From NCBI GenBank assembly GCA_963716985.1, contig OY970323.1, positions 1,888,001 to 1,952,000 of the forward strand: a stretch of DNA of 64,000 nt, in the 5' to 3' direction. Both the position numbers and the translations under genes were made by a program. Within the stretch, counting starts at the first letter, position 1, and each line of letters starts with the position of its first letter. Origin of the DNA: an uncultured bacterium. GTDB lineage: Bacteria > Chlamydiota > Chlamydiia > Chlamydiales > SM23-39. Positions 1 through 64,000 of the stretch are shown here, piece by piece. The notes beneath the pieces were generated by a model. The model saw only the letters and a program-made list of their open reading frames with translations, had not been told where the DNA came from and made no database searches.

Positions 1-422
1 TTTCCTAAAAAAGACGAAGTGATTCCGTTGTTTGCGCTGGCTTGATCTTTTCCTTGCCCCCGAAACCAGGTATAGGCCCATTTCGTATCCCAGCCGGCAT
101 AGTTCGTATTGTAATCAATGCCGCATCTTAAGCCCACGTTCCAACCGAAATGAACCTCTAGAATATCTATATCTTCAGTAGCGCTCCCAAAAGAAAAGTT
201 TTGTGCCCAATTATCCGCTCCGCTTTCTTTTGCCGACCAGATGAGAACGTCAGTAAAAAGATGGAAGCGGTTCGATTCGCTCTCTCTAGAGATATTTGGC
301 AATTCTTGCCCGTGTTCTTGTATTGGCGCAGCCTGTTTGCCATCCGCGTTCTGAAAAGAAGCGGCGTGGAGATGAAGACAGCACATCAAAAAACCACAAT
401 GTAACAAAAGCTTTTTATGCAA
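1..422 (-). CDS. Lpg1974/MOMP-like outer-membrane pore protein, 5' part (runs off window start)
   Basis: Manual minus-strand translation: (M)HKKLLLHCGFLMCCLHLHAA...FHLFTDVLIWSAKESGADNWAQ...HFGWNVGLRCGIDY...WDTKWAYTWFRG. Signal-peptide-like start and beta-barrel-like pattern; alternative ATG at 509. Confidence 0.6.
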   Translation of the reverse strand, partial: MHKKLLLHCGFLMCCLHLHAASFQNADGKQAAPIQEHGQELPNISRESESNRFHLFTDVLIWSAKESGADNWAQNFSFGSATEDIDILEVHFGWNVGLRCGIDYNTNYAGWDTKWAYTWFRGQGKDQASANNGITSSFLG

Positions 423-774
423 TTTGCGCTCGGATCTGGGCCTGGACCTCCGCTTCGAAAAAACGAGTGGTGATGAAAGACAGACTTTCCTTTTCCAGTT
501 GCAAGACATGGTAAAAAACGAATCAAATTTCATCGAAAAAGCTTTTGCTAAAAACGACCACTTAAATTGCCGACACATACTAAAAAAAATTTAAATTGAG
601 TGCAATTTCATTTTTAGAGTTCCGGAAAATGAACGCCAAATGGACATTTTTTGTGAGTCACGCGTCGCATCCGTCCGGTCGCTATCGAAGACCCATGGAG
701 CCAATAGAATCGACCTAGAAAATTAACATCCAAAATAGTAAAATTCTTGATCGATTCTCTAACAGGTTGTTCCT

Positions 775-1857
775 ATGAGACATTTATTTTTAGCCACATT
801 CATTTTTAGTTTATTCCATTTTTCTTCAGCCGCTTGTGAAGAGACCTTTGCAAATGCAGAGAAAGGATTTCAGGTTCGCTGGCAGGAGTTTCAAGAGGGC
901 CGACAGTTTCCTCTTTGGACTCCGAATTGGAAGGAAGAAGAGCTCAAAGGCCGATTCGATCAAATGGAGTCCGAACGCTGGCAGGTCTATTTCACCAATC
1001 CCGAAGATTGCCAAAAGCCAAATGCAATCGGCATTTATAAACCTTCGTACGAAAGCCCAAACACTTTCCCCTCCTGGGGATCTAGATACCCTTATTCCGG
1101 CTCTTTTAACTACAACCATGCGTCCGACCGCTATAATGCCAGCCTCATTACTCTTCATGGCAAACAGTTCATTGCCCTGGAGGGCCCGACCCAAGAGAAC
1201 GTTCCTGCCTTTCTTCATGTGCTGGATCAGTATCAGGTAACCGATCTTGTTCGATTAACGCCGGCCACATACAAAAATCGAGAAAATAGCACTCCCTATT
1301 GGGAAGGTCACATCAACATCCATCCAAAAAATGGCCGAACCACTTTGGAGCTCAACGGAAAAGAGATAAACTATTTTTTCACCGACTCTTGGATCAACCA
1401 TAACGGGATCGAGCCGGAGCGGCTCATTGCTCTTGTAAAAGCCGTCATGGGCCAAGAGACCGAAAAACAAATCATCGCCGTTCATTGCCGCGCGGGCGTG
1501 GGCCGGACGGGCACATTTTTGGCAGCCTATACATTGATTCGCGACATCGATCAACAGATCGCCGGCGGCATTGCGCCCGATCACATTCAAGTGAGCATCG
1601 ACAAGATTGTTTGGGAGATTTGCCTGCAGCGTCCCTTCATGGTCACCCATTTTGCCCAATATAAAACCCTCTATGAGCTGGTAAACCGTTATATCGAAGA
1701 TCTTAAAGCAAAGCCTTCTCCAACAGTTGCCGAAAACATCAAGACCGTCAAGGAAGTAAAGGCCCAATTTCGACGGCATGAAAAAACAGCTCATTATCAG
1801 AACATGAAAGGCAAGCCGCAGGAATGCTTTCTAGACAAGCCCGAAAAAGAAAGATAG
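775..1857 (+). CDS. Protein-tyrosine-phosphatase-family protein with N-terminal signal peptide
   Basis: P-loop HCRAGVGRTG, YNAS and FIALEGP motifs, Q-loop region QRPFMV; hydrophobic N-terminus. Confidence 0.85.
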   Translation: MRHLFLATFIFSLFHFSSAACEETFANAEKGFQVRWQEFQEGRQFPLWTPNWKEEELKGRFDQMESERWQVYFTNPEDCQKPNAIGIYKPSYESPNTFPSWGSRYPYSGSFNYNHASDRYNASLITLHGKQFIALEGPTQENVPAFLHVLDQYQVTDLVRLTPATYKNRENSTPYWEGHINIHPKNGRTTLELNGKEINYFFTDSWINHNGIEPERLIALVKAVMGQETEKQIIAVHCRAGVGRTGTFLAAYTLIRDIDQQIAGGIAPDHIQVSIDKIVWEICLQRPFMVTHFAQYKTLYELVNRYIEDLKAKPSPTVAENIKTVKEVKAQFRRHEKTAHYQNMKGKPQECFLDKPEKER

Positions 1858-2047
1858 TTTTTCTTCTTTTTTAGCGCATTTTTTGTCCAAGAAAAGGATT
1901 TTTGGATGCTGGCAACCAAGTTTTCGAGCCTTTTTTCTTAAAAAGACAATCCGTAACCAATTGTTTACAAAACGCTTAAGGATTGTTATTGCAAAAATAT
2001 AACTATTTTGTAAATATGAGACTCAAAAATAGAACTAGGTTACAAAA

Positions 2048-3205
2048 ATGCATTACCTCGCTCGATATTTTCAACCGCCTAAGGAAAGTTTCTTTTTATT
2101 TGGTCCAAGAGGCACAGGGAAATCTACATGGTTAAAAAAACAATACCCCCATGCACTTTGGATCGATTTATTAGAACCCGACTTGTTCAGAAAATATAGT
2201 GCTTTTCCAGAGCAGTTACGAAATTTGATCGACGCAAATCCAGACAAAAAAGTTTTGATCATTGATGAAGTACAAAAAATTCCCGACCTCCTTCCTTTGG
2301 TCCATGCTCTAATTGAAGAAAAAAAAGGAATTCAATTTATCTTAACCGGATCGAGTTCTCGAAAACTCAAACGTTTTGGAGTTGACCTCTTGGCTGGAAG
2401 AGCTCATTTATTTCATCTTCATCCCTTTCTTCCTTCTGAATTAGGCCAGAATTTTTCTTTAGAAAAATCTTTGGAAATCGGAATGCTTCCTCTTGTTTGG
2501 GCCTCTGATGACCCCCAGAAAACCCTCTCCTCCTATACCTCTTTGTATCTAAAAGAAGAGGTTCAAGCAGAAAGCCTTGTGAGAAAAGTAGGGAATTTCT
2601 CTAGATTTTTGGAAGTGATTAGTTTCTCTCACGCTGCTATACTTAATTCCGCGAACCTTGCAAGAGAGAGCGAAAACCACCGCTCGACAGTAGACAATTA
2701 TTTGCAAATTCTCAAAGACCTATTGCTCGGCTATACCTTGGACATCTTTACAAAAAGAGCCAAAAGAGAACTTTCTTCCCATCCGAAATTTTATTTTTTT
2801 GACTCAGGAGTCTTTCATTCTCTAAGGCCAAAAGGACCTCTAGATAGGCCGCAAGAAATTCATGGAGCTGCTTTAGAAGGTCTCGTTGCGGAAAGTCTAC
2901 GCACATGGATGGATCTTGCCAAAACCTCCTACTCTCTTCATTTTTGGAGAACCAGGTCGGGAAACGAGGTGGATTTTGTTGTCTATGGACAAGAGGGATT
3001 TTTTGCTATTGAGGTGAAAAACTCAACTCACATCTCTCCCCAGGACCTCAATGGCCTTAAAGCGTTCAAAGAAGAATATCCTGAAGCTTTTCCTCTTCTC
3101 TTGTACAGAGGAAAAGAAAAAGTTCTCTGCCAACAAATTCTTTGCGTACCTGTGGAAGAATTTCTTCGAAACTTGAAGCCAGAAACCGCTCTCTGGGAGA
3201 AATAG
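2048..3205 (+). CDS. AAA_14/DUF4143-type ATPase
   Basis: Walker A GPRTGKS-like (GPRGTGKST), Walker B IIDEVQ, LTGSS, KFYFFDSG, C-terminal EVDFV...AIEVK. Confidence 0.85.
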   Translation: MHYLARYFQPPKESFFLFGPRGTGKSTWLKKQYPHALWIDLLEPDLFRKYSAFPEQLRNLIDANPDKKVLIIDEVQKIPDLLPLVHALIEEKKGIQFILTGSSSRKLKRFGVDLLAGRAHLFHLHPFLPSELGQNFSLEKSLEIGMLPLVWASDDPQKTLSSYTSLYLKEEVQAESLVRKVGNFSRFLEVISFSHAAILNSANLARESENHRSTVDNYLQILKDLLLGYTLDIFTKRAKRELSSHPKFYFFDSGVFHSLRPKGPLDRPQEIHGAALEGLVAESLRTWMDLAKTSYSLHFWRTRSGNEVDFVVYGQEGFFAIEVKNSTHISPQDLNGLKAFKEEYPEAFPLLLYRGKEKVLCQQILCVPVEEFLRNLKPETALWEK

Positions 3206-3251
3206 CTATCGGAACCATAGAGGTCCCATGCAAAAAAACACCCTCTCCTAG

Positions 3252-3611
3252 TTAGACGGCTGCTTTTTTTTGGGGATAAACATAATTGGCAATCAAACGC
3301 GGAAGAAACACAACACTTGCGAGCAAGGGTACTCCCACACTTAGGGGAATTGTTATGTAAAGGTTCAAAACTGACATTACTGCTAATGCCACCATGTCTA
3401 TCGTGTAGATCAAAAAGTTTTTTTGCATTTCTTGCAGACGCTCCGCTTGAATGTTGCAAGTTTTCCCGAGCGCATAAGCTAAACTGCCATGAAAAATCGC
3501 CCATCCCCCAACAACAATGACAGCCAATTTAACCATATCCCAGCGAGCATCGTATGCAATGAGCGTAGAGGAATGAGAACTTTTTCTTATTACATCAAAA
3601 AAACAAGCCAT
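3252..3611 (-). CDS. Small membrane protein (paralog of 5670-6050)
   Basis: Hydrophobic segments; C-terminal half essentially identical to its paralog; GGAG RBS upstream. Confidence 0.7.
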   Translation of the reverse strand: MACFFDVIRKSSHSSTLIAYDARWDMVKLAVIVVGGWAIFHGSLAYALGKTCNIQAERLQEMQKNFLIYTIDMVALAVMSVLNLYITIPLSVGVPLLASVVFLPRLIANYVYPQKKAAV

Positions 3612-3700
3612 AAAGCCATTCTCCTTTTTTACTTTGAGAAAAACATTCTTCTTGTTCCTTTTTCAACGCAAAGGAAGAGTCATTCGTTCAAACAACAAAA

Positions 3701-4138
3701 TTATTTCGACTTCTTTAATGCGGGCAAACCAATGGTAGCTGTGAGCGCAAGGAAAGCCGCAGAAACTACAAAGCAAACATTCTTATAAAAGATGTCATGA
3801 TAGCAATCGTCAGACTTTGCATCCTTTGCGCAAGTAGTGCTTTCGCTTAACTTAGAAAACCCGGCTCCAATAGCAGACAAAAGAGTAACAAGACCCGGAA
3901 GTATCATTGAATAGATCTTTTTCGTCCTTTCATCCGTTTTTTGGGTAGTAGCATTTGTTCTGGCCGCAGACCATCGATTACTAGTAAAACCTTGGCAAGC
4001 AAGTGCCCCGCAAAAGGCACCAAAAAAACCTCCTGAAAAAAAACCAAACGTAGCACCTCCCACAATGCCTATACACGTTTCAATGGTTTCGCCTAAGAAA
4101 CCACACCATGGTTGTGCGGGATTTACTGTAGAGCTTAT
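3701..4138 (-). CDS. Small Gly/Cys-containing membrane protein; start codon reads ATA (possibly inactivated)
   Basis: Open frame extends to an ATA at 4138 behind the AGGAGGT RBS; the paralog has ATG at the same position (6792). Confidence 0.6.
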   Translation of the reverse strand: MSSTVNPAQPWCGFLGETIETCIGIVGGATFGFFSGGFFGAFCGALACQGFTSNRWSAARTNATTQKTDERTKKIYSMILPGLVTLLSAIGAGFSKLSESTTCAKDAKSDDCYHDIFYKNVCFVVSAAFLALTATIGLPALKKSK

Positions 4139-4269
4139 TTATTACCTCCTTAAAAAAACGAAGCAACAGGATAGCATGCTGTTGCGAATATTTGACAAAC
4201 AAAATTGCGTTTTTTTCCAATCTTGCGAAAAAAGAAAAAAGACCGCATTCTGAACTGCTTGAGGACACA

Positions 4270-4489
4270 ATGTTTCTAAGCCAGGCGAAAGAAGGATCCC
4301 TTGCAACGATCAAGGAGATGCTTTTAGTAAAAAAACCATCTCAGCAAACTCATTTCTCTTGGGATCGTTCCCGGAGCGATTGTCAAAGTTTTAAAAAACG
4401 ATTCGATCCGTCCTCTCATTCTCATCGTCAAGGGATGCCGGTTGATCATTGAGCGAGCGATCGCTTGTAAGATCGAAATTGAGCCATGA
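4270..4489 (+). pseudogene. feoA: Frameshifted feoA copy
   Basis: Near-identical to 6997-7215 with a +1 base near 4328. Confidence 0.85.
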
Positions 4490-5577
4490 AAAAAAAACGA
4501 TCCATATTGCCTTAGCGGGACTTTCCGGGTTAGCGTAAAAAAACAAAGAAATGATTTGCGTAAATGCCCCTACAGATATGTCTAAAGGCATATGCAAAAT
4601 TTTAAAACACGATATTAGGGTAATACTCGATTTTCCATAGAGAAAAACAACCCTTTTTAATACCTAAGTCGTAAAGTCCCGTTAGTTGGCAATCCCAACT
4701 GCGGAAAAAGCACTCTTTTTAATGAACTGGTCAAAGGAAATCAGGAGGTCGGCAACTACCCCGGCGTCACGGTCGAAAAAAAAACCGGTTTTGTCTCTTA
4801 CAAGGGCTGGGATTTTATGATTACGGACCTTCCCGGCATCTACAATCTGACAGCGCAAAGCGAAGATGAGCGTATTGCAAAGGATTTTTTATTAGAAGAA
4901 AGGATCGATCTGGCGATCCAGGTGATCGATTCCACCCATATCGAGCGCCATCTTTTTTTGACGAGCCAGCTCATGGAGATGGGGCTGCCCCTGATGGTTG
5001 CTTTGAACATGTGGGACCTCGTAAAAAAACGAGGATTAGAGATCGATTTGGAGCGTCTCAAACTTCTTTTAGAAATCGAGATCATCCCGACGGCCGCAGA
5101 GGCAAAGGAAGGGCTGTTCGATCTTCTTGATGTTGCAATCGACATCATAGAAAAGAAAAAAAGCTCTTTTGGCGTTCGCTTTCCCTTTTCCCGGCAAATG
5201 GAGATCGGTCTTTTAAAAATCCAAAAACTTCTTTCGCAAGAACTGCCTTCTCTGGGTCAAAATGACTTGCGCTTTTTCGCTCTTCGTCTTCTGGAAGAAG
5301 ATCCGTCTATCGAGAAAAAATGCTCTTCTCATTTGATGGAAGGGGTCAAAAAAACCGTCGATTCATTGAAGGAAAATAATCCAAGATCGGTGGAAATGCA
5401 GATCTCCATGGCGCGCCATGAGGAGATCAAAAAAAATGCAGATCTCTGCATAAAAAAAGAGGCTCACTTGTGCCAGTCGATCTCGGACCACATGGACAAA
5501 GTTTTGCTCTATCGCGCTTGGGGTCTTCCGATTTTTTTTCCTCTCCATTTTCTTGATCTTTCAGCTCACCTTTTCTT
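4486..5577 (+). pseudogene. feoB: Truncated feoB copy interrupted by a MITE
   Basis: Near-identical to 7212-8130; extra As after the ATG, 166-bp insertion, ends at the duplication junction. Confidence 0.9.
4516..4681. mobile_element. 166-bp MITE with 18-bp imperfect TIRs and TTAG target duplication
   Basis: Left end CGGGACTTTCCGGGTTAG, right end (revcomp) CGGGACTTTACGACTTAG; TTAG at 4512-4515 and 4682-4685; empty site GCCTTAGTTGGC in intact feoB. Confidence 0.9.
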
Positions 5578-5669
5578 GAAGAATCTCTTCAAAACTTAAA
5601 GCCAAAAACGCTCTCTGGGAGAATTGGCTATCGGAACCATTGAGGCCCTATGCAAAAAAACGCGCTTTC

Positions 5670-6050
5670 CTAATTAGATGGTTGCTTTTTTCCGGGATAA
5701 ACATAATTGGCAATCAAACGCGGAAGAAACACAACACTTGCGAGCAAGGGCACTCCCACACTTAGGGGAATTGTTATGTAAAGGTTCAAAACTGACATTA
5801 CTGCTAATGCCACCATGTCTATCGTGTAGATCAAAAAGTTTTTCTCAACCTCATTCTTATTCTCAATATTCACGTTTTGCAACTCTTGTAGAACATTGTA
5901 GTTTTTCTTGGCTACACATATGAAACTACCAATAAGAATGGCCGCAGCCCCAATACCCATGAAACCCCACTTAATCATATCCCGGTGAGCATCGTATGCA
6001 ACGGGCATAGCGTGAAGAGAACCTTTTATAACATCAAAAACATACGACAT
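5670..6050 (-). CDS. Small membrane protein (paralog of 3252-3611)
   Basis: MSYVFDVIK... start behind GGAG; hydrophobic segments. Confidence 0.7.
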   Translation of the reverse strand: MSYVFDVIKGSLHAMPVAYDAHRDMIKWGFMGIGAAAILIGSFICVAKKNYNVLQELQNVNIENKNEVEKNFLIYTIDMVALAVMSVLNLYITIPLSVGVPLLASVVFLPRLIANYVYPGKKQPSN

Positions 6051-6138
6051 AAAAACACTCTCCTTTTTTACTTTGAGAAACATTCTTCTCGTTCCTTTTT
6101 CAACACAAAGGAAGAGGCATTCGTTCAAACAACAAAAA

Positions 6139-6792
6139 TTATTTCGACTTCTTTAATGCAGAAAAACCAAAGGTAACTGTGAGCGCAAGGAAAGCCCCAG
6201 AAACTATAAGACAAACATTCTTATAAAAGATGTCATGATAGCAATCGCCAGACTTTGCATCCTTTGCGCAGGTGGTGTTTTCGCTTAACTTAGAAAACCC
6301 GGCTCCAATAGCAGACAAAAGAGTAGCAATACCCGAAAGTGCCACGTAAACCGTTTTTTTTGCAGTTTTTTTGCAGCTTCAGCAATTTCAATCGCTTCTT
6401 GGTTAGAAGCATCTGATCTGGTCGCTGACCATCGATTACTAGTAAAGCCTTTGCAGGCAAGTGCCCCACAAAAGGCACCAAAAAAACCTCCTGAAAAAAA
6501 ACCAAACGTAGCACCTCCCGCAATGCCTACACACGTTTCAATGGTTTCCCCTAAGAAACCACACCATGGTTGTGCGGAATTTGTAGTCTAGTGCTCTGTC
6601 ATAGTTAAAATTTAGGATTATAAGTTTGGCAACGGTCGGCATAAACTCAAGTCAATTTATCCTAAAATTAGAGGGTGACAGAGCACTAGTGCTCTGTCAT
6701 AGTTAAAATTTAGGATTATAAGTTTGGCAACGGTCGGCATAAACTCAAGTCAATTTATCCTAAAATTAAAGAATGGCAGAGCACTAGCTCAT
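6139..6792 (-). pseudogene. Paralog of 3701-4138 disrupted by tandem MITEs and a homopolymer frameshift
   Basis: ATG at 6792 followed by the MITE pair; the T8 run at 6354-6361 shifts the frame. Confidence 0.75.
6592..6783. mobile_element. Two tandem copies of a 94-bp MITE (6592-6685, 6690-6783), separated and flanked by CTAG
   Basis: TIR TGCTCTGTCA/TGACAGAGCA; CTAG at 6588, 6686, 6784; third copy at 38554-38647. Confidence 0.9.
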
Positions 6793-6996
6793 TTATTACC
6801 TCCTTTAAAAAACGAAGCAATAGGATAGCATGCTGTTGCGAATATTTGACAAACAAAACTGCGTTTTTTTCCAAAAAATGACCTAGTTTTTGATCCAAAT
6901 GCTTCTTGTAAAACATTGTGTCCGGAAGGAATTTACGATCGAACATCTCTTGCGGAAAAAGAAAAAAGACCGCATCCTGAACTACTTGAGGATACA

Positions 6997-7215
6997 ATGT
7001 TTCTAAGCCAGGCGAAAGAAGGATCCCTTGCAACAATCAAAGAGATGCTTTTAGAAAAAAACCATCTCAGCAAGCTCATTTCTCTTGGGATCGTTCCCGG
7101 AGCGATTGTCAAAGTTTTAAAAAACGATTCGATCCGTCCTCTCATTCTCATCGTCAAGGGATGCCGGTTGATCATTGAGCGAGCGATCGCTTGCAAAATC
7201 GAAATCGAGCCATGA
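6997..7215 (+). CDS. feoA: Ferrous iron transport protein A
   Basis: KLISLGIVPGAIVKV...PLILIVKG motif; overlaps the feoB start. Confidence 0.9.
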   Translation: MFLSQAKEGSLATIKEMLLEKNHLSKLISLGIVPGAIVKVLKNDSIRPLILIVKGCRLIIERAIACKIEIEP

Positions 7216-9434
7216 AAAAAACGATCCATATCGCCTTAGTTGGCAATCCCAACTGCGGAAAAAGCACTCTTTTTAATGAACTGGTCAAAGGAAATCAGGA
7301 GGTCGGCAACTACCCCGGCGTCACGGTTGAGAAAAAAACCGGTTTTGTCTCTTACAAAGGCTGGGATTTTATGATTACGGACCTTCCCGGCATCTACAAT
7401 CTGACAGCGCAAAGCGAAGATGAGCGTATTGCAAAGGATTTTTTATTAGAAGAAAGGATCGATCTGGCGATCCAGGTGATCGATTCCACCCATATCGAGC
7501 GCCATCTTTTTTTGACGAGCCAGCTCATGGAGATGGGGCTGCCCCTGATGGTTGCTTTGAACATGTGGGACCTCGTAAAAAAACGAGGATTAGAGATCGA
7601 TTTGGAGCGTCTCAAACTTCTTTTAGAAATCGAGATCATCCCGACGGCCGCAGAGGCAAAGGAAGGGCTGTTCGATCTTCTTGATGTTGCAATCGACATC
7701 ATAGAAAAGAAAAAAAGCTCTTTTGGCGTTCGCTTTCCCTTTTCCCGGCAAATGGAGATCGGTCTTTTAAAAATCCAAAAACTTCTTGCGGAAGAACTGC
7801 CTTCTCTGGGTCAAAATGACTTGCGCTTTTTCGCTCTTCGTCTTCTGGAAGAAGATCCGTCTATCGAGAAAAAATGCTCTTCTCATTTGATGGAAGGGGT
7901 CAAAAAAACCGTCGATTCATTGAAGGAAAATAATCCAAGATCGGTGGAAATGCAGATCTCCATGGCGCGCCATGAGGAGATCAAAAAAATTGCGGACCTC
8001 TGCATAAAAAAAGAGGCCCACTTGCACCGGTCGATCTCGGACCGCATGGACAAAATTTTGCTCCATCGCGCTTGGGGTCTTCCGATTTTTTTTCTCTCCA
8101 TTTTCTTGATCTTTCACCTCACTTTTTCTTTAGGTTATTATCCATCGAAATGGCTGGAGTGGTTTTTTCAATTTTTAACGGACAGATGTGCGCAATTTTC
8201 TCCAAGAATCCTCTCCTTGCTTCTCACAAAGGGAGTGATCGGAGGCGTTGGCACCGTTCTCATTTTTCTTCCCAATATCTTCTTTCTTTTTTTAGGACTT
8301 TCCCTTTTAGAATCTACGGGATACATGACAAGAATTGCCTTTCTGATGGATCGCATCATGCACAAGATCGGCCTTCATGGGAAAAGCTTTCTTCCCATGC
8401 TCCTTGGCTTCGGCTGCACCGTGCCGGCCATTTTGGCCACGCGCATGTTAGAGAGCAAACGCGATCGATTCATCACGATGCTCATCCTCCCTTTGGTAGC
8501 CTGCAGCGCCAAACTGGTCGTGTTCGGGCTGCTCATTCCTCCGTTTTTTCCGCCGTTTTGGCGCCCCTTCGTTCTCTTTTCTCTTTATGTGATCGGGATC
8601 GTGCTCGCGATACTTTTGGCCAAGCTTTTACGCAAATGTCTCTTGAAAGAAGAGCGCTCTCCCTTTCTCGTTGAACTTCCTCCCTATCGGCCGCCGCAAA
8701 TCTCCTTCCTTTTAAAAATCACCTGCCGGAAGTCGTGGCACTACGTGAAAAAAGCAGGAAGCATCATCCTCCTGTTTTCCCTATTCTTCTGGGCTTTGAG
8801 CTACTTTCCGAAGGGACCTTCTTTAGATCTTGCTTTTGAAACCAGCGTCCAAGAGAAAAAAAGCTCTTTTTCAGAACTTGCAAAAGATCGGAGTTTAAGC
8901 CATTTAACATCCTTCCGGCTGCTTGCGAAAAAAGAGCGCATACTCTCCCATGAAAGCAAAACAAATCCTGCATCTCTTGCGGCATGCAAGAGCTTTTTCA
9001 GCGAAATTTCCCGTTTAAACGAAGAGAAAAACCAGAATATTCTCAAAGAGAGCTTTATCGGAGAAATAGGTAATTTCATCGCGCCCCTATTCAAGCCACT
9101 CGGGTTTGACTGGCGCATCAGCACCTCTCTTTTGGGAGCCTTCGCCGCCAAAGAGATTTTCATCTCGCAAATGGGCATACTTTTTGCAAGCCAAGAAGAT
9201 ATTCCTTTAGAGCAAAAGCTGCGAGGCTCCTATTCTCCCCTAGTTGCTTTTTGCATCATGCTTTTTATGCTGATCAGCACTCCTTGCATTGCCACGCTCG
9301 CAACTACACGGAAAGAGAGTTCTAACCGGTGGGCCCTGTTGCAACTGACTCTTCTGACCTTCATGGCCTATTTTCTGACCTGGATGGTCTACCAGGGAGC
9401 TTCCCTCTTTGAAAAACTCTTTTGGATCCATTGA
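7212..9434 (+). CDS. feoB: Ferrous iron transport protein B
   Basis: GNPNCGKST, VGNYPGVTVE, DLPGIY, NMWD; membrane domain with GFGCTVPA. Confidence 0.97.
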   Translation: MKKTIHIALVGNPNCGKSTLFNELVKGNQEVGNYPGVTVEKKTGFVSYKGWDFMITDLPGIYNLTAQSEDERIAKDFLLEERIDLAIQVIDSTHIERHLFLTSQLMEMGLPLMVALNMWDLVKKRGLEIDLERLKLLLEIEIIPTAAEAKEGLFDLLDVAIDIIEKKKSSFGVRFPFSRQMEIGLLKIQKLLAEELPSLGQNDLRFFALRLLEEDPSIEKKCSSHLMEGVKKTVDSLKENNPRSVEMQISMARHEEIKKIADLCIKKEAHLHRSISDRMDKILLHRAWGLPIFFLSIFLIFHLTFSLGYYPSKWLEWFFQFLTDRCAQFSPRILSLLLTKGVIGGVGTVLIFLPNIFFLFLGLSLLESTGYMTRIAFLMDRIMHKIGLHGKSFLPMLLGFGCTVPAILATRMLESKRDRFITMLILPLVACSAKLVVFGLLIPPFFPPFWRPFVLFSLYVIGIVLAILLAKLLRKCLLKEERSPFLVELPPYRPPQISFLLKITCRKSWHYVKKAGSIILLFSLFFWALSYFPKGPSLDLAFETSVQEKKSSFSELAKDRSLSHLTSFRLLAKKERILSHESKTNPASLAACKSFFSEISRLNEEKNQNILKESFIGEIGNFIAPLFKPLGFDWRISTSLLGAFAAKEIFISQMGILFASQEDIPLEQKLRGSYSPLVAFCIMLFMLISTPCIATLATTRKESSNRWALLQLTLLTFMAYFLTWMVYQGASLFEKLFWIH

Positions 9435-9478
9435 CAAATACTTTTTTTTTTCGCAGAGTGAAGAAAAGGAAAAAGAAG

Positions 9479-9565
9479 ATGTTTCTTCATGGGTTGATTT
9501 CCGTTACATCTGTTCTTCTTTTGGCCTATCTTTTGTCCGTCATTTTATGGCCTGAACATTTTTGA
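9479..9565 (+). CDS. kdpF: K+-transporting ATPase subunit F (28 aa, below the ORF-track cutoff)
   Basis: MFLHGLISVTSVLLLAYLLSVILWPEHF immediately upstream of kdpA; YL...PExF C-terminus. Confidence 0.85.
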   Translation: MFLHGLISVTSVLLLAYLLSVILWPEHF

Positions 9566-9574
9566 GCAAAACAG

Positions 9575-11290
9575 ATGAAATTTTCTCATTGGATCACTCT
9601 TTTCTCGCTTCTCTCTCTTCTCACTTTGCTCAGAAAACCCTTAGGGCTCTATCTTTCTCAAATATTCGATCCCAAAGAAAAAACCTTTCTAGACCCCCTC
9701 TTGGGCAAGGTAGAGCGCCGAATCTATCGGCTATGCCATATCAATCCGGAAGAAGAGGAGAGTGCGCGCGAGTATCTCTTTTCCGTCCTGATCTTTAGCT
9801 TTTCGTCTCTTGTCTTTGTCTTTCTCGTGCTCCAAATGCAAGGATTCCTTCCTCTAAATCCCGAACATTTTCCGTCCCCTTCCATGGATTTAAATTTCAA
9901 TACCGCAGTCAGTTTTATCACCAACACCAACTGGCAAAATTACAGTGGGGAGAAAACGCTTTCCTATTTTTCCCAAATGACCGCCCTTGCCGTTCAAAAT
10001 TTTCTATCGCCCGCCGTCGGCCTGAGCGTTCTTGCAGCCCTCACAAGAGGACTTTCCCGCCATAAGGAAAAAACCGTTGGGAATTTTTTTACCGACCTCA
10101 TCCGCTCCACGCTCTATCTTTTTTTACCGCTTGCATGGATTTTTTCCCTTTTTCTCCTCTGGCAGGGAGTGCCGCAAAACTTTCAACCCTATCAAAAAGC
10201 CATCTGCCTCGAAACCCACAGGCCGCAACTCATCGTGCAGGGACCGATTGCCTCGCAAGAAGCCATCAAGCTTCTGGGCACTAACGGCGGCGGATATACC
10301 AATACCAACTCCGCCCATCCTTATGAAAATCCAACGCCGCTTTGCAATTTCCTTCAAATTCTCGCTCTTCTGCTCATTCCCGCGGCGCAAACCTTCTATT
10401 TTGGAAAAGAAATCAAAAACGCCGGACATGGATGGACTCTTTATCTCGTCATGTGCTCTCTTTTTATTTTAGGAGTTTTTTTATGCAGTCATGCTGAAGA
10501 AGCAGGAACTCCTCTTCTCAAAGAAATCAGCCATCTTTCTTCCTCACCAAACATGGAAGGAAAAGAGGTGCGCTTTGGCATTTTTGACTCTACTCTTTTT
10601 GCTACAGCAACAACAGCTACCTCTACCGGCGCCACCAACTCCTCCCATACCTGTTACACCCCTCTCGGAGGCCTGATCCCCCTGCTCAATATGGAGCTCG
10701 GAGAAATCCTTTTCGGCGGCGTTGGCTCTGGTCTTTATGACATGGTGATCTTTATCATCATCTCCATTTTTCTCGCTGGGCTGATGGTGGGAAGAACGCC
10801 GGATTATCTGGGCAAGCGATTGGAGAGCGGTGAAATCAAAATGACCATGCTCGCCATGCTCACTCTCTTTACGACCATCCTCGGGTTTACGGCATTTGCC
10901 TGCACTTCTCCCGAGAGCCAAGCAGCAATCAACAATCAAGGGCCTCATGGGCTGACGGAAATCCTCTACGCCTTTACTTCTTGCGCTGCAAACAATGGCA
11001 GCGCTTTTGCAGGAAGTAATTTCAATATCCCCTGGTATAACATCACACTATCTCTCGCCATGCTCGTGGGCCGATTTTGCGTACTTATTCCCATACTTCT
11101 TTTGGCAGGCCTGTTCGTAAAAAAAGGGAAACACCCCACACAAGAGGGGTTCTTCCCCGTTGCCGGAATGCTCTTTTTCTTCCTTTTAACCGGCGTCATT
11201 ATCATCATCGGAGCACTAACCTATTCTCCGCCGCTTGTTTTAGGCCCCATTTTTGAACATTTCGACATGGTGCGAAAAATTTTCCACTAA
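9575..11290 (+). CDS. kdpA: K+-transporting ATPase subunit A
   Basis: NTAVSFITNTNWQ, LGTNGGG, GGVGSGL, NNGSAFAG motifs. Confidence 0.97.
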   Translation: MKFSHWITLFSLLSLLTLLRKPLGLYLSQIFDPKEKTFLDPLLGKVERRIYRLCHINPEEEESAREYLFSVLIFSFSSLVFVFLVLQMQGFLPLNPEHFPSPSMDLNFNTAVSFITNTNWQNYSGEKTLSYFSQMTALAVQNFLSPAVGLSVLAALTRGLSRHKEKTVGNFFTDLIRSTLYLFLPLAWIFSLFLLWQGVPQNFQPYQKAICLETHRPQLIVQGPIASQEAIKLLGTNGGGYTNTNSAHPYENPTPLCNFLQILALLLIPAAQTFYFGKEIKNAGHGWTLYLVMCSLFILGVFLCSHAEEAGTPLLKEISHLSSSPNMEGKEVRFGIFDSTLFATATTATSTGATNSSHTCYTPLGGLIPLLNMELGEILFGGVGSGLYDMVIFIIISIFLAGLMVGRTPDYLGKRLESGEIKMTMLAMLTLFTTILGFTAFACTSPESQAAINNQGPHGLTEILYAFTSCAANNGSAFAGSNFNIPWYNITLSLAMLVGRFCVLIPILLLAGLFVKKGKHPTQEGFFPVAGMLFFFLLTGVIIIIGALTYSPPLVLGPIFEHFDMVRKIFH

Positions 11291-11305
11291 AGAGGCTTTT
11301 TTTTC

Positions 11306-13312
11306 ATGAAAAACGTTCCGAAAAAGAAACACTTTCGCCTGCGGCTCTTTTGGGATGCATTGAAAAAATTTCATCCCTCTCTCCTTATCCACAACCCCGT
11401 GATGTTTTTGACTGCTATCGGCGCCCTCATCACCACACTCGAGCTCTTCTTTGCCAAAGAAAATCTTTTCACATTCACCCTCCACATCGCAATCTGGCTT
11501 TGGGCAACCGTTCTATTTGCAAATTTTTCCGAAGCCTTTTCCGAAAGCCGCAATGAACGCTACGCCTCCTCTCTCAGAGCCACCCGGCAGGTCGCTTATG
11601 CCAACTTGATTCAAGGAGAGATCATCTCTCGCATCGCCGCATCTCTTCTCAAAAAAAATGATCTGATTCTCATCAAAAGCGGGGAAACGGTCCCGACCGA
11701 TGGAGACATCGTCGAAGGCAGCGCCTCGATTGACGAGTCCGCCATCACGGGAGAATCCGCTCCTGTGATTCGCGCTTACGGAAGCGATCAGAGCACCGTG
11801 ACCGCGGGGACCAAACTTCTCTCGGATCAGATCAAGGTAAGAGTCACCGCAAATCCCGGAGAAACCTACCTCGATAAAATGATCCAGCTCATCGAAACCG
11901 CAAAGAGAAAAAAAACCCACAATGAGCTGGCGCTGACCATCCTTTTATCCGGACTCTCCTTCATTTTTCTCATCGTGATCATCTCTCTGAAGGTCTTCGG
12001 CAACTATTATCAAAGCGAATTTCCCTACAGCATGCTCGTCTCCTTTCTTGTTTGTTTGATTCCGACGACCATTGCCGGGCTTTTGAGCGCCATTGGCATT
12101 GCAGGGATCAACCACCTGATGAAATATAACGTTCTTGCTATGAGCGGACAGGCCATTGAAGCGGCAGGAGACATCGATATCTTCATGGTGGATAAAACGG
12201 GAACCATCACGCTTGGCAACCGCCATGCGGTGGCCTTCTTTCCCGAAGAAAAGATTATAGAAGAAGATCTCGCTAAAGCCGCCTATCTTTCTTCTCACGG
12301 AGATATCACTCCGGAAGGGAAAAGCATCGTAGATCTTGCATTAAAACTCTTTCCCCATTTCAAAGGACTAGATCTTAAGGGCACATTCATTCCTTTCAGC
12401 GCATCTACCCGAGTCAGCGGCATTGATACAAATGGCACCTCGATTCGAAAAGGCGCCAATGACATCATTGAAAAGTCGGCTTTGAAAGCCCCTTCTTTCT
12501 ATCTCAAACAAAAGGTCGAAGAGATTGCAAAAAGAGGGGGATCTCCTCTCTTGGTCTCTTCTAACGGGGCCATCTTGGGCGTCATCCATTTGAAAGACGT
12601 GATCAAGCCCGGGATTGCCGAGCAGTTTCGAAAATATCGCCTTTTGGGACAGAAAATCGTCATGGTCACCGGGGACAATGCGACCACTGCAACTACGATT
12701 GCAAAAGAAGCCGAGGTTTCCGATTTCATTGCGGAGGCCACGCCCGAACATAAGCTTTCCTATTTGGAAAGCATGCAAAAGAAAGGGTTCATGGTCGCAA
12801 TGACGGGAGACGGGGTCAATGATGCTCCCGCACTGGCCCACGCAAACGTCGGCGTGGCCATGAATGCCGGGACACAGGCAGCAAAAGAGGCGGGAAACAT
12901 GATCGATCTGGACTCCAATCCCACCAAACTCTTTACCATCATCGAAGTGGGCAAGCAGCTTCTCATGACAAGAGGGGCGCTTACCACCTTTAGCATCGCC
13001 AATGACGTGGCCAAATATTTTGCCGTCCTGCCCGCCATGCTCATGCCCCTCTTTCCCTTTTTCAAATCTTTGAATCTATTGAATCTCGCAACTCCGCAAA
13101 CGGCGATTTTAAGCGCCATCATCTTCAATGCGCTCATCATCGTCGCTCTGATCCCCCTGGCCATGAAAGGAATCAAATTCACTCCCCAAAAACCCGAAAT
13201 CATCCTAAAGAAAAACCTTCTTATTTATGGACTTGGCGGGGTCATACTCCCCTTTATCGGAATTAAGCTAATTGATATGATGATCGCAAACTTGCATTTC
13301 CTTCCTTTATGA
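11306..13312 (+). CDS. kdpB: K+-transporting ATPase subunit B
   Basis: TGES, LIPTTI, DKTGT, TGDN, GDGVNDAPAL. Confidence 0.97.
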   Translation: MKNVPKKKHFRLRLFWDALKKFHPSLLIHNPVMFLTAIGALITTLELFFAKENLFTFTLHIAIWLWATVLFANFSEAFSESRNERYASSLRATRQVAYANLIQGEIISRIAASLLKKNDLILIKSGETVPTDGDIVEGSASIDESAITGESAPVIRAYGSDQSTVTAGTKLLSDQIKVRVTANPGETYLDKMIQLIETAKRKKTHNELALTILLSGLSFIFLIVIISLKVFGNYYQSEFPYSMLVSFLVCLIPTTIAGLLSAIGIAGINHLMKYNVLAMSGQAIEAAGDIDIFMVDKTGTITLGNRHAVAFFPEEKIIEEDLAKAAYLSSHGDITPEGKSIVDLALKLFPHFKGLDLKGTFIPFSASTRVSGIDTNGTSIRKGANDIIEKSALKAPSFYLKQKVEEIAKRGGSPLLVSSNGAILGVIHLKDVIKPGIAEQFRKYRLLGQKIVMVTGDNATTATTIAKEAEVSDFIAEATPEHKLSYLESMQKKGFMVAMTGDGVNDAPALAHANVGVAMNAGTQAAKEAGNMIDLDSNPTKLFTIIEVGKQLLMTRGALTTFSIANDVAKYFAVLPAMLMPLFPFFKSLNLLNLATPQTAILSAIIFNALIIVALIPLAMKGIKFTPQKPEIILKKNLLIYGLGGVILPFIGIKLIDMMIANLHFLPL

Positions 13313-13905
13313 AAAAGCTGATCAAAAGACTCTTTTCTTCTTTTTTGTCTCTGCTATTTCTCACTCTGATTTTGGGCTTTTTTTATCCAATGCTTGTCTT
13401 TTTCTGTGGGAAGCTCTTCTTTTCGCAAAAAGCAAACGGCTCTCTTGTTTACCAAGAGGGCACGCTTGTGGGCTCTGCTCTCATCGGTCAAAACTTTTCT
13501 GAGGACCGCTATTTTCACCCACGGCCCTCTTACGCAGGAGATAAAGGCTACGATGCCATTGATTCGAGTGCAAGCTGCCTTGCAGTGACTTCTTCCAAAT
13601 TGGAAAAGCAAATCAGCCAAAATGCGCTAAATTATCGAAAAATCAATGGCCTTTCACCCGAAGCACCCCTTCCCGTCGATGCCATCACGGCTTCTGCCAG
13701 CGGACTCGATCCGCACATTAGTCCGGAAAATGCCCATCTGCAAATCCCTCGCATCGCGCGCACACGTCATTTAAGTGAAAAGGAAGTGCAAGAGCTGGTG
13801 GAAAAACATTTGGACAAGCCTCTGTTTTTTATTTTCGGCCAAAAGAGGATCAACGTTCTGATGATCAACCAGGCGCTCGATCAGCTTGCCACAGAAAAAA
13901 AATGA
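13309..13905 (+). CDS. kdpC: K+-transporting ATPase subunit C
   Basis: GSALIGQNF, YFHPRPS, SASGLDPHIS. Confidence 0.96.
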   Translation: MKKLIKRLFSSFLSLLFLTLILGFFYPMLVFFCGKLFFSQKANGSLVYQEGTLVGSALIGQNFSEDRYFHPRPSYAGDKGYDAIDSSASCLAVTSSKLEKQISQNALNYRKINGLSPEAPLPVDAITASASGLDPHISPENAHLQIPRIARTRHLSEKEVQELVEKHLDKPLFFIFGQKRINVLMINQALDQLATEKK

Positions 13906-13906
13906 G

Positions 13907-15139
13907 CTACTCCTCGTAAAGGAGAAAGTTCTTCCTTTTTTCCACAAAGCATTCTCTTTCTTTCTGCTCGAAATGGATCATCTTCCAAACAACGTATTTT
14001 TCTTTTTCTATCATTTGCAGGATCTCTGCATTTCCATTGACGCGGCAAAACTGCCTCTTTTTTTCCGCGCTCAAATCGTGAAAATATTTTTGAATTTCTT
14101 TCGGATAAAGGGATTTCAAAAGTCCCAAAAGAGCATATTGAACGCTCAGCGGACGATAGCTTTTTTTGTCGGTAATCAGGATGTGCACGCCATAACAATC
14201 TAAGTTTTTAAACACGCCATAAAAAGGGCGAAAGGAAAAGGGTAAAAATTTGACTCCCGGAAGATTTTGCCGATTTAACTGCATAGCTAGCCTCACTCCG
14301 TCGATCCAAGGAGCCCCCACCACCTTAAAAGGAAGCGTATATCCAATCCCGATACTGACCAGGTCCAGCTCTCCCAAAATTCCCGTAGACGCATAATAGA
14401 GGGGCGTATCGGCTTCCGGAATATGCGGGCTTGTAGGAATCCAGAAAAGACCCGTGTCTTGATAGGTCATCTTCCTTTTCCATCCCTTCATGGGGATCAC
14501 CGTGAGACGGCATTTGATCTCATACTGGTCATTAAAATAATGGGCCAGCTCTCCGATCGTCATCCCATGGCAATAGGGAACGTTCACATACCCTAAAAAG
14601 GAGCGCCACTCTTCATGCAGCATAGGGCCATCGACTAAAGAACCTCCAAGAGGATTCGGCCGATCGAAGACCATTACTTCAACGTCCTGTTTTGCCGCTT
14701 CTTCCATCACGTAGAAAAGGGTAGTCGCATAGGTATAAGGACGGCAGCCGATCTCCTGTATGTCGAAAATGACGAGATCGATTCCTTCCAGCATCTTCTC
14801 CGTCGGCCGTCTTGTAGATCCGTAAAGACTATAGACGGGAATGCCTTCCTGCTCTTTTTCATGATCAATCTTTTCAGCTGCCAGAGCCGATCCCCGAATG
14901 CCATGTTCCGGAGAAAACAGAGCTACCACTTGGTAGTCTTTTGCATGTCTCTGGAGAAGCTCGAATGTCGTATTGAGAGAACTATTGACGCCCGTATGAT
15001 TGGTGACAAGGCCTACCTTTTTCTTTTTCAAAAGCTGCACATGTCCGTCCTCAAAAAAGACATCCACCCCCAAACGCACGCAGGGCGATGAAAAAAGAAA
15101 TGCATTCCAGAAAAAAAAGAAAAGAAAGAGTTTCTTCAT
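13907..15139 (-). CDS. namZ: DUF1343/NamZ (YbbC) exo-beta-N-acetylmuramidase family protein
   Basis: GLVTNHTG, FSPEHG, FDIQEIGCR.YTY, DRPNPLGG, HGMTIGELA; likely start MKKLF at 15139. Confidence 0.85.
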   Translation of the reverse strand: MKKLFLFFFFWNAFLFSSPCVRLGVDVFFEDGHVQLLKKKKVGLVTNHTGVNSSLNTTFELLQRHAKDYQVVALFSPEHGIRGSALAAEKIDHEKEQEGIPVYSLYGSTRRPTEKMLEGIDLVIFDIQEIGCRPYTYATTLFYVMEEAAKQDVEVMVFDRPNPLGGSLVDGPMLHEEWRSFLGYVNVPYCHGMTIGELAHYFNDQYEIKCRLTVIPMKGWKRKMTYQDTGLFWIPTSPHIPEADTPLYYASTGILGELDLVSIGIGYTLPFKVVGAPWIDGVRLAMQLNRQNLPGVKFLPFSFRPFYGVFKNLDCYGVHILITDKKSYRPLSVQYALLGLLKSLYPKEIQKYFHDLSAEKKRQFCRVNGNAEILQMIEKEKYVVWKMIHFEQKERECFVEKRKNFLLYEE

Positions 15140-15344
15140 ATATTTGATTGCGTGCAAACCCAGAGCTGCAGGGCCGGGGAAAAACGCGGCTTTTTTGTTT
15201 GAAAATAACATGTAACCACATTTTTTTGCCAAGTCAACGAAGGAACGATTCCTATTCGACCTCTTTTTTTCCCAAATGAAGAGAGGAAAAAACTTCTCTT
15301 TGAAAAAATAGAAATCTGCCCTACTCTTTGTAAAAACATCGAGA

Positions 15345-16367
15345 ATGAACGTGAAAAAAGCACTGATTCTTTCCATTTTTTTCTTCCTACTCCTAAGCTC
15401 TGCCATCTATTTCATCCACTTTGCCACAAAAGAAGATACCGTTTACATTGCGGCCGGCTTTTTTCAAGGGCCCTTTGGAGAAAAGGGAAAGCGGAAAATC
15501 ATTCCTCTTTACGGGTATTATCTTCCCCATGTATTTCAAGCCTATGGCTTGAAAGTCAAAGCTCCCAAGTCTTATAAAAAACTTCCACAAGCCAAAAAAA
15601 TCATTCTCTTCGACCTTATCTCCGACCACAACTTAGAAGCACTTTCCCATCAACCTCCCGAAAAGCTCTCTCTCTTTCTTTGGGAGCCGCCATCGACCGT
15701 CCCGGAAAATTATGATAAAAAGACCCATGAACTCTTCTCTAGAATCTATACCTGGAACGATGATCTTGTGGACAACAAGAAATATTTCAAACTCTACTGC
15801 CCCGATGCAAAGCAGATGATTGCAACGACTCTCCCTTTTGAAGAGAAAAAACTCTCTGCGCTTGTGTGCAGAAATAAAAAATCGAACCATCCGGATGAGC
15901 TCTATTCCGAAAGAGAAAAGGTCATCCAGTTTTTTGAAAAAAGAGCCCCTGAAGATTTTGATCTTTATGGCGAGGGGTGGGAAACAAAGGGATATAAAAC
16001 CTATAAGGGAGCGCCCGTAAGCAAAGAATGTCTCAAAGGATATAAGTTCAACTTTGCCTATGAAAACATGCACCATATCAACGGATACATCACGGAAAAG
16101 ATCTTCGAAACCTTTTATTACGGATGCGTCCCTGTCTATTGGGGAGCGGAAAATATTGCCGGCTACATTCCCGAAAATTGCTACATCGACCGAAGAAAAT
16201 TTTCTTCCAACGAGGAGCTCTACCTCTACCTGAAAAGCATCACCGCCGAGGACTATGCACTCTACCTGGATCATATTCGCGCCTTCCTTAAAAGCGACTT
16301 GGCCAAACCCTTTACGCCCGAAACTTTCATCGAAACTCTCAAAGAAGCTGCCGGCATCCATAAATAG
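15345..16367 (+). CDS. Glycosyltransferase family 10 (alpha-1,3-fucosyltransferase-like)
   Basis: YKFNFAYEN...GYITEKIF...GCVPVYWG. Confidence 0.85.
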   Translation: MNVKKALILSIFFFLLLSSAIYFIHFATKEDTVYIAAGFFQGPFGEKGKRKIIPLYGYYLPHVFQAYGLKVKAPKSYKKLPQAKKIILFDLISDHNLEALSHQPPEKLSLFLWEPPSTVPENYDKKTHELFSRIYTWNDDLVDNKKYFKLYCPDAKQMIATTLPFEEKKLSALVCRNKKSNHPDELYSEREKVIQFFEKRAPEDFDLYGEGWETKGYKTYKGAPVSKECLKGYKFNFAYENMHHINGYITEKIFETFYYGCVPVYWGAENIAGYIPENCYIDRRKFSSNEELYLYLKSITAEDYALYLDHIRAFLKSDLAKPFTPETFIETLKEAAGIHK

Positions 16368-16423
16368 GCCCTGGAAGGTGGGCACAAGTGCGCCCTTATG
16401 TGCAGATATAGGAAGATGAGAAG

Positions 16424-17368
16424 ATGGATCAATCGGTTTTTAAGATGGGAGAAATTGTGCAAAACTTCATAAAGAACCACATTCGTTTTTCACAACAAAT
16501 GGTCGTTTTTTTACTGCTCTTCTTTTTTTCCTCATGCGCGCGCACATCTGCGCCCATTTCTACCGATTCCCACCCCTATCGACTGGCCATTTGCGCAATG
16601 TTTAAAAATGAAGCTCCCTGGTTGAAGGAATGGATTCTCTATCATCATAAGGTATTGGGAGTCGACCATTTTTATCTCTATAACAATGACAGTACAGACC
16701 AGTACAAAGAGGTGCTACAGCCCTTTATCGATCAGCAAATCGTTGATTTGATCGACTGGTCATCGGATGCTCCTGCCCATAAAACCCAGGGTGCATTCAA
16801 CGATGCCCCTTGGGTAACTACCCAAATAGGGGCCTATAACGATTGTCTGAAAAATAAGGCGCTCGGAAGGGCCAGATGGGTGGCAATGATCGATATTGAT
16901 GAGTTTATTGTCCCGACAAAGGGAGTGGCTATCTTCTACAAACTGCTCGATCATGCACAAAAGAAAAATAAGGGTTCCGTTTGCCTTCACTGGCGCGTAT
17001 TTGGAACATCTCATGTGGAGGAATTAACGCATAGCGATCTGCTCACGGAAAAGCTCACCTGGAGATCTCGCGACGATCATCCCTGGAACCAGAGAGTCAA
17101 AAGTATTTATCGCCCGGAAGGAGTCTCCTTTTGTCTCGTGCATGTTGCTGAAAAACTCAATCCAAACTTTGGAAGCACAACGCTCAATCCCAATGAGGTG
17201 CGCATCCATCATTACTGGTCTCGGACAAAAAAGTTTTGTCTAGAAAGACGAAAACTTTCGGAACTCACGGATCCCGGTTTTTTCGAAGCGTTTCATCAAG
17301 TGGAAGATCGGTCCATCTTCCAATATCTTCCCATCATTAAAGAATCTCTGAACAGCGCGGATGAGTAA
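16424..17368 (+). CDS. Glycosyltransferase family 92 / GT2-like protein
   Basis: LAICAMFKNEAPWLKEWILYH, HFYLYNNDSTD, IDIDEF; true start may be downstream. Confidence 0.8.
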   Translation: MDQSVFKMGEIVQNFIKNHIRFSQQMVVFLLLFFFSSCARTSAPISTDSHPYRLAICAMFKNEAPWLKEWILYHHKVLGVDHFYLYNNDSTDQYKEVLQPFIDQQIVDLIDWSSDAPAHKTQGAFNDAPWVTTQIGAYNDCLKNKALGRARWVAMIDIDEFIVPTKGVAIFYKLLDHAQKKNKGSVCLHWRVFGTSHVEELTHSDLLTEKLTWRSRDDHPWNQRVKSIYRPEGVSFCLVHVAEKLNPNFGSTTLNPNEVRIHHYWSRTKKFCLERRKLSELTDPGFFEAFHQVEDRSIFQYLPIIKESLNSADE

Positions 17369-17440
17369 AAAAACGGCCTCAAAACGTAAGAAGCCTGCAT
17401 GATTGGAAAAAAAGATGTACGCCGGAGATCCTCGCGTTTT

Positions 17441-17788
17441 TTAGCGTTTCCGCTCTCGGTTCAATTCTCGAAAGTCGACGCCCGATTGCGCTTTCATCTC
17501 ATCCAAGATTGAGCAGGTGGCAAGCTCGTCGCATGCAAAGCAGCCGGCAATCTTTTTCTTTAATGCACAGGCTCTGGTAGGGCACATGCTGCAATAACCG
17601 CATTGCACTCCCGTTTTTTTCACGCAGCCGGAGCAGTTGATCATTTCCCGGGCAAAGGGATGGTGATACTTTTGCGACCAGATGGCGGCCGTTCGATCGC
17701 GAAGCGCATCATCATCTGTTTGTAACGCAATATAAGCCGGACACTCGCCGCAATCAAGACCGCAAAACCCAAAAAGTTTTTGACCCAT
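17441..17788 (-). CDS. DUF3795-like Cys-rich metal-binding protein
   Basis: CGLDCGECPAY...CSGC...CSMC..RACA...CFACDE..C. Confidence 0.75.
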   Translation of the reverse strand: MGQKLFGFCGLDCGECPAYIALQTDDDALRDRTAAIWSQKYHHPFAREMINCSGCVKKTGVQCGYCSMCPTRACALKKKIAGCFACDELATCSILDEMKAQSGVDFRELNRERKR

Positions 17789-17938
17789 ACAGATCTCCTT
17801 AAAAAAACGCTCAAAGCATACTATCTGCGAAGAAAAAGAGCAAATTTTAGATGCGGAAGATCGAGATCATTCCTGAGAATGCGACTCTCTTTCAGAAAGG
17901 ACAGAAGAGGCATTCCTTTGGCTTTTTAACGCATGCCC

Positions 17939-19309
17939 TTAAAACTCTGCGACAAGTGCCTGCAGCGTCTCTTTGGCATCTCCAAAGATCATAGAGGTGT
18001 TGTCCTTGAAAAAGAGCGGATTTTCAATCCCTGCAAATCCCGTCGACATCGAACGTTTGAGGACAAAAACATTCTTTGCTTTGTCCACTTCGATAATAGG
18101 CATGCCATAAATCGGACTTGTCGCATCGTCTCTGGCCGAGGTGTTGACCACGTCGTTGGCTCCGATCACCATGCAAACGTCCACGGTTGCCATCGATCGG
18201 TTGATATCGTCCATTTCAATCAGGCGGTCATAGGACACATTGGCTTCGGCTAAAAGCACATTCATATGGCCCGGCATCCTGCCGGCTACGGGATGGATGG
18301 CATACCTCACCTCCGCTCCATTTTCTTCGAGCATCTCTTCCAATTCTCTGACGATATGTTGTGCTTGTGCAACAGCAAGACCGTAGCCCGGAACAATAAC
18401 GACCGATTTTGCAGCTTCCAGAACAAAATAGGCATCCTTGGGAGTCATCGATTTGATCTCCCCTTGCGGTTTTTCCTTTTTTTGGGACGCTGCGCTGCTA
18501 AAGCCGCTAAAAAGAATATGCGCAAGCGAGCGGTTCATTGCCCGGCACATAATCGTAGACAAGATCACGCCGTTGGCACCGACCAAAGCGCCCGATACGA
18601 TCAGAAGATTGTTTTCCAATACCAAGCCGACCGTACAAGCTGCAAGTCCTGAATAGCTGTTGAGAAGAGAGATGACAACGGGCATATCGGCTCCCCCAAT
18701 CGGAATGACCATCGTCACTCCCAAAACAAGCGAGCCCAAAATAATCCACAAGAGAAGGCTGTAGCTCTCTTTGGGATCTATGCAATAGAAAACGCCGAGA
18801 ACGATCACGAGGGCAATTAATGAAAAGTTAAAGATTTTCTGCCAGGAAAAGACCAGGGGGCGTCCGGGAATTTTTTCGCTCAGCTTGGCCCAGGCAATCA
18901 TACTTCCCGTAAACGTAAAGCCTCCGATGAAAATCGATAAAAAAACATCGATCGTTGTAAACAACGCAAGGCCGGGGGTGGCATGATAAATCGACCAGCC
19001 GACCAGCATGCTGGCAAGGCCTCCGAAACCATGAAGAAGGGCCACCATTTCCGGCATGGCGGTCATCTTGACTTTTTTTGCAGCAAAGATGCCGATCGCA
19101 GAGCCGCCGGTTAAAAAAATCAAAAAACTCCACAGATAAGGGAGCGCTTCTTTATGGAGAATCGTTGCAAAGGCCGCAAGCAGCATGCCCGAAGCAGAAA
19201 TCCAGTTTCCTTTTCTCGCCGTTAAAGGAGATTGGAGCATTTTCAATCCAAAGATAAAACTTACGCAGGAAACGAGGTAGGCAAGGTTGATGACAATTTC
19301 AGGATTCAT
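17939..19309 (-). CDS. pntB: NAD(P) transhydrogenase subunit beta
   Basis: MTAMPEMVA, IGGADMPVVIS, VPGYGLAVAQAQH, HPVAGRMPGHMN. Confidence 0.97.
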   Translation of the reverse strand: MNPEIVINLAYLVSCVSFIFGLKMLQSPLTARKGNWISASGMLLAAFATILHKEALPYLWSFLIFLTGGSAIGIFAAKKVKMTAMPEMVALLHGFGGLASMLVGWSIYHATPGLALFTTIDVFLSIFIGGFTFTGSMIAWAKLSEKIPGRPLVFSWQKIFNFSLIALVIVLGVFYCIDPKESYSLLLWIILGSLVLGVTMVIPIGGADMPVVISLLNSYSGLAACTVGLVLENNLLIVSGALVGANGVILSTIMCRAMNRSLAHILFSGFSSAASQKKEKPQGEIKSMTPKDAYFVLEAAKSVVIVPGYGLAVAQAQHIVRELEEMLEENGAEVRYAIHPVAGRMPGHMNVLLAEANVSYDRLIEMDDINRSMATVDVCMVIGANDVVNTSARDDATSPIYGMPIIEVDKAKNVFVLKRSMSTGFAGIENPLFFKDNTSMIFGDAKETLQALVAEF

Positions 19310-19605
19310 TTTTTTTCTCCGGAGGGTTTTTTCTTAAACATCATCAGCATTCGATCGGTCACAAGATAGCCGCCCACTACGTTGATCGTCGCAAAAAATA
19401 TTGCAGCAAGTCCCAGAGCAGATGCAAAAGAAAATCCTTTTGAAGCAGCTAAAAAAGCACCCACTAACGTAATGCCGGAAATGGCATTGGTTTCCGACAT
19501 CAGCGGCGTATGTAAAATGGAAGGGACCTTTGCAATCACCTCAAATCCCACAAAGATTGCGAGTACCAGAACAAAAGCGAACAAAATATAGATTTGAACT
19601 TCCAT
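19306..19605 (-). CDS. pntA: NAD(P) transhydrogenase subunit alpha part 2
   Basis: [27 protein letters not shown]. Confidence 0.93.
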
Positions 19606-19745
19606 GCTTGCGTCCTTATTTAGAATGGTTTTTCCAGCTTCCGGTCAGTATAGCTGAAGATCGACCTTCTAGAAAAAACTTTTTAAAAAATCTAGAGAAT
19701 TTTTTTGAAACAAACTATAAGGAAAAAAACCAAGGAGCTGTTTTT

Positions 19746-20357
19746 ATGAAACTATTGGTCCTCTTTCATTCGCAATATGGCCATGTCTATGAGCTTGCCA
19801 AAGAAATTGCTGCCGGCGCCAAAGAAGTGCAAAAAAGCATTGTAGACATCAAAAAAGTTCCGGAAACTCTTTCTCCCGAGATCGTGAAAAAAATCGGCGG
19901 CGAGGATGCGGCCAAAAAAATGAAAGATATTCCCATTTGCAAAGTAGAAGATCTTGCCCATTATGATGCCATTCTCTTCGGCACTCCCACCCGCTTTGGC
20001 AATATGTGCGGACAGATGCGTCAATTCTTAGACGCCACAGGTGGTCTTTGGATGAAGGGCGCTCTTGTAGGAAAAATCGGCAGCGTCTTTGCCAGCTCCA
20101 GCACCCAGCATGGCGGACAGGAATCCACCATTTTGTCCTTTCATATCACCCTGCTTCATCATGGAATGATCCTGGTCGGCCTTCCTTACACCTTCCAAGG
20201 ACAGATGATCAACACGGAAATTACCGGCTCCTCGCCTTATGGATCATCCACTATCTCCGGAACACAAAACGAGCGCAACCCTTCCGAAAACGAGCGCAAA
20301 GCCGCCCGCTTTCAAGGAAAACACGTAGCGACTCTCGCCGCAAAGCTTTGTCAATAA
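19746..20357 (+). CDS. wrbA: NAD(P)H:quinone oxidoreductase WrbA
   Basis: [25 protein letters not shown]; start MKLLVL behind GGAG. Confidence 0.95.
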
Positions 20358-20363
20358 TAAGAC

Positions 20364-21206
20364 TTAAAGTAAAGAATCGATGATGCCCGCCATGATCAAA
20401 TCATTGTCGGTCACGCCGCCGGCCGCATGAGTCGAAAGCGTTACTTTGACCTTGTCATAGAGCAAGGTTAAAGTGGGATGATGCCCCTCTTCCTGTGCAA
20501 CAAGCGCGATGAGATCGAGAAAATATTGGGCCTCCAAATAATCGGGGAAGACAAACTCTTTGACGATCTTTTTCTCCTCGATCCATTGCCATCCTTTCTG
20601 TTTGGAAAGAGCCTTTCCCACTTCTTCTTTTGACAAAGGAACCACCCTTCCTTCGCAAGGAACGCAATGATGGGGCGTAAATTTTTGAGCCGTCGTTGGA
20701 TGTTGGACCACTTTTTTCAATTGATCCATCACCTCTTTGTAATTGGGAGCAGAGGTGAGCTCTTCGACAACTTGCACATAGCGAATGACATTGTTTCGAT
20801 CTAGGACCATCACCGACCGGGCCAGAAGATTCAGCTCCTTGATCAAAAGTCCATAGTTGATGCCGAAAGAAGAGGTTTTGTAATCGGAAAGCACATCTAT
20901 ATTCTTGATTGCAAAATGTTCGCAAAACCGCTTTTGCGCGAAGGGCAGATCTTTGCTGATCGCAACAATCACCACATCGCTCGACAATCCCCCCGCCCGT
21001 TGATTAAACTCCTTCACCTGCAGATCGCAAACGGAAGTATCTAACGAAGGAAAGGAGGTGACCACTTTGATCTTGTCCTGAAAATCGGCCAAACTCTTCT
21101 CTTGCATATCTTGCGCTACAACGTGGAAATCGGGAGCGAATTCTCCCAAAGAAATTTTTCTTCCAACTAATGTGAGCTTTTTACCCTGAAAAGTGATCGT
21201 TCTCAT
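20364..21206 (-). CDS. tpx: Thiol peroxidase Tpx fused to a pterin-4a-carbinolamine dehydratase domain
   Basis: PSLDTSVC, ISKDLPFAQKRFC; C-terminal CVPC...EGHHP...STHAAGGVTDND. Confidence 0.88.
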   Translation of the reverse strand: MRTITFQGKKLTLVGRKISLGEFAPDFHVVAQDMQEKSLADFQDKIKVVTSFPSLDTSVCDLQVKEFNQRAGGLSSDVVIVAISKDLPFAQKRFCEHFAIKNIDVLSDYKTSSFGINYGLLIKELNLLARSVMVLDRNNVIRYVQVVEELTSAPNYKEVMDQLKKVVQHPTTAQKFTPHHCVPCEGRVVPLSKEEVGKALSKQKGWQWIEEKKIVKEFVFPDYLEAQYFLDLIALVAQEEGHHPTLTLLYDKVKVTLSTHAAGGVTDNDLIMAGIIDSLL

Positions 21207-21450
21207 AAAACACTTCCTTCTTGAAGGATTTTGGAGTCGAATCTTGATCGCCGGCGCTTCTTTGCTGACTCTAAAGCTATATTTTCTCCATCGCAAGTTT
21301 TTTGATCGCTTAAAGGCCCTCGTACATTCGAAAATGCGCGCAAAAGAACCGAGATTCTCTACTACAACATCTATTGCAAAACATTCCTTCTGCGCAAGGA
21401 AAATTTAGGAAGTCCTTATTGATAAGAGATCTTCTAAAAAAACGAATCGT

Positions 21451-21927
21451 TTAGAGAGGTAGTTTGTTGGATCGGAAAAGATCAGTCAAGATCCTTTTGA
21501 TGCTGAAAAGAATCTCTTTGCCCTCTTCAAGCCCTTCGACCTCTTCTTGAGAAAACCAGCGAAGCTCCTTGATTTCCTTGAGCTCAGGATTTCCTTCTTT
21601 TTTTGATAAAAGCCGCGCGAGATAAAAGAAATCGATATGCTGATGGGCAGGTTTATCTTTGTGCTCAGGAATATTCTCGAGCAGGCAAAGATAGGGTCTG
21701 CAAAAGCTACTGGCTTCCCTCGATTCGATCCAGTGATTTTCCTCCGGCACGATTGCGATTTCCAGGCCCGTTTCTTCTCTGGTTTCTCGGCATGCAGCTT
21801 CCGGGGGCGTCTCATTCAAATCCACATGGCCGCCGGGAGGAAGCCACGAGTTGAGTTTTTTGTGAAAAACCAGAAGAACTTTCTTCCGATCAAAAACAAA
21901 CGCAGTTGCCGTAAAATGCTTTTCCAT
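21451..21927 (-). CDS. NUDIX hydrolase
   Basis: Nudix box GGHVDLNETPPEAACRETREETG. Confidence 0.92.
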   Translation of the reverse strand: MEKHFTATAFVFDRKKVLLVFHKKLNSWLPPGGHVDLNETPPEAACRETREETGLEIAIVPEENHWIESREASSFCRPYLCLLENIPEHKDKPAHQHIDFFYLARLLSKKEGNPELKEIKELRWFSQEEVEGLEEGKEILFSIKRILTDLFRSNKLPL

Positions 21928-21983
21928 TGAAGCTCCCTGCTGATTTGTTCAAAAATTTTTTGTCAAAAAAATTCTTAAAAAAA

Positions 21984-22056
21984 TGCCTGAAAGAGGACTC
22001 GAACCTCCAACCTACGCGTTACGAATGCGCCGCTCTGCCGGTTGAGCTATTCAGGC
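21984..22056 (-). tRNA. tRNA-Thr(CGT)
   Basis: Revcomp GCCTGAATAGCTCAACCGGCAGAGC...TT CGT AA...GGTTCGAGTCCTCTTTCAGGCA cloverleaf. Confidence 0.9.
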
Positions 22057-22134
22057 AAGAAGGAAAAGACTACGGAATATTCTCTTTTCACTCAATTGCT
22101 TTTTCTGAAGAGCGCTTTTTGCTATAAAGGAAGC

Positions 22135-23493
22135 ATGTTTAAAGATAAAAAAATCTCTGCACTTCTTCTTATGGGCGGGTCCGGATCGCGCTTTGGAAGC
22201 CATCTTCCCAAGCAGTTCCATCGCCTATCGGGAAAAAGAGTCTACTTTTATGCCTTAGAGGCCCTTGTCAAAAGCGCTCTTTTTGACGAGATACTCCTCC
22301 TCTGCCCGAAGGATTGGAAGGAAGCTGTTTTGCAAGAAACAAAAGGACTTCCCGTCAAAGTCCTAGAGGGCGGAATAACACGCCAAGAATCTTCCTACCA
22401 AGGGCTGATCCACTGCTCCAAACCGGACATTGTCTTGATACACGATGCCGTGCGCCCCTTTGTTTCCCAAAAAATACTGCTGCAAAACATCGAACAGGCA
22501 CTTTTGCATGGCGCCGTCGATACCTGCATTACCTCTGCCGATACCATCATCTATTCCGAAGATCAACAAACACTCTCTTCCATTCCCGATCGAAAAAAAC
22601 TCCTTCGCGGCCAAACGCCGCAAACCTTTTCCTATCCTCTCATTCTTTCCGCTCACCGAAATGCCCTTGAAAAAAACCTGTCCAACATTTCCGACGATTG
22701 CAGACTTGTCGTGGATATGGGGAAAAAAGTTGCCATCGCAGAGGGCGAAGAGGCCAATATCAAAATTACTTCCAAGCTCGATCTTTTCCTCGCAGAACAG
22801 CTTCTGCGCATTCATCCAAAAATCCCCAGATCCTTATCCGGCAGTCTAAAAAACAAGCATTTCCTTCTCATCGGAGCCAGCGGCGGAATCGGCAGCGCCA
22901 TTTTTTCTCACCTCCAACAAGAGGGGGCGCTTGTTTCCTGCGTTTCGCGCCATTCCGCCTATCGCATGGATCTGAGAGATCCGCAAAGCATCGAATCCTT
23001 TTTTCATACATTTCATCAGACATTCGGTCCGATCGACGGACTCATCCAAAGTGCAGGACTTCTAAAAGTAAAACCTTTGGATCGCCTCTCCTATGCAGAG
23101 ATTGAAGAGATGATCCATGTCAATCTTTCGGGGCTCATCTACTCCTGCAAGCTTGTGCAAATCAAAGAAAAGGGCCATATCATCAATATCGCCTCCTCCT
23201 CCTTTTCTCGCGGAAGAAAAGACCAGTCCGTCTACTCTGCGACAAAGGCCGCCGTGGTTAATTTCACCCAAGCGCTCGCAGAAGAAAGGCCCAATCTTTA
23301 TATCAATGCCCTGGTCCCCGAGCGGACCGACACTCCCATGAGAAAGGCAAATTTTCCTCATGAAAATAGCGATGATCTGATTTCTCCAAAAACGGTGGCG
23401 ACTGCCTTAGGTCAGCTCTTAAAAGATTCCTCTCTCACAGGATCGATCATCGAGGTCAAAAAAAATTCTTCTACCGCCCAAGATCCCGCTTAA
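22135..23493 (+). CDS. Bifunctional IspD/TarI-type cytidylyltransferase + SDR reductase (Bcs1-like)
   Basis: GGSGSRF..PKQF, IHDAVRP, GQTPQTF, NIKIT; C-terminal GASGGIG, YSATK. Confidence 0.88.
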   Translation: MFKDKKISALLLMGGSGSRFGSHLPKQFHRLSGKRVYFYALEALVKSALFDEILLLCPKDWKEAVLQETKGLPVKVLEGGITRQESSYQGLIHCSKPDIVLIHDAVRPFVSQKILLQNIEQALLHGAVDTCITSADTIIYSEDQQTLSSIPDRKKLLRGQTPQTFSYPLILSAHRNALEKNLSNISDDCRLVVDMGKKVAIAEGEEANIKITSKLDLFLAEQLLRIHPKIPRSLSGSLKNKHFLLIGASGGIGSAIFSHLQQEGALVSCVSRHSAYRMDLRDPQSIESFFHTFHQTFGPIDGLIQSAGLLKVKPLDRLSYAEIEEMIHVNLSGLIYSCKLVQIKEKGHIINIASSSFSRGRKDQSVYSATKAAVVNFTQALAEERPNLYINALVPERTDTPMRKANFPHENSDDLISPKTVATALGQLLKDSSLTGSIIEVKKNSSTAQDPA

Positions 23494-23737
23494 ATGAAAC
23501 AAAATTTTTTTTCCTATGCTCCCAACAAAAGAGAATCCGCCGGCTCAGACAGCCGCATTGGATCGCAAAGACCTTCCCTTGACTCTACAAAGGCTGACTC
23601 AAAAATTTTTATTTAAAAACAAGCTTATATTTTAAAATATGAGAAAAGTAAAAAAATGCTTTTGTTGATATAAATCAGAAAACATATTATAATATACTTC
23701 ATATTAATAAAATAAATCGCAAACAATAGGTTCTTTC

Positions 23738-24679
23738 ATGCTCCCAAACATCAAAAACAATCCATGGCTCAATCCCTGGGCCTTCCCAGACTCCCTCTTG
23801 AAAAAAGAAGTCGGAATGACTTCTTATGGACTGCATGCAGCAACAAACCTATCGGCCAAAACAACATCAATTGCAAACCCATTTGCTAAAACAATTGCGA
23901 AAATTGGCGCCTTTACTATCGATTTTTTGCAACTGCTCATAAAGTTGAGGCGTAAACTTTTTTTGAACGCTTCCGTCCTCTATGGATAAACCGTTGCTTA
24001 AAGCCCAAAAATTGGGATTTACCTCAACTTTATGAGCAGTTGCGATTTTTTCACAGCTTTTATCTACATTCCCGTCGGCTTTGTCTATTACCACACCATC
24101 GGGACCATCCAAAACGTCTGCATTAGAAAGGCAAATAAAAAACTTCAAAAGAAAGCCGCAAAATCATGGACGCCCACGTCTTACAAAGCATTTGCTGTGG
24201 ACGCGGTCATTGTTACCTCTGTTTTGGCCCTCGGAATCCTTGGTACCAAATATTTCTGTTCGGTAGCAAAATCATCCATTAATCAGAAACCAAACGGCAT
24301 CCAAATACCAGAAGCACAGCCACCCGCTGTTCCTGTTCCAATAGTACCCAATCCAGCAGCAGCTGCTACACCGATAGAAGCAAAGACGCCGCAAGTTGTA
24401 GATGTTAATATTCGTATAATTTCACCAGAAGCAAGGGCGCAACAGCCAGAAGCAAGGCCTGCAGAAAAGTCAAGCTTTGACTGGAAAACATGCGCAATTG
24501 GCGTCGGTATTGTATTCTTTGCGGCAAAAAAGGCTCTTTATCATTATCGCAAACAGAAAGTCCCTCAAATACCATTCTCCAACAAGGCGTATCAAACGCG
24601 TTCTCTCACCTTGGTTACAGATCCTGAAGGAGAGACTGCAGCGATAATGACCGCAAGCTCGCTCAGAGATCTACAATAA
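23738..24679 (+). pseudogene. Membrane protein gene (272 aa when reconstructed) interrupted by a 115-bp MITE
   Basis: ORFs 23738-23989 and 24032-24679 share a frame; removing the MITE plus one TSD (123 nt) joins them: ...AFTIDFFTAFIY... Confidence 0.8.
23929..24043. mobile_element. 115-bp MITE with 22-bp TIRs and 8-bp TSD GATTTTTT
   Basis: GCAACTGCTCATAAAGTTGAGG ... CCTCAACTTTATGAGCAGTTGC; matching copy at 55670-55784. Confidence 0.95.
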
Positions 24680-25040
24680 TAAGCCCCAATTTTCTTTCTC
24701 ATGCTCTCTCAAAACACCCGTCCCAATAGCACACAATACTACAATCATGTTCATTTCTGATCTTAAAAAAGCATAGAAAAAATCCTCGTTTTTCCAAGAG
24801 CCAGATCGAGCGGATCTTTTCTCTATGCAAGGCATTCTCTTTCTGCCAAACGTCTCGCTATCACTCTAGACATTTTCCTAAAAAGCAGTTTGTGCCCAAT
24901 CTCCCTTCTATCGCCATGTCGGAACTCAGCGGCATTACGGCAAGTCTGGAAAATAAGAGAATCGCTCCCCATTCCATGATGAAAAAACGGTACACTGTGT
25001 GCCTTTCGACTACTCTGAATTGCGACCAATCTGACCAGCC

Positions 25041-25069
25041 TTGACAGAAAGTTATTCTGAAGTCATTAT
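25041..25069 (+). promoter_or_regulatory. Sigma70/sigma66-like promoter, repeated at about 25923 and 26519
   Basis: TTGACA-17 nt-CATTAT upstream of each 'A' gene copy. Confidence 0.5.
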
Positions 25070-25100
25070 TTTCCCCATAAATTTTAATCGCGAGGTGCAA

Positions 25101-25511
25101 ATGACAGCTACAGAAAGTTCTCCTTCATTGGGTTCAATTTTGAAAATAGCAGGGGTCGGTGGATGTGTCGTAGGAGGAACCCTCATGGGAGGTCCTGTCA
25201 TTGGTGTTGTGGGAGGTGCTGCCGGATTGACTGTTTTGGCAATAAACGCCATTTGTAAGGAAAAAAATGTTAGGAGTGTTGAAGAAAATAGTGCAACAGC
25301 TGTTGGGCTACTGATTAGCTGTACCATCAGTTTGATAAGCACTGTAGTTTTTCAAAATGCATCTTCTTCGGAATGTGGAAAAATGCACCAGAATTCCGAT
25401 AGTAATTTTTTTCAAGCAACATGTTATGGTTCTTCCGCCTTGTATTATGTGAGCATCGCGAGCGTAATTTATTTCATTGGAAGCGCCGCGATCTGGAAAT
25501 TTTTTCGTTAG
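25101..25511 (+). CDS. Small Gly-rich membrane protein, copy A1
   Basis: MTATESSPSLG...; long hydrophobic stretches; GAGGT RBS. Confidence 0.8.
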   Translation: MTATESSPSLGSILKIAGVGGCVVGGTLMGGPVIGVVGGAAGLTVLAINAICKEKNVRSVEENSATAVGLLISCTISLISTVVFQNASSSECGKMHQNSDSNFFQATCYGSSALYYVSIASVIYFIGSAAIWKFFR

Positions 25512-25521
25512 GAGGATAAAA

Positions 25522-25854
25522 ATGAGCACAACAAATAGTGTTCTTTGTTTTTCCCCAATTAAAGAATGGCAAAATTTTAAAGAAAGCTACCAAGCATGGG
25601 GGCAAATACTTCCCAAAAGCATTAAGGAAAACGCTAAAATTCTGTTAATTGCAAATGCTGGTTTTTTGATTATAGCCGCAATTTTTGCATATATAGGCTT
25701 TCCAAACCCCGATGTACGGCTTGCTGTATTGGGTTCTTTTGGTATCATTCTTCTTTGCGACCTGGCATTTTGTTTTATCATGCAAGGTTTTCTCGTTTTA
25801 AGGATCGTTCAAGCATTTTGTCCTTTTTCTTTTTTAACGAAAGCTGATCGATAA
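25522..25854 (+). CDS. Small membrane protein, gene B
   Basis: AGGAGG RBS, two hydrophobic segments; followed by hairpin GCGTAGTGC...GCACTACGC. Confidence 0.75.
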   Translation: MSTTNSVLCFSPIKEWQNFKESYQAWGQILPKSIKENAKILLIANAGFLIIAAIFAYIGFPNPDVRLAVLGSFGIILLCDLAFCFIMQGFLVLRIVQAFCPFSFLTKADR

Positions 25855-25984
25855 GGCGTAGTGCAGTAGCAGAGCACTACGCGTCTCCCTATTACTCTGA
25901 ATTGCGACCAATCTGACCTTCCTTGACAGAAAGCTATTCCGGGTTCATTATTTTTCCCATAAATTTGAACCATGGAGTGTAATA

Positions 25985-26395
25985 ATGACAGCTACAGAAA
26001 GTTCTCCTTCATTAGGATCTATGTTTGGGATAGCCGGGGTCGGTGGATGTGTTGTTGGAGGAACCCTCATGGGAGGCCCTATCGTAGGTTTTTTTGCTGG
26101 TGCTGCCGGATTGACTGTTTTGGCAGTAAACGCCATTTATAAGGAAAAAAATGTTAGGAGTGTTGAAGAAAATAGTGCAACAGCTATTGGGCTACTGATT
26201 AGCTGTACCATCAGTTTGATAAGCACTGTAGTTTTTCAAAAAGCCTCTTCTTCGGAATGTGGAAAAATGCAACAGAATTCCGATAGTAATTTTTTCCAAG
26301 CAACATGTTATGGTTCTTCCGCCTTGTATTATGTGAGCATCGCGAGCGTAATTTATTTCTTTGGAAGCGCTGCGATCTGGAAATTATCTCATTAG
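25985..26395 (+). CDS. Small membrane protein, copy A2
   Basis: Paralog of A1. Confidence 0.8.
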   Translation: MTATESSPSLGSMFGIAGVGGCVVGGTLMGGPIVGFFAGAAGLTVLAVNAIYKEKNVRSVEENSATAIGLLISCTISLISTVVFQKASSSECGKMQQNSDSNFFQATCYGSSALYYVSIASVIYFFGSAAIWKLSH

Positions 26396-26580
26396 AAGGA
26401 TCGTTCAAGCATTTTGTCCTTTTTCTTTTTTAACGAAAGCTGATCGATAAGGCGTAGTGCAGTAGCAGAGCACTACGCGTCTCCCTACTACTCTGAATTG
26501 CGACCAATCTGACCTTCCTTGACAGAAAGCTATTCCGGGTTCATTATTTTTCCCATAAATTTGAACCATGGAGTGTAATA

Positions 26581-26991
26581 ATGACAGCTACAGAAAGTTC
26601 TCCTTCATTAGGATCTATGTTTGGGATAGCCGGGGTCGGTGGATGTGTTGTTGGAGGAACCCTCATGGGAGGCCCTATCGTAGGTTTTTTTGCTGGTGCT
26701 GCCGGATTGACTGTTTTGGCAGTAAACGCCATTTATAAGGAAAAAAATGTTAGGAGTGTTGAAGAAAATAGTGCAACAGCTATTGGGCTACTGATTAGCT
26801 GTACCATCAGTTTGATAAGCACTGTAGTTTTTCAAAAAGCCTCTTCTTCGGAATGTGGAAAAATGCAACAGAATTCCGATAGTAATTTTTTCCAAGCAAC
26901 ATGTTATGGTTCTTCCGCCTTGTATTATGTGAGCATCGCGAGCGTAATTTATTTCTTTGGAAGCGCTGCGATCTGGAAATTATCTCATTAG
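26581..26991 (+). CDS. Small membrane protein, copy A3
   Basis: Identical protein to A2. Confidence 0.8.
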   Translation: MTATESSPSLGSMFGIAGVGGCVVGGTLMGGPIVGFFAGAAGLTVLAVNAIYKEKNVRSVEENSATAIGLLISCTISLISTVVFQKASSSECGKMQQNSDSNFFQATCYGSSALYYVSIASVIYFFGSAAIWKLSH

Positions 26992-27001
26992 GAGGATAAA
27001 A

Positions 27002-27082
27002 ATGAGCATAGCAGCAAATAGTGTTCTTTGTTTTTCCCCAATTAAAGAATGGCAAAATTTTAAAGAGGGCTGTCAATCATTG
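27002..27082 (+). pseudogene. 5' stub of a second gene-B copy, cut by a group II intron
   Basis: ATGAGCATAGCAGCAAATAGTGTTCTTTG matches the gene B start; the gene B 3' end (GCTGATCGATAA) reappears at about 27486. Confidence 0.8.
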
Positions 27083-27490
27083 GTCGGGTAGCCCAAGGGA
27101 ACTTCCCCCTTAGGCTCCCACGGATCCGTACGTGAAACTCTCGTTTCATACGGCTCTTATTATTCAGCAAGGAGGTTTCACCATTTTCCAATGCCCATAT
27201 AGCTGAGGATTGTTTTTCGCAACTTTCCCCAACAGATTCATGGCTCTTCCAAAGTGTCCTCTCATCTTTTTATACTTCCTTTTTACCCATCTCGTTAATT
27301 CCTCATTTACGTGATAAAGGACTGGTCTCATTTCAGATCTGAAAAATCTGCCATAGTAATTGATCCACCCTCGTACTATAGGATTGATTTCTCTGGCCAG
27401 TTCTTCCAACGTTTTCCGAGTGGCCAGATGCAATCTCCACTTCCTGATAGTCTCGTACATCTTCTTCTTTGCCTTATTGCTCACAGCTGA
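27083..27490 (-). mobile_element. 3' remnant of an RT-encoding group II intron (maturase C-terminus, DV, DVI)
   Basis: DV GAGCCGTATGAAACGAGAGTTTCACGTACGGATC (27123-27156), DVI ending CTACCCGAC; maturase peptide LAREINPIVRGWINYYGRF. Confidence 0.92.
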
Positions 27491-27632
27491 TCGATAAAGT
27501 GCTGCGGCAATAGCAGAGCACTGGATCTTCATACTGCTCTGCAAACAATAGATGAACCACCAGGACTTTTTCCTTGAATTCAGTAGGAAAGAGCGATGAT
27601 CCAATTCATGCGCATTCCAGAATAGGCAATTC

Positions 27633-28706
27633 TTAGCTTTTTGAAGATGCGCCGTCGGGATAAATCCATGCGGAAATGATCGGAGGAAGCAATCCTATTG
27701 AACCTAAAGTTACGGCCCATCCCAGCTCTTTTGGAAAGGACACAAAAAAAGATAGAATAGCTGTCTGGATAGATTCTGGGCGCAGTTTAACTGGTTCCCA
27801 GAGCCCCCGTTTTCATCCCGGACGGTCGGATTTCCCGAATCCGGTTGGCGTTCTTGACTTTTCATAAAGGCGCCTTCCATTTCTTAGTGGGTTAGATAAC
27901 GTTAGCGCTTATCATCCCTACTAATATTGTTTGCACCCCTACTTCGATATGCTATTTGCTGACACCTTCCTGAGGCTCTGAGTCCCCTTGTTGCCAACAA
28001 TCTCATATCCATCAAGTACCGAGAGTTCCTTCGCCCGCACCATCAGGTATTAATCTGCATGCGGAATGATCTTTTTTTTTCATCATTTGAAAAGTCGTTA
28101 CACTTTCCTCATCGCTACTACGAACTCATGCGCCGATCCATCCTCCTCTTCTTGTCTTCGCTTGTACACTATTACAAGAGGTCTTTGCAGCTTATCGCTA
28201 ATTCTTGCCGGAAGATGGACCTTCCCGACTTTATCCTATAATTCTTTCATTAGGTGCTTGATCCCATATCCCGGTGGTATCTACATTGCTTTTGATCGTT
28301 TCTTCACGTAAATCATTGCCCTTCCCTGACGTACTAATAGGTCGGATTAACCACAACAACCCCTCCAACAACTTCTGGAAGGAAGACTCTTTCGGAACTG
28401 CAGATATTCTCTTATGTTCAGGCCCCTAATTTTGCTTGCCGTTCTGGTTGTTCCTACCAATGATTCTCAAGTGTCCTCATTAGCAGCCACGGCGTTTACA
28501 TCCAGGCTATACAAGCGTTGTTACCACCGCTTGTCTCGGATATGCTACTCATCCAAACCGATCAATTGATGAGGAGAGAACTTTCATCTCTCTAGAATTA
28601 TAATATTATCGGCCGCTACCAGTACGCAAAGAGCTACAAAAGCGATCTTTAGATTCAACGAGGCTCTTTTTTCGACAATTGTTATTCTTCCCTCAAAAGC
28701 TTTCAT
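27633..28706 (-). CDS. Putative 68-aa membrane protein split by the ORF-less intron (exons 28706-28630 and 27762-27633)
   Basis: Spliced: MKAFEGRITIVEKRASLNLKIAFVAL|AILSFFVSFPKELGWAVTLGSIGLLPPIISAWIYPDGASSKS*; the hydrophobic helix is continuous across the junction. Confidence 0.5.
27763..28629 (-). ncRNA. ORF-less group II intron (867 nt)
   Basis: 5' TTGCG, DI-like elements (GAGATGAAAGTTCTC, CCACCGGG), DIII GAGTTCGTAGTAGCGATGA...GCGAAGGAACTC, short DIV without ORF, DV CAACCGGATTCGGGAAATCCGACCGTCCGGGATG, 3' CTATCCAGAC. Confidence 0.82.
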
Positions 28707-28737
28707 CCCGTGAGAAGAAGTATAAATCACGCATCCC

Positions 28738-28768
28738 AAAAAAACCCAACCACCAACAGCGATTAGGG
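28738..28768 (-). terminator. Downstream part of the tRNA-Lys rho-independent terminator, split by IS607
   Basis: Reconstructed empty site AAACCCTAATCGC-TGTTG-GTGGTTGGGTTTTTTT forms a hairpin plus U-tract. Confidence 0.65.
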
Positions 28769-28840
28769 CTTGTAGCAGCTTGATAAAATATGCGTAAATT
28801 TGAGAAAATTTATGCAAATTTGCATAGGTATTAAGAAAAA

Positions 28841-29452
28841 ATGAAAATAAGTATTGGCAAGGCGGCTTCCCTCCTTGGAGTTTCAAAGGATACCCTTCGA
28901 AGATGGGAAAGAGAGGGCAAGATCCATTCCAAAAGAACCGTCAAAGGTCACAGACGATATGATGACGGTGAACTCACCGGCCTGAAGCGAAGGGGCAGTC
29001 CGGACAACAAAATCACGCTCGGATATGCCAGAGTCTCTTCCTATGATCAAAAAGAGGATCTCCAAAGACAAGTAGCGCTTCTTGAATCCTACTGTGCTGC
29101 CAATGGCTGGTCTTGTGAAATTCTCCAAGATCTCGGATCGGGTCTCAACTATCAAAAAAAAGGTTTGAAGCTTTTGATCAAAAGAATATGCTCTTCTGAT
29201 ATTCAAAGGCTGGTGTTGACCCACAAAGATCGCCTCCTTAGATTTGGATCGGAGCTGATCTTTTCACTCTGTGAGCAATTTGGCGTGGAGGTAGTGATCA
29301 TCAATGCTTCGGAAAACACCTCTTTTGAAGATGACCTTGTCCAAGATGTTTTGGAGATCATAACGGTATTCTCGGCAAGACTCTACGGATCAAGATCAAA
29401 AAAGAATAAAAAACTTATAGAGTCTCTGAAAAATGCAGCAGAAAGATTGTAA
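28841..29452 (+). CDS. tnpA: IS607 transposase (MerR-like HTH + serine recombinase)
   Basis: AASLLGVSKDTLRRWE, GYARVSS..QKEDL.RQ, DRLLRFG, VFSARLYG. Confidence 0.95.
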   Translation: MKISIGKAASLLGVSKDTLRRWEREGKIHSKRTVKGHRRYDDGELTGLKRRGSPDNKITLGYARVSSYDQKEDLQRQVALLESYCAANGWSCEILQDLGSGLNYQKKGLKLLIKRICSSDIQRLVLTHKDRLLRFGSELIFSLCEQFGVEVVIINASENTSFEDDLVQDVLEIITVFSARLYGSRSKKNKKLIESLKNAAERL

Positions 29453-30959
29453 AAAAACCTTCACCTACCAAACAAGGCTCCCGATTCTTACCGAAAAAGA
29501 GGATCTTTTTCTATCTCAAACAGCAACTCTTCTCTCAAAAGTGGAAAGAACTCTTTTTGCAGATTTTTCCAAGGCCAAAAAACTCAACGATCTCAAATCC
29601 ATCTATCTTGAAAAATTTTCCATCACGGCAAGACAGTTCAATTCTTGCCGGATCTCTCTGGAAGGAAAAATCCGATCTTACCAAGAGGGACTGAAAGAAA
29701 GAATCTCTCTTTTGAAAACAAAAATCCAAAAACTGGAAAAGCATGTAAAAAGCTGCAAAGATCCCTCTAAAAAGCATCAAAAAAAGCGCAGGCTTTTCAT
29801 CTTGAAAACCACTCAAAAAAATCTGGAAAAAGATCAAGAAGAGGGAAAGGTCCGTATCTGTTTCGGGGGGAAGAATCTTTTTCATCAACAATTCCATCTC
29901 GAAGAAAATGGTTTTACTCAATTTTCCGAGTGGAAAAAGACCTGGCAAGAAAAAAGAAACAATCAGTTTTTCCTCATAGGATCCAAAGATGAAACAGCCG
30001 GCAATCAAAGCTGCCAACTGTCGAAAGAAGGAGGCCTCTTCACTCTCCACCTTCGTCTGCCCAATGGTTTTTCCGAAAAAACCCTTGCGATCAAGGGAAT
30101 CGATTTTTCCTACGGAAAAGAAGAGATCGAACAGGCTCTTGAAGAAAACGAAAAGAGAAGAAATCTCCGATTGGCAAAACAGCCCTATACAGATATTGGA
30201 AGAGCCCTCAACTATCGATTTTTAAAAGACAAAAAAGGCTGGAGGTTCTTCATCAGCCTAGAACAAAGATCTCCCGCAAAAAAAAGCAAAAATGCATTGG
30301 GTACGATCGGGATCGATATCAACGCCAATCATCTGGCCCTAGCAGAAACGGATCGATTCGGAAACATCATTGAAAAAAAGAGCATTCCCTGTTCCACCTA
30401 TGGCAAAAGCACAAACGCTCGTCTTGCCATTATCGGAGATGTCAGCAAAGAGATCGTAGAATATGCCCTTCAAAAAGAAAAACCCCTTGTTCTGGAAGAT
30501 CTGAACTTCCAAAAGAAAAAACAAACCCTGAGAGAATCCAATAACAAATATAGCCGGCTCCTCTCCTCTTTTTCCTACAGCCAAATCCTAAGCCACATAG
30601 AATCTAAAGCTTTTAGAGAGGGAATCGAAATCTACCATGTAAATCCCGCCTATACAACAATCATAGGAGAGGTAAAATTCACAAAAAGATATGGGCTGTC
30701 GAAACATCATGCGGCAGCTTTCGTCATCGCAAGACGAAAAGATGGTTTTTCAGAAAAGCCTCCTCGATATCTAGAAATAGATACAGAAAACTCCAAGTCC
30801 GCTTTTTCCCAACCCGTGTGGAAGACGGAAAAACACGTTTGGTGTTTTTATAGGGCGCTAAGTAAGAAGAAAAAAGCGGCACATGCAGTGCATTTACCGA
30901 CGAAAAGATCCTCAAAACAATTGAGAGACAGCCGGAAGGCTTCGGTAGATTATGGGTGA
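29433..30959 (+). CDS. tnpB: Long TnpB-family RuvC protein without a C-terminal zinc finger
   Basis: RuvC-I GIDIN, RuvC-II VLEDL, NPAYTTIIG, HHAAAFVIARR; overlaps the tnpA stop. Confidence 0.88.
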   Translation: MQQKDCKKTFTYQTRLPILTEKEDLFLSQTATLLSKVERTLFADFSKAKKLNDLKSIYLEKFSITARQFNSCRISLEGKIRSYQEGLKERISLLKTKIQKLEKHVKSCKDPSKKHQKKRRLFILKTTQKNLEKDQEEGKVRICFGGKNLFHQQFHLEENGFTQFSEWKKTWQEKRNNQFFLIGSKDETAGNQSCQLSKEGGLFTLHLRLPNGFSEKTLAIKGIDFSYGKEEIEQALEENEKRRNLRLAKQPYTDIGRALNYRFLKDKKGWRFFISLEQRSPAKKSKNALGTIGIDINANHLALAETDRFGNIIEKKSIPCSTYGKSTNARLAIIGDVSKEIVEYALQKEKPLVLEDLNFQKKKQTLRESNNKYSRLLSSFSYSQILSHIESKAFREGIEIYHVNPAYTTIIGEVKFTKRYGLSKHHAAAFVIARRKDGFSEKPPRYLEIDTENSKSAFSQPVWKTEKHVWCFYRALSKKKKAAHAVHLPTKRSSKQLRDSRKASVDYG

Positions 30960-31058
30960 AAAACCATACGCGAATCGCCAACAAAACTGCTTGGTTGGCG
31001 TATCAATGCAAATTTTTAAAATACCCGTATTTGCATAGATTTTTAGTAGCGGTTTAGA

Positions 31059-31131
31059 TGAGACTTGAAGGATTTGAACCTTCGACCTACTCCTTAAAAG
31101 GGAGTTGCTCTACCAGCTGAGCTAAAGTCTC
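31059..31131 (-). tRNA. tRNA-Lys(TTT)
   Basis: Revcomp GAGACTTTAGCTCAGCTGGTAGAGC...CT TTT AA...GGTTCAAATCCTTCAAGTCTCA. Confidence 0.93.
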
Positions 31132-31143
31132 TAAACATAAAAT

Positions 31144-31218
31144 TGACCCCAAGGGGATTCGAACCCCTGTTGACGGAATGAAAATCCGGTGTCCTAGACC
31201 TGGCTAGACGATGGGGCC
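31144..31218 (-). tRNA. tRNA-Glu(TTC)
   Basis: Revcomp GGCCCCATCGTCTAGCCAGGTCTAGGAC...TT TTC AT...GGTTCGAATCCCCTTGGGGTCA. Confidence 0.93.
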
Positions 31219-31219
31219 A

Positions 31220-31570
31220 TCATTCTATCGACAGAGCTGCCCTCATTCCTTTAGAGATGGAAGAGAAGCTCTGCTCCTTTATTGTTAAAGTTTACAAACG
31301 GGGGGTTAATTCCCCCTAGCAGTTACCTGCAATCTCCGGTTTCCCGGGTAAAGTTCCCCTCGCCAAAGTTATGGAACGGTTTTAAATGTTAGCGGCACTG
31401 GTTTAACCCGTACGCCTGTTTAACCACTAACCGCAGAGCTTGGAACTGATGCGGCATCCCAAGGTGCCTATATATTCGCTCCTAACGTAGTCTCAAACGT
31501 AGAGACTTAAGGCTGGCCAACTTCATGCTTGATTACGCAAGCATCTCCCTTCAGGGAGTGGTGATTGGCC
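31220..31570 (-). ncRNA. Stand-alone HEARO/IscB-type omegaRNA element (no iscB ORF)
   Basis: Revcomp GGCCAATCACCACTCCCTGAAGGGAG.TGCTTG...GTTGGCCAGCCTTAAG...CTACGTT...ATAGGCACC..GGATGC...CAGTTCC..GCTCTGCGG...TAAACAG...CAGTG...TAACTTTGGCGAGG...TTTACC, followed by a degenerate end hairpin. Confidence 0.85.
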
Positions 31571-31623
31571 TTTAGTTAAAAGACAGACTAATTTTAAACT
31601 CTTTCCTCTTTTCCCACAAGGAA

Positions 31624-32175
31624 TTAGATCTCAATGATCTCCTTTTCCTTGGAAGTGCAAATCGTATCGCTCTCCTTGCAGAACTGATCGGTCAGCTCTT
31701 GAATTTTCTTTTCGAGCCTCTTGACGCCATCTTCGGAAAGGTCCCCGCTCGATTTTTCCTTCTTCACCTGTTCATTGTATTTGCGTCGAATTTCTCGCAG
31801 CACAATCTTGGTATTCTCTGTTCTTTTTTTGCACTCTTTGACCATCTCTTTTCGAATCGACTCGTCCATCGGAGGAACAAGAACGCGCACCACATTGTGA
31901 TCTACTTGTGTCTGCACGTTGAGATTCGCACCATCAATGGCCTTCGCAATAGCATTGCAATTCTGGCGATCAAATGGCGTAATGACGATCTGTCTTGACT
32001 CGGGCACCGTGATATTGGCCAGACTCTTTAATGGCATAGGAGTATGATAGACATCGACTCGTACGTGATCCAAAATTGCAGGATTCGCACGTCCTGTTCT
32101 CAGAGTTTTTAGATCTTGCTTAAAATGCTCGATCGCCGCCTGCATGGCAGCCTTTGTTTCTTTCTCTATATCCAT
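31624..32175 (-). CDS. frr: Ribosome recycling factor
   Basis: LRTGRANP; operon context. Confidence 0.97.
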   Translation of the reverse strand: MDIEKETKAAMQAAIEHFKQDLKTLRTGRANPAILDHVRVDVYHTPMPLKSLANITVPESRQIVITPFDRQNCNAIAKAIDGANLNVQTQVDHNVVRVLVPPMDESIRKEMVKECKKRTENTKIVLREIRRKYNEQVKKEKSSGDLSEDGVKRLEKKIQELTDQFCKESDTICTSKEKEIIEI

Positions 32176-32176
32176 T

Positions 32177-32902
32177 TTATTCTCCCGAAACTAAGGTCCC
32201 TATTGTTTCTTTTGAAAGCACGCTCTTTAACGAGCCCTTCTTAAAGAGATTGAAGACATGTATGGGAAGCTGATGCTGCCGACAAAGCGCCACAGCCGTT
32301 GCATCCATAATTTTGAGCCCCTCATGCAGAAACTCACTATAGGAAATCTCCTGTTTCATCTGCGCGTCTTTATAACGCAGAGGGTCTTTGTCATAGATCC
32401 CATCTACTTTTGTGGCCTTCAATACGATTTCTGCACCCATTTCCAGAGCTCTGAGAACAGCCGCGGTATCGGTAGAAAAATAAGGATTGCCGGTTCCTCC
32501 GGAGAAAATCACTACATTGCCCTTTTCTAAATAGTCAATTGCTTTTTCCCAGGCATACCCTTCCACGATCGCATCGCAGGCAATCGCGCTCAAAATTTTG
32601 CAGGGGCAGCCCACCTTTTCTAAAGTCTCTCGCAGGGCCAAACTATTGATCACGGTGGCGAGCATCCCAATCTGATCAGCTACCACGCGCTTCAACCCAT
32701 ACGTATGGGCAGAAACCCCGCGGAGAATATTCCCGCCGCCAATCACAATGCCAATCTGGACACCTGATGCATGCACTTCGTGAATCGAAGTGATCATTTC
32801 TTTAAGCCAGGCAGCTTCCTGATTTTCAGGCTTTTGAAATCCGGTGATCACCTCGCCGGAGAGCTTGAGCAAGATCCGTTGATAGACTGCTTTCGAGCAC
32901 AT
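32177..32902 (-). CDS. pyrH: UMP kinase
   Basis: LLKLSGE, GGGNILRG, GTGNPYFSTD. Confidence 0.97.
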   Translation of the reverse strand: MCSKAVYQRILLKLSGEVITGFQKPENQEAAWLKEMITSIHEVHASGVQIGIVIGGGNILRGVSAHTYGLKRVVADQIGMLATVINSLALRETLEKVGCPCKILSAIACDAIVEGYAWEKAIDYLEKGNVVIFSGGTGNPYFSTDTAAVLRALEMGAEIVLKATKVDGIYDKDPLRYKDAQMKQEISYSEFLHEGLKIMDATAVALCRQHQLPIHVFNLFKKGSLKSVLSKETIGTLVSGE

Positions 32903-32908
32903 GCGGTT

Positions 32909-33766
32909 TTATGTACCTTCTCCGACTTTCCATCTCCAAAAAGAGATCAGCGCTAAAGGCTTTCCAATCTTTTTTGCGTGGCTTTCAACTAGCTGCTGAA
33001 CGGTCATTGTAGGATCCTTAACATATTTTTGTCGAAGAAGACACACTTGATCATAGAAGGATTGCATCTTGCCGGCGACAATTTTCTCAACAATATTCTC
33101 AGGTTTTCCTTTGATTTGGATCTTGGCAATCTCTTCTTCTTTTTTCACAAGCTCTTGCGGAACGTTTTCCGGATTCAGATAATCGGGACCTTCGGCTACG
33201 ACATGCATGGCGATGTTGCGCGCAAGTTCTGCTTGTCCCTTGTCTCCTCGCAAAACGACAATCGCAACAATTTTTCCATTCATATGGGAGTAAACGCCAT
33301 AAGACGCATCGGCCGCTTTTGCGATAATCTCCATGCGCTTGATTTGAATGTTTTCTCCAAAGCTTTGGATCAGAGTATTGCGATATTGATCGATCGAAGT
33401 CTTTGCATCCTTTGCGTAAGTTTTATGCAAAAAATGTTCCAGGGAAACGGGTTTGTGGTGCGCTGCAATTTCGCAGATTTCGTCGACAAATTTCTTAAAT
33501 TTCTCATTTTTCACTACAAAATCAGTTTCGGCATTGATCTCAACGAGCGCTAAAGTTTGAGGAGTTTCCGCAACCCCGATGATTCCTTCCCGGGTCTCTC
33601 TTCCCTCTTTTTTTACCGCGGAAGCAGCACCTGTCTTGCGGAGATATTCAATAGCTTTTTCCATATCTCCATTCGCGTGGACAAGAGCTTCCTTGCATTG
33701 GACCATCCCGACGCCGGCCCTCTCGCGCAGTTCTTTAATTTTTTCAGGAGTTATGTTTGCAGCCAT
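32909..33766 (-). CDS. tsf: Elongation factor Ts
   Basis: KELRERAGVGMVQCKEAL, EINAETDFV. Confidence 0.97.
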   Translation of the reverse strand: MAANITPEKIKELRERAGVGMVQCKEALVHANGDMEKAIEYLRKTGAASAVKKEGRETREGIIGVAETPQTLALVEINAETDFVVKNEKFKKFVDEICEIAAHHKPVSLEHFLHKTYAKDAKTSIDQYRNTLIQSFGENIQIKRMEIIAKAADASYGVYSHMNGKIVAIVVLRGDKGQAELARNIAMHVVAEGPDYLNPENVPQELVKKEEEIAKIQIKGKPENIVEKIVAGKMQSFYDQVCLLRQKYVKDPTMTVQQLVESHAKKIGKPLALISFWRWKVGEGT

Positions 33767-33768
33767 TT

Positions 33769-34566
33769 TTATTCTCCCTCTTTAGCGGATTCTTCTTCAA
33801 CAGGTTCGCCGTTATCTTTGGATTCGAATCCCTCTTCTTCAACGGGATTGATCGGAATGCGCAGCTCTTTTTTCTTTTCAATAATGGCGTCAACAAGCGC
33901 TCCTAAGATCATTTTGATGCTTTTTAACGAATCATCATTGCAAGCAATCACGTGATCGATCAGATCGGGATCTCCGTTGGTATCGACAAGAGCCATGATG
34001 GGGATGCCCAATTTTTTCGCCTCCAAAACGGCTGTTTTTTCATGTTCGGAATCTACAATCACGAGAAGGCCCGGAGTTTTTCTCATACCGCGAATGCCCG
34101 AGAGATTGCGCTCCAGCTTCAACTGTTCTTTAGAGAGCTGGGAAACCTCTTTCTTCGTCAATCCTTCTCCTCCTGCCGCAATCCGCTTTTCAATGCGCTC
34201 CAGCGTTTTGATCGATTGGCGGATCGTCGTAAGATTGGTCAACATTCCGCCCAGCCATCGTTCGCAAACGTAGAACTCGGCGCAAGATTCGGCCAGTTCG
34301 CGAATCACTACCTTTGCCTGCTTCTTCGTTCCAACAAATAAAATGGGCTTATGCTGAGTGACTACATCTTCCACTAGCTGAATCGCCGTTCGAATTTGCT
34401 GCATCGTCTTCGCAAGGTCGATGATATAGATCCCACCTCTTTCCTCGAAGATGAAACGCTTCATCTTAGGATTCCATCGGTGGCTCTGGTGGCCAAAATG
34501 GGCGCCGGCCGTAAGCAGATCTTTGATGGTTACTTTTAACTGAGTCTCTTTTTCTTTCGTTGCCAA
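33769..34566 (-). CDS. rpsB: 30S ribosomal protein S2
   Basis: AGAHFGHQ..RWNPKM, RWLGGMLTN. Confidence 0.98.
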   Translation of the reverse strand: MATKEKETQLKVTIKDLLTAGAHFGHQSHRWNPKMKRFIFEERGGIYIIDLAKTMQQIRTAIQLVEDVVTQHKPILFVGTKKQAKVVIRELAESCAEFYVCERWLGGMLTNLTTIRQSIKTLERIEKRIAAGGEGLTKKEVSQLSKEQLKLERNLSGIRGMRKTPGLLVIVDSEHEKTAVLEAKKLGIPIMALVDTNGDPDLIDHVIACNDDSLKSIKMILGALVDAIIEKKKELRIPINPVEEEGFESKDNGEPVEEESAKEGE

Positions 34567-34598
34567 TTGTACATTCCTTCTTCTTCATTGTGTTCAAA

Positions 34599-34669
34599 AG
34601 CGCCTGATCAGAATCGAACTGACACTCGTAGCTTGGAAGGCTACTGTTCTACCATTGAACTACAGGCGC
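34599..34669 (-). tRNA. tRNA-Gly(TCC)
   Basis: Revcomp GCGCCTGTAGTTCAATGGTAGAAC.GTAGC CT TCC AA GCTAC...GTTCGATTCTGATCAGGCGCT. Confidence 0.93.
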
Positions 34670-34768
34670 CCAATTAAATTTCGAAAGACCATTTTTACCG
34701 ATCATCCTGTTTTTTCCAAGGGAAATTTCGAGAAGGACATTTGCATTAAACACGGACAGATTATAAAA

Positions 34769-37700
34769 ATGTATATGAGCGAGACAAAAAGCTCCTCTTT
34801 TCCCATGCCCTTGATCAAATCAGCAACAAAGACCAACCGCGTTCTTCAAATGATTCTTTTATTGTTGATCGTGATTTTTTTGCGCATATGGCATCTTTGC
34901 GTTTTGCAAAAAGAAGAGCGTTTGAAAGAGTCGCTAAAGCCGCAAGTGCGCATGATCTCTCTTCCGGCCGCACGAGGGACCATCTCGGACCGCAACCTCA
35001 TGCCCCTTGCGGTCAACCATATCCGCTATGACGCTACTATTTATTATTCCCATATCCGCCAAATTCCATCGGTTGCATGGAAAAAGGGAGACAGTGGAGA
35101 GAAAATCAAGGCTTTTCCAAGAAAAGAATATATCAAAAAGCTGACGGAGTTTTTGGCAAAAGAGCTCGCTCTCAATGCCGAATATCTGGAAGATAGCATC
35201 CATGCAAAAGCCTCTCTTTTTCCCCATATTCCCTTCATCATCAAGGAAAACATCTCTGAAAAGGAATATTACAAACTCCACATGCTAGAGCGCCACTGGA
35301 CGGGCCTCCACGCCATCCTCTCGTTCGAGCGCTACTATCCAGGCGGTCCTGCCGCTTCCGACATCCTCGGATATCTTGGCGCCATCAGCGAAGAGGAGTA
35401 TTGGACCCTATCCGGAAAAATTCAGATGCTTCAATCATTTCTTGAAGATGAGGAAAACGGCGAAGATCCTCCTCTTCCCGAAGGATATCGAAATCGCGAA
35501 GAGATTCTTCAAGACCTGTCCTATCTGAAAGAGCGTGCGGCGTCTATGAACGACCTCGTGGGAAAGTCTGGCCTCGAAAAAAGATTTGAAGAGCACCTGC
35601 AAGGCTCTGCCGGAAAGAAAATTTTTGAAGTGGATATCAATGGAAATTTTCTTCACCAGCTCCCGCAAAGCAAAGAGGCCATACCTGGAAAACCTCTCAT
35701 TTGCAGTATATCTTTGGAATTGCAAAACTTTGCCGAAGCACTGCTCGCAGAAGAGGAAAAGAATCGGGAAGAGAATCGCTTTGTTTACGATCCCGTCCAA
35801 AAAAAGAGAGTGGTCCAAAAGCTGCCCCCCCTCAAGGGCGGATCGATTGTTGCGCTCAATCCCAACAACGGCGAGATCCTGGCCCTTGCCTCCTATCCTC
35901 GATTCAACCCCAATGATTTCATCCCCTCCTCCAACCCCTCCATTCGCCGAAAGAAACAAAAAAAAGTGCTTCACTGGCTCGAACATCCTTCCTACATTGC
36001 CAATCTGTGGGATGGCAAAGAAAAATTGAGCTATGAGCACTATAATCAAAAGAAAAAAAGTTTTACTTCGGAAGAAAGGGAGCTCTCATGGGACCTCTTT
36101 TGCGCAACGATCTTGCCATTAGAAAGCCCTCTTTTCTCCGCCCTGAATCGAATTGCAAATCTCCAAAATGCCGTCGCCATTCAAGAATCGGTGGAATCGC
36201 TTCTTTATTTTTCCGGCCAAAGAAATGCCGCCCATCTCTTCGATCTGCTCTTCGTCGAAGAAGAAGGACATCTGCCCACAGGACAACTACTCCCGGAGAG
36301 TGTAAAGCTGCATATTCTGCAAAATTTGCGCTATAACCTTCCCGACGTCATAGAACTGAAAAAAAGAATGCTTTCTTTCGTTGCAGATATTGCGGAAAAT
36401 CAAAATAAGCTCTTTTTGATCGACCTCTGCCGTCTTGTCGTCAATAGTCCCGCCTTTTCCAATGAGCTTTTGGACAAAGTGGGAGGACAAACATTGGGGG
36501 AATACTGGAATCTTTCCAAGGCAAAATGCATTTTGGAAGAGGAGATTGCAGAACCTGTTTTCTCCCTTTTTCACGACCTTTCCTTCAAACGTTGGCGAGA
36601 AAGCAATGAAAAGAGCTTTCTCAAACAAAAAAGAGATCTGGAAAAAAGAGAAAAAAAATATGCGCGGCCCTACATCGATTACCTAAATGAGCAAGAAAGG
36701 AAGCTTTTCGAGGCCTTTTGGAAGGAAAATCGACTCTCTCTCCTCCTTTTTCTCTTAAAAACAGAAACCATCGACAAACCCGAGCTTACTCCCTATTTTC
36801 AGCTTTTGCGCTCTCTTTCCCCCTCCTTTTCTTCGGAACCAACGGCTCTTTTAAAAAATGCTCTCTCTTCCCTTTCTATTCCCTTAAGCTATGAATATAT
36901 TCGCTCGGTGCGCTCCTTTCAAGAGCTCGACCGCTGTCTTCTCTTCCCCTACCCCTCCTTGACCAAAAACGAATGCGAAAAAGATCTGGCCTCTTCTTTT
37001 TACTATCCGCATAGCTATGGTGTCTCTTTTGGCTATCGCCATACAGCTCCTTTAGGATCGATCTTTAAAATAGTCACAGCCTATGCAGCCTTAAAAGAGA
37101 AGTATCAAACGCTGCCGGACCCCTCGCTATCGCTCTTAAACCCCTTTACCATGATCGAAGAGCTTTTTTACGATGCAAAATCAGATAAGAAAAATGGTTT
37201 ATTTTTGGGACGCGACCTTCGCGGAAAACCCTACCCCCAATATTATAAAGGAGGACGATTGCCCAAGAGCATCCATCGCAATGCGGGAACAATCGACCTT
37301 ACCTCTGCCCTCGAGCAATCTTCCAATCCCTATTTTTCCATCTTGGCCTCTGATTTTCTGGAAAGCCCCGACAACCTTCTTCGCGCATCAAAAGATTTTG
37401 GCTTCGGCGAAAAAACATCCATCGATCTTCCCGGAGAGTCCAGCGGCACTCTTCCTTCCGACCTCTTTGAAAACAAAACGGGCCTTTACTCTTTTGCCAT
37501 CGGCCAGCACACCTTCCTCGCAACTCCCCTGCAAACAGCCGTCATGCTATCGGCACTCGCCAATGGAGGAAAGATCTTAAAACCGCAAATCCTCAAAAAT
37601 GCGCCGCTAGAAATACAGAATGAAGTGTTTCTGCCCTCTTCCGTCCGCAAAATTCTTTTCGAAGCGATGGACAGAGTCGTCTGGGGAGAAAAAGGAACCG

Positions 37701-38017
37701 CAAGGGCCTCCCTCATCAAAAGGCTATCGCAGAATCCCTCTCTTCTCAAAGACTATAAAGATCTAGAGCATGCATTCATCGGCAAAACAAGCACAGCGGA
37801 ATTCACATTTAAGTCCGACCGTCTTCCCACGTCCAAAGCACAAAAATATAACGACATCTGGTTCGGAGCGATCAGCTTCGATCCAGAATCGTCTCAATGG
37901 GAAAAGCCCGAACTCGTCGTCGTGGTCTACCTGCGCTTTGGAGAGCATGGCAGAGATGCCGCTCCCCTCGCTGCACAAATGATCAAAAAATATCGAGAAC
38001 TCAATCAGAAAAATTAA
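34769..38017 (+). CDS. mrdA: Chlamydial-type long penicillin-binding protein 2
   Basis: RGTISDRN, GKSGLE, SxxK (GSIFK), SxN (SSN), GKTSTAE; start uncertain (34769-34805). Confidence 0.88.
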   Translation: MYMSETKSSSFPMPLIKSATKTNRVLQMILLLLIVIFLRIWHLCVLQKEERLKESLKPQVRMISLPAARGTISDRNLMPLAVNHIRYDATIYYSHIRQIPSVAWKKGDSGEKIKAFPRKEYIKKLTEFLAKELALNAEYLEDSIHAKASLFPHIPFIIKENISEKEYYKLHMLERHWTGLHAILSFERYYPGGPAASDILGYLGAISEEEYWTLSGKIQMLQSFLEDEENGEDPPLPEGYRNREEILQDLSYLKERAASMNDLVGKSGLEKRFEEHLQGSAGKKIFEVDINGNFLHQLPQSKEAIPGKPLICSISLELQNFAEALLAEEEKNREENRFVYDPVQKKRVVQKLPPLKGGSIVALNPNNGEILALASYPRFNPNDFIPSSNPSIRRKKQKKVLHWLEHPSYIANLWDGKEKLSYEHYNQKKKSFTSEERELSWDLFCATILPLESPLFSALNRIANLQNAVAIQESVESLLYFSGQRNAAHLFDLLFVEEEGHLPTGQLLPESVKLHILQNLRYNLPDVIELKKRMLSFVADIAENQNKLFLIDLCRLVVNSPAFSNELLDKVGGQTLGEYWNLSKAKCILEEEIAEPVFSLFHDLSFKRWRESNEKSFLKQKRDLEKREKKYARPYIDYLNEQERKLFEAFWKENRLSLLLFLLKTETIDKPELTPYFQLLRSLSPSFSSEPTALLKNALSSLSIPLSYEYIRSVRSFQELDRCLLFPYPSLTKNECEKDLASSFYYPHSYGVSFGYRHTAPLGSIFKIVTAYAALKEKYQTLPDPSLSLLNPFTMIEELFYDAKSDKKNGLFLGRDLRGKPYPQYYKGGRLPKSIHRNAGTIDLTSALEQSSNPYFSILASDFLESPDNLLRASKDFGFGEKTSIDLPGESSGTLPSDLFENKTGLYSFAIGQHTFLATPLQTAVMLSALANGGKILKPQILKNAPLEIQNEVFLPSSVRKILFEAMDRVVWGEKGTARASLIKRLSQNPSLLKDYKDLEHAFIGKTSTAEFTFKSDRLPTSKAQKYNDIWFGAISFDPESSQWEKPELVVVVYLRFGEHGRDAAPLAAQMIKKYRELNQKN

Positions 38018-38106
38018 GGAGGCCTTCTGAGAAACTATCCACCTGAATATTTAATTGAACGTTTGTGCCTAAAACCCTTTGTGCCAGTTGTTGTATCCGA
38101 GGCTCA

Positions 38107-38475
38107 ATGAACCGAGAAGATTTTTCTTTGAAAGCGATCGCCTTTGATTGCGACGGAGTTCTCATAGATAGTGAGCCTGCCCATTATTTGGCATGGAAAC
38201 AGGCTTTGCAAAACCAACGATATAACCTCTCAGTGGACGAATATTGTTGTCATGCCGGAAAATCGACGGAGGCTATCCTAAAATGAGTGGCTCTTAAAAC
38301 CCGATGTGGTGATCGATTCGATGAGATTCTCAGAGATAAAAGATCTTACTTCCATCAGTTGCAGAGCCAAGGACTGCCTCCGATTCAAACAACCATAGAC
38401 TTTGTGCATCGCTTATTCCTGGAAAAAGAGAAGCTTGCCTTGAAATTATGCGTTGTGTCCAGTGCTCGGCGGGAT
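38107..38475 (+). pseudogene. HAD-family phosphatase (beta-PGM-like) pseudogene
   Basis: AFDCDGVLIDSE motif; in-frame TGA at 38284; truncated after VVSS. Confidence 0.75.
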
Positions 38476-38477
38476 TT

Positions 38478-39222
38478 GAACTCATTGAAAAAGTTGCCTC
38501 TCATATTGGCACAAAAGCGCAGCTCATTGTTGGAATCACTTCTATGAGCCTAGTGCTCTGTCACCCTTTAATTTTAGGATAAATTGACTTGAGTTTATGC
38601 CGACCGTTGCCAAACTTATAATCCTAAATTTTAACTATGACAGAGCACTAGCTGATTCTTTAGAACTAATGAAAGCCGCGCACGCGGTTGATGCACGCGC
38701 AAGCATAGTGATCCCTTCTCTTTTCTTTTGGGCGACAATATTGTTGCCGTTCTAGATGCTCTGCTTTCTTCTACATGCGGCGATCTTTTGCTCTATAACA
38801 ATCCGGCCCTGACTGCCAACATTTCCTTGCCCATTGATCAGATGGCTCTATTTTTTGGGGAAAAACGCATAGTAGGTATTAAAGACTCTTCAGGTGATTT
38901 AGGTTATCTCGACCGTCTCATCCAGGCAAGAGGAGAGCGATCAATTTCTATTTTTTATGGGCGCGAACATAAGCTCAAAGAGGCGCTTGCGAGGCCGATT
39001 AACGGAATAGTGCCCGGGTTAGGAAATGTGGAACCGCAACTTCTTTGTAAACTTTGGGAAGAAAAAGAAGGAGGACCCTGGGAACGATGGGCGGAGCTCA
39101 AGGCGGAAGTTCAGACAATGCATCCGGTTTACCTCTCAGCTCTAAAGCTTCTATTAAAAGAGAAGGGAATCATTACAGATTCTAGATTATGGCAATCAAC
39201 TACCTACTGCACAAGGCAGTAG
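38478..39222 (+). pseudogene. DapA/DHDPS-family aldolase pseudogene (5' deleted, MITE insertion, frameshift)
   Basis: ...QLIVGITSMS|LADSLEL... is restored by MITE removal; LLYNNP and IVGIKDSSGD motifs. Confidence 0.78.
38554..38647. mobile_element. Third copy of the 94-bp CTAG-targeting MITE (inverted relative to the 6592 copies)
   Basis: CTAG at 38550-38553 and 38648-38651; reverse complement of 6592-6685. Confidence 0.93.
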
Positions 39223-39454
39223 GCTTGTGACTGATCGTTTCCAATCGTCACGTTGGGTGATAGCAGCCTGCTCTTCAGGCACTTTTAGTGTAGAAGAGAG
39301 CATGTGACGATCATGAGAAACCTGTTTAAAGATTATGGTTGGGACAGAAATGACTCCAAGCAATCTTCTTTCACGCCTGAACAAGAGCCTACTTTAAAAG
39401 CTCTCATTGGCCAGATCGACAAGCTTCAGGAAGAAGCCAAAAAGAACCGAAACC

Positions 39455-39850
39455 TTAATGATGGCCTTTAGCTGCAAACTGACGAAATTGAGATATTGCA
39501 TCCGGCTGCTCAAACCATCTCACGATGTCTTTTGGCAAGGAAATCCGTTTTTTTGGCTCTTTCTTAGTGCCTCTTGGCCTTCCCGCCCCATCTCTTTTTC
39601 CTCCGCGACCTCTCGTTTGCTTTTCCGTGACCGGAGAAAGGTTGTGGTTTAGCCTTTGTTTAATGAATTCACGAAGATAAAGCGGATATCCTTTCAGTAC
39701 GTCTTCGGGAGAATCTCCTCCATATTCGACTGGATAAGAACGATGGCTAAAAACCCAAGCATTAACCTCTTTGTCAAACCAAGGTTTAATCTCTCCAATC
39801 TCATCTAGAGCTATTTTAAGATGTTTCTCTATTTCTTTTTTGGAGGCCAT
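39455..39850 (-). CDS. HicB-like antitoxin with a basic GGKRxGAGRP tail
   Basis: GDSPEDVL..Y..YLREFI resembles the HicB N-domain; overlaps the upstream small gene. Confidence 0.5.
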   Translation of the reverse strand: MASKKEIEKHLKIALDEIGEIKPWFDKEVNAWVFSHRSYPVEYGGDSPEDVLKGYPLYLREFIKQRLNHNLSPVTEKQTRGRGGKRDGAGRPRGTKKEPKKRISLPKDIVRWFEQPDAISQFRQFAAKGHH

Positions 39851-40053
39851 TTCATCCCTCTTTTTTTAAATGCTTTTTCGGTCTTTCTCACACAGAGAGC
39901 TATGACCTCGCCCCCTTTTGTGTTCTTGCCGTGCGTTATCTTAATGGAGCAAACGTAATTTCCATTTTCGTCACATAGGCTATAGTCAAACCCGGACTTC
40001 GAAAGAGACCACCCAACGATTTTAATGAGTCGTCGGTAATCTCTTTCTTCCAT
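39829..40053 (-). CDS. Putative HicA-like toxin
   Basis: 74-aa basic protein, ...IVGWSL...ITHG; paired with the HicB-like gene. Confidence 0.4.
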   Translation of the reverse strand: MEERDYRRLIKIVGWSLSKSGFDYSLCDENGNYVCSIKITHGKNTKGGEVIALCVRKTEKAFKKRGMKWPPKKK

Positions 40054-40267
40054 TATTTTAGATTGTTTTGGCAAAAAAATCAAATGACTTCTTAAAAATA
40101 TTAGCCTAAGAAGCATAAGAAATCTGTTTTTATCAAGAAAGTCCCTTCCAGGCCCATAGAAAGAAAATTTGAATTTAGACTGTTTCTATATCCCGGGATA
40201 AGATCGTGCCCCCGAAGCTTCTAATGCAAGATCCTGAAAGAGTGGAATGAGTTACGAAATAGCATTA

Positions 40268-41260
40268 TTAAGAAAGCGTCAGAGATCTTTGCGGATACTT
40301 TTCGCAAGAAAGGACCTTATCAAAGTAACCAATCGTTTTTGTAAGACCGGTTTCAAGATTTGTTTTGGGCTGCCATTGTAAAAGATGCTTGGCCGCAGAA
40401 ATATCGGGCTTTCTTTGCTTGGGATCATCTTCCGGAAGAGTTTTGAAAATCAAGGCAGAAGAAGACCCGGTAATCTTTAAGATCTTTTCTGCAAGCTCTA
40501 GAATGGTAAACTCTGTGGGATTGCCAAGATTCAATGGGCCAATATGAGAGTGTTGTGTTTTCATAAAAAGAAGAAATGCCTCGATCAGATCGTCCACATA
40601 GCAAAAGGATCTGGTCTGCATGCCATCTCCATAAATCGTGAGCGGCCGGCCCGTTAATGCTTGCACGATGAAGTTGGAAACCACCCTTCCGTCGTTGGGA
40701 TGCATGCGCGGCCCATAGGTATTGAAAATGCGTGCAACTTTGATGGGTACTTGATGGCGGCGCCAATAGTCAAAAAAAAGCGTTTCCGCGCAGCGCTTTC
40801 CCTCGTCATAACAGGAGCGCACCCCGATCGCATTGACATGTCCCCAATAGCTTTCCTTTTGCGGATGCACCTCCGGATCTCCATACACCTCGCTCGTCGA
40901 TGCTTGAAAAATCTTTGCTTTCAAACGCTTGGCAAGTCCTAAGAGATTGAGAGAGCCGCACACATTGGTCTTCAGAGTAAAGATGGGGTCCACCTGATAA
41001 TGGACGGGAGACGCGGGAGAGGCCAAATTATAGATCTCTTCTATTCCTTCAAGAAAAAGGGGGGAAGAAATGTCGTGTTCCAAGAGAGAAAAATCCGCAT
41101 GCTCCTGAAAAGAAAGAATATTTTTTCTGCTGCCCGTATAGAAATTATCCACACAGACAACCGCATTTCCCTCTTTTAAGAGCTCTTCGCAGAGATGAGA
41201 TCCCAGGAAACCCGCACCTCCTGTCACGAGAACTTTTTTCCGCGCCACAGGTTTTGTCAA
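40268..41260 (-). CDS. UDP-glucuronate decarboxylase (UDP-xylose synthase)
   Basis: [39 protein letters not shown]. Confidence 0.93.
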
Positions 41261-41263
41261 AAC

Positions 41264-44182
41264 TCAATCCTCACTTTTTTTCTCAATCAGCATCAATCTA
41301 CTCTTCTTATCAAAATTTGCCCAGTCTGTAAATGGCTTTAATTCAGGCAGGGTCTCTTTCTCATAAGTTAGAAGAAGGAAATCAGAAAGGGGCAAAAGAA
41401 CTTGCGGCTCCATATTCTTCAAAGAAGACTTATTAAACAAAAGAATAGCATCATATTTTTCTTTTAAGCAAGCGATCATTGCACAAAATCCCCTCGAGCC
41501 TAAAACTTCTGCTCCATGAGGATATTCCTTGCCGCTCACCAGAAGGTCAAAGTTTGCATGATGCTCTATGGGACACTCTTTGATCTCGCAAGAGAGATAG
41601 TGCATAAAGCCGCATCTCCCACTCTCGTCAAAAGAGGTATCGATCAACAACACACTGCGCCCGCTCTTCGTCAAAAGATGAGCCAAAGAGTGCGCATAAT
41701 TAGGGCCTAGATTCGCAAGGATAGAAATCGTAGGACACAGCTCTTTTGCCTGCTGATTTTTTCCAAGAAAAACAACCATTTTTCGAAGGAGCTCCAAATC
41801 CCTTTCAGCGAGTCTAGATAAGGGGAGCTCTTCGCATAAATTGGAAATCCTTCCCAAGACCACAAATCCCCAATCCCTCCATCTCTCTTGAGTAACCGGA
41901 AATCCTCGCATCATGCCCTGAAGGAGCGAAGAGAGATAAGCAACAAAGACTCCCAATAGAATCGAGACGATAAGAGAGCTCATGAAAGGAACCGCTTTCG
42001 GCTGCGAAAAAGCAATGGCCGGATCGATCGCTCTTGCTCCCGCGTTCTGCAGATGCAAAAGAAGCGTCTTGTTTTCGATGCTCTCGCACAATTTTTCGAC
42101 CACCTTCAGTCCTATATTCGTTTCAAACTTCAGCTCTTTTTCCTTCTTCCACTTTTTGGGAAGATCGGACATTTCTTCTTTCAATCTCTCCAATCGCGCA
42201 AGCAGCTGCTTCTTCTCCTCTTGCAAACTCTCGATTTTTTGACCTACAAACTCCTTTCTTTGCTGGTCGAGTATGGATATTTCCTGATTCAAACGGTCCA
42301 GGATGATCCCTTGCAGAAATTGCAGCTTCTCTTCCAGCATCAAAGATTGCAATAGCTCCTTTTGGACAAGTTCCTGAATGTGATGGGAGAGAAAGGATTT
42401 GCGCACAAGGATTTCTTCTCGAAAACGCTCCCTCTCTTTTGGAGCATAATTTTTTTCATCGCAAAGGCGCAAAGAAAGCAGGCTTGCCTCCTTAATGAGA
42501 CCTTGCGTCACGCTATCCTCGAAAATCGAGGCAAGAGAGCTGATTTCAAAATGGGGGTCTAAAAACTCCTTTTGTATGCGGATGTATTCTGCTTGTTTGC
42601 ACCTGGAATTTTCTAATGCTGCGGAATACTCCTGAAACAAATTTCGAGCGCCCTCTAAGTCCAAAGAGGAGCATTCATCTAGCTTGGGGGAAGAGAATGG
42701 ATTTTCCTGGATCGTCATTTCTTCCACAGAAAGCAGATGGTAGAGATGAGAGAGGAGTCCTTGCAAATCTTCTTTCCGCACTCCTCTGCCATCCGCTCTC
42801 CAAGACTCTAAAAGCTTTTTCAGCTCGGCAAACTCAATAGTTCCATCGATCCGAGGGGTCTCTTTTTTTAATTCCTGAAGAACAAAGAGCGTCTCCTCTT
42901 TCTTTTTCCTGAGATCTTTCAAATGGCTTGTTTTGTTGTCGATCGCTTCTTTTCTTTGGAAAGGTTTCTCTTCGGCTAAAGAATTCCTCAACGACGCCCC
43001 TTCTTTTCCTGGCTCCATCGTTTGCAAAACCAGGGGAGGGCTGTCTCTTTTCTTATTCAATGCCAAATCAAGGGGATCTCTTTGTCTTTTCAACTCTTCA
43101 ATCTTTTGCGAGAAATGAACAGTCTCTTCTCCCAAAATGCTTTCCCCTTTTTCCTGAAGAAGGTTGATTTTGCAATCAAGATCGGAGAGTTTTTCTAAAT
43201 ATCTTTGCTGCAAAGAGAGATAACTTTTGGTTTCATTTTGAAGATCGACAAATCCCTTGGCCCCTAAATTTTTCTCCAAATAATCCACCTGCTTGCCAAG
43301 CGTCTTTTCCAGTCGAGAGGAGAGATCTTCATGTCTTTTTTCAAGATAGGCAATCTGCTCTTGCACCACCTTTTCGCTCTCCTCTTTTAAATAGCTTTCA
43401 TACTCCTTCATGATCTGATTGAGAATGCTGATTGCCGCATTGCGATTGGGATGGGAAAGGGTCAAGCGCACAAAGGAAGCGTTGTTTTTATCGGCGGCAA
43501 GCGAAATGTTTTTGAGGATTTGCCGGACTGCGTCTAGCCATGGGACCAACACAATGGAATACTTCTTGTGAAGAGAGATTTTTTTAGGGATCGACTCGAG
43601 CGTGAATCGAAAAGAGCCAAGGCAAACTTCTTCTCCCACACTTCCCGCGCCAACTTGCCGTCCCTTGCAATTGAACACAAGAAAGCTTTTCAAAGAATCG
43701 AACTGAAGAAAATATTTTTCTTTGCTTTCTAAAAGAAAAGAGACGCCGGAAAAAGAAAATGCCTCCTCCCTATCTTCTAAGAATCTATTCGGCACGGGGC
43801 GGAAATAGAGCCGCCAATTCCTTTGATAGCGAGAAAGCACCCCCTCCTCTCTTTGCACCTGAAGACCTAATCTTTCGACCACTCGCTTGAGAATCTGCTT
43901 GCTCTTCATTAAGGTAATCGCCTGCAGCTCCTCTTTAGAAAAATCCATGCCGGAGGGAAGCAGGTTCTCTATAAAACTTGAGACGGTTTTATTTTTATCG
44001 AAGGACTCTTTGAAGAGCGCTTCTGCTTTATAAAGCGGAGGGAACGCTCCCAAAGAGGCAAGAAAAACAAGAGCAAAGAGAGAGCCAAAAAGAAGAGCTC
44101 TTTTTTTGGAAGACCGTACTAAATGCAAAAGATCGGAAAAATAAAAAGCATAATATTCCTGAGGATCAACAATGGGGGTCAT
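41264..44182 (-). CDS. Wzc/GumC-like polysaccharide co-polymerase
   Basis: Two TM segments flanking a long coiled coil, degenerate C-terminal ATPase-like domain; adjacent to wza. Confidence 0.75.
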   Translation of the reverse strand: MTPIVDPQEYYAFYFSDLLHLVRSSKKRALLFGSLFALVFLASLGAFPPLYKAEALFKESFDKNKTVSSFIENLLPSGMDFSKEELQAITLMKSKQILKRVVERLGLQVQREEGVLSRYQRNWRLYFRPVPNRFLEDREEAFSFSGVSFLLESKEKYFLQFDSLKSFLVFNCKGRQVGAGSVGEEVCLGSFRFTLESIPKKISLHKKYSIVLVPWLDAVRQILKNISLAADKNNASFVRLTLSHPNRNAAISILNQIMKEYESYLKEESEKVVQEQIAYLEKRHEDLSSRLEKTLGKQVDYLEKNLGAKGFVDLQNETKSYLSLQQRYLEKLSDLDCKINLLQEKGESILGEETVHFSQKIEELKRQRDPLDLALNKKRDSPPLVLQTMEPGKEGASLRNSLAEEKPFQRKEAIDNKTSHLKDLRKKKEETLFVLQELKKETPRIDGTIEFAELKKLLESWRADGRGVRKEDLQGLLSHLYHLLSVEEMTIQENPFSSPKLDECSSLDLEGARNLFQEYSAALENSRCKQAEYIRIQKEFLDPHFEISSLASIFEDSVTQGLIKEASLLSLRLCDEKNYAPKERERFREEILVRKSFLSHHIQELVQKELLQSLMLEEKLQFLQGIILDRLNQEISILDQQRKEFVGQKIESLQEEKKQLLARLERLKEEMSDLPKKWKKEKELKFETNIGLKVVEKLCESIENKTLLLHLQNAGARAIDPAIAFSQPKAVPFMSSLIVSILLGVFVAYLSSLLQGMMRGFPVTQERWRDWGFVVLGRISNLCEELPLSRLAERDLELLRKMVVFLGKNQQAKELCPTISILANLGPNYAHSLAHLLTKSGRSVLLIDTSFDESGRCGFMHYLSCEIKECPIEHHANFDLLVSGKEYPHGAEVLGSRGFCAMIACLKEKYDAILLFNKSSLKNMEPQVLLPLSDFLLLTYEKETLPELKPFTDWANFDKKSRLMLIEKKSED

Positions 44183-45228
44183 GGAACTAAAACCCCTACA
44201 CTGCCCGCCCCCTTGCTTGCAATCTCCAGGCCTGAAAAAGAGGGAAGAAGCTGCGAAATAAACCGATTCCATTCCGTGATTGGCTTGGACGCAACATAGA
44301 CGATATCGCCCGGCATCAAAAGAAGGCTGTCGTTCGGAAGGTGGAGGACATGCTCCCAGCTCAGCTGATAAATCTTCGGCCTTTGAATACTTCCGCGAAT
44401 CACAAAAATACAGCTCTTGTCTCCGGTGTAGGGAATTCCTCTGGCTTCAGCAAGGGCTTCCCGCAGAGAAATTCTTCCGCTGGGCAGGGCCACCGACCTC
44501 TCGACGCCCACCTCTCCCATGATCATCACGGTAGCCGCATGGTGCTCTGCTATATATATTTTGTCGCCGCCTCTCATCACGATGTTCTGCGACATATCCC
44601 CTTCTTTGAGAAGCTTGCAAAGGTCCACGGGAACCATTTGCCCCTCTCGGACCACATAGCTTTTGAAGAGGTTCGCCTCCGCCGGAATTTTCGCAATTGC
44701 AATTGCATCAAAAAGGCGAATCTTCCCATCCACGGGAATGTGGCTCACCCCCACCTGTCCCGCCAGTTCGATTTTTTTCACCTTTCTCTCGCGAAAGTTC
44801 ACAAAAACTTCCACGTTGGAGATGAGCGAGCCGTACTCTTTTTGGATTTTTAAAGCTGCCTCTTTGAGCGTAAGCCCCCCCACGAACACAGGAGAAAGAT
44901 CGGGTAGGCAAACCTCTCCGCCCACCACGCGATAGCCCACCTCTTTTCCAATCGTTTGAACGGCGAGGACAAGATCGGCCCTCGTCGGATGAAAAAGAGC
45001 AATCTGCAACACATCTTCTTCGTGAATGGTATCTTTATACTCCTCCAAAAGTCCGGGATCGAGCTCGGAAAAAGATTTGCCTTCCATCTCCAAAATAGAA
45101 AATTTTCCCTCTCGAATCTTGTAAGAATCCATGACAAATTCATCGGCGCCAAATCGATCTTTTCCATAGTAGGTGGAAGAACAGCCAAAAAGAAAAAAAA
45201 CCGGAGCTAGTAAAAAAATAATTCGCAT
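44179..45228 (-). CDS. wza: Wza-like polysaccharide export lipoprotein
   Basis: Lipobox LFGC, Poly_export/SLBB-like motifs, DIVYV...TEWNRFISQLLPS. Confidence 0.88.
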   Translation of the reverse strand: MRIIFLLAPVFFLFGCSSTYYGKDRFGADEFVMDSYKIREGKFSILEMEGKSFSELDPGLLEEYKDTIHEEDVLQIALFHPTRADLVLAVQTIGKEVGYRVVGGEVCLPDLSPVFVGGLTLKEAALKIQKEYGSLISNVEVFVNFRERKVKKIELAGQVGVSHIPVDGKIRLFDAIAIAKIPAEANLFKSYVVREGQMVPVDLCKLLKEGDMSQNIVMRGGDKIYIAEHHAATVMIMGEVGVERSVALPSGRISLREALAEARGIPYTGDKSCIFVIRGSIQRPKIYQLSWEHVLHLPNDSLLLMPGDIVYVASKPITEWNRFISQLLPSFSGLEIASKGAGSVGVLVP

Positions 45229-45303
45229 AATCCCTCTTTTAGAAGATCCTTTTCAGGATTGCAATTTTCTTGTATAACATATAGCTTCTTTTAAGAGAAA
45301 AGT

Positions 45304-46260
45304 ATGAGAAAAGTATTCGTCACCGGAGCTGCCGGATTCATTGGTTATCACTTAAGTCTTTTTCTGAAAAAGAGAAACGACCAGGTGATCGGCTTGGATA
45401 ATTTTAATGCCTATTACGATCCCCATCTCAAAAAGAATCGCGCCCACATTTTAGAAAAAGCGGGAATACCCATTATCTCCGGAGATATCAACGATCAAAA
45501 GCTGCTCCTCTCGATATTCGAGAAAGAAAAAATCACCCACTGCGTTCATCTCGCCGCACAAGCAGGCGTTCGCCATTCGATGATCGAGCCGAATGAATAT
45601 GTCCGCTCCAATCTGGCAGGTTTTGTCTCTCTTTTAGAAGTTTGCCGTCTCTTTCCCCATGTGCGCACCATATTTGCTTCCTCCTCCTCCGTCTATGGGC
45701 TCAACGAAAAGGTTCCTTTCAGCACCGAAGATCCCACCGAAAAACCCACCAATCTCTATGGAGCTACAAAAAAAGCCAACGAACTCATCGCCCATGCCTA
45801 CCACCACCTCTACAAAATACCTCTGATCGGCCTTCGCTATTTTACCGTTTACGGCCCTTGGGGACGCCCCGACATGGCCTATTTTCTATTCACCCGCAAT
45901 ATCCTTGAGGGCAAACCGATTCCGGTATTCAACTTCGGGAAGATGAAACGAGATTTTACCTACATTGACGACATCATCCGGGGCACTGCAGCCGCCCTTG
46001 ACACTCCTACAGACTTTGCCCTATTCAATCTGGGCAACAATAAGCCCGTCGCTCTTTTAGAATTCATTACGGAGTTAGAAAACGCTCTTGGCAAAAAAGC
46101 AGATAAGGAAATGTTGCCCATGCAAAAAGGAGATGTCTTAGAGACCTGCGCCGACATCTCGAAGAGTCAAAAAGAGCTCCATTTTTCTCCTTCCATTCCC
46201 TTAAAAGAAGGGATCCGTCATTTCGTCGACTGGTATCGCGATTATTACAAGGTTCTATGA
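45304..46260 (+). CDS. UDP-glucuronate 4-epimerase family protein
   Basis: GAAGFIG, HLAAQAGVR, YGATKKANE, TVYGPWGRPDMA. Confidence 0.9.
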   Translation: MRKVFVTGAAGFIGYHLSLFLKKRNDQVIGLDNFNAYYDPHLKKNRAHILEKAGIPIISGDINDQKLLLSIFEKEKITHCVHLAAQAGVRHSMIEPNEYVRSNLAGFVSLLEVCRLFPHVRTIFASSSSVYGLNEKVPFSTEDPTEKPTNLYGATKKANELIAHAYHHLYKIPLIGLRYFTVYGPWGRPDMAYFLFTRNILEGKPIPVFNFGKMKRDFTYIDDIIRGTAAALDTPTDFALFNLGNNKPVALLEFITELENALGKKADKEMLPMQKGDVLETCADISKSQKELHFSPSIPLKEGIRHFVDWYRDYYKVL

Positions 46261-46299
46261 TTTCATATCATACAACCACTTCACAAAGGAAATAATCTT

Positions 46300-46872
46300 A
46301 TGCCATCTATCTCCTCATTTTTTTCAGAAATTTCGGGATCAAAAAGTTCTTATGAAAAATATGATAAAGCGCAAAAAATAAAATCTCGCACCACTGCCCT
46401 AATGGTTGCTCTGCTCGCGATTCCTATCATTACAACATCCATTCCGATACAACTATGCAGTTCCCTATCACTTGTTTTGTTGGCGTTATTTTCAACACGC
46501 CTCTTTCCCGTGGATTGGAAAAAAATAGGCATTGTTGGAGGGAGCACGATTTTGGCTGGAATGGGGATTGCAATTTTAGAGGGAATAACATCCGCTTTAT
46601 GCACTGTGGGAACTGTTTCTATGATTGCCTCCATCTTTTTTGATGCATGGCATGACAGCTCCAATATCCAAAAAAAAGAAATGGTCTACCACTCAACACT
46701 CATAAGAAGAACCATCGTATCGGTTAGCCTCGGCCTCTTGGGATTAGGCTCTCTCGCAGTAGTTTCTTTTAAAAACGCAATATTGCGCACAAAATACGCT
46801 ATCCTGTTCCCTTTTAAACGGGTCGACAGCCATCTTGGGGATCTTCTTCTTTGCTATCCTTTGCAAGTGTAG
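46300..46872 (+). CDS. Membrane protein (paralog of 47436-48002), probably frameshifted near 46770
   Basis: Shared ALAIPIIT.SIP.Q..SSL / FP..WKKI.IV; an alternate frame gives KTQYCAQNTLSC, matching the paralog. Confidence 0.65.
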   Translation: MPSISSFFSEISGSKSSYEKYDKAQKIKSRTTALMVALLAIPIITTSIPIQLCSSLSLVLLALFSTRLFPVDWKKIGIVGGSTILAGMGIAILEGITSALCTVGTVSMIASIFFDAWHDSSNIQKKEMVYHSTLIRRTIVSVSLGLLGLGSLAVVSFKNAILRTKYAILFPFKRVDSHLGDLLLCYPLQV

Positions 46873-47035
46873 CTTATACTGTCATCGCACATGCGAATAA
46901 GTCTCCTGCGCATCGCACGCATTAAAGTTTTCAGAAAACCACTGTAATTGCAATCCTGTTTTGATCGCTGCAAAGCTTGACAAAAAGAAAAAAACCTCTA
47001 AACTTTTTTCTTTTACAAAAATAATGGGGATTTTC

Positions 47036-47430
47036 ATGGATGTAAAAGGAGTTTGTATTGTTGCCGGGTGCGGTATATTGACAGCCGCCGGAGTTGGACT
47101 CTTAGGATTCGGTTTGACATCTAGTATTTGCGCAGCTGGATCAGCTGCTGCATTTGCGAAAAGTATTTTTGATGTCTGGAATTCCAAGGATGAAAAAAAA
47201 AATTTCACAGCCATGTTTTCAAGGCAGTGGCTATTGCAGCAACAACACTTGTCTTATTGGAATTAACCAATGTCTCTCTCAACGTTAAAACTCAATCCTG
47301 TGTACAAGACACTTTAAAATGTTTCCTTGCAAAAGGAGCTGTATATACCTCAGCCACATCTGTTTTGCTATCTCTTGGTTTCTTGGCGCATAGGATGTAT
47401 ACTATCATTTCCTATAAAAGCAGGGGGTAA
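47036..47430 (+). pseudogene. Small membrane protein split at an A10 run
   Basis: One additional A at 47193-47202 joins the two ORFs; KTQSCVQDTLKC motif. Confidence 0.65.
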
Positions 47431-47435
47431 ATATC

Positions 47436-48002
47436 ATGACACCTATTTCATCAGCGCTTGCAAAGGTTTTCAGCCCCCTCTATGAAGAAAAAGAAAGGGA
47501 TATTTGGGGCAACGGTTCGGTCATTTCAGCACTAGCAATTCCAATCATAACAAAATCCATTCCGGCACAAGTTTTCAGTTCATTACTACTTTTCTTGATA
47601 GCTTTATCTTCCGCGAGAGTGTTTCCCATCAACTGGAAAAAAATTGCGATTGTGGTAGGAAGCTCTGCATTAGTAGGAACGGGTGTTGGGATTCTAGGAG
47701 GAGGATTTGTATCTGGCTTATTTGTTGCGGGATTTGTCTCGACGCTTGTAGCACCTATTTTTGATGCCTTGCACAGCAATTCAAGGGAAAAGGATCGACT
47801 CTTAGTGACATTATTAACAAGCAGCGCCCTATCGATGGGACTCGGATATTTCACCCATGTTTCATCCTACGTAAAAACTCAATTTTGCGAGCAAAATTCC
47901 CTCTGTTACTCCATTTCAAACGGGTGGACGAATCTCTTGGCGGCGGCTACTTTACTGTCTATCGCGCATGCAGCATATACTGCTTTTTTGCTGAAGAAAT
48001 AG
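47436..48002 (+). CDS. Membrane protein with KTQFCEQNSLC loop
   Basis: Multiple hydrophobic segments; paralog of 46300. Confidence 0.75.
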   Translation: MTPISSALAKVFSPLYEEKERDIWGNGSVISALAIPIITKSIPAQVFSSLLLFLIALSSARVFPINWKKIAIVVGSSALVGTGVGILGGGFVSGLFVAGFVSTLVAPIFDALHSNSREKDRLLVTLLTSSALSMGLGYFTHVSSYVKTQFCEQNSLCYSISNGWTNLLAAATLLSIAHAAYTAFLLKK

Positions 48003-48020
48003 CCTTTTTTCAGCAACTCT

Positions 48021-48160
48021 TTATTCTTTGTGCATCGCTTTTTTGAAAACTTTGGGCAGATTTTCGAGCAGATCGGAGGCGATCCCAGCATAAGATCTCT
48101 TTTCTATGGCAAGCATCTCTCCGCGCAATCCGTGAAGATGGCCCTCAAAAGAGCCGCCGG
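48021..48160 (-). repeat. Degenerate direct-repeat copy of the nnr 3' end (56717-about 56856)
   Basis: TTATTCTTTGTGCATCGCTTTTTTGAAAACTTTGGGCAGATTTTCGA.CAGATCGGAGGCGATC at both sites. Confidence 0.9.
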
Positions 48161-48316
48161 GTGCGCTCCCCTCAAAACAAAGATCATTGTAGCACCTTTG
48201 ATGGACAATGCTTTCACAGAACCATTATTAATCTATTGGCAATTTTTTTTCTTAATGATACATAGATAAAATAGCACGAAAGCAGCTCTTTGGCTTGTAA
48301 AATTAAGGAAAATATT

Positions 48317-51300
48317 GTGAAAAAGATCTTCTTTTTCTTAATGGGGATTTTTCCAATCTTTACCTTTTCCGCCGTCTCTTCCACCTGGTCCGACACAACG
48401 GGAAGCTGGTCGATTCCGGCGAATTGGACTCCGCCTTCAGTCCCCCAGAGCACGGGAGACACGGCCGCATTCCCTGTTTCCGTAGCACTTCAAACCATTA
48501 CCGTAGATATTCCGCTGTCCATCGGAACTTTCAATGTAAATGACGGCTACAACTTTTCGTTTGGGGGCAGCGGCTCTTTTAATTTTAACACTCTGCCGAG
48601 CTCCACCATAACCATCAATACAGTCAATAATAGCGCATCATTTGCCAGTAATCTTCCCATCCAAATATCTGCCTTAACACAATTCACTATATCCACGAGC
48701 AACCTTTCTTATTCCACTCAGATTGCAGGCAGTATTACTGGCGGAGCGACACTCAGCTCTATGATAAGCAATGGCACAGGATCGCTCACTATGAGTGGAA
48801 TGATCTCCAATGGAGTAGGAGCTTTGAGTATTACCCAAAGTGGCACAGGAACGCTCACCTTATCAAATAATAATACTTTTTCGGGCGGAACAACCGTGAG
48901 TGCGGGAAAGCTTGTGATTGGAAATGCAAGCAGTCTTGGCACCGGCACTTTTACCATAAATGGAGGAACTTTTGACCTGAATGGTTTGCAACCGGTACTT
49001 CGTAATCTTACCGGTTCGGGAGGCACGATTAATTCTAGCGTTGCAGGGGCCATATTGAATATAAATAATAGTACTCCTACAAGCTATTCCGGAACGATCA
49101 CAAGTGACCTATCCCTTGTTTTGCAAGCAGGTATTCTTACTCTTTCCGGATCTAATAGCTATACAGGAAGCACCACGATCACAGCAGGAACACTAAAGGA
49201 TGGGACGGACAATGCTGTCAGCACAGGATCTGCCCTTATCATGAACAATGGAACGCTTGACCTGAATGGGCATAATCAGACATTTTCCTCACTTTCAGGG
49301 CCCGCCGGCAATATTACTTCCTCTTCGCCGGGCGTCTGCACATTGACAATCAACGGACCTGCTGTCACAAATTATTCCGGAACGATCACAAATGGATCGG
49401 GCACGATCGCTCTGATAAAAAATGGCACCGGAACACAGACTCTTTCCGGATCTAATAGCTATACCGGAAGCACTACGATCATAGCGGGAACACTACAGGA
49501 CGGGGCAGACAATGCTGTCAGCACAGGATCTCTTATCATGAACAATGGAACGCTTGACCTGAATGGGCATAATCAGACGTTTTCCTCACTTTCAGGGCCC
49601 GCCGGCAATATTACTTCCTCTTCGCCGGGCGTCTGCACATTGACAATCAACGGACCTGCTGTCACAAATTATGCCGGAACGATCACAAATGGATCGGGCA
49701 CGATCGCTCTGATAAAAAATGGCACCGGAACACAGACTCTTTCCGGCGTAAATTCGATAGGAACGGCACTAGTGGCAGGCGGCTTTCTTGTCATCAACAA
49801 TTCGTTTACCTGCCCTGGCGGTCTTACGGTGAATGCCGGCAGTACGCTTAAAGGCTCTGGCCCTATCATTGCAGGCATTGGACTCAGCGGCGTGAATATC
49901 AGCGGCATTCTTGCTCCGGGGAACAGTATAGGAACCATAAATATTACAGGAGACTTAACTTTTAACTCGGGATCCGAGCTCCAAAATGAAATCAATCCCA
50001 CAACAAGTGATCAGGTCAACGTTTCCGGAAACTTGACCATCAATCCAAACTCTTCTTTGGTTATTGTCGCAGATTCCGGCTTTTACTCTTCCACCACCTA
50101 TCTGATTGCAACAGCAAATTCTCTTTCAGGAACTTTTTCTACGGTGACGCTTCCTTCTTTTGTTCTGGCAGCCCCTCTCTTTTTTCATATGAATCTCATC
50201 TATTCCTCAAATCAAATTTTATTAAATTTGCAGCGGACCCCATTCGCAGATTTTTTCCCTAGCGGAAATGCCGGAGCTGTTGCCAGCTGTTTAGATAGTC
50301 TAGCTCCAACCGCAACAGATGATTTGGCCGACGTGATCAATTCTATTCTTTCGCTCAACACCATCGATCAAGTGGGACAAGCTCTGTTTCAGCTACAACC
50401 GTCTCTATTTACCGCCCTTGCTGTGGTCCAGGAAAATAACACGATTTTTATGCGCAATATCCTTTCCCATCACATGGAGGATTTTTTTCGCTGCTGCAAC
50501 AAAAAGGAAGGGATCACTCTTTGGGTAACACCCCTAGGAGCTTCCGTCCAACAAAAACGACATAAGCAAGAGGCTGGTTATTGTGCGAATACAGCAGGAT
50601 TTTTTTTGGGATTCGACAACTATTTCAACGAAGCCTCCTCTGCCGGTATTGGAATTGGTTATGATAGGAACCATTTGCATTGGCACCAAAAAGGAAGTTT
50701 TGCCGATACCGACTCCGTCTATTTTACTCTTTATGGGCAATGGGGAGTACCTCATGCTTATCTAGAGGGAGGAATGATTGGCGGATATAACTCTTATAAA
50801 ACGAATCGTCATATCCAATTTGGACCCAACATTGATCGACATGCGAAAGGAGATCACGCGGGTGCTGAAGGAGCCGGTTATCTGCAATTGGGAGTCATAA
50901 TCACAAATAGTTCTCGTTGGTTTCTTTGCCCCTTTGCTACTGTCGATTATTTGTATATTCGCGAGTTTGTGTTTAAAGAAAAAGGAGCCCAAAGCCTGAA
51001 TTTGCATATCGATGAAAAAAGTTCCGACCTTTTATCAACTGAGGGAGGATTGGATTTTAGGTATTGCGCCCAAAAGAATCACCATGCATTCAAACCCTAT
51101 CTACAGCTCAGCATCATTCGAGAAAATCGTTTCTTCGGAGAGCATGAAGATGCCCGGCTTTACGACTCCTGTCCTATGAATATTACCGGATATTATCCTT
51201 CTAGAACCTTAAGAGGAGTTTCTCTCGGGATGAATTGGACAGCTCCTCGGGGAGAGATCACTTTTTCCTATCAAGGAGCATTTCATTCTCATTACAAAAA

Positions 51301-51382
51301 CAACTCAGTCTATTTAGAGTTCACGCTCTATGGTCCCAAATATCAACCTCCACAAAGAAGCCATTACTACCGCAATCGCTAA
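48317..51382 (+). CDS. Autotransporter with passenger-associated beta-strand repeats
   Basis: Signal peptide, GTGTLTLS.NN.FSGGTTV-type repeats, G.LAPGNSIG, C-terminal beta-barrel; GTG start inferred. Confidence 0.9.
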   Translation: MKKIFFFLMGIFPIFTFSAVSSTWSDTTGSWSIPANWTPPSVPQSTGDTAAFPVSVALQTITVDIPLSIGTFNVNDGYNFSFGGSGSFNFNTLPSSTITINTVNNSASFASNLPIQISALTQFTISTSNLSYSTQIAGSITGGATLSSMISNGTGSLTMSGMISNGVGALSITQSGTGTLTLSNNNTFSGGTTVSAGKLVIGNASSLGTGTFTINGGTFDLNGLQPVLRNLTGSGGTINSSVAGAILNINNSTPTSYSGTITSDLSLVLQAGILTLSGSNSYTGSTTITAGTLKDGTDNAVSTGSALIMNNGTLDLNGHNQTFSSLSGPAGNITSSSPGVCTLTINGPAVTNYSGTITNGSGTIALIKNGTGTQTLSGSNSYTGSTTIIAGTLQDGADNAVSTGSLIMNNGTLDLNGHNQTFSSLSGPAGNITSSSPGVCTLTINGPAVTNYAGTITNGSGTIALIKNGTGTQTLSGVNSIGTALVAGGFLVINNSFTCPGGLTVNAGSTLKGSGPIIAGIGLSGVNISGILAPGNSIGTINITGDLTFNSGSELQNEINPTTSDQVNVSGNLTINPNSSLVIVADSGFYSSTTYLIATANSLSGTFSTVTLPSFVLAAPLFFHMNLIYSSNQILLNLQRTPFADFFPSGNAGAVASCLDSLAPTATDDLADVINSILSLNTIDQVGQALFQLQPSLFTALAVVQENNTIFMRNILSHHMEDFFRCCNKKEGITLWVTPLGASVQQKRHKQEAGYCANTAGFFLGFDNYFNEASSAGIGIGYDRNHLHWHQKGSFADTDSVYFTLYGQWGVPHAYLEGGMIGGYNSYKTNRHIQFGPNIDRHAKGDHAGAEGAGYLQLGVIITNSSRWFLCPFATVDYLYIREFVFKEKGAQSLNLHIDEKSSDLLSTEGGLDFRYCAQKNHHAFKPYLQLSIIRENRFFGEHEDARLYDSCPMNITGYYPSRTLRGVSLGMNWTAPRGEITFSYQGAFHSHYKNNSVYLEFTLYGPKYQPPQRSHYYRNR
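49141..49746 (+). repeat. About 300-bp tandem repeat inside the autotransporter passenger
   Basis: TCTTTCCGGATCTAATAGCTAT at 49141 and 49441; the second unit lacks one codon. Confidence 0.93.
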
Positions 51383-52465
51383 AAATTGCATCGGTCCTTG
51401 GACGCATTCAAAAGTTTTGACTGGCAAATATTCCAATAAAAAATAAAATTTACTGTTTTCAAATTGTCAATGGAGTTCACATATGGATCATCAAGAGGAC
51501 GCTCTGACACTACCTAATGATTTTTCGATTTGAACTGTTTCCATTTTGGAAACAGTTGCCTCTTGACTTACAGAACAAGTGAAAGAGCCCAACGATGCTT
51601 GACTTAAAGAATCCAGGAGAATGGGGGCGACTGGACGAATTCAAAACTGTTGACTGGGTAAAGTTAAAAAAAACTTATGGTTGTTTTTTCCAATCCAGCA
51701 ATAATTCATTTTCTTTAACGTGTTCCAGACCCACCTGAAGCTTTATATTGCCTCGAGTAGCATCCCATTGCAAAGTCGACAAAACAGTCTCGGCAAGAGG
51801 GCGAAATATCAACCCTGCTTCAATAGCTTTTTGAGAGCTGATGCTAAAAAAACCAGGCATCTGATCTTTGTTAGAAATCCAGAGAGGTAATTCAACCCAA
51901 CTCTTTACACCTTTTTTTAGCAAAAAATCATCACTCACCCAAATGATATGGGCTTTATGACGACTTGCTTTTTCACATTCTTGGAGCAAACATTCCAAAC
52001 TTATAGGTGCGCCTGTGGCATTGTAGATACCCGTTGATCTCTTTTCTACCATCCGAACAATCCACTTTGAAAGATCGCGCACATCGATAAATTGCACTAA
52101 TTGATTAGCCGGAGCCAACACTTCGCCCCCTTCTGCAATGCGTCTTACCCAGTAAGTGAAACGATCAGTCGGATCGTAAGGACCTACAATGAGACCTGGT
52201 CTTATGATCAACGATTTTTTAGGAAAGTAACGGTGAATAACGGCTTCGCATGCTCCTTTTAGTGGACCATAAGTCTTGTCTGTGATTATCTCATTTTTAG
52301 GATCTTCTAAGTCGGCGAGAGGATAATTTTCATCAATATCGCATTCAGAGAAGTCTTTATAAACACTGATTGACGAAATGAATACGTATGAGTTAACAGA
52401 ATCGGATAAAATTTTGGCAGACTTTTCAACAATCCGAGGAAGATAACCAGATGTGTCGATCACAG

Positions 52466-54431
52466 GGCTATTCGTTTAATTTCGTCCAGTTGGTAGCTTA
52501 AGCCGCCTGCTTTTCCATGCCATTTTTTGCCCGTCTCTTGTGATTTTTTCTGGGTCTCGGCAATTCCACCTTATCTAATAACCATGTGAACAGATCTCGA
52601 GGTTTTTGTTCGAAAAACCTTTCTGCCGCAGTAGTGCCATCCGCTCGTCGTATAAAAAAATTGTGCAACACTGTTAAGACCGTGAGTGTATGTGCAGTCA
52701 ATCGCCGAAATGCATGGAATTTTAATGACAACTGGCCATTTCTACCCTCCACACATGAGCTCGATCGTTGAAAAATTTGGGCGCATTCCAAGGCTCTACG
52801 CCACCATTCTACCTGCATAGAGCAATTTATTCCGCCCCATAACAGATTCTGTTTGAGGCCTTCTTCCAATTTGCGTAAAGTTGTCTTTATCGCTTCTTTT
52901 CGGACCTTCTTTTTAGTTCTTTGCAAACAGAGCTTTAAGTACTCTATCGCAACAAGCTTCTCGAATAACTGCCCATGCCACTCATCTAGTCCCATAGACT
53001 TGATTTGGACTGCAAGGAAGGAAAAGAAAAAACACAGCACGGCAATCATAGAGAGCAGCGATCCCTTGGATTTTTCCAGTTTTTTCTTTTGCTTGTCTGT
53101 GCAATCAGCCTCTTTGGCTACAGTTTCAAGCGTCTCGTAGGCAGTCTCAATCTTCGCTTTAACCTCCTCTGGAGCCTGCTTATCTCCTGTATCTAAACTG
53201 AAGGGATGATAAGCATGAGTGATGGCTCGTCTTGCTTCCTGAGCCATTCTATACTGCTTTTCGGTTGCCTCTATTTTCTTGCGATTCGCTTTTTCCTCTT
53301 TTTCTATTTCAAGAAGCCGATTTCCCACATTTATCCCTCTCTTAGATAGCTCTTCAACCCCACCTGCACGTTTCAACTGATCTCCAAATTTATTCAACGC
53401 TTCAAGTTTTTCTTTTTGCAAATCCTCTTGTTGCTTCTTCACTTGCTGGACAGTTCTTGCCAAGTGGCTTGTAAGTCCCTTGGTGATCTCTTGTTGGACA
53501 TGAAAAAGATCCGAGCCCTTTATGACGTTCAGTGAATGGGTGGCAAGTTTTTTGAGTCCTGATGCCTCATCTCCCACTAACTGATATAAAGTGACATTCA
53601 ATCCCTTGAGAGCAGATTGCGTGACCTTATGCCAGGTCTCAGCATCTCTTTGTTCTTCAAGCTGCTCTGCTAAAATATAGCCAGAGATCGGCTCCATCAA
53701 GATGAGAGTCATATCATCCATTATAAAGTTTTCATCAAGAGCTCCTGGGATGTTTTTATGTGGCATTTGTTTTGCAAGCCTTTCGAACTCTTCCTTCCCA
53801 AATACTGCCACCTGTTGGCCGAGCGTCTTGCAAACCTTCTGCAATGCAGACTCAGAGGTCCCTACAAATGTGTTTATATCAACTCTTTCAAAAAAATCAT
53901 GGAGCTCTGGAATACCGCTATTTCCATTCAGATGGAAATGCATACAAGTGGCTAAAACCATATTATGCAACCAGGTTTGTCCGGAGGGAGATTCGAAAAA
54001 ATGTACGACAGCCGGATCTCGCCTTCCATTAAGTGCTTTCTTCCGATCGATCCAGTGTTGCAAGGAAGTTCTGGGAATGTTATATTTTTTAGCTAGATTG
54101 CGCTGAGATAGGCCTCTTGCTTCATCTATAACCTTAGCCTGCGTGGATCGACCGATGATGCAATATTTTCTGGGCTTTTTTGCTTCCGTTTGACATGCTG
54201 TTTCCATAAGGCTTGCTCTTTCTTTATTTTTTTGTCCAAAAAAATTTTACTGAGCAAGTCCTTTTTATTTAAATATTTAAATGTCAGTTTCTGGAGAAAT
54301 CAAGCTTGTGGGGAATCTCGGCAGAATCCTAGATAGCGTTCAACAGAAAAGAATCCCAAGAGACGGGCAAAAAATAGCATGGAAAAGCAAGCGGCTTAAG
54401 CTACCAACTGGACGAAATTAAACGAATAGCC
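52466..54431 (-). mobile_element. 1,966-bp insertion sequence with about 75-bp TIRs and 8-bp TSD GATCACAG
   Basis: TIR GGCTATTCGTTTAATTTCGTCCAGTTGGTAGCTTAAGCCGC...; TSD at 52458-52465 and 54432-54439. Confidence 0.96.
52498..54207 (-). CDS. DUF6399-like putative DDE transposase
   Basis: N-terminal HTH (SQRNLAKKYNIPRTSLQHW), LDENF, VGDEA, DLFHVQ, QRSSSCVEGRNG; sole ORF within the TIRs. Confidence 0.85.
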   Translation of the reverse strand: METACQTEAKKPRKYCIIGRSTQAKVIDEARGLSQRNLAKKYNIPRTSLQHWIDRKKALNGRRDPAVVHFFESPSGQTWLHNMVLATCMHFHLNGNSGIPELHDFFERVDINTFVGTSESALQKVCKTLGQQVAVFGKEEFERLAKQMPHKNIPGALDENFIMDDMTLILMEPISGYILAEQLEEQRDAETWHKVTQSALKGLNVTLYQLVGDEASGLKKLATHSLNVIKGSDLFHVQQEITKGLTSHLARTVQQVKKQQEDLQKEKLEALNKFGDQLKRAGGVEELSKRGINVGNRLLEIEKEEKANRKKIEATEKQYRMAQEARRAITHAYHPFSLDTGDKQAPEEVKAKIETAYETLETVAKEADCTDKQKKKLEKSKGSLLSMIAVLCFFFSFLAVQIKSMGLDEWHGQLFEKLVAIEYLKLCLQRTKKKVRKEAIKTTLRKLEEGLKQNLLWGGINCSMQVEWWRRALECAQIFQRSSSCVEGRNGQLSLKFHAFRRLTAHTLTVLTVLHNFFIRRADGTTAAERFFEQKPRDLFTWLLDKVELPRPRKNHKRRAKNGMEKQAA

Positions 54432-55669
54432 GATCACAGCGTCCCAATGACGTCCTAAAAGGGCTTGAAGATCGCTGTCACGATCGCCGCGGAGTTTTTC
54501 AACATCAGAAAATAAATCGAGATTATGAATTCCACGATTAAAAAGGGTGACTTCATGTCCTTGCTTTTGGAATTCTTCGGTTAAGTGAATTCCTAAAAAT
54601 CGCGTGCCTCCCAAGATCAAAATCTTTAAATTGTTTTTAAGATTGTTTTTAGATAAACATTGTTCTGTTTCTGCGTCGTTTAACCATTTTTTATTTTGTC
54701 TTAGATAATCAAACTGATATTTTATAACAAATTCATCTGGTTCTTTATAAAATCGTTTTGCACCGGTATATTGATAACCCCTAAAATCGATATTTTCATT
54801 CAAGGACTGCAATTCAGCCTTTACGCTATCCAGATTTTGAGGTACATCGTCGATGAAGACTATTTTAGAAGGATTGAATTTACGCCATTTTAAAAATGCT
54901 TTGAGAACTTCTCCTTTGGTGTATCCCCCTGAGAATAGAACACCCTCTTCATAGAGAGGCGCAGATTTTCCCGGTTTTGTAATTTCGTTGAAAGAGTGAC
55001 GTTCAACTTTTGGAAAAGAAAGTGAGAAGTCAATATTGACTGACTTTAAATGATCAATACGCCAGCGCTCAATTTTGGGAACAACACCAATTGTTCCGGA
55101 AGGCAAAGCGGTTAATGCAATGACCTTAACGTGCTTCTGCTGAAGATTTTTAATAAAAGAGGGAATTTCTTTTTCTATGAGCACACTTTTTGGCAGTACT
55201 AAACCTAAACTATATGCATTTTCGAGATCTTTTTTTTCTTCTTGAGTTATCGCCTTTTGCCTGGCTTGATCCAATAAAGGCATGACTATTTTGTCTGCAT
55301 TTTTATGAAAAACTTGATCTTCTTTCGTTATTAAAACCTCATCCACATCAAAAACAACTAAAGTTTGTTCGTTCAATTTTTCAAATTCACTCGCTAGTTC
55401 TTTAAAAGAAAAAACTTGAGCATAATTTGCATAGACAGGCGAAAAATCTAACAATAAAAGGGAAAATACACACAAAACTGCTATCAAGATTTTTTTTATC
55501 ACAAAACACCTATCCATCCATGTGTCGATCAAGCATTATCTTACAAAAAAAAGCACCTAATCAAGAAAAAAACCAAGAGGAAGCGATTTGATCTCAAAAC
55601 CATTACTCTTTCTGAATTCGAGTCACAAACGGAAGGCAAGCAGTTGGCTTTCTCCATCCACAAAAAAAC

Positions 55670-55784
55670 GCAACTGCTCATAAAGTTGAGGCGTAAACTT
55701 TTTTTGAACGCTTCCGTCCTCTATGGATAAACCGTTGCTTAAAGCCCAAAAATTGGGATTTACCTCAACTTTATGAGCAGTTGC
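55670..55784. mobile_element. Second copy of the 115-bp MITE, 8-bp TSD AAAAAAAC
   Basis: Matches 23929-24043; TSD at 55662-55669 and 55785-55792. Confidence 0.95.
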
Positions 55785-55817
55785 AAAAAAACCCCGCGTT
55801 TGCGGGGTGGTTTTTTG
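55785..55817. terminator. Terminator-like hairpin
   Basis: AAAAAAACCCCGC-GTTT-GCGGGGTGGTTTTTT. Confidence 0.55.
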
Positions 55818-55906
55818 GAGGCGGTTGGGCGAATTCATAACTTTTCGATGGGAAGATTTCGGAAAAGCTCTTATAATTGTTTTGTTTATGGAAAGGATGT
55901 AAGAAG

Positions 55907-56167
55907 TTGCCGACAATTTCTGAATTCTTTGGAATCTTGATTCTTATGTATTACAATGACCACATTCCTCCCCATTTTCATGCTCGATATGGAGACTATG
56001 AAGCTCTTGTTCAAATCTCCCCCCTTGCCTTGGTAAAAGGGAATCTGCCTCCAAGAGCTCTAAGCCTAGTAATAGAATGGGCTAAAATTCATCAAAAAGA
56101 ATTGCAAGAAGATTGGAATTATGCCGCAAACAACAAAAAACTTCAAAAAATTCCCCCTCTCGATTAA
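55907..56167 (+). CDS. DUF4160-family protein
   Basis: (M)PTISEFFGI.I.MYYNDH.PPHFHA.YG. Confidence 0.85.
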   Translation: MPTISEFFGILILMYYNDHIPPHFHARYGDYEALVQISPLALVKGNLPPRALSLVIEWAKIHQKELQEDWNYAANNKKLQKIPPLD

Positions 56168-56177
56168 ATGGGAAAGT

Positions 56178-56438
56178 ATGAAGTTTAATAGATCAAAGAT
56201 AGTAGCTTGCGAACCGCGACCCAATTATCACGTTTGGATTCGTTTCGATGATGGATTGGAAGGAGAGGTCGATTTGAATCATCTTGTCGGCAAAGGCGTG
56301 TTCAAAGCCTGGAAATCCGTAGAATTTTTTAACCAAGTGCATGTCGATCCCAAAACTGACACTCTGACCTGGGGAAATGATCTTGACCTAGATCCTTATG
56401 TTTTGCGAGAAAAATTAGTTGAAAAGGGCCGTAAGTGA
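56178..56438 (+). CDS. DUF2442-family protein (partner of DUF4160, TA-like pair)
   Basis: RFDDG..GEVDL...GVF...TLTW.NDLDLDP. Confidence 0.85.
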   Translation: MKFNRSKIVACEPRPNYHVWIRFDDGLEGEVDLNHLVGKGVFKAWKSVEFFNQVHVDPKTDTLTWGNDLDLDPYVLREKLVEKGRK

Positions 56439-56716
56439 GTATTTACAACCGATTGTCGTTCCCTTCAAATTGTCGTTTTTGATTGTTCCGAGAATCTATT
56501 TACTTGTTCGAATGCTACGAGGCCCCTCTTTCGATAATTTTTATCTTTGACGATAGAACAAGCTTCTCCTAACCATTTCCGAAAATTTTTCCAATCCTCA
56601 ATCCTGCCCAACACCTATCAATCTATTATCAAATACCTTCATACAAGCAGCTCGCAGAGCCCTTTCGCTTAAGAAATACTTTTTTCAAAAAACTCTCTTC
56701 TCCAGCAGCAAAGCTT

Positions 56717-58237
56717 TTATTCTTTGTGCATCGCTTTTTTGAAAACTTTGGGCAGATTTTCGATCAGATCGGAGGCGATCACGGAATAAGATCCCTTTTC
56801 CAGGGCAGCCACCTCTCCACACAATCCGTGAAGATAGACTCCTAAAAGTGCCGCTTTGTAAGGAGAAAGTTTTTGCGCACATAGAGCTGCGATGATCCCC
56901 GTCAACACATCTCCCGATCCGGCAGTTGCCATAGCGGGATCGCCGCGCATCGAAATCAAGGGCTTTTCGTGCGGGTGAAAAATAAAGGTAGGGGCACCTT
57001 TCAAAACAAGGATGATTTCTTTTTCTTCTGCATATTTTTGACAGGATGCAAGAAAGGCCAGATCTCTCTTTTCTTTCTTTTTGCCCAAAAGACGCTCCAT
57101 CTCCTGATGGTGGGGAGTCAATATGCTCTTTTTGGGCAAAGAGAGGTGCGGATGGTGGGAAAGAACAAAGAGAGCGTCCGCATCCAGAACACAGGGACCG
57201 AGTAGATCGGGTAAAAGAGTCGTCACCAGATGATCGATTGAGGCATTTCTGCCAAGGCCCGGGCCGAGATAGATAGCGGCAGCTTTTTGGCACTCCTCTT
57301 TCAGCTCTTTCAAGTCGCTGCTTTTCCAAAACTTTTTGACCAGCTCATCGGGAAAAGAAGAGCTTTCGACAAGCACATCGTGAGGAAGAAAAAGTTTTAC
57401 GATGCCCGCTCCCGATCGAAGGCATGCAAGAGCGCTTAGTTTGGCAGCTCCCTCCATCCCCAATGAGCCGGCAACCGCAACAACCGATCCCCGCTCATAT
57501 TTATTCGAGCTTCTTTCGATTTTGGGCAGATCTTTTGCAAGGGAACATTCATCGACAAGAAAAAAAGTCTCTGTGGCTTTTTCGAGAAATTCTTGAGGCA
57601 GTCCAATATCTTCTACAAAAAGCTTGCCGACATGATCCCATCCCTCATTGATAAAAAAACCCACCTTAGGAAGCGTAAAGGTAATCGTTAGATCCGCATC
57701 AATGGCCACGGGTTTCGCACATCCGCTATTGCCGTCGAGTCCGGAAGGAATGTCGATAGAAATTTTGGGAAGAGAGGATCGATTGGCCTTTTCGATCATG
57801 GCTCTGATCACACCTGACACCTCTCCCTTAAAACCGGTGCCTAAAAGCGCATCGACGATGAGGCCTTTTTCCGGAAAAAACAGATCCTCTTCTCGATGAA
57901 TTTCCAGAATTGTACCACCCATTTTGAGGAAATGATTGGCCTCTTTTTGACAAAGGGCAGAGGCAGAAAAAAGATCAGAGGCAAGATACGCTTGGACGGA
58001 AAATCCCTGCTTTAAAAGATGCTGCGCTACTACAAACCCATCGGCGCCATTATTTCCTTTGCCGGCAAGGAGCGTGATCTGTTTTTCGAAAGAAGTGGAA
58101 GAAAAAAACTGCAAGATGCGAGATGCGCTTTTTTTTCCGGCCTCCTTCATAAGGTCTTCTTCTTTGACCTTTTGAGAAAAAGCCAAAGATTCCACACGCC
58201 TCATCTCATCAGAAGAGAGTACTTTGAGTCCTTTCAT
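56717..58237 (-). CDS. nnr: Bifunctional NAD(P)H-hydrate epimerase/dehydratase
   Basis: GKGNNGADG, DALLGTG, DIPSG, GPGLG, LDADAL, ATAGSGDVL. Confidence 0.95.
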   Translation of the reverse strand: MKGLKVLSSDEMRRVESLAFSQKVKEEDLMKEAGKKSASRILQFFSSTSFEKQITLLAGKGNNGADGFVVAQHLLKQGFSVQAYLASDLFSASALCQKEANHFLKMGGTILEIHREEDLFFPEKGLIVDALLGTGFKGEVSGVIRAMIEKANRSSLPKISIDIPSGLDGNSGCAKPVAIDADLTITFTLPKVGFFINEGWDHVGKLFVEDIGLPQEFLEKATETFFLVDECSLAKDLPKIERSSNKYERGSVVAVAGSLGMEGAAKLSALACLRSGAGIVKLFLPHDVLVESSSFPDELVKKFWKSSDLKELKEECQKAAAIYLGPGLGRNASIDHLVTTLLPDLLGPCVLDADALFVLSHHPHLSLPKKSILTPHHQEMERLLGKKKEKRDLAFLASCQKYAEEKEIILVLKGAPTFIFHPHEKPLISMRGDPAMATAGSGDVLTGIIAALCAQKLSPYKAALLGVYLHGLCGEVAALEKGSYSVIASDLIENLPKVFKKAMHKE

Positions 58238-58240
58238 CGC

Positions 58241-59239
58241 TTAAAGATGTTCTTCCTTAATGGTCCTTTGCAACAGGGACTCTACGGCCTCTTTGGGCAG
58301 CATGCCATGATAAAGCATGGCATAGGTCGCATCGGTAATTGGAAGCGAAATCCCATGCTTTTTCCCAAGCTCGTAGGCGGAAACGACCGTATAAGCCCCT
58401 TCCACCACCATACCAATTTTTTCTTTTGCAGCAACTAAACTATATCCTTGTGCAATGAGATGGCCAAAACGATTATTGCGGCTCAGCTGGGAGGCGCAGG
58501 TGACAAAAAGATCTCCAAGGCCGGCAAGGCCGTTCAAAGTTTCAGGCTGGCAATTTTTGGCCACCGAAAGCTTGCGCATTTCGTGAAGACCTCGAGTCAT
58601 TAAGGCAGCTTTTGCGTTATCTCCAAAATGCAGAGCCTCGGAGATGCCGCACGCAATTGCAACGACGTTCTTCATCGCTCCGCCAAAACATATGCCGAGT
58701 ATATCGCTATTGGGATAGATGCGGAAATGGGGAGCTGCGAACATCTGCTGTACTTTGTGCATCAGCAAAGGGTCATAGGACGAGCAGACCACAGAGGTCG
58801 GAAGCCCTTGAATCACCTCTTCCGCGTGGCTGGGGCCGCTGATGCAGGCAATCAATGAACGATTTTCAAAGCCGAAAATCTCAAGCGCGATCTCGGGGAG
58901 CAGAAGCCCGGTGTTTTGTTCGATTCCCTTAGAAGTAAGAACGAGAGGGCATAAATTTTTTCTTAAAGCAACCACCTGGTTTAAAACAGTGCGGATGCTT
59001 CCGGCAGTGACGCTTTCAATGAGAATCTCTGCGTCTGCAATTGCGTCTTCGATCGAATCTACGTAGCGTATCTTCTTCGAAAGAGTTCTTCCTTTCAATT
59101 TGGGATGTTCTCTCTTCTCATCCAATAGACGGATCAGTTCCGGATTATAATCCCAGACAACGACCTCATGGCCATTTTGGGCCAAAAGCTGCGCTAGCGC
59201 CGTTCCCCATGTTCCGGCTCCCAAATATCCGATCTTCAT
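58241..59239 (-). CDS. gpsA: NAD(P)H-dependent glycerol-3-phosphate dehydrogenase
   Basis: GAGTWGTALA, SKGIE, SGPSHAEEV, KNVVAIACG, GLGDL.VTC, SRN. Confidence 0.96.
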   Translation of the reverse strand: MKIGYLGAGTWGTALAQLLAQNGHEVVVWDYNPELIRLLDEKREHPKLKGRTLSKKIRYVDSIEDAIADAEILIESVTAGSIRTVLNQVVALRKNLCPLVLTSKGIEQNTGLLLPEIALEIFGFENRSLIACISGPSHAEEVIQGLPTSVVCSSYDPLLMHKVQQMFAAPHFRIYPNSDILGICFGGAMKNVVAIACGISEALHFGDNAKAALMTRGLHEMRKLSVAKNCQPETLNGLAGLGDLFVTCASQLSRNNRFGHLIAQGYSLVAAKEKIGMVVEGAYTVVSAYELGKKHGISLPITDATYAMLYHGMLPKEAVESLLQRTIKEEHL

Positions 59240-59295
59240 AAAACTCCTTAAAAAACTTTTTTTATAAGATCTATTTTATCACAAAGAAGAAGGTT

Positions 59296-60594
59296 TCACA
59301 AGTCAATGCCTTTAAAATACTCCTCTTCTAAAGAAACTTCTTTTTGATAGAGAGTGAAAAGCTTACGAGTTGGATAATAAAATTCTTGAGAAAGCTCAAA
59401 CTTTTTTTTAAGAGGATGTCGTTTCGTCAACTGATAAAAAATTTTACGCTCTTTTAAAAGAAAGGCTTTTCGAGAGGAGGATAGGCCATCTTTGCCCTTG
59501 GCTCGCTTCAAAGGCGCAAAGCAGGAGCTTTTGGAAGAGATAAGCGCTCCCGTTTTTTGAGAAGAAGGAAAGGCATCAAAGAGAAAACGCTCAAATTTGC
59601 ACACCTCTTTTTCCCCGCGGTTCCATCGGATTTTTTTCCGAACGCAATGAAGAGGAAGAAGAAGAGAGTCGGCTTTTTCCAAAAAGGCAAGACTCATGCA
59701 ATAAAGGCCGGTATTGGCAAAGGGGAAAGAGTGTAGTTCTTGCGGTGCAATTTCCATATATTCCACAACGCGTATTCCCGACGGCGCTTTTGCCAAAACT
59801 CCCATAGAAGCTTCTCCTTTGGGAGTTTGAATCGCCATGATTGCTACCTCACATTCATTTTCTTCCCTGTAGCCCAACAAATCGGCATCAAGAGGATCGG
59901 AAAGAGGATTGTCCACGGGGAAAACAAGGAGGTTTTCCACTCCTTTTTCCCTGCATATTCTTAAGAGATCCGCCCTCTGCAAACTTCGATAAAGGCCTCC
60001 ATTGCCGCAGGCTCTTGCGGCAAGAGATCCATTTTCTAAAAACCACTTTCCATGAAGATCGCAAAGCGGCAATAGATCTTGCGAAAAGAAAGCGACCTGC
60101 CTCTTTTTGAGGCCAAAAAAATGGTTCGTCTCAAAGAAAAGATTCGTCTCTTTTTGATTCAAAGAAGAGGTCATAATCATCAAGAATATTTCTTTTTGAT
60201 ACCTTTTTTGCGCTGCCAAAATTTTTTCGCAAAAGAGTTGAAAGAGGCTTTTTTGTTTGATTATTGTGAACGGAAGACATCCCTTAGGGCCGGGAAAACC
60301 AAGACGGCTTCCCTCTCCGGCAGCCAGCATCAACGCAGCCGCTTTCCCGCAAAAGAGCATTTCTTCCCCTCTGTCTCTATAGATCTTTTTCTTTCCTCCT
60401 TGCGCTTCCCATGGGACCGGCGGCCGATTTTCTTCTTGTTTTTTTTTCTTTTCGAAGAATTGCACCTCTTGGTCTAAAGCTTCTCTTTCAAAAGAATGGA
60501 TTTCCTCGAAAAGGCGCGATTTTTCTTCCCTTGTCGAAAAAAAAGAGAGCAAATGGGCCTGTCCCCACCGTTGTAAAAGCTTATCGGGATTCAT
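59296..60594 (-). CDS. Eukaryote-type UDP-GlcNAc/UDP-glucose pyrophosphorylase (UAP-like)
   Basis: AAGEGSRLG..GPKG, GNGG, VDNPL, KFERFLFD, FAPLK. Confidence 0.85.
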   Translation of the reverse strand: MNPDKLLQRWGQAHLLSFFSTREEKSRLFEEIHSFEREALDQEVQFFEKKKKQEENRPPVPWEAQGGKKKIYRDRGEEMLFCGKAAALMLAAGEGSRLGFPGPKGCLPFTIIKQKSLFQLFCEKILAAQKRYQKEIFLMIMTSSLNQKETNLFFETNHFFGLKKRQVAFFSQDLLPLCDLHGKWFLENGSLAARACGNGGLYRSLQRADLLRICREKGVENLLVFPVDNPLSDPLDADLLGYREENECEVAIMAIQTPKGEASMGVLAKAPSGIRVVEYMEIAPQELHSFPFANTGLYCMSLAFLEKADSLLLPLHCVRKKIRWNRGEKEVCKFERFLFDAFPSSQKTGALISSKSSCFAPLKRAKGKDGLSSSRKAFLLKERKIFYQLTKRHPLKKKFELSQEFYYPTRKLFTLYQKEVSLEEEYFKGIDL

Positions 60595-61507
60595 AGCAGC
60601 CACGCTGTGGGAAGAGATGCATGAGGATGTCATCGACTTGTATGTTGTTCATGTCTTCTTCTTCGGCAAGCAAAGGCACATGGATCAATTGCGTATTGGG
60701 AGATGCGACGCCCTGCTTCAAAATACCCTGGTTCGGATCAGACCAAAGAGAGATGATTTTTATTGGGAAAGGAGTGTCAAGAAAGTAGGTCATAGAGAGT
60801 ATTCCGGAATCGGGGACGATGAGATGCGTACACCGATTCTTGATAATTGAGAGCATCTGAAAAAGATCGGTTTTCTCACGCAGATCGATCACACAGGAAT
60901 GTTCAAAATCCATTTCCGAGCAGAGCCCAAAAAGCAACACCTGGACATCTTTGTGCATCTCGAGCCTATCAAAGAGCTCCTTCCACCTCTCGTTTGGCCA
61001 ATTGCGATAAAGTCCGTAGGCCGCCTCCGCCAAAGGATGCGCGCCGATCACAAGCGGCTTTTGGGGAATATCAAAAGAAGAATGCAGCGAATCTAACGAT
61101 TTCTTCCAGTGCATTTTTGGACAGAGATTGCCCAGCTGCCATTGCACCCAATAGGTGGGGTCGGGCTTTTCGATGATAAGATCAAAAGAAGAGGGATCAA
61201 TCTTTAGTTCTTTCAGCGTTTGCTCGACGGAATAAGGAACTCCCCTTTCCCATTCAGGAGCTTCAATGACCTGGACATTGCTGAGAAATTGAAAGCCCTG
61301 GACCAAATTTTTTCTCGTTAAAAAAGTAATGCGAGCGTCGGGAATATATTCACGAATGCGCGCGACAATTGCATAAAGGCCAAGAGCAATATCTCCGAGG
61401 CCCCGATTCCAGCCAAGAAGGATCTTTTTTTTACGCGCTCTTACGCTTCGCTTCAAAAGAAGCTCGAGCGGGTTGGGGCTGACTTTTCGGCAGATCGTTC
61501 TAAACAC
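60581..61507 (-). CDS. GT9 (heptosyltransferase-like) glycosyltransferase
   Basis: RGLGD, RNWP..RW, PDSG; start uncertain. Confidence 0.75.
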   Translation of the reverse strand: MFRTICRKVSPNPLELLLKRSVRARKKKILLGWNRGLGDIALGLYAIVARIREYIPDARITFLTRKNLVQGFQFLSNVQVIEAPEWERGVPYSVEQTLKELKIDPSSFDLIIEKPDPTYWVQWQLGNLCPKMHWKKSLDSLHSSFDIPQKPLVIGAHPLAEAAYGLYRNWPNERWKELFDRLEMHKDVQVLLFGLCSEMDFEHSCVIDLREKTDLFQMLSIIKNRCTHLIVPDSGILSMTYFLDTPFPIKIISLWSDPNQGILKQGVASPNTQLIHVPLLAEEEDMNNIQVDDILMHLFPQRGCYESR

Positions 61508-62552
61508 TTCCTTCCTTCCTTTCAAGCAGGGTTGCAATGGCTTGAAATACTTCCTCTGCTTCAATCTCTTTCATGCAGCGAAAATCCTTCGGACATACCC
61601 GATAAAAGCAAGGAGAACAGATCGCCTTCTTGTTGATGACAACTCCCTTTGCAAAAGGGCCCGTCATGATTTCACTCGTAGAGCCAAAAAGAGCGACAGA
61701 GGGAACTTCTAAAGCAGAGGCGATATGCATGGGCCCGCTATCATTTGTTAGAAGAAGATCGCACTCATGGATCAAACAGGCAAGCTCTCGGATCGTCGTT
61801 TTTCCCGCCATATTGACCGACTCTTTCGGCAATCCATCGCAGATGAACTTGATCAGAGGAGATGTCCGATCATCTCCAAAAAAAAGCACAAATGCATTTT
61901 TCTCTTGGATCAAACGCAAAGCCACCTCTTTGAAACGCTCGGGAATCCAGCATTTTGCCGATCCATAGGATGCGCCCGCATTGATCCCAATCAATCGTTT
62001 TCCCCTCTGATATCCGACCCGCCGTAAGAGTTCTCTTGCGCGAGAAAGCTCTTCTTCTTGAAGAACGAGGTAGGGAGCCGTTGCGGAGATCGGGATTTCA
62101 AGTTTTGTCAAAAGCTGCTTGTAGGTAAGAATTTGATGCTGCTCTTTGATGTTTTTCGGAAAAGAAACGGGCAGATTGAGAAGGGGTCTTCGAAAAAAAT
62201 TCGAAAAGCCTAGCCTCCATTTTACTCCTCCCATAAAAAACCACCAAGCCGAACGAAAGGAGTTGGTCAAAAGGATGCCAAGATCATATTCTCCTTGAAC
62301 CAGCTTATCGATGATATTCCCTTGCGCCTCTCTTCTAAAAAAACTGCCATCGTCTTTATGGAAGCAAAAAAGCTCGTCGAGATGAGGATCCTCTTGCAAA
62401 AGGGGGCAAAAAGGCGCGGGACACATAGCCGTAAGACGCGCTTGAGGGAAAGCCTTTTTCACGTCGTAGATGATAGGAGTTGCCATCACAACATCGCCCA
62501 GCCAGTTAGGCATGCGGATGAGAATATTTTTGGGTGAAAAAGGAAGGACCAT
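61500..62552 (-). CDS. waaF: LPS heptosyltransferase II
   Basis: PNWLGDVVMATP, GASYGSAKCW, NDSGPMHIA. Confidence 0.9.
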   Translation of the reverse strand: MVLPFSPKNILIRMPNWLGDVVMATPIIYDVKKAFPQARLTAMCPAPFCPLLQEDPHLDELFCFHKDDGSFFRREAQGNIIDKLVQGEYDLGILLTNSFRSAWWFFMGGVKWRLGFSNFFRRPLLNLPVSFPKNIKEQHQILTYKQLLTKLEIPISATAPYLVLQEEELSRARELLRRVGYQRGKRLIGINAGASYGSAKCWIPERFKEVALRLIQEKNAFVLFFGDDRTSPLIKFICDGLPKESVNMAGKTTIRELACLIHECDLLLTNDSGPMHIASALEVPSVALFGSTSEIMTGPFAKGVVINKKAICSPCFYRVCPKDFRCMKEIEAEEVFQAIATLLERKEGSV

Positions 62553-62736
62553 TTGCTTTTTTCTCCTGCAAAAAATTGTGGCACAATTGAGCAATAAAAG
62601 AAAAGAAAGCTTCACGATTTGAAAAATCTAAAAAATTTTTTTAAGCATCGTCTCAAAGATGCAGAGCGAATATCGCTTAGCGCTTGCTCGGCAAACAATA
62701 ATAAGAAAAGCCTGCAAGCTTCAAACACGAACAGGA

Positions 62737-62945
62737 TCAGTTAAAAAGATCGGCATGAGAGCCAGTACTAACCAGGATAATTTCCGCTTCGGTTTTTTTG
62801 TAAATTAACAGCCAATCGGGTTCGATATGGCATTCCCAATATCCGCTAAATGAGCCCTTAAGCTTGTGGCTATGGTATTTTTGCGGAAGTGGTTGGTCCT
62901 CTATAAGCAGCTTCAAAACAACGCGTAGCTTCTCAATCTTTTTAC
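62737..62945 (-). CDS. yafQ: YafQ-family toxin, N-terminus apparently truncated
   Basis: H.LKG...GYWECHIEPDWLLIY, TGSHADLF. Confidence 0.75.
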
Positions 62946-63193
62946 ATGTCCAATTTTTTAAAAAGATCGTTGATGTCTTTGCTATGTACAAGGTTTTTCC
63001 CTTTTTCGACCTGCTCGATCGCTTTCATAGTTTTGGCATTAGGGATATGGGAACCATAAAGATGTTCATGGATCCATTCAAGTACCAACTCTCTCATGCT
63101 TTTACCCGAAATGACTGCCAAAGTTTTTAATCTTTTATGATCCTCTTCTGGGACATCAATAGTCATGCGCGACAAATGACCCGCTGCGCTCAT
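62942..63193 (-). CDS. Antitoxin (RHH-like N-terminus, DinJ-like PNxxT C-terminus)
   Basis: RMTIDVPEEDHKRLK, IPNAKTMKAI; upstream of yafQ. Confidence 0.75.
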   Translation of the reverse strand: MSAAGHLSRMTIDVPEEDHKRLKTLAVISGKSMRELVLEWIHEHLYGSHIPNAKTMKAIEQVEKGKNLVHSKDINDLFKKLDM

Positions 63194-63468
63194 TGAAAAC
63201 TCCTTTTTCTTTTATGGTATCATATTTAAAGAAATAAAGAAAAACACACCATAGAAGATTCGAGACGTCAAAATCATCAAAAAGCCAGTACATTTGACCT
63301 TATCTTGCGCAATCCCTGAGCGCGATTATCGATCCTATTTTGCCGAATGGATCCCTATGGATTTTCAAGAACTCGTGCGAAAAATCAAAAAAGCGTCTAT
63401 GGTTTCAAAATAGGAACAACGCTTCCTCCCATACACAAAGGAATGGGTTTTTCGCGCTGCCAAATAGG

Positions 63469-64000
63469 ATGAAAGAAAAAACCAACCTTACGCTTCCAAA
63501 TCCCAAAAAAATCCTCTTGGGCATCGATCCCGGCACCCGCATTACCGGGTATGGCGTTCTCGACGCAACCTCCCATTCTTTGATGGCTCTCGACTATGGA
63601 TGCATTCGCCCACCCGCTTCTCTGCCTTTAGAAAAACGCTACCTCATCATTTTTCAAGCGCTCCAAAAGCTCATTGAGCTCTATGCGCCCATCTCCATTG
63701 CGGTAGAGACGCAGTTCGTGAAAAAAAACGTGCAGACCACTCTGAAGCTAGGCGGCGCGAAGGGCATCGTGCTTTTGGCTGCAGCTCTTCATGACATTCC
63801 GATCTATGAATATGCTCCCAAATCGGCTAAACTGGCCGTTGTCGGCCATGGGAGTGCGAGCAAAGAGCAGGTGCAAAAAATGATGCAGATGCTCTTAAAG
63901 CTGCCGTCTCCTCCCGCTCCGGAAGATGCATCCGATGCCTTAGCTTTAGCTCTTTGCCATGCGCATAACCTTCAAAAACATGAGAGGATAAGATGTTCGA
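63469..64000 (+). CDS. ruvC: Holliday junction resolvase RuvC (runs to window end; a probable ruvA ATG begins at 63993)
   Basis: LGIDPGTRITGYG, AVETQF, EYAP, DASDALALA. Confidence 0.93.
   Translation, partial: MKEKTNLTLPNPKKILLGIDPGTRITGYGVLDATSHSLMALDYGCIRPPASLPLEKRYLIIFQALQKLIELYAPISIAVETQFVKKNVQTTLKLGGAKGIVLLAAALHDIPIYEYAPKSAKLAVVGHGSASKEQVQKMMQMLLKLPSPPAPEDASDALALALCHAHNLQKHERIRCS

Follow-up and report, generated by a model that had tools for sequence, protein, structure and literature searches.

A chlamydial ORF-less group II intron with an AAC triad in domain V: probable member of a widespread lineage

The window analysed here is a 64,000-nt stretch from the genome of an uncultured member of the Chlamydiales (contig OY970323.1; this genome is designated G000 below). 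On its minus strand, a gene for a small membrane protein is interrupted by a sequence with the appearance of a group II intron. A first-pass annotation, made from the letters alone, described it as a divergent intron that carries no reverse transcriptase (RT) gene and departs from the norm at two places of its catalytic core. Is such an intron a damaged copy of an ordinary one, or does its core belong to a lineage of its own? To answer this question, its ends, fold, relatives, targets and possible helpers have to be considered. All features are listed in Table 1.

Table 1. Features of the intron locus (positions within the window).
Feature	Position	Strand	Remarks
5' exon, small membrane-protein gene	28621..28790	-	upper limit approximate
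Internal ATG	28706	-	in 5' exon
Possible IBS2	28634-28628	-	in 5' exon
Look-alike TTGCG	28629-28625	-	inside 5' exon
IBS1	28627-28621	-	in 5' exon
ORF-less group II intron	27763..28620	-	858 nt, GGTAGC...CCAGAC
Domain I	28225..28616	-	basal stem ~28612-28594 with 28245-28225
Possible EBS2	28386..28392	-	7 bp with exon -8 to -14, by eye
delta	28336	-	partner column 28399, complementary in 55/60
EBS1	28329..28335	-	pairing with IBS1
EBS3	28266	-	complementary to 3' exon base 1 in 56/62, all four pair types
Domain II	28135..28221	-	consensus fold
J2/3 G-C-A	28129..28131	-	middle C where O. iheyensis intron has G288
Domain III	28023..28127	-	consensus fold
Domain IV	27849..28021	-	~173 nt, structured, no ORF
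Domain V	27814..27847	-	34 nt; AAC triad, CC bulge (27825-27824), GAAAU loop
Domain VI	27767..27808	-	bulged A at 27770
3' exon up to host stop codon	27633..27762	-	first base = IBS3
3' fragment of canonical group II intron	27083..27484	-	maturase X domain, AGC-type DV/DVI
Host paralogs	window ~3270-3560 and 5700-6020; G000:285751 and 1706776	- (window copies)	~100-114 aa each
IS607-type element	28841..30959	+	resolvase TnpA and TnpB-like ORF; including the far end, up to 31056

The 867-nt stretch from TTGCG (28629) to CCAGAC (27763), by which the intron had first been delimited, is present on the minus strand, but TTGCG belongs to the exon. The EBS/IBS pairing that had been proposed as a check was found: EBS1 (28335-28329) forms 7/7 pairs with an exon ending at 28621, compared to 2/7 with an exon ending at 28630, as the original boundary would demand, and 0/7 with one ending at 28620. 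Joining the exons at 28620 yields a protein of 71 aa that aligns without gaps to the intron-free paralog at G000:285751-286092 (score 125). A join at 28629 leaves a three-residue gap (score 111), and one at 28619 shifts the frame (score 62). A start at 28619 was rejected due to this frameshift and the 0/7 EBS1 pairs. Because of the complete EBS1 pairing at 28621 and the gap-free alignment, the intron is read as 28620-27763. Judged by these comparisons, its 5' end is 28620, nine bases inward of the position assumed before. Removal of 28629-27763 does give the predicted 68-aa frame; the product of the correct join, however, is the 71-aa protein.

The same boundary is seen in relatives. Members of the family (see below) begin with G(G/T)AGC instead of GUGYG, at times with extra 5' nucleotides; this start also served as a pattern for selecting them. 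The window copy has one extra G ahead of it, a one-base shift was assigned in 11/60 members, and in L055, L096 and L218 the start is, by eye, apparently displaced by 2 or 3 bases. In the closest relatives, from genomes G066 and G096, TGCG is likewise present a short way upstream. There, the family intron is located in the last codon of homologous genes (L021 in G066, L015:1350-1365 in G096). With the family boundary, the two host genes terminate at an identical codon; if the TGCG-type boundary is used instead, their tails are unrelated. By eye, the C-terminal domain of these two host proteins resembles the variable domain of DGR targets. Likewise, in relatives nested in canonical introns, a cut at G(G/T)AGC...AC restores intact host motifs. 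The 3' end at 27763 had been placed correctly: the U of EBS3 (28266) can pair with the A that opens the 3' exon, and this column is complementary in 56/62 relatives. Both an AY end (...AC) and a bulged A in domain VI are present. As the 3' end was located with a pattern containing its letters, EBS3 provides the independent support.

The window copy is inserted in the sense strand of its host gene, which encodes a small hydrophobic protein. Four intron-free paralogs exist in G000 (36-100% to a 114-aa query). Outside this genome, the only relative found was a single near-identical match of 83 aa, and a Pfam search with the host protein and its paralogs returned no family. The paralogs represent a lineage-specific family. 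Since the similarity to them reaches upstream beyond the ATG at 28706, up to about 28790 and the beginning of an IS607-type element, this ATG is probably not the ancestral start. On sequence grounds, the host gene was probably 5'-truncated by this neighbour, which appears to have replaced its 5' end. The IS607 label is based on the gene pair of a resolvase TnpA and a TnpB-like protein. With a host gene that is probably truncated, nothing indicates that the cell needs the splice. The far end of the IS607-type element adjoins a tRNA gene at 31059, and two partial copies of that end are found elsewhere in G000. Beyond it, a HEARO RNA was detected on the minus strand (31348-31569, 131.6 bits), with at least seven related stretches in the genome. 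On the other side of the intron, at 25041-26991 (+), small hydrophobic genes are arranged in tandem; two copies of 136 aa are identical and a third is similar. The neighbouring sequence 27083-27484 (GIIM domain, E 1.6e-19; RF00029, 56.6 bits at 27083-27158) was considered as a part of the ORF-less intron. It is a separate fragment of a canonical intron, repeated almost identically at G000:385087-385487 and 329743-330015.

All six domains that had been recognized by inspection, in part or by name, fold. The consensus fold of 54 non-redundant members (mean identity 62%) comprises domains I to VI in order, with compensatory pairs in helices of all six. Domain IV spans ~173 nt (28021-27849) and contains no ORF, in agreement with the earlier estimate of about 170 nt without an RT gene. 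The triad position AAC (27846-27844) and the DII-DIII linker GGCGCA (28134-28129) were read as claimed. A helix between the intron 5' end and this linker was rejected: it has no compensatory pair and competes with the basal stem of domain I. In the window copy, the middle A of the triad faces a 2-nt loop (27817-27816). The same arrangement is found across the family. From its base, domain V consists of an N-N' pair, an A-U pair, the middle A facing two bases, a C-G pair and five pairs, above which follow a bulge of CC or CU, another four pairs and a loop of five bases. The two bases opposite the middle A are GA in 51, CA in nine and AA in one of 62 members, and one member is disrupted. In 25 chosen members, 99.7% of the cells of the domain V alignment are paired, and the pair below the triad is C-G in 11, G-C in nine and A-U in four of them. 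None of 500 shuffles and no slid control equalled this pairing, a significance that is inflated by the relatedness of the sequences. An upstream CGC was also considered as the triad. Its bases vary across the family, whereas AAC is fixed and stands five pairs below the bulge. J2/3 reads GCA in 47 of 62 members, GAA in six and ACA-type in one; seven were unread, and a lone CGAGGA was taken for a mis-hit.

Canonical group II introns have AGC or CGC as catalytic triad, the G of which is described as invariant in the cited sections (PMC4424553, PMC7583470). In the O. iheyensis intron, the middle triple is formed by G288 on the G359-U pair, and the exchange G359A, the standard inactivating change, nearly abolishes activity and kills metal binding, according to the part of the report used here (PMC3669008). 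In the AAC family, the invariant G and the central G of J2/3 that corresponds to G288 are both missing. With AAC, two opposing bases and GCA or GAA in J2/3, the canonical middle triple is altered on all three strands. The suggestion that triad and linker deviate in concert is borne out insofar as both deviations occur together throughout the family. True covariation cannot be shown because AAC stays fixed while J2/3 is GCA or GAA, and none of the members found has AGC or CGC. Of the 62 members, the window copy diverges most: 37/292 conserved positions differ. Among eight conserved pairs inspected in it, six have altered bases yet still pair, four of them with alterations on both sides. Its domain VI is devoid of a ~75-nt extension carried by most relatives. 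This hairpin was also seen in canonical introns (L319:546-612 and L320:1421-1493), in one case ahead of the RT ORF and in the other within domain VI; it may be an exchangeable module.

How far does this family extend? A scan of a species-genome collection with a domain V pattern yielded at least 119 loci. Among the matches listed (80 with titles), the bacterial ones include Desulfobacterota, Acidobacteriota, Planctomycetota, Gamma- and Alphaproteobacteria, Myxococcota, Chloroflexia, Omnitrophota, Bacteroidales, Proteiniborus and Chlamydiae, and the archaeal ones a Bathyarchaeota and a Sifarchaeum bin; as these are mostly MAGs, binning errors are possible. Because the domain V pattern fixes AAC, metagenomes were scanned with the 5' end alone, which again yielded at least 119 loci. 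Of these, 51 have at least 800 nt downstream, and in 30 of them a domain V is readable at a distance of 711-770 nt, in all 30 cases with AAC. The remaining 21 comprise four full-length copies (three with AAC, one with AAT and an insertion), seven partial ones and ten without a profile match. Among the loci examined, no family member with AGC or CGC was seen. In a BLAST search of 300 genomes of the phylum, to which one unscored genome has to be added, five matched, including that of the window: two carry full ORF-less homologs with 71-73% identity, one has domain V fragments, and one 22-nt match was taken as chance. This means, the intron that had been regarded as a lone divergent one is a member of a large mobile family. 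Since AAC and GCA in J2/3 are fixed traits of this family, they are not the result of decay.

Altogether, 62 distinct full-length members were gathered. They are 836-942 nt long, apart from one mis-ended at 1093 nt, and ORF-less by construction. Independent of this selection, 59 of 123 domain V loci have at least 900 nt upstream, and none contains an RT within the intron; RT matches at 8/59 loci are all outside. The form of a retroelement with an RT/maturase ORF in domain IV (classes A-F, CL, ML) is thus not represented in these 59 loci. A search for further copies, recommended with the original description, found the element to be single-copy in G000: neither a copy search nor the family profile detected a second copy or a parent intron. 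As the family profile has no other match in G000, no parent is present. An RT-bearing sister lineage was sought by BLAST in five carrier genomes and with a profile in 15 intron regions; both returned only short fragments. Four sets of DNA contigs contained neither an exon joint nor a piece spanning the stretch, so that no intron-free allele was seen in them, a result that speaks neither for nor against the intron. Phage and plasmid collections gave no match except a 32-nt one taken as chance, and 0/32 pattern matches in viral contigs had a family domain V or profile match.

Target recognition was studied across the members. With one fixed register, EBS1 and IBS1 form at least 6 bp in 49/60 members, compared to a mean of 2.3 and a maximum of 9 in 2000 shuffles that were given the same choice of shift; as the sequences are related, such shuffle controls overstate the significance. 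The other 11/60 have fewer than 6 bp between EBS1 and the exon. For EBS2-IBS2, excess complementarity was observed between columns 28388-28384 and exon positions -10 to -14, e.g. 35 cases versus 13.4 expected (n=50); this signal is weaker than that of EBS1 and its register uncertain. An EBS3-IBS3 contact combined with an intron-internal delta-delta' pair defines IIB-like introns. Both are found, in 56/62 and 55/60 members, respectively. Target duplications have a length of 0 in 39, 1 in 13, 2 in six and 4 in one of 59 members. Terminal inverted repeats were not found, and the ends of the window intron are not complementary. Some genomes contain several copies: G303 has 17, G304 four and G301 three. 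The 15 full copies of G303 share a median identity of 99.1%, while their differing flanks match EBS1. Copies are also frequently nested in other group II introns, in conserved parts of these. In target pairing, exact ends and spread, the family thus behaves as a mobile group II intron does.

From the comparison of fold, core and targets, the window element is most probably a copy of a widespread, uniformly ORF-less, IIB-like group II lineage with a rebuilt active site. A wider reading, which we judge slightly better than an even bet, is that of a new class: an old, permanently ORF-less lineage in many bacterial phyla and some archaea that splices and retrohomes with a rebuilt triplex and borrows the RTs of unrelated introns. 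In this triplex, A would replace the 'invariant' triad G, matched by the changed partner strand and J2/3. The middle catalytic triple would be substituted by the J2/3 C or A facing the A in a 1x2 loop, and the flanking A-U and C-G pairs together with the 2-nt bulge could hold the metal-binding backbone in position. Splicing would proceed via the domain VI A; the RNA would then insert by reverse splicing and be copied into cDNA by an RT provided in trans, a dependence comparable to that of SINEs on LINEs. Because G359A nearly abolishes activity of the O. iheyensis intron, activity with AAC is deduced only from the signs of mobility. As to the window copy, correct splicing would restore the frame of the probably truncated host gene. 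It may no longer be active because it is single-copy and the most divergent of the 62, and we give it about an even chance of having lost splicing.

RTs that could act in trans are at hand, in line with the dependence on a trans-acting maturase that the first-pass annotation had named as one option: G000 holds RT-bearing introns with 12 RT matches, including five identical copies of 486 aa. The RNA of this five-copy intron matches group-II-D1D4-4, an Rfam model of the 5' part with which family members were matched, too. Therefore, this RT is the first candidate for the helper and a lead to follow.

Another explanation for the AAC triad would be a weak or inactive domain V in the family itself, with the domain V of a canonical intron RNA catalysing in trans, so that the element parasitises both helper RNA and protein. 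In vitro, a domain V is able to work in trans. The loss of metal binding by G359A in the O. iheyensis intron (cited part of PMC3669008) is in line with this, as is the location of 16/62 members, for which nesting inside another group II intron was flagged, in two cases inside their own family; one of these flags is based on the 5' flank alone, and further nested cases were noted by eye (L047/L297, L082). We consider it unlikely since domain V, with its invariant AAC and compensatory pairs, is among the most conserved parts, whereas a dispensable hairpin would lose these features, and free-standing copies, among them those of G303, are in the majority.

Slightly less likely still is a functional ORF-less lineage that manages without any group II RT, whose RNA splices and integrates while host polymerases or other RTs complete the copy. 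This would fit genome G096 (97% complete), where the intron is present without an RT match, and the family, in which neither an RT remnant nor a close RT-bearing relative was seen. However, the G096 assembly is fragmented (180 contigs), and group II RT matches were found in 9/10 hand-picked carrier genomes (six over the cut-off) compared to 3/14 control genomes. Moreover, trans-mobilisation of ORF-less introns is an established route in the systems covered by the cited parts of two reports (PMC8643678, PMC2882425). By analogy to these, the AAC family may behave as a IIB intron without ORF does when its mobility is provided in trans.

That the window copy is an ordinary intron which lost its ORF and acquired AAC and GCA as lesions is very improbable. 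Its single copy, its divergence, the short domain VI and the probably truncated host gene would agree with decay, but the same AAC, loop geometry and ORF-less domain IV recur across many phyla, at over 100 loci, and the family profile revealed no parent intron in G000. This family-wide occurrence refutes decay as the origin of AAC/GCA. Least credible is a transposase-driven, MITE-like DNA element, as the lack of an ORF, several copies in some genomes and the adjacent IS might suggest: it is refuted by EBS/IBS covariation, the internal EBS changing with the target, and there is neither a target duplication nor are the ends inverted repeats.

The expectation that standard annotation would miss this intron proved right. 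RF00029 (Intron_gpII) had no match in the window intron, either at the gathering threshold or at E<=10, and none of its 16 matches at E<=10 in all of G000 is located at the intron site. The Rfam search intended as a confirmation thus returned no model for the window copy. RF00029 matches at the loci of relatives were read as belonging to host introns. RF02003 (group-II-D1D4-4) did not match the window copy either; relatives exceeded the cut-off at 4/12 and 3/20 loci. In the main text of open-access papers, including PMC12350094 and bioRxiv 2024.12.10.627823, no description of the AAC family and no paper linking an AAC triad with a group II intron was found. Hence, the ORF-less AAC lineage is apparently undescribed.

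Its nearest counterparts are possibly the bacterial IIB-like lineages E and F, which as described by Nagy et al. (2013, PMC3753933) share the six domains, the location of EBS1 and EBS3 in domain I and the bulged A of domain VI; their EBS2, also in domain I, may have a counterpart in the AAC family. The 5' part of several relatives, as that of the five-copy RT intron of G000, matches group-II-D1D4-4. In contrast to these lineages, the AAC family has no IEP and comprises 836-942 nt instead of the 450-700 nt given there without ORF (PMC3753933). In addition, it has AAC in a 1x2 loop, GCA or GAA in J2/3, G(G/T)AGC instead of GUGYG and no RF00029 match. Kinship to lineages E/F is a lead, with provisional class labels, and the family profile gave only short weak fragments in RT-bearing introns.

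Introns of Thermosynechococcus elongatus (PMC2882425), Trichodesmium and Methanosarcina (PMC12584367, PMC4424553) are likewise ORF-less and multi-copy with target-specific EBS; they also nest in group II introns and presumably use an RT in trans. As described in the passages cited, they arose locally by deletion, retain remnants of the ORF and share the genome with a closely related, RT-bearing parent. By contrast, the AAC family has no visible parent, a conserved structured domain IV, ~62% mean identity across phyla and a non-standard core. C.te.I1 from Clostridium tetani, in the excerpt consulted, is also ORF-less, located in a protein-coding gene and altered at its 5' splice site, but it is single, domesticated and alternatively splicing, in contrast to the widespread, mobile AAC family with its altered triad. 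The circularly permuted introns (Roth et al., 2021, PMC8637638, in part) are another ~900-nt bacterial group II variant found by RNA comparison. They keep AGC and permute the domain order; in the AAC family, domains I-VI follow in the usual order and it is the triad that differs. HYERs, known here from a citing passage (bioRxiv 2024.08.31.610620), are ORF-less bacterial group II RNAs, too, but small and of type IIC; AAC introns are about twice as long and have a 7-nt EBS1 and an EBS2 signal. By its structure and its exon binding, the AAC family qualifies as group II. Because it deviates in triad, J2/3, GUGYG and RF00029 match and has no IEP, it fits no named class.

Pipelines that rely on RF00029 or on an RT, as PMC8919778 does in its cited part, are expected to miss the AAC family. 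A mobile family with A in the triad would allow testing which parts of the triplex shared with the spliceosome are needed as bases and which as backbone geometry. If the wider reading is true, it would overturn the view of ORF-less introns as rare and short-lived in bacteria and supply a natural variant to probe the active-site model common to U6 snRNA. A programmable EBS without an internal ORF is of practical interest, too. The window copy itself, divergent and in a probably truncated gene, is of little weight.

Some loci display peculiar arrangements. In L054, L198 and L201, a member is inserted either within a second one of its own family or in head-to-tail arrangement with it. In G304, four copies (L297, L300, L303, L305) occupy one site in domain III of a host intron, and the inner intron of L297 begins with TGAGC and ends with GGC instead of GAC. 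Another ORF-less intron of ~660 nt, nested in domain V of an RT intron at L320:1550-2206 (-), has an AGC domain V and a GTTGCG-type start; it possibly represents a sister or stepping-stone lineage.

Follow-up and report, generated by a model that had tools for sequence, protein, structure and literature searches.

Weinberg in 2009 and Altae-Tran in 2021 are said to have described HEAROs without an ORF and stand-alone omegaRNAs that act in trans. ISC transposons, among them ISC1-1_MA and ISC2-1_MS, have a 5'-GTCA terminus and subterminal hairpins and insert 5' of ATGA without target duplication, as the available text of Kapitonov et al. (2016, PMC4810608) describes them. The closest counterparts of the present element are the Geobacillus PATEs related to ISGst1 and ISGst5. 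According to the available portions of Meers et al. (bioRxiv 10.1101/2023.03.14.532601), these PATEs have no protein gene and carry ends like those of nuclease-bearing copies. They need the nuclease in trans, take the guide from the flank outside the element and are transcribed in sense from a start outside it, IscB omegaRNAs relying on host transcription for the guide. In the same text the TTCAT motif of ISGst5 corresponds to ATGAA on the RNA strand. Neither an ORF-less omegaRNA PATE nor an N|ATGA target is new, going by the available text of these two papers. Our literature search turned up neither an omegaRNA placed in a tRNA leader nor IscB elements from Chlamydiota, although supplements may list such cases.

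The locus described here lies in a window of 64,000 nt, the whole stretch of DNA that was analysed (contig OY970323.1, positions 1,888,001 to 1,952,000), in the 2.07-Mb single-contig genome of an uncultured member of the Chlamydiales. Chlamydial NCBIfam matches in the genome agree with this placement. The locus holds a non-autonomous mini-transposon of the IscB family (ISC, IS200/IS605), inserted 5' of ATGA, with no duplication of the target, between the predicted promoter of tRNA-Glu and the tRNA (Table 1). An ORF-less guide-RNA element is a known type, and this one is unusual only in its position. The spacer between frr and tRNA-Glu is 405 nt long, rather than the 350 nt of the initial annotation, and the element accounts for 346 nt. 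The IscB omegaRNA motif set recognized in that annotation is present in order on the minus strand, and the HEARO covariance model (Rfam RF02033), which had been proposed as a check, gives a match of 131.6 bits (gathering score 83, E 4.9e-27) over model positions 1-211, i.e. a full-length HEARO/omegaRNA. No further Rfam family matches in the spacer. A nuclease ORF had also been reported as missing; no ORF of at least 60 aa occurs in the spacer, and no iscB lies within 1.7 kb downstream of the omegaRNA. Because this adjacent downstream ORF is absent, the element is a PATE rather than a full ISC element, and it differs in the same respect from HEARO RNAs with an adjacent HNH ORF and from the ISC transposons in the available text of PMC4810608.

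The 5' terminus is GCCAA in this copy and GTCAA in the sister copies, which thus share GTCA, together with the subterminal hairpins, with the ISC transposons. Both ends are homologous to those of iscB-bearing copies (5' E 1.6e-18, 3' E 2.7e-11, with genome-built profiles that include the tRNA-Glu copy itself), and the homology is also seen by direct alignment. In the terminal transposon end the 7-bp outer stem is preserved via a double change, while the DNA-guide tetranucleotide is lost. On the minus strand ATGA (31223-31220) is followed by T31219 and then by G31218, the first base of tRNA-Glu, in agreement with the initial placement of ATGA one base ahead of the tRNA. The exact boundary rests on the sister copies because no relative is close enough to provide a base-exact empty site; in the same-genus genome G001 the sequence at the insertion position reads TTGAT.

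Table 1. Features of the frr/tRNA-Glu locus (window coordinates)
Feature	Position	Strand	Basis or remark
frr (ribosome recycling factor), upstream neighbour	31624..32175	-	TIGR00496, 172.5 bits
Predicted -35 box TTGTGG of tRNA-Glu/Lys promoter	31614..31619	-	sigma70-type motif, upstream of element
Predicted -10 box TAAAAT	31591..31596	-	sigma70-type motif, 17-nt spacer from -35
Predicted 15-nt guide GTCTTTTAACTAAAG, host flank	31570..31584	-	boundary from sister copies; predicted start site
ORF-less ISC mini-transposon (PATE), 346 nt	31224..31569	-	sister-copy alignment; empty spacer in 28 relatives
HEARO/omegaRNA core; family-conserved hairpins go on to about 31318	31348..31569	-	RF02033, alignments, covariation
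G-C hairpin with weakened T tail (4 T in 8)	31291..31316	-	terminator-like in ORF-less sisters; no terminator called here
Terminal transposon end: AAGGAG, 7-bp outer stem, decayed inner hairpin	31232..31279	-	alignment
Host-derived ATGA target/TAM, fifth base T	31220..31223	-	N|ATGA target in the available text of PMC4810608
tRNA-Glu(TTC)	31144..31218	-	sole Glu tRNA among 41 in genome
tRNA-Lys(TTT)	31059..31131	-	sole Lys tRNA among 41 in genome

The element had been called an orphan, a description that does not hold, as the copy belongs to a mobile family of ORF-less elements. The search for iscB and further copies that the initial annotation had suggested gives two full-length IscB and 11 HEARO matches in the genome, nine of them above the cut-off. 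Two of these matches lead into iscB, six are complete ORF-less minis (the tRNA-Glu copy included), one has an internal deletion and two are truncated. The IscB proteins are 442 aa long, score 434-438 bits against NF040563 (cut-off 175) and contain the PLMP, RuvC and HNH motifs, so the full-length copies are of the ISC2 type (RuvC plus HNH) in the available text of PMC4810608. Both iscB genes look intact and could act in trans (one is at C1:166410-167738), and the omegaRNA cores linked to them are 90% identical to that of the tRNA-Glu copy.

A 3'-end profile search of the genome gives 22 matches at E<=0.0032, of which 21 are followed by ATGA. ATGA is supported as the target motif, as had been proposed, and agrees with N|ATGA in the available text of PMC4810608. 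An ORF of at least 75 aa opens at 19 of the 21 ATGA ends, compared with an expectation of 21-26% outside gene interiors from crude gene calls. The genes opening there include rpsF, V-ATPase E, sctL, adk and ruvC, and G001 has an uninterrupted leader running into ATGAA at three of the sister-copy sites (rpsF, V-ATPase E and sctL). A tRNA follows just one of the 21 ends, that of the tRNA-Glu copy. The fifth base after the insertion is T at this locus (ATGAT), and ATGAA, the motif shared with ISGst5, stands at 18 of the 21 ends.

At most of the 21 ends (for example L001, L005, L006, L008, L009, L010 and L132-L142), AAGGAG lies directly 5' of the 7-bp outer stem, which ends 7-9 nt before the host ATG, and this AAGGAG-stem end often outlasts the loss of the omegaRNA or of the inner hairpin. 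Of 24 assessable ORF-less loci, 11 have a G-C hairpin with at least five T that passes a terminator test, as against none of 14 iscB-linked loci, a contrast biased by the shorter search window for iscB-linked copies; 43 loci were examined, of which four with less than 100 nt of sequence and one internal deletion were not assessable. The tRNA-Glu copy has the hairpin with a tail of only 4 T. Bearing such a G-C hairpin and T tail at the place of iscB, the ORF-less copies here are unlike the PATEs in the available text of Meers et al.

The comparison covers 29 of the 39 relatives that have an frr match. In 28 of these loci tRNA-Glu follows after an element-free spacer of 26-227 nt and in one there is no tRNA-Glu nearby, so that the comparison of empty sites, another check suggested at the outset, finds the element absent from 28/28 relatives in which tRNA-Glu follows frr. 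Ten of 60 relatives have HEARO matches. No tRNA lies just downstream of any of the relatives' 34 HEARO loci or of 44 element ends from the genome collection (63 matches minus 19 set aside by a pattern filter). Outside this genome the best copy reaches 84% over half the length (400 phylum genomes, two candidates each, G065 left out), and no metagenome contig matches the 5' end of the tRNA-Glu copy exactly. ORF-less omegaRNA elements of relatives (L017, L034, L037, L113, L118 and L035) stand at start codons, and next to rpsF in G023. From their N-termini, the genes behind this set are presumably rplB, mdh, nusA, gpsA and dxs. The element's tRNA-side and frr-side junctions are both present in DNA runs, in separate contigs. 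Neither an empty allele nor an excision joint was seen in the four runs examined out of 22, where depth is 2-9 and patchy, too little for this negative to show that such alleles are absent.

According to the available text of PMC3201880, a tetranucleotide at the foot of either end hairpin of IS608 forms pairs with the cleavage site, whose A-2 is required for a robust complex. The corresponding foot is GAAA (GGAA in one copy) in 8/8 other copies compared and is absent from the tRNA-Glu copy, in which terminal TTGAC has also become TTGGC, altering A-2. Because bases relevant to excision are changed at both ends, the tRNA-Glu copy is probably immobile, or stuck. Its place in a tRNA leader and the predicted crippling of both ends distinguish it from the PATEs in the available portions of Meers et al. 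No intact cognate Y1 transposase was identified in the genome, whose IS200/IS605-type tnpA genes are two intron-interrupted IS200-type copies and one frameshifted IS605-type copy. The IS200-type genes (L040 and L041; C1:757416 (+) and 1970077-1970433 (-)) are near-identical and each contain a 1.9-kb group II intron. The intron directly follows the start codon, so production of transposase would depend on splicing; the same intron is found at three other genomic sites. The IS605-type element (L042, L043; C1:55054-56600) pairs its frameshifted tnpA with a long divergent TnpB-like ORF, and its end hairpin resembles that of copy L006.

Since the sole Glu and Lys tRNAs lie downstream, transcription must reach them, and the element is almost certainly transcribed. 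The predicted -35/-10 pair scores 8/12, below the threshold of a stricter promoter scan, where it goes uncalled. In 23 of the 29 loci from relatives, a TTG-N3-17/18-TANNNT motif lies at a distance of 4-40 nt upstream of tRNA-Glu; the shuffle mean is 1.4-3.4, with a maximum of 6 in 2000 shuffles at mean 1.4. In this genome the motif lies upstream of the element and aligns almost base for base with its G001 counterpart. In sigma70 promoters transcription starts about 7 nt past the -10 box, and from this usual geometry +1 is predicted at G31584. No promoter for the tRNA is called on the minus strand inside the element. TAGAAT just before the tRNA was considered by eye as a -10 box and is too near the tRNA to serve. 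The 3' end of the RNA would fall near 31296, giving a 289-nt RNA, or at the RNase P site, giving a 366-nt leader. The one RNA run listed contains 0.05 of the sequence words.

Beyond tRNA-Lys there is an IS607-family element (window about 28770-31052, plus strand) with a serine recombinase (NF033518) and a 508-aa TnpB-like ORF, inserted about 7 nt past the tRNA. With this element past tRNA-Lys and the PATE ahead of tRNA-Glu, RNA-guided-nuclease elements stand on both sides of the essential tRNA pair. The TnpB guide of the IS607-family element would be antisense to the 3' end of tRNA-Lys. The terminator of the tRNA operon has apparently been displaced by this element to 28745-28767 (-), and in G001 a terminator-like hairpin comes directly after tRNA-Lys. 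Elsewhere in the window, a membrane-like ORF of 136-156 aa is present in three near-tandem copies, including an identical pair, at 25041-26991 (+), followed at 27083-27604 (-) by the 3' fragment of a group II intron (RF00029 plus a maturase piece). A truncated omegaRNA remnant (L143, C1:650794-650868 (-)) lies in sense about 160-230 nt upstream of tRNA-Val/tRNA-Asp, and upstream of their promoter-like motif.

OgeuIscB requires a guide of about 14-16 nt according to the available text of PMC9640706, and the guide here is probably about 15 nt. Its origin in the 5' flank outside the element, as first proposed, is supported by the element boundary in the sister copies. The 20-mer originally given was probably too long and its register one base short: because the element starts at GCCAA, the guide ends in ...ACTAAAG, one base further on, with G as the last base. 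Followed by ATGA, the guide reproduces the empty junction of the element itself. At other sites of the genome, the best seed next to a TAM is 7 nt (30 shuffled guides give 5-10) and the best match to the 15-nt guide is 11 (10-13 for 30 shuffled guides). The exact 19-mer of guide plus ATGA is found in 10 viral contig records, which represent four distinct sequences, and two control 19-mers are found in 1 and 3 records; none of the 28 viral and metagenome matches extends even one base 5'. A host or viral target was accordingly rejected, with nothing above chance in genome, viral or metagenome contigs. The guide fits only its own empty junction and therefore points to selfish homing and not to a host guide. 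The reconstructed leader is 26 nt long, and its flank is about 11 nt longer than that of G001; leaders of relatives vary from 8 to 32 nt. Self-pairing is possible for the predicted guide (pair probability about 0.24), as is pairing with the scaffold.

The fold predicted for the RNA has a free energy of -120.8 kcal/mol (z -3.57; 0/100 shuffles as stable), and 27 of 69 pairs in the consensus helices covary across 12 copies. The tRNA-Glu copy keeps the covarying helices, save for a register shift in one hairpin. The A-2 change at the terminus is offset by a compensating change in the first RNA helix (GCC/GGC). The 12 private changes include two compensatory pairs, an outcome reached in 108 of 100000 simulations that treat substitutions as independent; the number of newly broken pairs is by itself not significant (P 0.06-0.14). 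The fold has been kept while transposase-recognition bases were lost at both ends, which hints at selection with modest statistics, and template switching could produce the double changes in one step.

We favour, at slightly better than an even chance, a selfish ISC PATE that is stuck, transcribed as a pre-tRNA leader and likely still guiding IscB to its own empty site. A Y1 transposase acting in trans would have placed the element 5' of ATGA ahead of tRNA-Glu. Initiation at the tRNA promoter would leave about 15 nt of guide on the omegaRNA, whose 3' end would be set either by partial termination (about 289 nt) or through cleavage by RNase P (366 nt). IscB encoded elsewhere in the genome would load this RNA and cut element-free alleles, favouring copying back of the element (homing). 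For an immobile copy the remaining benefit, if any, would be selfish defence against replacement by the empty allele. The target itself may be absent from the population, as no empty allele or excision joint appears in the four low-depth runs. The flank reads ATGAT rather than ATGAA, the TAM of these IscB being itself predicted, and the lack of an intact cognate transposase, the possible self-folding of the guide and a variant at 31549 also count against this reading. The variant would break the closing pair of the first hairpin and is carried by one contig in each of two of the three covering DNA runs. It favours the view that the element is an inert passenger, a stuck PATE transcribed only because the tRNAs must be and no longer guiding IscB, which we take as a serious possibility well short of even; the non-consensus fifth TAM base suits such a passenger as well. 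Its fold could have persisted through limited age, through self-correction of hairpins by template switching or because a compact leader suits pre-tRNA folding. Several changes in the end raise the complementarity between its two arms, as template switching would, and the first helix of a decayed locus in another genome (L121, G397:C72) carries this GCC/GGC double change too, alongside an altered end guide, which is unique among the relatives' 34 loci. Many remnants of the family in the genome are plainly decayed. In the multiple alignment, the core has 10/224 private changes and the end 16/56 (about 8-10/55 when alignment slip is allowed for, p 0.0015-0.012 against the core), a contrast that speaks against an inert passenger. 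It is modest in pairwise comparison, with 10/54 end and 22/249 core positions differing from L002 (p 0.049) and p 0.17 against L001. L001, with an equally long core branch, has 0/56 private changes in its end. The younger ORF-less copies L005, L007 and L009 have 2-3 pairs broken each, by indels or mismatches, whereas the three apparent breaks in the tRNA-Glu copy come from a shifted register within one hairpin, which forms nonetheless. Both comparisons again argue for more than passive carriage.

A domesticated, host-expressed guide RNA that steers IscB to foreign DNA or a locus of the host seems very unlikely to us. In its favour, the copy is probably immobilized, lies downstream of a predicted tRNA promoter, has a workable guide length and keeps its fold, and since the flank is longer than that of G001, part of the guide could come from elsewhere. 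The seed and guide matches in the genome, however, stay within the range of shuffled guides, the viral and metagenome matches never extend 5' and control 19-mers also find records, the leader is within the range of the relatives, and the element is not conserved at the tRNA-Glu site in any relative examined. Of the initial proposal of a host guide for an IscB encoded elsewhere, the nuclease part stands, with two IscB in the genome, and the guide part has found no host-useful target. Somewhat less improbable, and still unlikely, is an early stage of domestication, in which selection on the RNA keeps an excision-disabled, helix-repaired omegaRNA with a 15-nt guide, made by the tRNA promoter and RNase P. 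As to the source of the transcript, rpsB, tsf, pyrH, frr and tRNA-Glu are all co-directional and the interval from frr to the element has no called terminator, which together with a tRNA promoter of just 8/12, missed by the strict scan, would be compatible with an RNA made mainly by read-through and given its 5' end by processing. Against this, the promoter motif is conserved in position far above chance and nearly base for base with G001; the conserved tRNA promoter is the likelier driver, and we give read-through the smallest probability of all. The element is sense to the tRNA, as first described, with the rpsB operon the less likely source of its transcription.

An inert RNA would make the locus an ordinary transposon remnant. 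If the early-domestication reading were true, it would be a natural tRNA-processed guide cassette for IscB in trans, homing without transposing. As the one copy without a protein gene behind it, the tRNA-Glu locus is a natural control for the idea that the element end serves as a ribosome-binding site. Natural omegaRNAs seldom have predictable 5' and 3' ends, but base-exact predictions are possible for the two ends at this locus. With essential single-copy tRNAs downstream of the element, the RNA is almost certainly made, and the locus therefore offers a clean way to ask whether the activity of an ORF-less omegaRNA outlasts the mobility of its element.
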